Shown: piece after piece, positions 1 to 64,000 of the stretch | Position numbering within the stretch: the stretch's first letter is position 1 | Layout of the letters: each line of letters begins with the position of its first letter | Source: Dictyostelium discoideum | Lineage: Eukaryota | NCBI GenBank assembly: GCA_000004695.1 | Contig: CM000153.2 | Coordinates: 1,984,001 to 2,048,000, forward strand | Direction of reading: 5' to 3' | Length of the DNA: 64,000 nt | Notes under the pieces: generated by a model | Database searches by the model: none | The model's input: only the letters and a program-made list of their open reading frames with translations | Told to the model about the DNA's origin: nothing | Position numbers and translations under genes: made by a program

Positions 1-601
1 AAAAAAAAAACAAACAATTGTTGCCAAACTATTCATTTTTTAAAAAAAAAAAAAATCTGAAAAAAAAAAAAAAAATAAAAAAAAATAAAAACTTTTTTTC
101 AGTTTTTTTATTTTGAAAAAAAATTGGGTGACTCGTCTAAAATGCCTTATATTAAAAAAAAAAAAAGTGTTTAGTTAATTGTTTTTTTTTTTTTTTTTGT
201 GGTAATTTAAAAAAAAAAGTTTAGGTGATATTTTCTTTTTCTTTTTTTTTTTTTTTTTTTTTCTTGACAAAAATATGGCTTAGTTAATTGAATAGTGGTA
301 AAGTGGGACAAAGATAGATCTCTATCTCTATCTCTATCTCTACTTTTTAATTTAAATTCCATTTATTACAATAATTCATCACAAGCCAATACCATAATAG
401 TATAAATTTTAAAATTTTAAATAAAAATAAAAAAAATATTGTTTTATATTTATTTATTAACTTTTTGTGGGAAACCTAAACCAAAATATTTTTTTATTTT
501 TTTATTTTTTTGTTATTTTGAAAAAATAGTAATATAATATTTTATTAATTAAAATTACCTTTTTTAATATTAAATTAGATATGGGCAGGTGTAATTAATT
601 T

Positions 602-648
<47 letters not shown>

Positions 649-861
649 TAAATAAAAATTTAATGGTTAATTAAAATGTTTTCTTAAAAAAAAAAAAAAA
701 GTCTTTTAAACTATTTATTATAATTTTTATTATCATTTTTTTAAATTATTTGTTATTATTTTTTTTTTATTTTTATTTTTTTAAATTTGTTTTTTAATAT
801 AAAAAAAATATAAAAATGCAATTCAATTTTTTTTAATATTTCTAACCAGGCCATTAGTGAG

Positions 862-897
<36 letters not shown>

Positions 898-1041
898 TTA
901 TCAAAAAAAAAAAAAAAAAATTAAAAAAAAAAATTAAAAAATATAAAAATTATTTTTAAATTTCCCATTTGAATAAAATTTAAATTTCTTACAATTGGAA
1001 AAGCACACACACACACCCACACTTACATATAGAGAGTAACA

Positions 1042-2076
1042 ATGAGCAAAGAGATTTTTATTGGCATTGATGGTGGTGGTACAAAAACATCAACGGTTGC
1101 AGTTGATTCAAATGGTCAAGAATTAGCAAGACATACATCACCATGTAGTAACTATCATAGTGTTGGTGAAGATTTAGCAAAAGCAGCAATTAACGAAGGT
1201 ATAAAATATGTAATTAGAAAAGTTAAGGAGACAATCACAGATGATGATAATAAAGAAGTTACAGTTGGATCAATTTGTTTAGGTATGAGTGGTGTAGATA
1301 GAGAGAAAGATAAACTATTAGTTAAATCATGGGTAACTGAATTATTGGGAGAATCAATCAACTACAGCATTCACAACGATGCAATCGTAGCTTTATCAAG
1401 TGGAACTCAAGGTAAACTATTTGGAGTTGTCATTATCTGTGGCACAGGTTGCATTTCATTAGGATTCAATAGGGAGGGTGTCTCAGGCAGATCAGGTGGT
1501 TGGGGACCATTATTAGGCGACTATGGCAGTGGCTACCAAATTGGTTACGATATCCTCAGACATGTTTTAAAAGCAAAAGATCAAGTTGGTCCAAAAACTT
1601 CACTAACTCAAGTTTTATTAGAAAAATTACAACTCACCAAAGAAGAAGATTTAATCTCATGGGCTTATGATCCAAAAACTCAAAGTTGGCAAAAGTTTGC
1701 TCAATTATCACCTTTAGCTTTTGAGCAAGCCCAATTAGGTGATGAAATTTCAAATTTAATTTTAGTTGATGCTGCAAATGCACTTTATGTTTGTATTAAT
1801 TAATTAATAATTAATAATTAATAGAAAACTTTATTTTATATTAATTTTTAATTATTTAATTAGGATTTAATTAATAGTGTTATTAAAAAGTTGGGATTGG
1901 ATAAAGAAGAGAAATTCCCATTGGTTTATACTGGAGGAAATATTGAGAGAAAAGGTATTCTTTCTGATCTTTTATCCAAGAAAATTATGGAAAATTATCC
2001 AAATGCTGAAATTTTAAATACTACTTGTGATCCTTCAATGGGTGCTGCTTTATTGGCATTAAACTCTAAGAAATAA
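1042..2076 (+). CDS. N-acetylglucosamine kinase-like (BadF/BadG/BcrA/BcrD ATPase family); 2 exons 1042..1788, 1864..2076 (~319 aa)
   Basis: ORF starts MSKEIFIGIDGGGTKT, the sugar-kinase phosphate-1 motif typical of NAGK. Exon 1 ends at a GTTTGT donor at 1789. The 75-nt AT-rich intron ends at TAG|GAT and preserves frame into ORF 1891..2076 (LVYTGGN...MGAALLA). Stop at 2074-2076. Confidence 0.8.
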
Positions 2077-2239
2077 ACTTATTTTTATCTTTTTTTTTCC
2101 AATGGAAAATATAATATAAAATAAAATAAAAATAAAAATAGAAAAAAAATAAAAAAAAAAATAAAAAAAAAATAAAATTTCATATTCAAAATTTTTTTAT
2201 TTTTTCTTTTTTTTTTATTTTTTTTTTTTTTAATTTTTT

Positions 2240-2270
<31 letters not shown>

Positions 2271-2676
2271 GAAATTAATTTTTTAACACACATCACACAC
2301 ACTCCATTAATAAAAACACATACATACATATATATCCAACCTCTCCTATGGTATCAAAGTTTTAATTAATTATTCCCCTTTTTTTTTTTCATTTTTTTTT
2401 TCCTTCTATTTGATTAATAATAATAATTAAAAAAAAAAAAAAAAAATAATAAAAAAAATAATAATAATAATAATTAAAAAAAAAAAAGTAATAAAAACCA
2501 AAACAAACAAAACAAAACAAAACAAAATAAAATAAAATAAAATAAAATAAAAAAAAAAAAAAAAAAAAAAACAAAACAAAACATATCACAAATAATTTTG
2601 CTTTTTTTTTTTTTTTTTTAAAAATTTTGTTTTAAATTTTTTTTTTTTTTTTATTCATCAAAATTATTGATCTCCA

Positions 2677-3658
2677 ATGAACCAAGATTTTGAGCACCAA
2701 TTATCTTTTCACAGTAATAATAATAGTAATAGTAATCATCATCACAGTTATAACAACAGTATAAATAGTGGTAGCAGTAGTAGCGGCAGTAATAACAGTA
2801 GTAATAACAATAGTTTCAACGACGAGATAGAGGGTGGTGAGATACAAGAAGAACCATATATCAGTAGTAGTAGTATAAGAACATCAGAACTTGACCAAAA
2901 GATTCTATTTCTTTCAAAGGATAGAAATTTAAGTAAAAGAACAGGATCAGAGGATCCTCAGTATGGATCTTTTTTCAATACTTTATCAGAGCCTTTAATA
3001 TTATCACAACAATCACATCAACAACATAAAAAACAAAACCGAGATCAACATTCATCATCGTCATCATCATCATCTTCTTCATCTTCTTCTTCAAGTCGTT
3101 CAAAGAGATCAAATCAACCACCACCTTTAGTTGGAATTGCAGCTATTAATCAACAACAACAACATTTACAAAAACAAAAACAACAATTACAACAACAACA
3201 AATTCAAATTCAATTACAAAAACAACAATTACAACAACAAATAGTTCAGCATCAAACTGAATTACAAAATAAATCAACACCTTCAAAAACCTCTTCAGCA
3301 TCTTCTCCACCTCAAAATACTTTATCAGCACCAGCACCACCAGCACCAGCACCAACATCAGCACCAACATCAGCACCAACATCATCATCAGTATCATCAT
3401 TAACACAACCACAAAAACCAAAGTAAGTTATTATAATCAAATCAAACTTTTTTATTTTTTTATTTTTTTTTATTTTTATTATTTTTTGAAAAAAAAAAAA
3501 AAATTTATTAATAATTTTAACAATTAATTTTAGATCTGTACAATATTCTCAACCAGCTCCTTTAGAAATAAGAGAAGAAAAGGTTGACCCTAATGTATGT
3601 ATCATTTTTAATGTTAAAAAAAAAATAAAACAAATATATAATAAAAAAAAGTGTTAAC

Positions 3659-3708
<50 letters not shown>

Positions 3709-4974
3709 ATTACTATTAGATAAAAGAAGAGTTTGAAAACACAGAAAGCAAAATATCATCGATTATTCAGTCTATGATTTGCCCAATAAGTCCATTACGC
3801 TCTCCATTTAACGAATCGATAGTTTATACCAATATTTCATCATCATCATCAGATTTTGATTATAATAATAGTAATAGTAATAATAGCAATAATAATAACA
3901 ATAATAATAATAGTATCACTGAAAACAATACAGACAAAATGATAAACAATCAACCCTCATCAACTAATAGTAAAAAATTAAAAACAAATGAAATAGATTC
4001 AAAAGATACATCAAACAATAACTTAAATGGAGCAGATTTTAAAAAAACTACAACCACCACCACCACAACTACTACATCATCAACATCAGAGCCAATTAAA
4101 TCACCAAATAGTAGTAGCAGTACCAACTCATCAGCAAGTACTACCCCAACTGTAAAGAAGGAAAAACTAATTTTAAAAATACCAAAGTTAGTTGTAAAAT
4201 CAGATAGCGGCACCAATAAAGAAAGCAATAGTAGTAATTCTTCTTCAACCACTTCAACACCAAAATCAAAAGACTTGGAAGAAAAAAAGGAAAAAGAAAA
4301 ATCTGAAAAGGAAAAGGGAGAAAAACTAGAGAAATCAGAGAAATCAGACAAATCAGAGAAAACAGAGAAAACAGAGAAAGCAGAGAAAACAGAGAAATCA
4401 GAGAAATCAGAGAAATCAGAGAAAACAGATCAACTTGAAAAAGCAGAGAAATTAGAAAAAGAAGAAAAAACAGAAAAAAAAAAAACAGAAAAAGTTGAAA
4501 AAGCAGGAAAAGTAGAAAAGAAAGAAAAGCCTAAAGATAAACAAACTAAACAAGAAAAAGAAAAAGAAAAGGAAAAAGAGAAAGAAACGGAAAAAGAAAA
4601 AGAAAAAAAAGATAAAGTTTCAAGCAAAAAAGATGAACTTCAACCAATAGAAGAAGATAAAAAAAAGATTGGTGGTAAAAGAAAATCAATAAATTCATCA
4701 AAACCAGAATTCAAATCAGATTCAATCGATATGGATATTGACGAACCAAATCCAAAATCCTCTTCAAATTATAACGATTCTGATGATGACTCCGAAAACG
4801 AAATTGATAAATCCGATAAAAGATCACAAAAGAAATCAAAAGTTGAATCACCACCAAAATCTTCAAAATTATCAAATGGAAAAGATAAAAAATCAACCAC
4901 CACCACCACAACATCGACATCTTCATCATCATCATTACCATCATTGTCATCATCTTCATCATCATTACCATTGC

Positions 4975-5057
<83 letters not shown>

Positions 5058-5639
5058 ACAACATCGACTAAGATTAAAAAAGAAGAACCACCACCTCCCC
5101 CTCCTCAACAACCTCCACCTCCACCACCTCAACAACCACCTCCACCGCCACCTCCAATTAATCCTTTCTCTGTTTCAGAGCACGATAAGAAAATAATAGA
5201 AAAAGAAACTGGTAAAGATTTAGGTTCAAGTAGAGATAGAGATAATAGTAGTAGAACTACCAACGGCAGAGATTCCGACAGAGATAGAGATAGTCGTGAA
5301 GGAAGTAGAGATCGTGATAGAGATAGAGATCGTGACAGAGATCGTGATAGAGATAGAGACCGTGATAGAGGTAGAGATCGTGGTAATGGTGATAGAGGGG
5401 AAGGAGACAGAGATCGTGACAGAAGTGGCCGTAGTGATAGAGATCGTGATAGAGATCGTGACAGAGATAGAGATCGTGATAGAGATAGAGATCGTGGTAA
5501 TGATAGAGATAGGGATAGAGATAGAGACCGTGATAGAGACCGTGGTAGGGATCGTGGTAGTGATAGAGATAGAGATAGAAAAGATAGCAATAGCAATAAT
5601 AATAGTAATAACAATAACAATAATAACAATAACAATAAC

Positions 5640-5672
<33 letters not shown>

Positions 5673-6587
5673 GACAACAACAATAATAATAACAATAACA
5701 ATAATAATAATAATAAAAGAGATGGTAATAAAGATGGATCATCTAGTGAATTAACACCAAAGAAAACTAAACAAGAGGAGAAATTAATTAGATCACAAAT
5801 TGATCAAATTAAAGAGGATGCAAAGGATTTGAAAAAACTGGCAAAAGAATTACAAAGTAAGAATCAAAATGAATGTTTGGAGATGTATTTACAAGTTGGA
5901 CTAAAGTACCTTTTAACCACACATTATATGATTGAAGTGAATGACCCATTACCAAACATCATTTCATTTTTATCCGAAATTTCATTGTTTTTTTCAAATA
6001 CTTCTCGTTTGGCACTTCATTTCAAAGATGATCCAAAAGCTTCATTATGTTTTAAATGTGAATCATTTTGTTGTATTAAAATGTTTTGTCTTAAAAAAGA
6101 TAATTTAAAACACACTAGAAAAGAGGTTTCCAGTGTGTACTCATCATTTTTACCAAATAGTTCTTCATCATCAAAATCATCATCATCATCGTCATCATCA
6201 TCAAATCAACCAGCAAATCCAGCAACAGCCCCATTAACACCAAATCCTGGTAATCCAAGTGAGTCACCAAGTCAAGCATCATCATCATCAAATCCAACAT
6301 CAACAACCCCATCAGCAACAACAACAACAACAACAACAGCAACAACAACCCCATCAACTACTGCAACTACAACTACAACAAGTAATAATAATCAACCAAA
6401 TACATCTCATGTAAATACTAAAATAGCACAATACTTTAAAGATACAGAAGATATTTTTAGAGGAATGGATGCTTGGGAAAAATCAATACTACACAGTAAT
6501 ATACCTGGTTTTCATTTTAACTTTTTCTATCAACCATACCTTGAATTTATTGATCAAGTAAAAAAAGAATCTGATAAACAGTCTTAA
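2677..6587 (+). CDS. Large low-complexity nuclear-type protein (~1224 aa) with poly-N/S/Q, (SEK/TEK)n, PPPPPPQQ and a long Arg-Asp (RD) dipeptide repeat; 3 exons 2677..3422, 3534..3594, 3720..6587
   Basis: ORF 2677..3426 ends at a GTAAGT donor at 3423 (phase 2). A 61-nt exon, 3534..3594, lies between TTTTAG at 3532-3533 and a GTATGT donor at 3595. The acceptor TATTAG|A at 3719 joins ORF 3774..6587 in frame with no stops between 3720 and 3774. The three exon lengths sum to 3675 nt, a multiple of 3. The C-terminal ~250 aa (LEMYLQVGLKYLL...FYQPYLEFIDQVKK) is non-repetitive and looks like a folded domain. Confidence 0.65.
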
Positions 6588-6635
6588 TTTATTTATTTAT
6601 TTTTAGATTTTTTTTTTTTTTTTTTGGAAAGAAAC

Positions 6636-6666
<31 letters not shown>

Positions 6667-6909
6667 GAAATATATAATAAGATAAGGAATCAATTATATA
6701 AATATTTAATAATTATAAAAAAAACTATCGTACATTAATAACAAAATATCTTCTAAATAAAATAATCAAAATGAAATACAACAACACTTTAAATTTTTTT
6801 TTTTTTTTTTTTTCACCAAAAAATTTATTTTTGTTTTGATTTTTTTTTATTTTTATTTTTATTTTTTTTTTCATTTCACTCCTTTTTTTTTTTTTTTCTA
6901 TTTTTAAAA

Positions 6910-7221
6910 ATGATTATCAAATTATTTAATTATATTACAAGTAATCAAAAAATATTATTTTTATCATTGGTTTTATATAGGTGTATTAATTCATTATTGA
7001 TTAATACTTTTTTTGATCCAGATGAATATTGGCAAAGTTTAGAGGTAGCCCATAAACTAGTATTTGGGTATGGTTACTTGACTTGGGAATGGTCAGAAGG
7101 TTTAAGAAGTTTCATTCACCCATTAATATTTGTTTATCTCTTTAAATTTTTAAAATTTTTAAATTTAGATTCAACATTTTTCATTGTAATTATAATTATT
7201 TAATTTTTAATTTCATTATTT

Positions 7222-7252
<31 letters not shown>

Positions 7253-8815
7253 TTTTATTATTTATTTTTTTTATTTAGATAATTGGACCAAAATTATTAT
7301 CAGGATTTTTAGCAGCAATTGGTGATTTGTATTTATATAAATTAACATTATCAATATTTAAAAGTAAGGAAAGTGCGAAATGGGCATTAATATGTCAATT
7401 GATTTCATGGTATATGTTTGTTTGTATAGTTAGAACTTATTCAAATTCAATTGAAACAATTCTATTTATAATCTCTTTATATTATTTCCCAATTAATAAT
7501 GATGAAAATACAATTAATAGTAAACCAAAGATTTCAATTGCACTCACAACATTTGCATTCTTAATTAGACCAACCACTGCCATTATGTGGCTTTATATAT
7601 TACCATTACATATTTTTATAAATTTAAAATCAATTAAAAAAATTTTCAATTTTTTAATTTTTGATTGTTTATTTATTGGGTAAGTAGTAGTAGTAGTAAA
7701 TTCCCAAATAATAATAATTATTTATTTATATTAATTAATTTATTTAATATTTAGTTTATTATGTTTATTTATTGGTTGTTTTATTGATTATATTTATTAT
7801 GAAAGATTTGTGTTTTTGCCATATAATTTCCTTTATTTTAATGTTTTAAAGAATATATCAAGTTTTTATGGAACACATCCATTCCATTGGTATTGGAGTC
7901 AAGGTTTACCAGCAATTGGTTTTACAATTTTACCATTATTTTTATTATCAATAAGATCATTATGGATTAAAAAATCTGATAGATTTAAATTACATTTAGC
8001 ATGGTGTGCTCTATTTACTGTTGGTTTTTATAGTTTATTAGCACATAAAGAGTTTAGATTTATTTTACCAATTTTACCAATTATTATGATGTATTCTGGT
8101 TATTATATTTCAACTTTTACACAACTAAAAACGACAACAACAACAAAAGAATCAAAGGAATCAAAGGAATCATATGATCCAAAATCAAAACCAAATATTA
8201 GTACAACTTTAATATCACCACCAAAATTAATAATTTTATTATTGTTATTAAATATACCAATGAGTGTTTTCTTTTCAAATTTTCATCAAAGATCACCAAT
8301 TGATATAATGCATTACATAAATAGTGATATCGTACCAAAGATTAAAGATAATGGTACTATATCTGTTGATTTATTAATGTCTTGTCATGCAACTCCATTC
8401 CAAAGTTATATTCATAATGAAAATTTAATTTTAACACTTTTAGAATGTCCACCACCGTATGTAATATTTTATTTTATTAATTTTATTCAATATTATATTT
8501 GTTTATTAATTTATTATTTTTTTAATAATAATAATATTTGTTGTTTATAGATTAAATGAAAATTCGCCAATAGATGAGAAATCGTTATTTTATAAAGATC
8601 CATTAAATTTTATGAATACTCAATATAAACATATTGAAAGTAATAATAGTAATAAGAATAGTAAAAATTTAAAAGCACTTCCAAATTATTTCATTGTTGA
8701 AGACGAGTTATTGGATAGATTAGAACCATGGTTATTAAAAAATTCCTATAGAAAAGAATATCATTTAAAAAAACCTTTAGATATTACATCTTCTACAGTT
8801 TTTATAAGAGTTTAG
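6910..8815 (+). CDS. pigB: GPI mannosyltransferase III (PIG-B, glycosyltransferase family 22); 4 exons 6910..7185, 7279..7679, 7755..8456, 8551..8815 (~547 aa)
   Basis: Exon 1 carries FDPDEYWQSLEVAHKLVFGYGYLTWEW, the PIG-B/GT22 signature. The later HPFHWYWSQGLPAIGF motif is also typical. The ORFs 6910..7203, 7327..7683, 7810..8550 and 8612..8815 join through GTAAT/GTAAGT/GTATGT donors and (T)nAG acceptors, and the phases are consistent (0, 2, 2). The predicted length matches the human PIG-B length I recall (~554 aa). Confidence 0.85.
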
Positions 8816-8817
8816 TG

Positions 8818-8862
<45 letters not shown>

Positions 8863-9266
8863 AAAAACAAACAAATTAAAGTTTAGTATTCAAAATTATC
8901 TATATCAGCCTTATTTCTATGGTAAAAAAAAAAAAAAAAAAATTAAAAATAAATAAGGTTCTCTTAGGGATACTCGTTCTCATTAGTTGGATGGGTTATT
9001 TTTTTATTTCCCAAATTTAATTTTTTTTTTTTTTTTCTTTTTTAATTATAACAACATCTATTTTTTAAAAAAGAAGATAAAAATTCGAAAAGGTATGGAC
9101 AAATTATTTATTATCAGTTTTTTTTTAAATATATATATAAATTAAACACAGCCAAATTTCTTGGAATTGGGTTTTTTTTATTTTTTTATTTTTTAAATTT
9201 TTCTTTTTTTTTTTTTTTCACCAAGTTTTTTTATTTTTAATTTTTTTTTTATTTTTTGGTTCATAA

Positions 9267-10253
9267 ATGGGAAAAAGAAAAAAAAATAACCAAAATGATA
9301 ACAATACTAAAATTGAAAATTTTATAACAAAGATTAATAATAGTAATGAATGTACAAATACTGATAATAATGATAAAAATAAAAATAATAGTAATATTAA
9401 TAATAATAATAATAATAAAAACGATAATGAAATTAAAGAAGGAAAAGAATCAATTGGAAATTGGTGGAAAGAAAGATGTAATGAACAAGTTTTATCATTT
9501 AAAAAAGAATATTCAGGAACAGAAATGGGAAGTAAAATATTTGAAGGTATAAAAGTTTATTTCGATGGTCTTAGTGGTGAGGTTTCAACTCTTCATCTAA
9601 AGAAATTAATATTTTTAAATGGTGGCACAACATCACATTGGTTCTCACCTACAGAAGTAACTCACATCGTTGGTACTCATATGTCTTTAAATAAATTTGA
9701 AACTGTAAAAAGAATGGGTGTTAACACATCTCGTATTAGAAATGGTAAAATTATACATTATGTATCATCTGATTGGATTTTAGATTCTTGTAGATTATTA
9801 AAACTTCAAAATGAATCAAAATATAAACTATTTAATGAATCTGCGAGCTTACATGGTTCAAAAGATATTAGATCATTTTTTAATGATAAAGAAGAAGAAC
9901 AAGAACAAAAAGAAGAACAAGAACAAGAAGAAGAAAATGAAATAGAAAATAAAGAAATTAAAAATAAAAAAAATAATGATTATAATGATATTATTGAAAC
10001 TGATGAATATTCTTTGTTTTCCAAAATTAAGAAAAGTAAGGCTATGGATGATGAAGAATTGGAAAAAATATTAATAAACCCAAATCATTCATGTACAGAT
10101 TATTTATCAAATTTTGGAAATTCAACATTAGAAACTTTTACTACTTCTACTATTTCAAATTTTGAAAAGGACAGAAAAAAGTATATTGATAAAAATGAAA
10201 ATGCTTCAATAAAAGATTTTGTCATAGAAAGAGCTCAATCAAAGAAACTTTGA
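9267..10253 (+). CDS. BRCT-domain protein (N-rich N-terminus, single BRCT resembling the REV1/TopBP1-type BRCT, acidic EEQEQ tail); single exon, 328 aa
   Basis: ORF 9267..10253 contains IFEGIKVYFDGLSGEVSTLHLKKLIFLNGGTTSHWFSPTEVTHIVGTHM...IIHYVSSDWILDSCRLLKL, the BRCT fold pattern. It is preceded by WWKERCNEQVLSFKKEY, like the REV1 N-terminus. A stop follows, then an (ATT)n microsatellite, and no polymerase domain lies downstream. Confidence 0.7.
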   Translation: MGKRKKNNQNDNNTKIENFITKINNSNECTNTDNNDKNKNNSNINNNNNNKNDNEIKEGKESIGNWWKERCNEQVLSFKKEYSGTEMGSKIFEGIKVYFDGLSGEVSTLHLKKLIFLNGGTTSHWFSPTEVTHIVGTHMSLNKFETVKRMGVNTSRIRNGKIIHYVSSDWILDSCRLLKLQNESKYKLFNESASLHGSKDIRSFFNDKEEEQEQKEEQEQEEENEIENKEIKNKKNNDYNDIIETDEYSLFSKIKKSKAMDDEELEKILINPNHSCTDYLSNFGNSTLETFTTSTISNFEKDRKKYIDKNENASIKDFVIERAQSKKL

Positions 10254-10342
10254 AATTAAATTTATTTCCATTTTTTTTTTATTTATTTTTTTTTTTCGTT
10301 GTGTATAAGTAATACAAAAAATAAAAAAAAAAGAAGTTATAG

Positions 10343-10486
<144 letters not shown>

Positions 10487-10643
10487 CGAAAAATAAATAA
10501 AAAAATCATTTGGTTTTAAAAAAAAAAGGCAAGTATTGTTTGAATTTTTTTAATTTTTAATTTTTTTTTTTTTTTTTTTATTTTTTTTATTTTTTTTTTT
10601 ATTTTTTTTTTTTTTTTTTTATTTAAACAAATAATCAACGAAT

Positions 10644-12081
<1,438 letters not shown>

Positions 12082-12336
12082 GTATGTAGTATGTTGACAA
12101 AAAAAAAAACAAAAAAAAAAAATACAAACTTCAAAATCACTAACAAATCTATAAATAGTTTTTTTTTAGAAATAATTCATCTTATTTTCAAGATTTAATT
12201 ACAACTAGATTTAAAACTGTAAAAACTTTATTAGAGAGTGGTAATGGATTAACAAAAAGTACATTTTCTTTAAATCTTTTATTATTTTTTATGTCTGAAT
12301 GGAACATTCATTCAATGTCATTGTAAATATTCCTTT

Positions 12337-12401
<65 letters not shown>

Positions 12402-12520
12402 TTATTATTTATTTAACTCGAAATAATTATTAACGATAATATATATATATATATATATTTAGAAAACAATTTATAGGTAAAAGGATAGAGAAAAAATTAA
12501 CATCAATATTAGTTAGTAAA

Positions 12521-13578
12521 ATGGGAGATTTAAATATGGATAGAATTGATTTCAGTGAGTTTAATGAAGAAAGAGAGATGGGTATTGTTGAAATTTTTGA
12601 TAGTTTTGAAAAAGCAAATGGTAATGAACAAACAGATTTAGATGAATTTACATTTGTAAATGTAAAGAAACAATGGTTATTCTTTTCAAAATCGTTAAGA
12701 GGAGAAGAATTACCAAATCATTATATCAATGTCTATTCTAAACAATTTATTGATTCAATTTCAAAGATTCCAGAGGTTAGTGGTATTTCAGAAAGTAAAT
12801 ATCCAAGTATCTTTGAAATTTCATGGAATAGAAATTATAAGAGAGCTCTTTCTTCATTAATGGATGATGATTACATTTTCAATATACAATCACAAATCGT
12901 TGATGATGTAGCCACTGCTATCGATAACTTTACAAAGGAAAAAGCCTATGATGTGCCTGTGTTAGGATACGTTCTTAGAGATGAAGCCTTTAATTTTAAA
13001 AATACCATGGATGATAATGTTTTTTGCCAATTGGTTTCAAAAGAGTTCTCTCCATCAGTCACTTATGAAGAATTCCGTGAAAGTGTCAATCAAGTATATT
13101 CATTAAATAATATTCAAGAACTTCAACTTTTAGGTTTTTCATGTATGTATCTTTACTTATTTTTTTAATATTATGCTATTTTTTAAAACTATACTTTTTT
13201 TTTTTTGTTTAAAATAAGAAAATAAGAATTAATCCAATTTTTTTTTAAAAAAAAAAAAACAAAACAACTTTAATTGTAGCATTATGGAATTATATTTATT
13301 TAAGAGCACTTTCAAAAAAATTGTCAAGAGAAATTGTCAATGCTTCAATGGGAAGTATTATTAAACATGTGATTTTAAGAGCAATTGAATCTATAAGTTA
13401 CAATAAATCTTCTTTTCAAAATAAGTATGTATAATAAATATTTTATTTATATGTTTTTCAAATACTAATTTTAATTTTATTTTTTATTAGTTCTTTGGAT
13501 GAAATACCTAAACTATTAAAAAGTGGTGAAATATTAAAGAAATCATTTGGTTTTAAATCATTAAGTAATAAAAAATAA
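12521..13578 (+). CDS. Uncharacterised protein (~284 aa); 3 exons 12521..13142, 13280..13424, 13491..13578
   Basis: ATG at 12521 follows a (TA)n tract. ORF 12521..13168 ends at a GTATGT donor at 13143 (phase 1). Acceptor TTGTAG|CA at 13279 is followed by 145 nt of exon, then a GTATGT donor at 13425 (phase 2). Acceptor TTATTAG|T at 13490 leads to a stop at 13576-13578. Phases close exactly. Confidence 0.55.
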
Positions 13579-13676
13579 TAATAATTTATCAAATAAATAT
13601 TTTTTTTATTACTTTATTCTTTTTTTTTTTTTTTTTTTCTTTTTTTTTTTCTTTTTCTTTTTTCTCTTTTTATTAA

Positions 13677-26689: not shown

Positions 26690-26748
<59 letters not shown>

Positions 26749-29700
26749 ACTTACAGATTGAATTAAATGTTTATTTTTAAAACTTGATTGAGATTGATTT
26801 TCAATTAATTTAATTACCAACATCCAAGATAACCAAAGTTCATATTCATGATTATTTCTAAAGGTAATATTAATTACATCTTGAATGAATTCAGAAAGAT
26901 TTAAAGTATCATTACGTTGACTTTGAATGGCTATAATATACATTAATAAATGACAATTCTCTTGGATACAAGTTTTCAATAATCTTGAAGGATTTTCATG
27001 ATTATTTGGGAAAATCAAGTATTTATTAATGAGATTTGTATTGTTTGTACCAGTGGAATTACTATTTTCATCACCTTCACCACCACCAATTCCCATTGAT
27101 TTATTGGTATCGATTGAGTAGAAAGATCTTAGAATATTATCAATGACTTTACAATAGTTAGACAATGATTGATTTAAAGTTAAATGAGCACAAGACATAA
27201 TTTGTAAACATAGATTAATTGAACATGAAGAACAGAATTGTAAGATTAAAGCAGAGATTTTACCATAGAGTTCTTTATTGGCATGATTATCATTTGAAAG
27301 ACCACTAATTGGGAAAATTGCAAATTTAATTAAACTTCTCATTGGATAAGAGATATCATCCAAACAAGATAATGTAACCTTTAATATTGATTTCATACGT
27401 TGTTGTGCACCAGAGATTTCAGTTGGTGAATTCTTTAAGATTTGATTATCGGCCAATGATCTAATCAATGGTAATAGAATTGTTTTCAATAATGATTCTT
27501 GCTCGGTATACTCTAAATGCCAATAGTTGGTTGGTGTTTGAATCACTAAATAAATCAATGACCTAATTTCCAATGCCAATGCAGTCGCTAAAGAATAATT
27601 ATCCAATAGTAGAGTTATATCTTTGAAAAGTGTTAAACAACTCATTATCAATTGATTTGGAGATTGTTGTTGACTTGATTGTACCAATGATGAACGAGTT
27701 AACAATTTAACGAATGAAGAACCATCGAAAATTAAGGAAGCCTCTGAAAGATCACCACATTTAAACCAATCTAAATTACCATCGGTTGCCAAGGATAATT
27801 TAAACTCTGGTGAAGTGATATTTGTGCCATTGACTATTGAAATGTACATACAAAGTTTCAAATAATTCAATGCTGTTTTATTTGATATTTTCGATTGTTT
27901 AAATAATAAACTCCAATCTAATATTGAAAATAATATTACCACAACATTACCAAATATAGTTTCCGATAGGATATAATTCATTTGTTCCAATGTATCACTA
28001 CTAATAATATGAAATACAGCCGATGATAAATGACCATCAATTGCCAACATACCAAAGAAATTAGTTATTGCATCTAAATATTGATTCTCAATCTCTTGAT
28101 CCATTAAATAGTGTTGATGTTGTTCTTGTTGTTTTTGTAATTGTTTTTCATAATTATCAGATGAGATTGAAGTTGGTGAATTTGAAATACTTGGTGACAT
28201 TATTGGTGAATTATTATTTGTAAATGATTCTAATAATGGTACATAAGAATTATAAAATACATCCCATAATAAATTTATACTCTTTGGTACCAACTTAATT
28301 AAATTTGTTAATAAATTAATTGATAATTTAAAATCTTGAATTGAAATTAATAAATTCTTATTATTATTACTTCCACCTTGTTGAACTATAGTAGATTTAA
28401 TTGAATTAATAATTGCATCTCTTGTATTATTTAAATGACCATCCAATGATTGAGAGGTAATAAATTCATAAGATAAAATATTATTTAATAAGAAAATGGT
28501 AGTGATTGAAGGAATCGCTGATTTTGGATTAGTTAAATAATCAATCATACTTGAAAGTTGCATTGTTCTTTGTTGTTGTAAATTTTCATTATCTTTGATT
28601 GCTTGATTTTGAAGAATTTCTTTATAAAATATTGATTGTTTACCATTAATAATATTACAAATTAATAATTGTGATTTTGTATCTTTTAAATAGTTATTAT
28701 TATTATTATTATTATTTAAATGATCATTATTATTATTATTATTATTAAAACTATCTAAAATAATATCAAAAATATTAAATATTAAAATCATATCATTTCT
28801 TAATAATTGGGAAGTAATTAATTCTACAACATCAATTAAAACTGGTAATTGAATACATAATTGTAATAAATTAAGTAAACAATTTTTACCATTGTTTAAT
28901 TGTAAAATCAATGGTATTCTTTCATCCAATTTGAATGATAAAATTATTTTCTTTAAATCACTCTCTTTTGATAATAAAGTTGGTAAAGTTGTTATAACTC
29001 TTTGGAAAATATCAATATATTCATGAATATCTGATATTTTACTTGGTTGAAATAATTGAATGAAAATTGAATAATCTTTTACACTATCAATATTTTCAAC
29101 TTTATCTTTTTGTGATTGGCCACCACCACCACTATTTGTAATTGTTTTTGATGAAGATTTCTTTAAATTATTTGAAGCTTGTGATGGTAGCATTGGTAAA
29201 AATGTATCAATTAAAAAGAATTGATTATCATTATTTTCATTAATTAAAATTTTACCAATCTTTAAAGTAATCTCTGTAAAGAAAGGTATGAAAATTGATT
29301 TATGAATTGAATCTTGATAATCAGACATTAGGGATATTAAAAATTTGAAAAGGTTCTCTTTTTGTTGATACTTTTTAAATTGTGAAATGAATTGATTATC
29401 TTCCATCATACTTGAGAGAATTGTTAATTGATGAACTTTTTCGAAAAAGTTATAATAATCATCAGAGAATTGTTTTCTATTTTCAGAGATTTTCAATGCA
29501 ACATCTTCATTGTTTATAGATTTCTTTAGTTTTAATGTCATCTCAACACCAATACATCTTGAATAAGAGCATTTAATTATTTGAGTGATTTCATTGATTT
29601 CAGTTGTATATAACTTTTCACTTTTACTTAAAAATTCTTTATCATCTTGTAAAATCGATCTTGATAATGATTTACTTTGACCTAAATATTGTCTAATATC

Positions 29701-32238
29701 TCTAAAGAATTTAATTGAATCAACAGTTTGTAAATCATGACCATTATTATCTAATTCTTTTTTAATATTATTACATGTATTTTTAAAATTTAAATATTTT
29801 TTATATTCTTCATTATTATCATTAAAATTATTAATTTGTTGTTTTTGTTGAGGTTGCTGTTGAGATTGTTGTTGTTGTTGTTGTGATGGTTGTTGTTCTT
29901 TTTTAATATTTAAATATTGTAAAATTATTTGGTCTGGTGATAAATTTAAATTTTGATTTTTTAACCATTGTTTTTGATTAATATCATATTTCTTTAAATC
30001 AATATGATCAGATAATTCATATGGAAGATTATTTGATAATAGTAAATTATATAATTGTACATTTTGAGGATGAATTAATCTTTTATTGAATGGTAGAGTT
30101 GATTGTAAATTCCAAAGTTCAAATGATTCGAAAATTCTTTTAATTATTGGATTAATTGGACCTTTATAAGATGATTTAGTGTATGGATGTACTGCTGATG
30201 AAATTAAATGATTCTTAAAATCTGTACTTAGCGTTTCAACACCTTTACTACCAATGATACCATCATAATAGATTACCCAAAAATGTTCCCAAAATATCAT
30301 AGAGATTGGTTCTGTCTTTAAACTCATTGCTAAATCCTTTAACAATACCAATGATTCCTTTCTAGTTGATGATGAAACATTTTGTTTACCTCTAGTATAA
30401 GCTCTTGCTAAAAAATAAACTAACCATGGTCTTCTTTCAACTAATTTTAATAATACTTTACTATTTGGAACTATATTTGGTGTATCTTGTAATAATGAAT
30501 CAATAATTTCATTAACTAAATCATTATTATTATTATTATTATTACTTTGTTGTTGTTGTTGTTGTTGATTTGATGAATTCATTGTTGAAGAATTTAAAGA
30601 TAATTTTAAAGATTTAAAGAAAGAAGAAGCAAATAAATTATTTAAGATTGCCATATTCTCTTCAGAATTAATATTTGATTTCATTAGGTAAACCCATGAA
30701 GTTATGTTCTTTATTAATGAATGATCAGTAAAGAATTGTGGTGATGATTGAATGAACCAAATCTTTAATGTATCCAATAAGACATTGAAACCAATAGAGA
30801 AATCATTCTTTGATAATGTAACCATTTTAAAGATTTCATCAACTTCACTTTGTACAATGAATGGAGTTGATCTGAAAATGTAAATAACTGAACATAGAAT
30901 ACTTGAAGTAAATTCAAAACCGTATGGGTTATTATTATTATTACAAATTTGATTAATTTTTGGCATAGTTTGAGTTAGAATATTATAAGCTTCTTGAATA
31001 TTTGAATCTACCATTTCAATATAGTAATTTGCAAGTTGTAATGATAATAAAATTTGAATAAATAAAAATAAACCATTATCATTTTTAAAATCTAAACTAT
31101 TGAAATCAATATGTATCATTTGTTTTATCATTTGTACATTTGTTTCATTTGATAATAATATTTTTGATCTTAATAAAAATTTAATAATATTTCTAATTGG
31201 ATTACTAAAAGCTTGTATTGGTTGTTGTTGTTGTGGTTGTGGTGGTTCTTTTAAAACTGATAAATGTTTACGTGAACCTAATAAAAATAATATAATTTTT
31301 AATTTTGAAATTGATGAAACTTTATTCCAATTGGTTGTTGATAATACTTTAAAAACTACATCAGATGCAATTGAAACATTTTGATAATTAATTCTATACT
31401 GTTCCATTTCATTTGCTTGAGATGTAAATAATAATGGTTCAATCACTAAATTCATTAAACAATCTGGTTGAATGAATTCATTATCCATTAAAGTTGGTAT
31501 CATTTTATGTGATAAAATTAATGCTAACCAATGAATACCATCACCAGACATATCCCAAAAATATAATGGATTATTATAATTACCACTTGATAATGGATCA
31601 ATACCACTGCTATTGCTACTACTACTACTACTACTACTATTACTTGGACGAATAAATGATGTAAAAGATTCAATATCTAAATATAATAAATTTTGAGAAA
31701 CATTAAACATGAATCTATTTACTAAATGTGGTTGACTTTGTAATAATATAAATAATTGATTAAAAATTTCAGATTTAAAAATTGGATATAAATTTTGAAT
31801 TACATTAGAGGTTGCACTATCAACACTACCATTTAAATAATTTTGTGATCTTGATACAAATGCAAAATAAAATAATTCATCAAATATTAATCTTGATAAA
31901 TTAAATTTTAAACCACCATCAAGTTGTAATGATTCCTCATCTTGTTGTTGTTGTTGTTGTTGCTGTTGTTGCTGATTAAGATTATATTGATTTGAAAATT
32001 GATTTGCAATTCTACCAAGTAATGTTAATTGTGGGAATTTACAAGAATTATTAATTTCTGCAATAGTTAAATCCTTATGATATGATTGTTCAACCAAGTA
32101 TTGATATCTAAACATTGTTTGAAAGAATTGATTTCTAATTGGTAATTTATCATTAAAATTACGACCATAATAATTTTGTGGAGAAATTGTTAATTGATAA
32201 ACATCACAAAACATACTACTCATTGTATTCATTTCCAT
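26250..32238 (-). CDS. Very large helical (HEAT/ARM-like) protein of unknown family with poly-Q/N inserts; exons 26755..32238 (possibly extended to 32349) and 26250..26645; at least 1959 aa
   Basis: A 5.5-kb ORF, 26740..32238, ends at a GTAAGT donor (plus 26749-26754, phase 0). A 109-nt intron containing a 45-nt homopolymer ends at the acceptor TTATTAG|ATT at 26646-26647. It continues in frame through ORF 26250..26555 to a stop at 26250. The 5' end may be spliced to the upstream ORF (see findings). Confidence 0.75.
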
Positions 32239-32356
32239 ATCTTCCCAATTAACTAATGGTAATACTAAACAACCAATAAATTGTGATGGCCAAATACTTT
32301 TAAATAAAATATTAATTGTATTATCAATTTTAAAATAATATGTTAATATCTATTAT

Positions 32357-32407
<51 letters not shown>

Positions 32408-32451
32408 TAATAATTTATTTTATTTTATTTATTTATTTATTTAATTATTTA

Positions 32452-33626
32452 TTATATGTTTATACATACACATAAAATTTTTGAAATTAAAATTGATAAT
32501 CTTATCATATTCTTTGAAATTGATAAAGTTAAACCATTTTGAAGTGGTGTATATAATTTATCAATTATATTTAAATTTCCAAAGTCATTACTATTGATGG
32601 TATTTAATTTTGTGAAATCAATTTGTAATAAAAGATTTACATATTGTGTTTCTGTTAATATTCTATTATTATTTGGATTAAATAATTTAATTAACCAATC
32701 CTTTTTGAAAATATCAAATAAACTTGGATGAATTAATGTATATCCCCATTCTAAAAAATCTGGATCTAAATTATCTTTTAATGATTTTGTAAAGTTTTCA
32801 ATCTCTTTATTGATAACACTATCTTCACTATGATGATGATGGTCATTACTACCAATATCTATTGATTCAACACTTAATAAATCATTAAATAATGTCATAC
32901 CTCTAACTCTTTGTACTGGTGCTCTACCTCCCCCCTCAATTATTTCACCATTTTCTATTAGCTCAGCATATTTAAATAAATACATTGATAATTGATTTAC
33001 AATAGTTTGTAAATTATCTGGTAATGTAAGTTGTTTAAATATTTTAATTACTGATTCTAAAATTATTATTATATTTTGTAATGATTCTAAATTTGGTTTT
33101 ACATATTGTTGTTGTGATTGTGATTGTGATTGTGATTGTTGTGAATTATTAAATGATAATGATTGTTTTAAATTATCAATATCAATAAATTTATAGATAT
33201 AATAATTTAAACGATGTTGATTTAAAGTTTGTGTAAAGAAACTTGCAATAACTTCAGTGGTATTATAAGAGTGATTTTGAGTAAAGATTGAAGCCAATTG
33301 TTTTGCAACATTTTCATTAATAGTATAATATTGATTTGAAATCGTATGTTTCAATAATGAACCACATGGACAATAATCTTGAACTTCTACAGGTACATCA
33401 TTAAATCTCCATAGGTTTTTATATAGATCTCTAATCTCTACTTCATTCTTTAATTTCTCTGATTGAATTGCACTCTGAATCACTGTAGAATCTAATAATT
33501 CCATTAATAATCCTTCAAACTTTTCAACATAAAATCTATTCTCTTCAATATTATGAATTTCATTTAAAATTTGTTGTTTTTCTTTTTCTTGTTGTTGATA
33601 TTGTTGTTGTTGTTGTTGTTGTGGAT

Positions 33627-33658
<32 letters not shown>

Positions 33659-33917
33659 CGTTGTTGTTGTGAATTTGATGATGGTGATAATAAAGACTCT
33701 ATATCATCAAATGGATTAAAGTGATTGAAATGTTGTGTTTGTGTTTGTTGTGGTTGTAGTTGTGTCTGTTGTGTCTGTTGTGTCTGTTGTGGTTGTGTTT
33801 GTTGTGGACTTAAAAATCCATTAAAAAATGCATTTGCTTCTGTAATATTATTGGTTTGTCCTGCATTTGAAGTTGTGGTTGTTGTAGTTGTTGTAGTTAG
33901 GTTTGTTTGGTTTGTAC

Positions 33918-33948
<31 letters not shown>

Positions 33949-33993
33949 GCCCTTATTATTAGGGCTATATGGATCAAAGTCGAATAGATCCAT
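32452..33993 (-). CDS. N/Q-rich protein (513 aa as a stand-alone ORF); probably the 5' exon of the downstream 26250..32238 gene
   Basis: ORF with ATG at 33991-33993. Its last codons (ATT TTA TGT | GTATGT ATA AAC ATA TAA) contain a consensus donor at phase 0, only 6 codons before the stop. The next ORF's ATG lies just 214 bp downstream. Confidence 0.7.
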
Positions 33994-34068
33994 TTCTCTG
34001 TTTTGTTAATGGAAAAAAAAAAAAAAAAAAAATGAAAAAAAAAAAAAAAAATAATTAAAAAAAATTTT

Positions 34069-34141
<73 letters not shown>

Positions 34142-34568
34142 AAAAAAGAAAAAAAAAAGAAAATAAAAAAAATTTAATTTAATTTAAAAAAAAATGGGTT
34201 GGGACTGGGTAAAACAAAAAAATTATTAGGTGCTAAATATCAATACTGTTACAACGACGTTTTTTCAAATAAGAACATTATTAAAAAATGAATAATTTTT
34301 TTTTTTTTTTTTTTTAGTTTTTTTTTTTTATTTAATAATCATTATTTTATTTTTCTTATTTGTTGAAACTCTTTTTCCTTTTTTTTTGTTTTATTTTATT
34401 TTTTATTTTTATTTTTATTTTTTTTTTTTTTTTTTTTTTTTTTTTGATTGTAAAAAATTTTATTAGGTTTTAATAAAATAAAATTTCTCATCTAGATGAA
34501 AAGCAAATCTTAAAAAAAAAAAAAAGATATTTTTATTATAAAAAAAAAGACCATGCTCCAAAAATAAA

Positions 34569-34608
<40 letters not shown>

Positions 34609-34713
34609 GGTGTAATTTTTTTTTTTTTTTTTTTTTTGGTCTTTTTTTTTATAATAAAAATATCTTTTTTTTTTTTTATTTGTATTTAAACCACCCATCA
34701 AAAAAAAAAAAAA
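33994..34713. promoter_or_regulatory. Divergent (bidirectional) intergenic/promoter region between the 33993 minus-strand start and the 34714 plus-strand start
   Basis: 720 bp of A/T and oligo(A)-purine tracts (aaaagaaaagaaaag) separate two start codons on opposite strands. There is a short C-containing patch (aaaccacccatc) just 5' of the 34714 ATG. Inferred from the gene arrangement only. Confidence 0.4.
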
Positions 34714-36655
34714 ATGACAAATAATAAAAACGAAAATGAAAGTAATAATCAATTGGAATCAAGACATACAAAAAAAAAACAAAAAACTAATCACAATGAA
34801 ACAAAAGAAACAATTGATGTTATAATTGAAAAAACAACAACAACAATTCACAACTTAGAAAACCTCAATATAGAAGAATTGAATAAATTTAAACAAATTG
34901 AATTATTAGAAATTGTAAAATCATTTTCAAAGAAAACTAATAATAGAAAAAAGAAATCAGAATTAATTGAAATTTTAAAAGAAGAGATTGAGAATCGTAA
35001 ACTATTAATACAAGAAAATGAAAATAAAATTAAAAATAATAACCCATTTAATAAAAACTTTAAAGAATTATTAATAAAAGATGTTGATAATAATGAATTA
35101 TTATTTTGGAAAATTTTTAGAAATAAAGTTTTATTTAAAAATATAATATCAAAATTTGAATTTAAACATTTTTCACAAAATTATGATTCAATGATATCAA
35201 TTCATAATTTACTAGCAAATGATAAAATTTCAATTGTAAAAGATAAAGTAAACAATAATAGTAAATACCTTGTATTTACTCCATCATCATATGGTACAAA
35301 TGGTACATCAACTACAATAACAACAACAAATCTTTATCAAACTTTTAGTATTATATTTTCAAAATTTCAAACTGATGATCTTGATACTTATAATTTCTTT
35401 AAAAATTTATTTAAAAATTATGGTAATAAATTCATTGAAGAATTAAAATATATTAAATTTATAAATGGTGATGGTGATGGTAATGGTAATGATGATAGTG
35501 ATGATGATAGTGATGATGATAGTGATGATGATAGTGATGGTAATGGTAATGATGATAGTAATGATGATAGTGATGATGATAGTGATGATGATAGTGATGG
35601 TAATGGTAATGGTGATGGTAATGGTAATGATGATAGTGATGATGATAGTGATGATGATGGTGATGGTAATGGTAATGGTGATGGTAATGGTAATGATGAT
35701 AGTGATGATGATAGTGATGACGATGATAGATATTTTTGTTCAACTGATTTTATTAGGACTATGATAATTTATAATTGTGTGCCAGCAGTGAAGGTATTAA
35801 TGAATGAATTTAATTTTATTCCAACTGTTGATAATTTCTTTAAAAAAGTTGTTGGATATGGTTCATTAGAAATTTTAAAATTTTTATTAATTAATGATGA
35901 AAATCAAGAAAGAAGAAATAAATTAATTTCTCAATTGAAATCAAAAAAAAGTCATTTACAAATTTGGAGAGAAATTTCATCATCAACTTTATTTCAAGGT
36001 TTTTATGGTCCATTGAATATGAATTATAAAATAGAGAAATTTAAAACAATTTTATTTTTACTTGAAAATAATTATTTAAAAATTCCTCAAAAAAATGAAG
36101 ATTTAAATGATATTAAAGTATCATTATATTCAACTTCACCAATTACAAATTATTTATTATTAAAAGATTTAATATTAAGTTGTAAATTATTAAATCAATT
36201 ATTAAATAATAATACAAATAATAATAGTTATTATGATGAAATTATTAAAAAATTTACAAATAAACAATTAGAATCAATGTTAAAAGATTTAATTAATTGG
36301 GAACTAAATGAAAATGAAAATAAACAGATTATAAAAGATTTATTAAATTATTGGTATAGGGAAAGTGGTACTTCAAAAATTGATTATGAATTTTATTTAT
36401 GTTTTGATAAACTAGAGAATGATAAAGAAATAAGGTCAGTTCATAAAACAAACTTTATATTAGCATTACAATATGGAAATTTTGAAATTCTAATGAAATC
36501 AGTCCCAAATCAATTTGGTTTAAAGGAATTTGAAAGAACTGTAATAACATATGATATCGATATTCAACATAAACCAAATTATCTATTTACTCATTGTCAT
36601 AATAAAGAGAAACAAAAGGAGTTTATTTCATCTTGGATTCAATATATTAGTATTG

Positions 36656-36704
<49 letters not shown>

Positions 36705-37851
36705 TAGTAGTGGTGGTGGTTTTTGTTTAAATTATTATTATTATTATATTTTACTTATTTTAATTCAAAATGACGATATTGAATTATTAAAATTTTCAAT
36801 TAATAAGTTACCACTTGATAAATTAATTATAAATTTTGAAAAACATAATAATATTATAATTTCAGATTATATAAAATCAGTTGAAATGTTAGAATTCCTT
36901 TATAAAGAATATGGTTCAAATAATATTTTAAAACCTTGTTTACAAATATTTCTTTTACATCTTTCAAATTTAGAATTATTAAAATGTTTTGAAAAATTGG
37001 AAAATTTATCATCAAAAAGGAGAATTGTTTTATTAGAAGATAATGTTAAAAAATGTGTTTTCAATTTACCAATGGTTTCTCATATTATTAAAAATGTTGA
37101 AAATATTTATGAAATTAAAGAATTTGCATTTAAAGGAATATTTAATGATATTGATAATAATCATGAAAATCAAATAGATGAATTAATTAATTTATTACAA
37201 TATATAGTTAAATTTACAGATATTAAAATTAATACATTTTTAAATTATTACTATACAAACTTTATATTATTCACTAAAATACCAAATTTTAAAATTTTAA
37301 AATTTATTGATTGGTTAATTTCAATTAACTATTCAATTATTAATGATGGGTTTTTTTGTGAAAATAAATTAAAAATATTAAAATATTTAGTTGGTAGAAT
37401 TCAAGAAATTGATGAATTCTTTCCAGACAAGTGGATAAATTCAGGTGGTGGTAATATTTACCCTTTAGCTAAATTTATAGTTTTAAAATGTGATTTAGAT
37501 GCATTGGATTTAATAATGAAAGAAATTAATAATTCAAATAAAGCTATCAAAAATGATGATATATCAAATTTCATTTTCATTCTGTTAGGATTTGCATGTG
37601 AAATTGGTCAATTAAAAATTTTAGAACATATTAAATTACACCATTGTCAACTATTTAATAAGAAATCAAAAAGTGGTGGTTGGTTCTCTCAAATTCAATT
37701 AAACTCTTTAATAAATAAATCAATTATTTCAAATCATATCAATTGCACTGAATTTCTATTACAATATTCAACTATATCTCAATCACAATTTAAAAAAATT
37801 ACTGCTAAATCTGGTATTTCTTATACTTATTTTAAAAATAAAATAAAATAA
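34714..37851 (+). CDS. Uncharacterised 1045-aa protein with an acidic (GDGNGN/DDSDDDSDDDSD)n tandem repeat (nt 35459..35745) and poly-N; single exon
   Basis: Uninterrupted ORF 34714..37851 with no recognisable catalytic motif. The repeat unit, ggtaatggtaatgatgatagtgatgatgatagtgat, recurs about 8 times. Confidence 0.7.
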
Positions 37852-38055
37852 AATGTTTTTAAAAAAAAGAAAAAAAAAAAAAGATATATTCATTTTTTTT
37901 ATTTTTTATATCATTTTGTGTATTTTTGGGAGATGAAAAATAAAATTAAATAATTGTTTAAAAAAAAAAAAGAAAATAAAAAATAAAAATAAAAAAATGA
38001 AAATTTTTTTTTTTTTTTTTTTCGTGTAAGATTTGAATGCTTTTAATCTTTTAAT

Positions 38056-38093
<38 letters not shown>

Positions 38094-38586
38094 AAAAATT
38101 ATGGACAAAAATAAAAAAAAAAAAAAAAATAATTATAATAAATAAATAAAAAAAAAAAAAAATAAATGATGAATAGTTCAAAAGTACTGAAGTATGTGAT
38201 TGTGATTAAATAATTATTTAAACACCACCACAAAATTGTGAGTTGATAAAAAAAATATTTTTACTTTTTTTTTTTTTTTTTATGTAAAAATGATAATGTA
38301 TTATTATAATAGAGTTTTGAATAATTTTTATTATTTTGTAATTTTATTCAGAGAATTTCAAAAAAAAAAAAATAATAATCTGAATGTAAAAAGAAACTTT
38401 CTTTAAATAACAAGAAATAAGTTATTATCATTTTTTTAATTTTGTTTTTTTTAATAAAAAATGATAAATACACATACAAAAATTAAAGTATAAATAAGAA
38501 TGAAAATTATAATTTTTAATCATTAAATATTCAAACAAAAAAATAATAAACAAGCAAATAATTATATTTTTAAAAAAAAAAAAAAA

Positions 38587-39366
38587 ATGAAATCAATTAG
38601 TATAGTATCTTTATTAATTTTATATTGTATAATAAGTTGTGGTAATGTTGTTGTAAATGCAATAAATGGTCAAGTAACATATTATAATGATCAGGGCTAT
38701 GGCTCCTGTGGTACTTTGATTGATGCAAATACCCAATTTTTAGCAGCAGTTCCACCAGGATTTTGGACAACAACAAATCCAAATTTAGATCCAGTTTGTG
38801 GTAAACAAGTAAAATTAACATATAATGGTAATTCAATTACACTTCCAGTACGTGATAAATGCCCAGGTTGTCCAAATAATAATATTGATATTAGTGCTCC
38901 TGCATTTATTCAATTAATTGGTAGTCTTGGACCTGGTAGAGTTAGTGTAACTTGGGAATTTGTAGGTAGTAGTTCAAGTGGTGGTAGCACAACCGGAACA
39001 GTTTCAACAACAAATGGTAATAGTGGTACTTGTCCAAGAAAAGCATCAGTTAGTGTAGGTCAAGGCTGTTATGATGTATGGGTATCAAAATGTAACAATG
39101 CTTGGGATGAGAACCAATTATACGCTGCTAATCCAGGTGTATCATGTACTTCTCTTCAAGTTGGTCAACAATTATGTTGTGGTGGTAGTACAACTGGTGG
39201 TAGTGTTACTTGTTCAAGAAAAGCATCAGTTAGTGCAGGTCAAGGTTGTTATGATGTATGGGTATCAAAATGTAATAATGCTTGGAATGAGAACCAATTC
39301 TTTGCTGCAAATCCAGGTGTTTTTTGTACTGATCTTCAAGTTGGTCAACAATTATGTTGTAATTAA
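38587..39366 (+). CDS. Secreted RlpA/barwin-like double-psi beta-barrel (DPBB) protein with a Ser/Thr linker and two C-terminal ~50-aa six-Cys modules (259 aa); paralog A
   Basis: Signal peptide MKSISIVSLLILYCIISCGNVVVNA. DPBB motifs GQVTYYNDQGYGSCG...DPVCGKQVKLTYNGNSITLPVRDKCPGCPNNNIDISAPAF. Then SSSGGSTTGT, then two copies of TCPRKASVS(V/A)GQGCYDVWVSKCNNAW(D/N)ENQ(L/F)(Y/F)AANPGV(S/F)CT(S/D)LQVGQQLCC. Confidence 0.8.
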   Translation: MKSISIVSLLILYCIISCGNVVVNAINGQVTYYNDQGYGSCGTLIDANTQFLAAVPPGFWTTTNPNLDPVCGKQVKLTYNGNSITLPVRDKCPGCPNNNIDISAPAFIQLIGSLGPGRVSVTWEFVGSSSSGGSTTGTVSTTNGNSGTCPRKASVSVGQGCYDVWVSKCNNAWDENQLYAANPGVSCTSLQVGQQLCCGGSTTGGSVTCSRKASVSAGQGCYDVWVSKCNNAWNENQFFAANPGVFCTDLQVGQQLCCN

Positions 39367-40270
39367 TCAATCATTAATCATTTTCAATAATATTCTAAAA
39401 CTATAATTATTTATTTATTTAAAACTTTTATTTATTAATAAATGTAAATTTATTTTTTATTTCAAATTTTTAAAAAAACTGTTAATTTCTTTTTAATGGT
39501 TGAAAAGTTGTTATTTTTTTTTTTTTAATTAAAATTATTTGAACATTAAAAAAGAAATTCAAATTTCTTCGATTTTTTTATTTAGATTTAAATTATTTTT
39601 TTTTTAATTTTTTTTTTTTTAAAAAATCGAAATGTCAAAACCAAAAAAGAATGCGTGCGACGTGGCTTTTTTTTTTAATTATTATAATAATGAATCATTT
39701 TTAAGATTCACCCGAATGGTGAGAATAGTGAATTTAAATTTCGTACACAGTTATATAAGGTTGGATATTTTAAAGTCTTTTTTGTTTGTCTATGGACTAG
39801 ATATTTTTTTTTTTTTTAATAAAATAATGTCTTTTTATTAAATAAAAAAAAAAAAAATTTCCTTAATTCGTGATTGGTTAAAATAATTTATGATTAGATC
39901 TTATTGGGGGGTTCGGATAATTATTATTTTTGAATTCAAAAATAAAAAAATTAAAAAAAATTAATAAATTCAACGGTTTATAATAATAATAATGATGTTG
40001 ATGACTTCTGGTCTTGTTCTTTTTTTTTTTTTGAAAAAATCTTATTTTTCTAATAATGTAATTTTTGCTACCTCTTAAAAAAACTATAGATCTAATTCTT
40101 TATGGTATTAGGATCTATGCCTGATATTTAATTTTTTTATAATAATAATAGTTTATTGTTAAATTTTTGTTTAAATAGCAATTTAATTTTTTTTTTTATA
40201 AATCATTAAAATCATAAATTAAAAAACAAATAAAAAAAAAATAAATAAATATATATATAAAAAAAATAAA

Positions 40271-41047
40271 ATGAAATTAATTTTAAGTTTATTAACTTTA
40301 TCAATTTTATATTGTGCTAATACTGTAAATGCAATTAGTGGTCAAGTAACATATTATAATGATGTAGGTTATGGCGCCTGTGGTACTGCTATTGATGCAA
40401 ATACACAATTTTTAGCAGCAGTTCCACCAGCTTATTGGACTACAGCAAATCCAAATTTAGATCCAGTTTGTGGTAAACAAGTAAAATTAACATATAATGG
40501 TAATTCAATTACACTTCCAGTACGTGATAAATGCCCAGGTTGTCCAACTAATAATATTGATATTAGTGCTCCTGCATTTACTCAATTAGTAGGTAGTCTT
40601 GGACCTGGTAGAGTTAGTGTAACTTGGGAATTCCTTGGTGGTAGTTCAAGTGGTGGTACAACAGGTACAGTTTCAACAACAACTGGTGGTAGTGGTACTT
40701 GTCCAAGAACTGCAACAGTTAGTGCAGGTCAAGGCTGTTATGACGTATGGGTATCAAATTGTAATAATGCTTGGGATGAGAACCAATTCTACGCTGCTAA
40801 TCCAGGTGTATCATGTACTGCTCTTCAAGTTGGTCAAAAATTATGTTGTGGTGGTACATCATCATCATCTTCAACAACTGGTAGTGCTTCTTGTTCAAGA
40901 AAAGGTACTGTTGATGCAGGTCAAGGTTGTTATGATGTATGGGTATCAAAATGTAATAATGCATGGAATGAGAATCAATTCTATGCTGCAAATCCAGGTG
41001 TTGTTTGTACTGATCTTCAAGTTGGCCAACAATTATGTTGTAATTAA
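40271..41047 (+). CDS. Secreted RlpA/barwin-like DPBB protein, paralog B (258 aa); tandem duplicate of 38587..39366
   Basis: The architecture is the same and the DNA is near-identical across the DPBB domain (ggtcaagtaacatattataatgat... in both). It has the same two C-terminal Cys modules. The flanking intergenic DNA is unrelated. Confidence 0.8.
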   Translation: MKLILSLLTLSILYCANTVNAISGQVTYYNDVGYGACGTAIDANTQFLAAVPPAYWTTANPNLDPVCGKQVKLTYNGNSITLPVRDKCPGCPTNNIDISAPAFTQLVGSLGPGRVSVTWEFLGGSSSGGTTGTVSTTTGGSGTCPRTATVSAGQGCYDVWVSNCNNAWDENQFYAANPGVSCTALQVGQKLCCGGTSSSSSTTGSASCSRKGTVDAGQGCYDVWVSKCNNAWNENQFYAANPGVVCTDLQVGQQLCCN

Positions 41048-41135
41048 TAATTTCAAATTAATAATTGATGAATATTATTAAGATAAAATAAAAACAATAT
41101 TTTTTGATAGCAAAGGGTTAATGATGTAAGATTTT

Positions 41136-41173
<38 letters not shown>

Positions 41174-41453
41174 CAAAAATATTAAGAGAGAGTGGTTGAT
41201 ATAGTACTATATCATAAATTAATTTCAATGGTAATCATACCCCAAACATTATTATTAATGTTAATGGGGTGTTTAAATTATTGATTTAAAATTGATATTA
41301 TATCTGTTATTCATTTAAAATTAATTTTTTAAAACTAGAGAATTAATTTATTTAGTTTTTAAAATAAGTATAAAAAATACCAGATTTAGCAGTAATTTTT
41401 TTTTCTGCAACAAAACCCATTTTAATTATTTTTTTATTTTATGTGTTTCTGAA

Positions 41454-41497
<44 letters not shown>

Positions 41498-41722
41498 ATT
41501 AACTATTTAAAGGGGTTAAAATAATAGTGATATTCTCAAAATACTTCAAAGACGATTTTATTGTTATTTTTATAACACTCTTTAGAAAGGTATTATAATT
41601 TATATGATTTTTTTTTTTATTCAAAGATTTTTTTTTTTTTTTTTTTTAATACTAACCATTTTTAATAAACAAATATTAATAAAAAAGATTAAATAAAAAA
41701 AAATAAAAAAAAAATTCAACTT

Positions 41723-42718
41723 TTGAGAAATGAAAGAGAAATTTCTAAAGCATTATTTAAAATGATTTTTAGATCAGTACCAACAATTACAATAAATAAT
41801 AAAAAGTTTAAATTTTTAAAAGATGGTCAATTTGATTTTATTGATATATCTTATAAATGTGGAATTGATAAAAAAACTAAATACATTCGAAATGTAAGTC
41901 AACCATTTCTAAATTCAATAAAACAAAAAGAATTTTTATTTACATTAATATTTTATTAGAAACTATCAGATATATTAATAAACACATAGATTGTGTCGTT
42001 ATCCACAAAGGTTGCAAATTGGAGTATTTCTATGAATTTTATGAAAACTTTAGAGGTTTTTTCAAGGTTTTTTATTATAATAGAAACATAATTATTACCT
42101 CTATTCCGGGTATCGCTCGTTTTACAGCTGGATTATGGTTTAACACTGCCACTTGTAAATATTCAGAATTTGGCCATAATATAGTTATATCACCACAACG
42201 TTCCAGGCATTAGGCTAGTACTCTTTGTCATAGTAGGTGCAAGAGATCCGATCAATGGTTCATGGAATGGGTTTGCCTTTAATAGGTCAGTTAGCATTCA
42301 ATATCCAACTGCTGCAATTTCATTTGGTACGAGAGCGTCCACCATCAGAAATGAAAATAAAGTTTTAAATCTTACAGGAAACCAATCACAACTCAGTGGT
42401 TCCACTTCAACAAACAACAAACAACAAGCCAATTTAATTCCAAATAATCCACCATTCTTTATTACTGTAAGTGTGTGTTTGATAACAAATCACTTTTATT
42501 TATTGATCATTTTTTTATTAACTAAATTGATATTAAACAACTTTAATATTACCAAAAATTAGATTCCATCAGCTATCCTCTTAAGTGGAGTTGAACCTAT
42601 TAAAATTGATCCCCAACCCCAAAATTTCGTATTTGATCTTTTTCTTTTGAAAAATAGAATAGATATACTTCCAAATTTCTTTCAAAGTGGCCATAATATT
42701 TACATTGAACCCAATTAA
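41723..42718 (+). pseudogene. Fragmented coding region (candidate pseudogene or mis-called multi-exon gene); unusually G+C-containing for this locus
   Basis: Frame-1 ORF 41723..41959 (MIFRSVPTITINNKKFKFLKDGQF...KYIRN, then GTAAGT). Frame-1 ORF 42019..42213 (...FTAGLWFNTATCKYSEFGHNIVISPQRSRH). A frame-2 open stretch 42185..42466 (GARDPINGSWNGFAFNRSVSIQYPTAAISFGTRAS...NNPPFFIT) ends at a GTAAGT donor at 42467. Acceptor AATTAG|ATT at 42562 is followed by a 52-codon terminal exon to the stop at 42716-42718. The upstream pieces cannot be joined without a frameshift. Confidence 0.35.
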
Positions 42719-42752
42719 AAATAAAAAAAATAATAATAAAAATAAAAATAAA

Positions 42753-42783
<31 letters not shown>

Positions 42784-43106
42784 ACAAATATAATTATGCT
42801 ATTATACTAAACAAATTTTAATCAAAAAAAATAATTAAAATAAAATATTATAAAATAAAATAAAATGATTAGATTCATTTTTTATTTTCTATATCATTTT
42901 TGGTATATTCCAGAGCTCTCAATTTTGAAAAATTAAAATTTTTTTTTTTTTTTTTTTTTTGTGTGTCAGATTCGAATGTTAATACAAAAAAAAAAAAAAA
43001 GATAATAATAAATATCATCAATAAATAAACAATTAAATTATATATTCAAATGAAAATAAAAAAATAAATGATGACGTTGAAATTAAGATATTTTTTGGAA
43101 ACGATA

Positions 43107-43149
<43 letters not shown>

Positions 43150-43372
43150 TTTTTTTTTTTTAATTTTTTTGAATTTTAAAAAAAAAAAAAAATAAAAAAA
43201 ATTGAAATTTTTTTCACCTTAAACAGTGTTTATATATTTAATTTTAGTTTTTTTTATTTTATTTTATTTTTTATTTTTTTTGTAAAAAAACTAAAAACAT
43301 AATTAAATTAGATTACTATATATATATATATGTATAATATATGAATAAAAAAATATTATTAAAAACATATTA

Positions 43373-43425
<53 letters not shown>

Positions 43426-43461
43426 TTATTATTTATATATATTTATAAATAAATAATAAAA

Positions 43462-45157
43462 ATGACACTAATTCAAAATGAACATCCAGAAATTAGTAAT
43501 ATAATAAATAATATTCAACAAAATCAAAAGAATAATAAAATCAATGATTTGAAAAATTTTTTAGAGAATTCAAAACATTTTGGTGATTTTAGAAAATACT
43601 TAATTGAAAAGAATAAGTATTCATTGGCATCAATGTTACAATGTTATGAATCGATTCAATCATTTAAACAATCATTTTTAGTAGATAATCCACCATTTAA
43701 TTTAAAATTAGCAAATGATATCATATCAACCTTTTTAATTAAACCAACAAATTCAAACGTTTCACCAAACTCGAGTAATTCAAATTTATTTTCAAATAAT
43801 AATAATAATAATAATAATAATGGAACAGGATCATCATCATCATCATCATCACCACCACAATCACAACAACCATCATCATCTTCATTTTATATTGGTTTCA
43901 TTGATGCAAGTGTTTATAATAGTTTAAAAGCTTTATTAGATCCATTGTGGCAAAAACCAACTTCTTCAATTTCTTTAAATAGTTCTGTTAATACAACAAC
44001 AACAACAGCAGCAACAACAACATCTAATAACCCATTATCAACATCATCATCAAGTATTGGTGCTGGTGGTTCATTATTTGATTCATCACCATTAGATTCT
44101 GATTCTGATTTATTTGGTACCCCAACAACACCAGTACCAATACCAACACCAACAAAAACAACAACAACATCAACAGTTGAGGATCCAGAAGAACCAACTA
44201 AAGAACAAATAAATAAACAAAAAGAGATTAAAGATGATTTATCAACACATGTCACCCATAATTTATTCGATATATTAATTGAATTCTTAATATTCAAATT
44301 AGAGCCTGAATTTAGAAAATATATGGCCATAATTACTCCAAATGTATGTTTTTAATTTATCCTTATTATTATTATTATTCTTTGTTTTAAATTTATATAT
44401 ATTTTTTTTTCATTTTTTTTATTTGAAAGTTTTAAAAAGTTGGATCCTTTTTGGAAGATCCTGGGAAAGGCCAAAAAAAAAAATAAAAATAAAAAAAAAA
44501 ATAAAAAAAAAAGAAAAGAAAAAAAAAAAAATAAAAAAAAAAGAAAAAAAAAATTTTATAATTTGACCTAAATTTGCTGATTTTCATATACTGACCTTTT
44601 TTTTTTATTACTTTTAGAACGAACAAAGTTTTAACCCATTAAATAGTAATAATAATAATAACAATAATAATAATAATACAAATACAAATTCAAATATGGT
44701 ATTTGAATCACCATTAACACCAAAGAAAGAGGAAGTTGCAGCCAATTTTTATATAAATAATTTAAATAACAGTAGTAATAGTATAAACTATAATAGATTA
44801 GAAGGAGAGAATAGAATAGTATGGTTTGGAGATCAAGATCATATTCCAGTTTACTATGTGGATCATTTAGGTGGTGCAATAATTCAAGCATTACTATATA
44901 TAACCGAATTTAGATTCCTATTCATTAGTAAACTAACTATGACCGAATTAACATGGATACCATTAGCAACAGTTTATCGTATTGAAAGAGTAACAAGTTT
45001 TAGGTTTGACAGTGCAATTTCAATATGGGGTAAAAATTTTAGGAGGATTGAATTTCATATTGATCCAAAAGAGTTTAAACAACAATCATTTAATACATTA
45101 GGTGGTATTTCTGTAAATAATAATAATAATAATAACAATAGCAATAATAATAATAAC

Positions 45158-45188
<31 letters not shown>

Positions 45189-46822
45189 TGAATAATGGTA
45201 TGAATAATGGTTCACCTTATATTAATGGTGGTAATAATGGTGAATATATTGGTGATATCACTCAACCAATTATATTTAGAATGAGAATATTTGCTTTTCA
45301 AGATGTATCAAATTTATTTGCATTCAAATATTCACCAAATAAATCACAATTACAAGATGGTTGGAGAATATTAAATGATTTTGGTGAATGGTTACGTCAA
45401 GGAATTCTATCAGAGACAGCAGGTTACAATATGAAATGGCGTTACTCTGAAAAGAATATTGAATATATTAATCCAACCTATCCAAAATGGTTGGTTGTAC
45501 CACATAATATTTCCGATGAAGAAGTTGGTATTTGTATGAATTTCCGTTCAAAAGGTCGTATTCCAGCATTATCTTGGATAAGTAGAGATGGTGTACCTTT
45601 GGCACGTTCATCACAACCAATGGTTGGTATCACTAGACAAAAGAGTGTTGTTGATGAAAAGTTGGTGGATTCAATTCGTATGGCTTGTCCAAGTGGTAAA
45701 TCATTATTCCTATTGGATGCTCGTCCAAAAGCAAATGCAATTGCAAACGTTGCAAAAGGTATGGGCTATGAATTGAATTACAATTGTGATATTGAATTCC
45801 TTGGTATTGCAAATATTCATTCAATGCGTGACTCTATCAATAAATTGGAACAATTTTGTCAATCAAATAACGATGAAAATTGGTTAAGTGGTCTTAATGA
45901 AACTCGTTGGTTAGATCATATTCGTACACTTTTATTAGGTGTAGCCAGAGCAGTCAGTCTCATCAATAAAGGTCATCCAGTTTTATTGCATTGTAGTGAT
46001 GGTTGGGATAGAACTTCTCAACTCTCCTCTCTAACTATGATCATTCAAGATCCATACTTTCGTACTATTGAAGGTTTCCAAGTTTTAATCGAAAAGGAAT
46101 GGTTAAGCTTTGGTCATTGCTTTATGAATCGTGTAAGACATGGTGATCGTAATTGGTACTCTGATAGTCAACGTTCACCAGTATTCCTTCAATTTATCGA
46201 TTGTGTTTATCAATTAATGAATCAATATCATGACTACTTCCAATTCAATGAAAACTATTTAATTACAATCTTGGATGCCCTTTACTCTTGTCAATTTGGT
46301 ACATTCCTTTGTAATAGTGAAAAGGAAAGACAAACTATTAAAAAGGATACAGTATCACTTTGGAGTTATATAAATTCAAATCCATTGACTCCCTATCTAA
46401 ATCCATTCTATATTTCCTATGAACATGAAACATCAAGAGCTTTCCATTTACCAGAATGGAGAAGTGAACATATTACCCTATGGAAAGGTTATTACCTTCG
46501 TTATTGGAGAAATCCATTAAAGGAACCAATGGATTGGCAAAAGGTCTCCATTGGTTTAAAACTTAAAAACAATCATCTCTTACGTCAAATCCAAGATTTA
46601 ATACTTCAAAATCAACAATTAACATTGGATAATTTATCATTACAAGAAGAAAAGTACAAACAAACTCAAGAAGTTGAAAATGAGAAATTAGAAAATCAAG
46701 AAAAAGAAAAAAGTGATCATAGTAAAAAATTAAATCAAGAAAATGATATCACCATACCACTCAATAATGAAACTATATTAAACGAAAGTGAACCTGTTGT
46801 AGAAAATGAAATAAATCAATAA
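43462..46822 (+). CDS. Myotubularin-related phosphoinositide 3-phosphatase (GRAM/PH + PTP domain, CSDGWDRT active site, C-terminal coiled coil); 2 exons 43462..44343, 44618..46822 (~1028 aa)
   Basis: LLHCSDGWDRTSQLSSLTMIIQDPYFRTIEGFQVLIEKEWLSFGH is the myotubularin CX5R catalytic loop. A GRAM-like RIVWFGDQDHIPVYYVD...TWIPLATVYRIERV lies upstream. Exon 1 (ORF 43462..44355) ends at a GTATGT donor at 44344 (phase 0). The acceptor TTTTAG|AAC at 44616-44617 is in frame with ORF 44696..46822 and no stop intervenes. Confidence 0.8.
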
Positions 46823-46961
46823 ATTATATTAATTATTAATTTAGTAAACAATTCAAACAAACAAACAAAAAATAAAATAAAATAAAATAAATAAATAATA
46901 AAAATAAAAAATCGATATATAAATACAAATGACAATAACAAGTTTTTAATTTTTATTTATT

Positions 46962-47441
46962 TTAAAATTTAAAATAAAAAGAACTTGGATAAACCATTGG
47001 TATTTTAATTAGACCATTCAAAACTTGATCTAAAAATGATATTGGATTTGTTGTTGATGATGATGATGACGATGATGATGGTATTGAGTGTTGCTGATTT
47101 AATTTCTTTTGAATAAATTCACAAAATTTAAAAAGTGGGAAATAGTTTATAAGTTCTTGATTTTGTGATTGTTGATGTTGTTGATATCTTTGTTCTTGTT
47201 GGTGATTAATACCATTTGCATTGATATTGTTATTGTTATTATTATTTTTATTGATTACTATTAAATCTATTAATTTAACAATTAAATTACAAGAGAAAAT
47301 AAAAGATTCCAATATTTGCTTTGTATCTAAAGGAACTGTATGGTTGATAGATTTTGATTGAATATTTAAAAGTAATTGATATTTTTGTTCTAATTGTCTG
47401 AAAATTAATGATTTACTTAAAAATCTCTTTAATAATATTTC

Positions 47442-47519
<78 letters not shown>

Positions 47520-48697
47520 GCCATCATCGTTGCATTCTAATAAAAATGATTTCAAATTTAAAATATTAAATAAATATTTCTCATGTAATAATATAAAATC
47601 TTCTTGGAATTGAAGTGATCTTTCTTGCTGTGAACTTGCTTTTAGAGAAACAATAGATGTATGATAATTTGATAATTGATTTAATATCTTTGAATTATTA
47701 TTATTATTGTTATTATTAGTGTTGTTTTTATTGGTGGTGATGCTATAAATTGAAATTTCATTCTCTAAAGTTGCAATAGATAATAAACCTTTTAACCAAA
47801 GGTAATTACATTCAGATTCAACTTTATGAATTAAAGTTGAATAAATAACCATTGCGATCTTATGAAATCCATGACGTTGTGATAATTGTGCTAAATTATA
47901 ACAACTCCATAATTGATCAGGTTTTGGATTCTCTAAAATATATTGTATCAATGGTAATAGTTGCTCTGTTATCTCTTGAATCTTTTGATTATTTTCATCA
48001 AATGTTTTAAATATACACATAAAAATTGACATCTAAAATAATAATAATAATAATAACAATAATAATATATTAATAAATGTTTTTTTAAAAATTTAGAATT
48101 AAAATTAAAATTTTTTTAATACATACAGGTATTGAATATTTACAATCTTGCTTATTTATTCCATTACTAATACCATTGTTATTTCTATTAATGATGTTAT
48201 TATTATTATTGTTACTATTATTATTATTATTATTATTATTATTGAAATTATTGTTTATTAACTGTACACTATTTTCTTTAATAATTAAATTATTTAAATA
48301 ATCTAATATTAATTTAAACCAACCATTTTGATTTAAAACCGATTTATTCATTGGTATACACATTGATAGACAATGGAATAATGATTTTAAAATTGAATCT
48401 TTAATTTATAAAAAAAAAAAAATTAGTAACAAACAATAAATAAAAAAAAATGGAAAATAAAAAAATAATACATACAAGGTATTTCATTTAATAGTGATAT
48501 AATTGTAGTTGTAATTGATTTTAATGGTTTTGGATCCTTTTTAATTAATCTAATTATTGATTTTAAAAAAACTGATGTTTTATTTAATGTTGATTTATTT
48601 TCATTAATATTAGTATTGTTATTTGTTGATGTTGTAAATTGAGTTTTTAATATTACACATATATTATTCACTGTTTGATTCAATATTGATTCTATTA

Positions 48698-48793
<96 letters not shown>

Positions 48794-49573
48794 CAGTTGA
48801 TTCAACTATAATATTAACAAGAGTTTGAATTGATAATTCAGATAGTTTAAAATCATAATCTAATGAATATTGATAAAGAATATCAATTAAATCATTATCA
48901 TTTGCTTGATTCAATTCCAATATCTTTGTATATTGGGATTGAGATAATATTGAAAGTAATAATAATGCATTATATTTTATCTCTCTATAAGATTTGGATG
49001 GTGTCTCCTTTATGATATTGAATATTTCAATTATTGGAAATTGTGAATGTGGTGATGTTATTGCTAATTTTTGTAAACATTTTAATGCTATAACTTTAAC
49101 TACAACTCTTGAATCTGAAAATCCATAATTCTTTAAAAATTTAATCTATAAATAATAAATGAATTAGTATTAATTTTTTTTTTTTTTTTTCTTTTTTTTT
49201 TTTTAAAAAAAAATACATACATGATCATCAATATAAAGGATATGTTTTAAAGATAAATTTGTTAAAGTATCTAAAATTACAGAAACGAAACCAACAGAAG
49301 GATATAAATCCAATAAACCAACTAACATCTCTTTAGATTGTGTTGCAATTGAATGACTATGATGCATATGTCTAAATAATCTGGTATACTTTAATTTGGT
49401 TATTGGTGGTGTTTCAACATTTTGAATAACTGTATGAATTTTTTCAATAATACTATCTGAAAATAATGGTGATATTTCACATAATTTATCCATTATAAAA
49501 ATTGTTGCTTCTAATTCAACTTGATCATGTGATTGCATACATGTTCTAATACTGTATTATTATTATTATTATA

Positions 49574-49666
<93 letters not shown>

Positions 49667-50452
49667 TGAGAGATTAATATTTTTTATTTAGATTTTTAAA
49701 AGTATAAATTTGAATATTTACCTATGATGAATATAAAGTTTATCAGCAATTAAATGAGGTACACTACCTAATACTCTTAAAGATAATGAACGTGCTATTG
49801 GGTCATTGGATAGAATGACAGAATGAATTCTTTTTAAAACCTCTTCAATATTTGAAACTTTATGAATCTCTGATGAACATTCTTGAAATACTTTTAATAT
49901 ACGATATTTAACAGTGTTACTTGTAGTTCTAAAAATATCGGATAAACGTGTTATAACTGAATTTACAATTAAAGGTGATGGATGAAATTTAATTAAATGA
50001 CTAAAGAAAAGTATTGATTCAATTTGTTCACCTAAATTACCACTTCTAATACCTTTATTGATCTCCATTAATATTGTGCCACATTCTTTATCATCCTCTT
50101 TATTAGATTCAATCACTACTATATTACTATTAGTTGGTGTTGTTGTACCACCACCACCACCAACTACTGATGATGCTGATGATGTTGATGATCCAGCTGT
50201 TTGTATACCACCACCACCACTTACAGTATTGTTGGTAGTAGGTGATGGTGTTGAAATACTTGATGAAGGTGGTTGAATAGTTACTGTAGTTGGTGTAGTT
50301 GTTGATTGTTGATTATTGGTTGAAAATAAATGAAATAATGAATTTGGTGGTAATTGATTTGATATACCTAAAACTGATGATCCATTTGATAATGATGGTT
50401 GTCTAACCCCTCCTTGATCATTTAATAGACTTGAGTTTTTATATTTACTCAT
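46962..50452 (-). CDS. ints7: Integrator complex subunit 7 (INTS7) ortholog; 5 exons 49722..50452, 49221..49551, 48476..49145, 48127..48398, 46962..48032 (~1024 aa)
   Basis: Exon 1 reads ILMEINKGIRSGNLGEQIESILFFSHLIKFHPSPLIVNSVITRLSDIFRTT...HSVILSNDPIARSLSLRVLGS. This closely parallels the human INTS7 N-terminus (LMELDKGLRSGKLGEQ...HSNDPVARAITLRMLGS). The splice GTAAAT (phase 2) to CAG|T yields ...IHH-S-IRTCMQSHDQVELEA, matching INTS7 HHSIRQSLDSHDNVEVEA. All four introns have GTAAAT/GTATGT donors and AG acceptors with closing phases (2, 0, 1, 0). Introns 1 and 3 contain (AAT)n. Confidence 0.8.
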
Positions 50453-50778
50453 TATCTATTTAATTAAATATTTCAATTAGTTAAATTAAAAATGAAAAAT
50501 TAAAAAAAAAAAAAAAAAAAATGAAAAAGTGAAAAAAAAGTGAAAAGTGAAAAAAAAAAAAAAAAAAAAAATTAAAAAATGAATAAAAAAAAAAAACAAT
50601 ATAATTAAAACAATTCCAAAAAAGGAAAGAAAATGATGAAAAAATTAAAAAAACAAAATTATTAAAATAATTCTTTAAAAAAAGATCTAAATAAAATCAT
50701 TCCAAAATTTTATTTTTTATTTTTTACATATTAAATGAGTCAATAAACCCTTATTTATTTTTTTTATTATTATTTTTT

Positions 50779-51915
50779 TTAAAGTGGAGTAACATATGAT
50801 GCAGTTAAACCACCATCAACTAAAAATGTTGAAGCTGTTACGTAAGATGACTTTGGAAAATAAAAAAAGAAACAAAAAAAATAAATTAAATATTAGTTTC
50901 TATAAAATTAATATTAAAATTTAAATAATTAATATTAATAATTACCTCATCACTTGCAAGGAACAAAGCACCATTTGCGATTTCATTTGCCAAACCAAAT
51001 CTACCCATTGGAAGATGAACTAAACGACGATTTCTCTTTTCTGGGGTATTTAAGAATTTATCCAATAATTCAGTTCTTAATGGGCCTGGACAAAGTGCAT
51101 TTACTCTAATATTTTGTCTTGCATGAATAATTGCTAATTCTCTAGTCATTGCTAAAACACCACCTTTACTTGCAGTGTATGCTTAATTAATTTTAAAATA
51201 AAAAATATTTATTAATAATTTATTTTTATTTTTATTTTTATTTTTAAAAAACACACTTACCAATTTGTGGAGTTGCAGCACCCATTATTGCAACAAAACT
51301 TGCAGTATTGATTATAGTACCACCACCAGCTCTTAATAAAGCAGGAATACCAAATTTACAGCCTAAAAAAACACCTTTTAAATTAACATTCATTGTTTTA
51401 TCCCAAACTTCTTCAGTTGTATTTACAGAGTCATCATCTTCAGAGATCATAATACCAGCATTATTGAAAAGGATATTTAATTTACCAAATGTTTTTTCTA
51501 CAGCATCTATCATTTCTTTAACATCGGATGCTTTACTAACGTCAGCTCTAAAAAATGATGCTTCGCCACCTGATGATTTAATTAATGATTCTACTTCTTT
51601 ACCTTTAATATCATTTACATCAACTAATAAAACTTTAGCACCTTCTTTTGCAAATAATAATGAGGATTCTCTTCCAACACCATCTGCTGCACCTGTAATT
51701 AATGCTACTTTACCATCTAATCTACCTTTTTCTAATTTTAAAAAATTATAAAAATTAAAATTAAAAAATTAAAAAAATTAAAAATTAATAAATTATTATT
51801 ATTATTATTATTATTTTTTTTTTTTTTTTTTTTTTTCAATATACTTACTTATAGTTGAATAAAATCTAATAGAGGTTGATCCAATATTTTGTATTTTTTT
51901 AAAAGATGAAAACAT
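50779..51915 (-). CDS. Short-chain dehydrogenase/reductase (classical SDR: TGAADGVG Rossmann motif, NNAG, Y-TAS-K catalytic YxxxK, PG...FLVDGG tail); 4 exons 51849..51915, 51261..51731, 50946..51181, 50779..50850 (~281 aa)
   Basis: The plus-strand ORF 51308..51751 is the mirror image of the real exon 2. Minus-strand translation gives MFSSFKKIQNIGSTSIRFYSTI, then GTAAGT, then KGRLDGKVALITGAADGVGRESSLLFAKEGAKVLLVD...NNAGIMIS...TASFVAIMGAATPQIG, then GTAAGT, then AYTASKGGVLAMTRELA...ALCPGPLRTEL...ALFLASDE, then GTAATT, then SSYVTASTFLVDGGLTASYVTPL*. The phases close (1, 1, 0). Confidence 0.8.
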
Positions 51916-52065
51916 TTTATTGTGAATAATTTAATGAAAATAATAATAAAAAAAAAAAAAAAAAAAAAAATATTTTATCAAAAAAAAAAAATTATTTAAA
52001 AAAAAATTAAATTAAATTTAATAATTAAAAAAAAAAATTAAAAAATTAATCTTTTTTGTAAATTG

Positions 52066-52105
<40 letters not shown>

Positions 52106-52302
52106 AAACCAACAATTTCACACAAACCATCATAAAAAAAAAAAAAAAAACTCCTTTTATAATATTTTTTTTAAAATCATTAAATTTCTTTTAAAAAGAA
52201 TGTGAAAGGAAGTTTAAAAAAAATAGATTCAATTTATTTCTAATAAATAATTTAATTTTTTTTTTTTAATTTTTTTTTTTTTTCAAAATTATTTCTGTTT
52301 CT

Positions 52303-52338
<36 letters not shown>

Positions 52339-52412
52339 ACTGTTTTAAAAAAAAAAAAAAAGTAATTATTTAAAATTTTTTAGGTATAAAACAAACAAAG
52401 AACAATTAAAGA
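51916..52412. promoter_or_regulatory. Divergent intergenic/promoter region between the SDR start (51915, minus) and the ADP-ribosylglycohydrolase start (52413, plus)
   Basis: 497 bp of A/T homopolymers lie between two opposed start codons. Inferred from the arrangement only. Confidence 0.35.

Positions 52413-64000: not shown

Follow-up and report, generated by a model that had tools for sequence, protein, structure and literature searches.

Gene structure and protein layout

Two intronless paralogues lie in tandem on the + strand of Dictyostelium discoideum AX4 DNA, within a window of 64 kb (the whole stretch of DNA that was analysed). Gene A (DDB_G0284479, Q54PL6; 38587..39366) is a single-exon coding sequence of 259 aa plus stop, and its product matches XP_638516.1 of AX4 exactly. 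Gene B (Q54PL5; 40271..41047) is likewise a single-exon coding sequence, of 258 aa plus stop, with a product that matches XP_638517.2 of AX4 exactly. The two open reading frames are spaced 1,684 bp from start to start, in agreement with the distance of about 1.7 kb given in a preliminary description of this DNA, and the intergenic gap measures 904 bp.

Both proteins contain, in the same order, a predicted signal peptide, a DPBB domain, Ser/Thr/Gly linkers and two 50-aa modules with six cysteines each; all of the features below are on the + strand. In gene A, the predicted signal peptide (aa 1-25, MKSISIVSLLILYCIISCGNVVVNA; 38587..38661) was read from the sequence as a hydrophobic core followed by V-N-A, and this region has a pLDDT below 50 in the AF2 model. 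It is followed by the DPBB domain (aa 26-127; 38662..38967), by linker 1 (aa 128-148; 38968..39030), which also has a pLDDT below 50 and was recognized from its Ser/Thr/Gly composition, and by module 1 (aa 149-198; 39031..39180) and module 2 (aa 209-258; 39211..39360). In gene B, the predicted signal peptide (aa 1-21, MKLILSLLTLSILYCANTVNA; 40271..40333) was also read from the sequence, and is followed by the DPBB domain (aa 22-123; 40334..40639), module 1 (aa 144-193; 40700..40849) and module 2 (aa 208-257; 40892..41041). The signal peptide, the Ser/Thr-rich linkers and the two modules of about 50 aa had all been described previously for each protein and were found again here. Both proteins are presumably secreted.

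Homogenization of the pair and its neighbourhood

The two proteins are 82% identical. At the DNA level, identity amounts to 92.7% over 330 nt of the DPBB region and to 93% over each of the modules, and an identical run of 102 nt (38774..38875, equal to 40446-40547 of gene B; + strand) is a likely gene-conversion tract. Sites that distinguish the paralogues form a mosaic among strains. The DNA flanking the paralogues is unrelated, because 300 bp of upstream and downstream flank align at 61% and 56% identity, no better than the shuffled baseline of 57%. The preliminary description had noted near-identical barrel DNA and unrelated intergenic DNA and had suggested recent duplication or gene conversion, all of which agrees with these values. 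The two genes are paralogues in tandem that were recently homogenised and show signs of gene conversion.

The 64-kb window holds no third copy, and no tRNA or Rfam matches were obtained in it. A functional gene cluster was ruled out: around the pair lie a myotubularin, an integrator-like protein and ORFs of low complexity, none of them related to it. Nor is the locus syntenic with D. firmibasis or D. purpureum, in both of which every locus carries just one copy and has other neighbours.

The six-cysteine module

The six-cysteine module is assigned, from sequence comparison and structural models, to LysM (PF01476/CBM50), a well-known domain. The Pfam LysM model matches two stretches in each protein, with 31.6 and 37.7 bits against a cut-off of 20.9; the best stretch in module 1 of gene B covers residues 149-192. 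In the AF2 model of gene A, both modules adopt a beta-alpha-alpha-beta arrangement, with E151-154, H161-168, H175-181 and E195-197 in module 1 and E212-214, H221-228, H235-241 and E255-257 in module 2. A Foldseek comparison of the LysM module with 4pxv gave a TM score of 0.80 and an rmsd of 1.8 Å. The module profile, when run against the PDB, retrieved 5bum (E 1.9e-13), 4pxv (E 3.7e-12) and 5k2l (E 4.5e-4), and its matches to the LysM domains of Equisetum and Pteris chitinase-A (5BUM and 4PXV) extend over the full length. When the LysM profile was used in a word-indexed search, a single, irrelevant match came back.

The dictyostelid modules share the beta-alpha-alpha-beta fold and the cysteines C1, C13, C39 and C49 with eukaryotic cysteine-containing LysM domains, but differ from them by three inserted residues, K-C-G/N, behind helix 1 and by an extra C-terminal cysteine. 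From covariation, which is the evidence for disulfide pairing in these modules, the insertion cysteine and the C-terminal cysteine would form a third, dictyostelid-specific disulfide in each LysM, the predicted pairs being C1-C49, C13-C39 and C21-C50. In addition, the LysM domains of group-4 Dictyostelium (D. discoideum) carry GQGC at the site of the canonical GD(T/S)C, and therefore their ligand binding could be altered.

LysM domains bind GlcNAc-containing glycans such as chitin and peptidoglycan. Because the modules are ordinary LysM domains of this chitin/peptidoglycan-binding kind, microbial cell walls, rather than cellulose, are the likely target of the two proteins. The preliminary description had found the module impossible to assign to a known CBM or toxin fold and possibly lineage-specific. 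Its carbohydrate-binding type stands; the scores and the model above give it an assignment, and since it matches a well-known domain, its novelty fails by the measure which that description had itself set.

Placement of the barrel domain

The DPBB domain is assigned, again by sequence and model, to the Streptomyces papain inhibitor (SPI) subfamily, and is neither expansin-like nor barwin-like. The DPBB domain of gene A matches SPI (PDB 5NTB) with a phmmer E-value of 3.5e-31, and the model superposes on 5NTB with a TM score of 0.90, an rmsd of 1.3 Å and 50% identity in Foldseek. All of the best Foldseek matches of the barrel are DPBB proteins, and the pLDDT of the domain is 70-87. The NF041659 model, 'cysteine/serine endopeptidase inhibitor', gave 136.8 bits (E 4e-40) for protein A and 142 bits (E 1e-41) for protein B, missing the equivalog cut-off of 150 bits by 8-13 bits; of the 130 model positions, 32-122 are matched, and the bacterial leader and the last residues are not. 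Compared with S. mobaraensis SPI (5NTB), the barrel shows about 50% identity from end to end and has the same four cysteines and the same WTTxNPNxDPxC insertion. These cysteines and the insertion form invariant or nearly invariant columns in the alignment of SPI relatives and are kept in both proteins, whereas fungal loosenin-like DPBBs lack both the insertion and the four-cysteine pattern. Bacterial SPI, of about 12 kDa, consists of the barrel by itself, whereas the eukaryotic proteins described here carry two LysM domains fused to it.

The preliminary description had called this domain an expansin- or barwin-like DPBB. The fold was confirmed, but the likeness was not. DPBB_1 (PF03330) scored 26.8 and 25.6 bits (E 6e-6 and 1.5e-5), just under its gathering cut-off of 28.8, which orthologues and bacterial relatives clear (e.g. 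P0015 with 32.8 bits and P0019 with 55.6 bits). The NCBIfam model expansin_EXLX1 reached 38.9 and 40 bits against a cut-off of 100. No match to expansin D2 (CBM63, Pfam Expansin_C) was obtained at E up to 10 in either protein, and the C-terminal part, at the site of an expansin D2, is LysM. Barwin (PF00967) gave no HMM match at E up to 10, with barwin structures appearing only as distant Foldseek matches (E 3e-3 to 7e-3), and the Cerato-platanin HMM matched neither protein. The dictyostelid barrel shares the DPBB fold and the groove Asp residues with expansins, loosenins, cerato-platanins and barwin, but the proteins differ from expansins, barwin and cerato-platanins in having no CBM63, Barwin or Cerato-platanin match.

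Two further readings were rejected. The name SRCR/speract receptor, used by UniProt and NCBI, finds no Pfam match at E up to 10 and no PDB sequence or fold match. An RlpA-type lipoprotein with DPBB and SPOR domains was ruled out, since SPOR is missing and the leader reads as a eukaryotic signal peptide; neither a SPOR nor a 3D domain was matched by Pfam, and the RlpA-like structure 4avr is a distant Foldseek match (E 3e-5), far behind SPI.

Relatives and origin

A bacterial genome scan with a single DPBB query found no matches, while an alignment query retrieved 242 relatives of the barrel, nearly all from Actinomycetota and 50-60% identical. At most of 80 bacterial loci, the ORFs are about 137 aa long. 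Of the nearest relatives, 67 are multi-domain proteins, and in these the barrel is most often combined with CBM_5_12 (10), fn3 (5), ricin-B (3) and GH18 (2); polysaccharide lyase domains are also fused to nearest relatives. Actinobacterial proteins combining an SPI-type DPBB with fn3 plus CBM5/12, ricin-B or GH18 resemble the dictyostelid proteins in that a barrel of the same subfamily is tethered to a module that binds glycans, in most cases chitin. Their binding modules are different, however, and none of these fusion proteins has a LysM.

Other proteins with the same pair of Pfam families are known from eukaryotes. Basidiomycete DPBB and LysM proteins (P0087 and P0110) are also small and secreted, but their barrels have no SPI-type insertion and are about 35% identical to the dictyostelid barrels. 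A small secreted LysM-DPBB protein in a nematode assembly (P0078, Acrobeloides nanus) shows the reversed domain order and a single LysM. The mean identity of the dictyostelid DPBBs is 53% to actinobacterial and 35% to fungal barrels, and a neighbour-joining tree groups the dictyostelid with the actinobacterial sequences with a bootstrap of only 52%. Because the SPI subfamily is otherwise almost entirely actinobacterial, an old horizontal transfer into dictyostelids is suggested. As to its direction, soil Actinomycetota are the probable donors of the barrel, in a distant past, and its fusion to a LysM repeat of eukaryotic type would have come afterwards.

Proposed function

What might a protein of this architecture do? 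We tentatively favour, as quite possible, an SPI-type protease-inhibitor barrel that is anchored by LysM at microbial surfaces. Each LysM would be stabilised by three disulfides, and the pair would be joined to the barrel by a flexible Ser/Thr/Gly linker. The LysM pair would dock on GlcNAc polymers, either peptidoglycan of prey or competitor bacteria or fungal chitin, and docking would concentrate the barrel at that microbial surface. There, the most likely action of the barrel would be that of SPI, tight-binding inhibition of papain-like cysteine proteases and of some serine proteases, and the barrel may have a growth-inhibiting effect on microbes. A passage in PMC4757070, which refers to Sarafeddinov 2011 and Zindel 2013, describes SPI as a nanomolar inhibitor of papain, gingipains and trypsin that also inhibits bacterial growth. 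The fungal protein RsRlpA, a more distant relative, likewise inhibits papain (PMC7662947); inhibitory activity is on record only for SPI itself and, more distantly, for this protein.

An extension of the favoured reading, which we regard as speculative and unlikely, is that dictyostelids and, independently, some soil nematodes captured the actinobacterial inhibitor barrel by horizontal transfer, and that its fusion to LysM in the amoebae made a wall-homing antimicrobial or innate-defence effector. Such an effector may disarm microbial proteases or growth, and the genes may persist as a pair that gene conversion homogenises.

Glycan binding would account just as well for the conserved Asp and Thr residues in the groove of the barrel, and the bacterial fusions of SPI-type DPBBs to CBM5/12 and GH18 suggest work on polysaccharides rather than protease inhibition. 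Non-hydrolytic loosening of chitin or peptidoglycan in the manner of loosenins or expansins is also to be considered; we judge it possible, though leaning towards the unlikely. The LysM domains would serve as anchors while the DPBB groove pries chains apart, helping lysozymes or chitinases to digest prey or competitors. The Asp residues of the VxDxCPxC and IDxS motifs are invariant in the barrel alignment, and CBM5/12, GH18, ricin-B or polysaccharide lyase domains are frequent fusion partners among the nearest relatives; most bacterial members, on the other hand, are stand-alone 12-kDa proteins. Next after SPI among the Foldseek matches come the loosenin PcaLOOL12, bacterial and fungal expansins, kiwellin and cerato-platanin, but by score the inhibitor family is far closer than expansins (137-142 versus 39-40 bits). 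We know of no SPI-type member for which loosening activity has been shown. Loosenins themselves are described in a passage of PMC11869483, after Monschein 2023, as active on chitin as well as cellulose.

A true lytic transglycosylase acting on peptidoglycan, comparable to RlpA/MltA or to proteins with LysM and 3D domains, would digest bacterial prey. Pfam files DPBB_1 under 'lytic transglycolase', the combination of LysM with a DPBB-like catalytic domain is a recurrent design of bacterial cell-wall hydrolases (YocH-type proteins), and Dictyostelium feeds on bacteria. This function is nevertheless improbable: RlpA/MltA-type structures were not significantly matched (the best, 4avr at E 3e-5, being far behind SPI), neither a SPOR nor a 3D domain is present and, to our knowledge, SPI has not been reported to be an enzyme.

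The preliminary description had favoured remodelling of the cellulose sheath or spore coat by a protein with a novel, lineage-specific carbohydrate-binding module. Dictyostelium makes cellulose, the DPBB fold is common to expansins, and the linkers look O-glycosylated as in matrix proteins. However, LysM binds GlcNAc-containing glycans, so the cellulose role is without support; with a module that is LysM and not novel, no CBM63/Expansin_C, an expansin model far below cut-off, and chitinases as the source of the nearest solved LysM relatives, it is very improbable. Equally improbable is a kiwellin-like decoy, in which LysM would hold at the microbial surface a DPBB that neutralises some non-protease enzyme or effector secreted by microbes: kiwellins, which act by binding fungal chorismate mutase (PDB 6FPG title; PMC11820871), are among the structural neighbours (Foldseek E ~4e-7), but sequence identity to them is only about 24% and there is no known candidate target.

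Significance and expression

The result is a domain re-annotation together with a reasonable hypothesis, and no new kind of system. Proteins publicly named 'SRCR/speract receptor domain protein' and 'hypothetical' become an SPI-type DPBB plus two LysM domains, and an apparent orphan cysteine-rich module becomes a testable chitin-/peptidoglycan-binding domain. The result also points to a plausible transfer between kingdoms, in which a soil-dwelling predator of bacteria received a protease-inhibitor domain of actinobacterial origin. Should the proteins indeed attach to microbial walls and either inhibit proteases or loosen the wall, they would constitute a new class of factor in the toolkit of Dictyostelium against bacteria and fungi, and would reveal the real role of SPI-type barrels tethered to glycan-binding modules.

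A search of the literature and its supplements by gene and protein identifiers turned up a single passing mention, of expression that is low and is reduced in a dnmA mutant. Separately, DDB0218607, a 'LysM domain protein' that may or may not be one of the two paralogues, was reported to be 32-fold higher in the wild strain V12M2 on bacteria (PMC2443395). In axenic cells, expression is low, with a baseMean of ~15 (PMC12405889), and this weighs against the favoured reading.

The gene pair and its names

Two intronless genes lie on the forward strand of the window, which has a G+C content of ~22%. Gene A (38587-39366, +) encodes a 259-aa protein identical to AX4 XP_638516.1 (DDB_G0284479, UniProt Q54PL6), and gene B (40271-41047, +) a 258-aa protein identical to AX4 XP_638517.2 (UniProt Q54PL5). 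The GC3 of both genes is 8-9%, fully Dictyostelium-like. The preliminary description of the pair proved accurate as to its open reading frames, paralogue identity, unrelated flanks and two six-cysteine modules per protein. In UniProt and NCBI, the proteins are named 'hypothetical protein' and 'SRCR / speract-scavenger receptor domain-containing protein'. The SRCR name has no support: no SRCR model matched at E up to 10, and it seems to be a false positive arising from the cysteine pattern. An older gene B model, P0013 (UPI00004E37E5, 274 aa), ends in ...LCYKIKTIFFDSKGLMIESG instead of the present ...LCCN; this C-terminus was apparently produced by a spurious intron, removed in the current record.

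The cysteine module is a LysM domain

Each protein carries two C-terminal six-cysteine modules of 50 residues, and no additional copy was found elsewhere within the window. The module had at first seemed unassignable to any known family, a view that is refuted by the criterion set for it at the outset, a match to a well-known domain: it is a lineage-flavoured LysM and no new domain. Pfam LysM (PF01476; cut-off 20.9 bits) scores 31.6 and 37.7 bits for the two proteins, with two stretches in each. In the AlphaFold2 model (mean pLDDT 68; modules 61-84), each module is beta-alpha-alpha-beta, and Foldseek superimposes one module on the LysM of Pteris chitinase-A with a TM of 0.80 and an rmsd of 1.8 Å. 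A profile built from 23 dictyostelid and related modules matches the chitinase-A LysM structures of Equisetum and Pteris from end to end (E 1.9e-13 and 3.7e-12), and also the LysM of Volvox chitinase/lysozyme.

Four of the six cysteines occupy positions common to the usual eukaryotic LysM, whereas Cys21, which lies within an insertion of three residues, K-C-(G/N), and the final Cys50 do not. Cys21 and Cys50 are present or absent together throughout the module alignment, and Cys1 and Cys49 have been lost jointly in a Heterostelium protein. This co-occurrence suggests disulfide pairs C1-C49 and C13-C39, plus a dictyostelid-specific C21-C50.

An SPI-type DPBB at the N-terminus

The N-terminal domain is a DPBB of the Streptomyces papain inhibitor (SPI) type. 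It matches S. mobaraensis SPI (PDB 5NTB) with E 3.5e-31, and its model on that structure gives a TM of 0.90, an rmsd of 1.3 Å and 50% identity. The NCBIfam equivalog NF041659, 'cysteine/serine endopeptidase inhibitor', scores 136.8 and 142 bits (E 4e-40 and 1e-41), short of its cut-off of 150 because the part of the model covering the bacterial leader is unmatched. Pfam DPBB_1 scores 26.8 and 25.6 bits, just below its cut-off of 28.8.

Possible function

Actinobacterial SPI-type members are mostly stand-alone proteins of ~137 aa. In the 67 nearest relatives with more than one domain, the barrel's most frequent partners are chitin-binding CBM5/12 modules (10), fn3 (5), ricin-B lectin (3) and GH18 (2). 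Linkage of the SPI-type barrel to a module binding GlcNAc polymers is a recurrent design, in which LysM fills that part in amoebae. Genes A and B encode predicted secreted, LysM-anchored SPI-type DPBB proteins, which most likely act on or at GlcNAc-containing microbial walls.

SPI is described in PMC4757070 and references therein as a nanomolar inhibitor of papain, gingipains and trypsin and as an antagonist of bacterial growth; papain is also inhibited by a more distant fungal DPBB effector (PMC7662947). For the amoeba proteins, an SPI-like activity that inhibits proteases at the surface of microbes is tentatively favoured. Non-hydrolytic wall loosening is possible, if less probable. More distant structural neighbours of the domain include loosenin, expansins, kiwellin and cerato-platanins. 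Loosenins have this fold too, and are active on networks of cellulose and chitin according to work cited in PMC11869483. The NCBIfam expansin model reaches only 39-40 bits against a cut-off of 100, and Expansin_C, Barwin, Cerato-platanin, SPOR and SRCR gave zero Pfam matches in the two proteins. True lytic transglycosylase activity of the barrel is unlikely. Very improbable are a kiwellin-like binder, despite kiwellin's place among the structural neighbours, and the initial model of cellulose sheath or spore coat remodelling through a lineage-specific carbohydrate-binding module. The outcome is a sound re-annotation, accompanied by a hypothesis that can be tested and by a plausible history of horizontal transfer, and no new kind of system.

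P0029 (Streptomyces sp. NPDC090106, 684 aa) has an SPI-type DPBB named 'cysteine/serine endopeptidase inhibitor' and, after it, a region resembling GH18 (27.4 bits, cut-off 29.6); this architecture hints that the subfamily works alongside chitinases. Expression of DDB_G0284479 is weak in axenic cells (PMC12405889). A 'LysM domain protein', not mapped to gene A or B, was 32-fold higher in a bacteria-grown wild strain (PMC2443395).

Paralogue history

The two proteins are 82% identical. Their DNA is 92.7% identical across 330 nt of the N-terminal domain and ~93% identical in each C-terminal module, and includes an identical run of 102 nt (38774-38875 and 40446-40547). The likeness ends at the start and stop codons; 300 bp on either side align at 61% and 56%, the baseline for shuffled AT-rich sequence being 57%. 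Other sequenced strains of D. discoideum and D. cf. discoideum keep the same adjacent pair, with consecutive locus tags. Positions 36, 111, 152, 168 and 216 distinguish the paralogues consistently across strains, whereas positions 58, 59 and 97 (GF/N vs AY/T) co-vary by strain: one strain has GF/N in both paralogues, another AY/T in both, and AX4 one state per gene. Together, this strain mosaic and the long identical tract are the mark of old tandem copies that have exchanged sequence by gene conversion, and not of a duplication that happened very recently.

D. firmibasis and D. purpureum have one copy per locus, in unrelated neighbourhoods. At the D. firmibasis locus (CM069765.1, L081:5929-6738), annotated RB653_003425 begins MVGQASYY without a leader. 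Its open frame extends upstream to MKIIFILLILSFLFCLFSNVIVNA, and the gene model is therefore truncated at its 5' end.

Distribution and possible horizontal transfer

Searching 1.84 billion representative proteins exhaustively yielded 2,522 matches. Within this set, DPBB and LysM occur together in dictyostelids, which have two to five LysM domains, in two basidiomycetes, and in a single nematode-assembly protein whose domain order is reversed. Screening bacterial and archaeal genomes for the SPI-type signature WTTxNPNxD turned up 242 relatives. The 80 listed loci are nearly all from Actinomycetota (Amycolatopsis, Kitasatospora, Streptomyces, Catenulispora and Actinoplanes among them) and share 50-60% identity with the amoeba domain; all named matches of a profile search are likewise actinobacterial. 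Dictyostelid barrels have a mean identity of 53% to actinobacterial and 35% to fungal ones, and adjoin the actinobacterial clade in a neighbour-joining tree, in which bootstrap for the grouping is only 52%. The genes lack introns, but their GC3 is that of Dictyostelium. Given this distribution, the identities and the tree, an ancient transfer of the barrel from bacterium to amoeba is plausible and somewhat favoured, not proven.

The SPI-type barrel also occurs in Ditylenchus, a plant-parasitic nematode. Proteins with it from soil and plant nematode assemblies include P0078 (Acrobeloides nanus) and P0091 (Ditylenchus destructor), one with an N-terminal LysM; these represent either independent horizontal acquisition or contamination. 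In the dictyostelid gene model P0014 (EukProt gene1338-1689_t, 1010 aa), an N-terminal half resembling cytochrome P450 is followed by a DPBB and five LysM repeats; the model is probably two adjoining genes fused by the gene caller.

Genomic surroundings

The neighbours of the pair are unrelated to it. A 1,045-aa open reading frame at 34714-37851 (+) contains a poly-Asn tract as well as a long, acidic D/S/G/N repeat (DDSDDDSDGNGN...) and matches no Pfam family significantly. The downstream neighbour (44696-46822, +) is a myotubularin-like phosphatase (E 6e-128) with no relation to the pair. No RNA genes were found near the pair in tRNA and Rfam searches of the window. The intergenic spacer, elsewhere 16% G+C, contains a small island of higher G+C at 39632-39841 (…AATGCGTGCGACGTGGC…), with a 69-aa open reading frame and no Rfam match. 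On either side of the pair lie A and T homopolymer tracts of ~35-40 nt (38056-38095 and 41136-41175), typical of Dictyostelium intergenic DNA.

Follow-up and report, generated by a model that had tools for sequence, protein, structure and literature searches.

Disabled gene copies masked by bogus introns are a documented artefact of Dictyostelium discoideum annotation, the closest described cases being the masked protein-kinase pseudogenes of this organism (n=15, Goldberg et al. 2006, PMC1420674). In these cases a decayed copy is automatically annotated as a gene, with its frameshifts hidden by introduced introns, while intact members of the parent family are present at other sites of the genome. 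Real D. discoideum introns typically have less than 15% GC and a length of 60-250 nt (PMC1420674), while the bogus ones look coding, with a GC content well above 15%, and encode the missing homologous sequence. The locus described here, at positions 41723-42718 of a window from D. discoideum AX4 chromosome 4 (the window being the whole stretch of 64,000 nucleotides that was analysed, which is very AT-rich, with 22% GC), shares these features with the kinase pseudogenes. It differs from them in that its parent family is uncharacterised, restricted to the species complex and not a kinase family, in that its identity to the nearest intact paralogue is only about 30-35%, and in that it lies in a segment specific to a strain lineage.

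The second described system is the family of DDB_G0289871 (Q54GX0), a protein of 332 amino acids encoded on chromosome 5 of AX4. The listed members (Q54GX0, ACTFIW_008316/008317, ACTFIR_002229 and ACTFIZ_011516) are uncharacterised proteins of 332-345 amino acids, which make up a small, fast-evolving family whose copy number varies within the D. discoideum complex. Mass spectrometry has revealed the protein product of DDB_G0289871 (PMC10252828); no comparable detection was found in the literature for DDB_G0284541, the product annotated at the present locus. Judging from its sequence, this locus is probably a recently disabled, unprocessed (DNA-duplicated and intron-retaining) pseudogene of the DDB_G0289871 family, which probably has no function as a protein. 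As such it would be a pseudogene of an ordinary sort and not a new kind of element, with no new mechanism involved.

Identity and neighbourhood of the locus

When the coding-like segments were translated, concatenated and used as a search query, 41723-42718 proved to be already annotated as protein-coding, as the hypothetical gene DDB_G0284541 (XP_638518.1, UniProt Q54PL4, 214 amino acids), and is not the unannotated gene that an initial sequence-only reading had offered as one option. The same search matched two D. discoideum proteins, the second being ACTFIT_006324 (211 amino acids) from assembly GCA_054883475.1. Both entries (P0001 and P0002, respectively) are differing models of one DNA sequence, 41723-42718 being base-for-base identical in that independent assembly. 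No paper on DDB_G0284541 or Q54PL4 was found in full-text searches, and the gene is not among the entries in the RNA-seq paper supplements examined.

The upstream neighbours are two tandem DPBB+LysM genes (38587-39366 and 40271-41047), and the downstream one is a myotubularin-family gene (43462-46822) with a single intron of 274 nt. Pfam gave no match for any segment of the locus or for the concatenated translation. Rfam gave none on 40900-43500 at E<=1, and the region is therefore not explained by non-coding RNA. No tRNA genes occur at 36000-48000, and the window holds no further fragments of the DDB_G0289871 family.

Relationship to the DDB_G0289871 family

The translated segments had been described as having no obvious family; paralogues do, however, exist in D. 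discoideum. An exhaustive HMMER search of 1.84e9 representative proteins yielded two further relatives, P0003 (E 1.6e-7) and P0004 (E 7e-4), and all relatives came from Dictyostelium, with none from bacteria or viruses. P0003 is a D. discoideum protein of 345 amino acids, which belongs in one group with DDB_G0289871 and three further proteins from the D. discoideum complex. P0004 sits at an unrelated D. cf. discoideum site and is itself a patched model, with a 150-nt 'intron' which contains an in-frame stop as well as family-homologous codons. The family has masked, decayed copies besides the present locus, for example ACTFIZ_003238.

The intact gene structure is best seen in assembly GCA_054859355.1, where two intact copies stand in tandem, each with exactly two introns, located after coding nucleotides 213 and 897, both in phase 0 and with a GC content of 0.09-0.17. 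In the intact paralogues the middle exon is uninterrupted and the codon usage is ordinary for Dictyostelium. The Logan contigs bearing the paralogue contain the introns, being genomic and not transcripts.

The locus follows the family colinearly, beginning at the MxF(F/R)S start and reaching the (I/V)PS(A/T)I...DLF(L/I)L C-terminal region, and has both introns at identical positions and in identical phases. Unlike the family, it shows two frame breaks, has lost about 50 codons including QPD...FE(I/M)YYSK, lacks 14 N-terminal residues and has a higher GC3. Functional members are marked by an uninterrupted middle exon with the invariant QPD...FE(I/M)YYSK...ARAR block, whereas here the block is deleted and the exon is split between frames.

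Anatomy of the probable relic

All parts of the relic lie on the forward strand. The three stop-free segments that had been reported from the letters were recovered, at 41723/41762..41959 (frame mod3=2), about 41878..42213 (mod3=1) and 42185..42466 (mod3=2), together with the overlap of the last two at 42185..42213. These runs exceed chance, being open in only 0.07-3% of composition-matched shuffles; read as the four homologous frames of the relic, each is stop-free (p 0.0007-0.03), including frames which one or other gene model leaves unused.

Relic exon 1 (MIFRSVPTITINNKKFKFLKDGQFDFIDISYKCGIDKKTKYIRN, 41762..41893, frame mod3=2) ends in phase 0 at the position of the family's intron 1. It is stop-free (p about 0.005, composition-matched shuffles), and its likeness to the paralogue N-termini is colinear but weak (z=2.0 against P0007 and 2.7 against P0004). 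It is followed by relic intron 1 (41894..41959, GTAAGT...TTATTAG, 66 nt, GC 0.167), which matches intron 1 of the intact paralogues in position and phase. The first frame disruption falls immediately afterwards, at 41960..41975, where the homologous reading, (L)ETIRYINKHIDC, is in frame mod3=1. If the phase of exon 1 is kept, exon 2 reads KLSDILINT and then meets a stop at 41987-41989, and no GT/AG combination read directly from the sequence joins the homologous frames of the two exons.

The 5' part of the family's middle exon (LETIRYINKHIDCVVIHKGCKLEYFYEF...GHNIVISPQRSRH and a stop) occupies 41956..42213 in frame mod3=1. In tblastn searches with P0003, P0005, P0006, P0007 and P0008, positions 41956-42189 in this frame matched paralogue residues ~68-142 with an identity of 26-31%; the match has z=9.3, 0/1000 shuffles reach it, and the segment is stop-free at p about 0.001. 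The frame overlap at 42185..42213 marks the second frame disruption (+1) and, at the same time, a deletion junction where about 40-57 codons have been lost, a deletion which took the conserved QPD...FE(I/M)YYSK...ARAR block of the family. Beyond it, the 3' part of the middle exon (VPGIRLVLFVIVGARDPINGSWNGF...NNPPFFIT) occupies 42200..42466 in frame mod3=2 and corresponds to paralogue residues ~198-294 (31-35% identity, tblastn E 1e-9 to 1e-13; shuffle z=8.9, 0/1000). Its likeness starts at VPGIRLVLFVIV (42200), upstream of the exon boundary set by dictyBase at 42234.

The clean terminal intron that had been noticed before, with GTAAGT at 42467 and AG at 42561-42562, is relic intron 2 (42467..42562, GTAAGT...ATTAG, 96 nt, GC 0.188), and it equals paralogue intron 2 in position and phase. 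It leads, as described, to the last exon (IPSAILLSGVEPIK...GHNIYIEPN, 42563..42718), which has 51 codons and the stop TAA at 42716-42718 and matches the C-terminal end of the paralogues colinearly, but less strongly than the middle-exon parts match theirs (z=2.5 against P0007 and 3.6 against P0004). When P0007 was aligned to the DNA of the locus by a frameshift- and intron-aware dynamic programming procedure, residue 59 was followed by an intron at 41894-41959 and residue 286 by one at 42467-42562, both precisely where the paralogues have theirs; frame changes were placed near 41960-41975 and near 42196, and paralogue residues ~149-198 were left unmatched. An internal duplication, a candidate based on the likeness between 'GHNIVISP' and 'GHNIYIEP', was dropped, since in the colinear alignment each segment corresponds to a different part of the paralogue.

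Evidence for a probable recent inactivation

The locus has several attributes of an unprocessed pseudogene. It is homologous to a family that is intact in the same genome, with significance both in the protein search (E 1.6e-7) and in tblastn (to 2e-13; z 9.3 and 8.9), and it carries disabling lesions, successive parts of one paralogue exon lying in two frames with ~50 codons deleted. The parental introns at 41894-41959 and 42467-42562 are retained, so that the copy is not a retrocopy, and the identity with GCA_054883475.1 identifies the lesions as real and not as sequencing errors. Among the options raised by the sequence-only reading, it is the recently inactivated gene that is borne out, by the two-frame homology to one intact family, the conserved intron positions, the deleted core and the stop-free ancestral frames.

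The history proposed is as follows. A whole-gene, intron-retaining duplicate of a DDB_G0289871-family gene would have formed, and would then have taken two frame disruptions and an internal deletion of its core. The inactivation would be recent, since no ancestral frame has yet acquired a stop. The absence of stop codons in the ORFs would also be expected under continued selection, and to that extent it counts against the pseudogene; nevertheless, stop-free ancestral frames seem to fit recent inactivation better than selection on either of the gene models. The homology of exon 1, only marginally significant, also counts against the pseudogene.

The annotated gene model

The dictyBase/NCBI model DDB_G0284541 was reconstructed exactly, with exons 41823-41893, 41970-42154, 42234-42466 and 42563-42718. 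Its 'intron 2' (42155..42233, forward strand, GTAAAT..CATAG, 79 nt, GC 0.354) spans the frameshift. One may suppose that DDB_G0284541 is a real, shortened coding gene of 214 amino acids, in which this intron was born by intronization of former coding sequence and rescued the frameshift; the product would be an internally deleted family member with a novel N-terminus of 23 amino acids, encoded by the former exon 1 in frame mod3=0. This explanation is unlikely, but it survives better than the other alternatives. In fact, the model is a complete ORF with canonical GT..AG borders, and its segments 2-4 are stop-free. Moreover, the signals of the 79-nt intron (GTAAAT..TAG) are acceptable, its donor being of the same type as that of paralogue intron 1 and both its GTAAAT donor and its CATAG acceptor resembling that intron, and its removal happens to bring both homologous halves back together in their ancestral frames; these two properties count against a pseudogene.

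Nevertheless, the properties of the intron and of the first exon argue for the pseudogene and against a coding gene. With 35% GC, intron 2 is far above the real introns here (0.09-0.19, the real intron of the neighbouring gene having 0.153) and above the typical value of less than 15%. It is without counterpart in the intact paralogues, and it contains homologous codons (VPGIRLVLFVIV) which align to them; the stretch 42155-42233 is thus unlikely to be a real intron. The first exon of the model uses frame mod3=0, which is unlike the family (z=-1.3), while the homologous frame, mod3=2, is similar to it and stop-free but unused. Therefore, two properties of a coding gene are missing from the model: an intron 2 that is AT-rich and backed by homologues, and exons that all follow the conserved frame of the relatives. 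Furthermore, the gene reading implies that the conserved core has been lost, an orthologue is found in no relative, and the model is contradicted by an incompatible one from a second annotation pipeline.

The latter is ACTFIT_006324, which starts at 41762 and keeps to frame mod3=2 throughout by means of another bridging 'intron 2' (42056..42184, forward strand, GTTTTT..ATATAG, 129 nt), whose GC content of 0.31 likewise exceeds that of the real introns. The two proteins have only their C-terminal 130 residues in common. The earlier statement that the pieces cannot be joined without a +1 shift consequently holds for the ancestral frames but not for the published models, both of which join pieces via GT..AG 'introns'. 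Both models are most likely prediction artefacts, in which exon-like, GC-rich sequence appears to have been declared intron to restore an ORF.

The value of these results lies mainly in annotation hygiene: DDB_G0284541 is stored publicly as a protein, and an incompatible protein derived from identical DNA is stored elsewhere. The former 'orphan' DDB_G0284541 is now tied to the DDB_G0289871 family, and the case may be of interest for gene birth and death and for strain-specific gene content in social amoebae.

The lineage-specific segment and the origin of the family

The orthologous regions of relatives were located via the neighbouring genes. The relic is carried by a segment of 1.8 kb (41106..42917) specific to the AX4 lineage. 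Its site is taken up by unalignable, AT-rich DNA both in GCA_054859355.1 (466 nt), an assembly which is labelled D. discoideum but is more divergent (~91-94% identity in the region), and in D. cf. discoideum (227 nt); in both, the two DPBB-LysM genes are followed by the myotubularin gene, with no family member between them. In D. firmibasis the sites orthologous to window positions 37858 and 43053 lie only about 210 nt apart, and the block 37858-43053, with the two DPBB-LysM genes and the locus, is therefore absent; D. purpureum is likewise without it. The locus is thus missing from the syntenic site in four relatives (GCA_054859355.1, D. cf. discoideum, D. firmibasis and D. purpureum), which counts in favour of the pseudogene. 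Parsimony would favour a gain of the segment in the AX4 lineage over independent loss. The copy may have arrived at this site in the AX4/NC4 lineage, or survived only there, within a small rearranged segment. Inside the segment, at 41343..41402 on the reverse strand, the final 60 nt of the coding sequence of the upstream gene (37792-37851) recur as an inverted, ~93% identical copy, which resembles a scar and points to local rearrangement.

This setting bears on a further explanation, which concerns the origin of the locus and is compatible with its being a pseudogene: that it is what remains of a nuclease gene that was mobile or had been acquired horizontally, the DDB_G0289871 family being Uma2-like (PD-(D/E)xK) and copied between sites. 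We consider this improbable. Uma2 / DUF820 (PF05685) is the nearest described domain, as three of the five intact paralogues give weak, sub-threshold Pfam matches to it over three quarters of the profile (best E 1e-4, profile positions 2-130 of 172), and the QPD...FEIYYSK block could be the region that would hold the PD...ExK motif. The locus itself, unlike Uma2, lacks the motif region and gives no match at all. Detection of the family in the D. discoideum complex only, its tandem duplication in one strain, the decayed copies at non-syntenic sites, the presence or absence of the locus between assemblies and its raised GC3 would also agree with mobility.

Against it, none of the Uma2 matches of the paralogues reaches the Pfam gathering score (18.6 bits compared with 27). 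NCBIfam and PADLOC searches of the locus and the paralogues returned nothing relevant, and neither the family profile nor the core region, searched against PDB sequences, gave Uma2 or any meaningful match. An AlphaFold2 model of P0003, built on a family alignment of five sequences, had a mean pLDDT of 31 and was unusable for a fold search. The exhaustive HMMER search contained no bacterial or viral relatives, and a tblastn search of plasmids with the paralogue core gave one chance match only. Searches for terminal repeats, target-site duplications and nearby tRNA genes gave nothing, the repeats at the borders of the segment being poly-A/T low complexity, and the intact paralogues have introns and an ordinary Dictyostelium codon usage. 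The suggestion that the locus was a horizontally acquired or TE-derived ORF decaying in place is accordingly not supported by these searches, with relatives confined to Dictyostelium and no terminal repeats beyond low complexity. The position of the locus within the lineage-specific 1.8-kb segment is an observation that nonetheless belongs to the same question.

The Uma2 link of the family is a lead only. Taken furthest, it would make the family a eukaryotic offshoot of Uma2-like PD-(D/E)xK nucleases, restricted to the D. discoideum complex and with a selfish or mobile character, a reading suggested because of the copy-number variation, the tandem duplication and the decayed copies at non-syntenic sites. 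A recent insertion with local rearrangement would then have left the chromosome-4 relic as its scar, of which the inverted 60-nt copy would be a trace. We give this little credence.

Other readings of the two frames

It is very doubtful that ACTFIT_006324 (211 amino acids, frame mod3=2, with 42056-42184 spliced out) is a real gene in place of DDB_G0284541. It does use the homologous frame of exon 1 and the full homologous 3' half, including VPGIRLVLFVIV. Its 22-codon exon 2 (IVSLSTKVANWSISMNFMKTLE), on the other hand, is without family similarity, and its 129-nt intron, with 31% GC and a poor GTTTTT donor, omits most of the homologous frame-1 segment, discarding a stop-free stretch of 85 codons whose homology is significant.

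That the gene is otherwise intact and merely carries an indel introduced by sequencing or assembly, which had been another of the options proposed, is hardly credible. On its face, the overlap of the two frames within 29 nt looks like a single-base error. However, the independent assembly is identical over 41723-42718, while its sole differences from the window over 13 kb are in the lengths of intergenic homopolymers; it is therefore an independent sequence, and a sequencing indel is excluded. Nor would a single indel correction restore a full ORF, since that would take two separate frame corrections as well as the ~50 missing codons. Programmed ribosomal frameshifting between the frames can practically be set aside, since the rare codon AGG just before the stop (the 0-frame ends ...TCC AGG CAT TAG) is outweighed by the need for two shifts of different sign, the absence of a known slippery heptamer, the coincidence of the shift with a large deletion of conserved sequence and the fact that the intact paralogues need no frameshift.

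Base composition and codon usage

The region had been singled out for containing more G+C than the neighbouring genes, which did not prove to be the case. Its GC content peaks at 0.367 (300-nt windows), compared with 0.38-0.41 in the two upstream genes and 0.33-0.37 in the downstream one, and the values per segment (0.31-0.37) are ordinary for exons, 23 ORFs of the window having 0.20-0.36. Only GC3 is modestly raised, at 0.245 (mostly C), whereas 139 coding chunks of 80 codons each average 0.124; ~4% of such local chunks reach 0.25, which places the locus in the top ~4%. This value is also higher than that of the intact paralogues (0.15) and counts against the pseudogene, because simple AT-biased neutral decay does not predict a raised GC3. 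Codon usage speaks for the pseudogene: at 0.16-0.55 bits per codon, the segments score below or at the low end of real ORF chunks of the window (mean 0.75, 1st percentile 0.33).

Composition and surroundings of the relic

In the later coding pieces of the DDB_G0284541 relic (segments 2–4, window 41971–42715), third-position GC reached 0.245, with a C3 of 0.18, compared with means of 0.124 for the coding chunks of the window and 0.15 for the intact paralogues; such a raised value is not predicted by AT-biased neutral decay. The relic lies in a 5.2-kb block (window 37858–43053), which also contains two tandem DPBB_1+LysM genes with 87% DNA identity between them, while the syntenic site of D. firmibasis lacks this block and holds approximately 210 nt instead (L003 9344–9554). 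One of the two tandem genes bears the NCBI name "speract/scavenger receptor domain-containing protein", although Pfam assigns it DPBB and LysM domains.

Directly upstream of the relic, the intergenic DNA at 41343–41402 repeats, in inverted orientation and with approximately 93% identity, the final 60 coding bases (37792–37851) of a 1045-aa gene that lies further upstream. This copy is located inside the AX4-specific segment and suggests local rearrangement or patch repair.

Variation among family members

In GCA_054859355.1 the intact paralogue is present as a tandem duplicate (L002 4586–5804 and 6001–7204), the two copies being 89% identical as proteins, whereas DDB_G0289871 was the sole AX4 member that the protein searches recovered, which suggests copy-number variation within the species complex. 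Furthermore, the D. cf. discoideum family member ACTFIZ_003238 (L005 8001–8741), whose site is not syntenic with either AX4 family copy, has an annotated 150-nt "intron" in which homologous codons (PNDNLLLVHEVNFKSK) occur together with a stop codon in frame, and is probably a second masked pseudogene. In another relative, ACTFIZ_011516, 38 residues of the conserved block are likewise absent.

Other features of the window

At window 43462–46822, a 297-aa ORF and a myotubularin ORF of 708 aa are parts of a single 1028-aa gene, in which an intron of 274 nt (44344–44617, GTATGT..TTTTAG, GC 0.153) links them. Assembly gaps, each of exactly 100 N, occur at 17302–17401 and 23766–23865.
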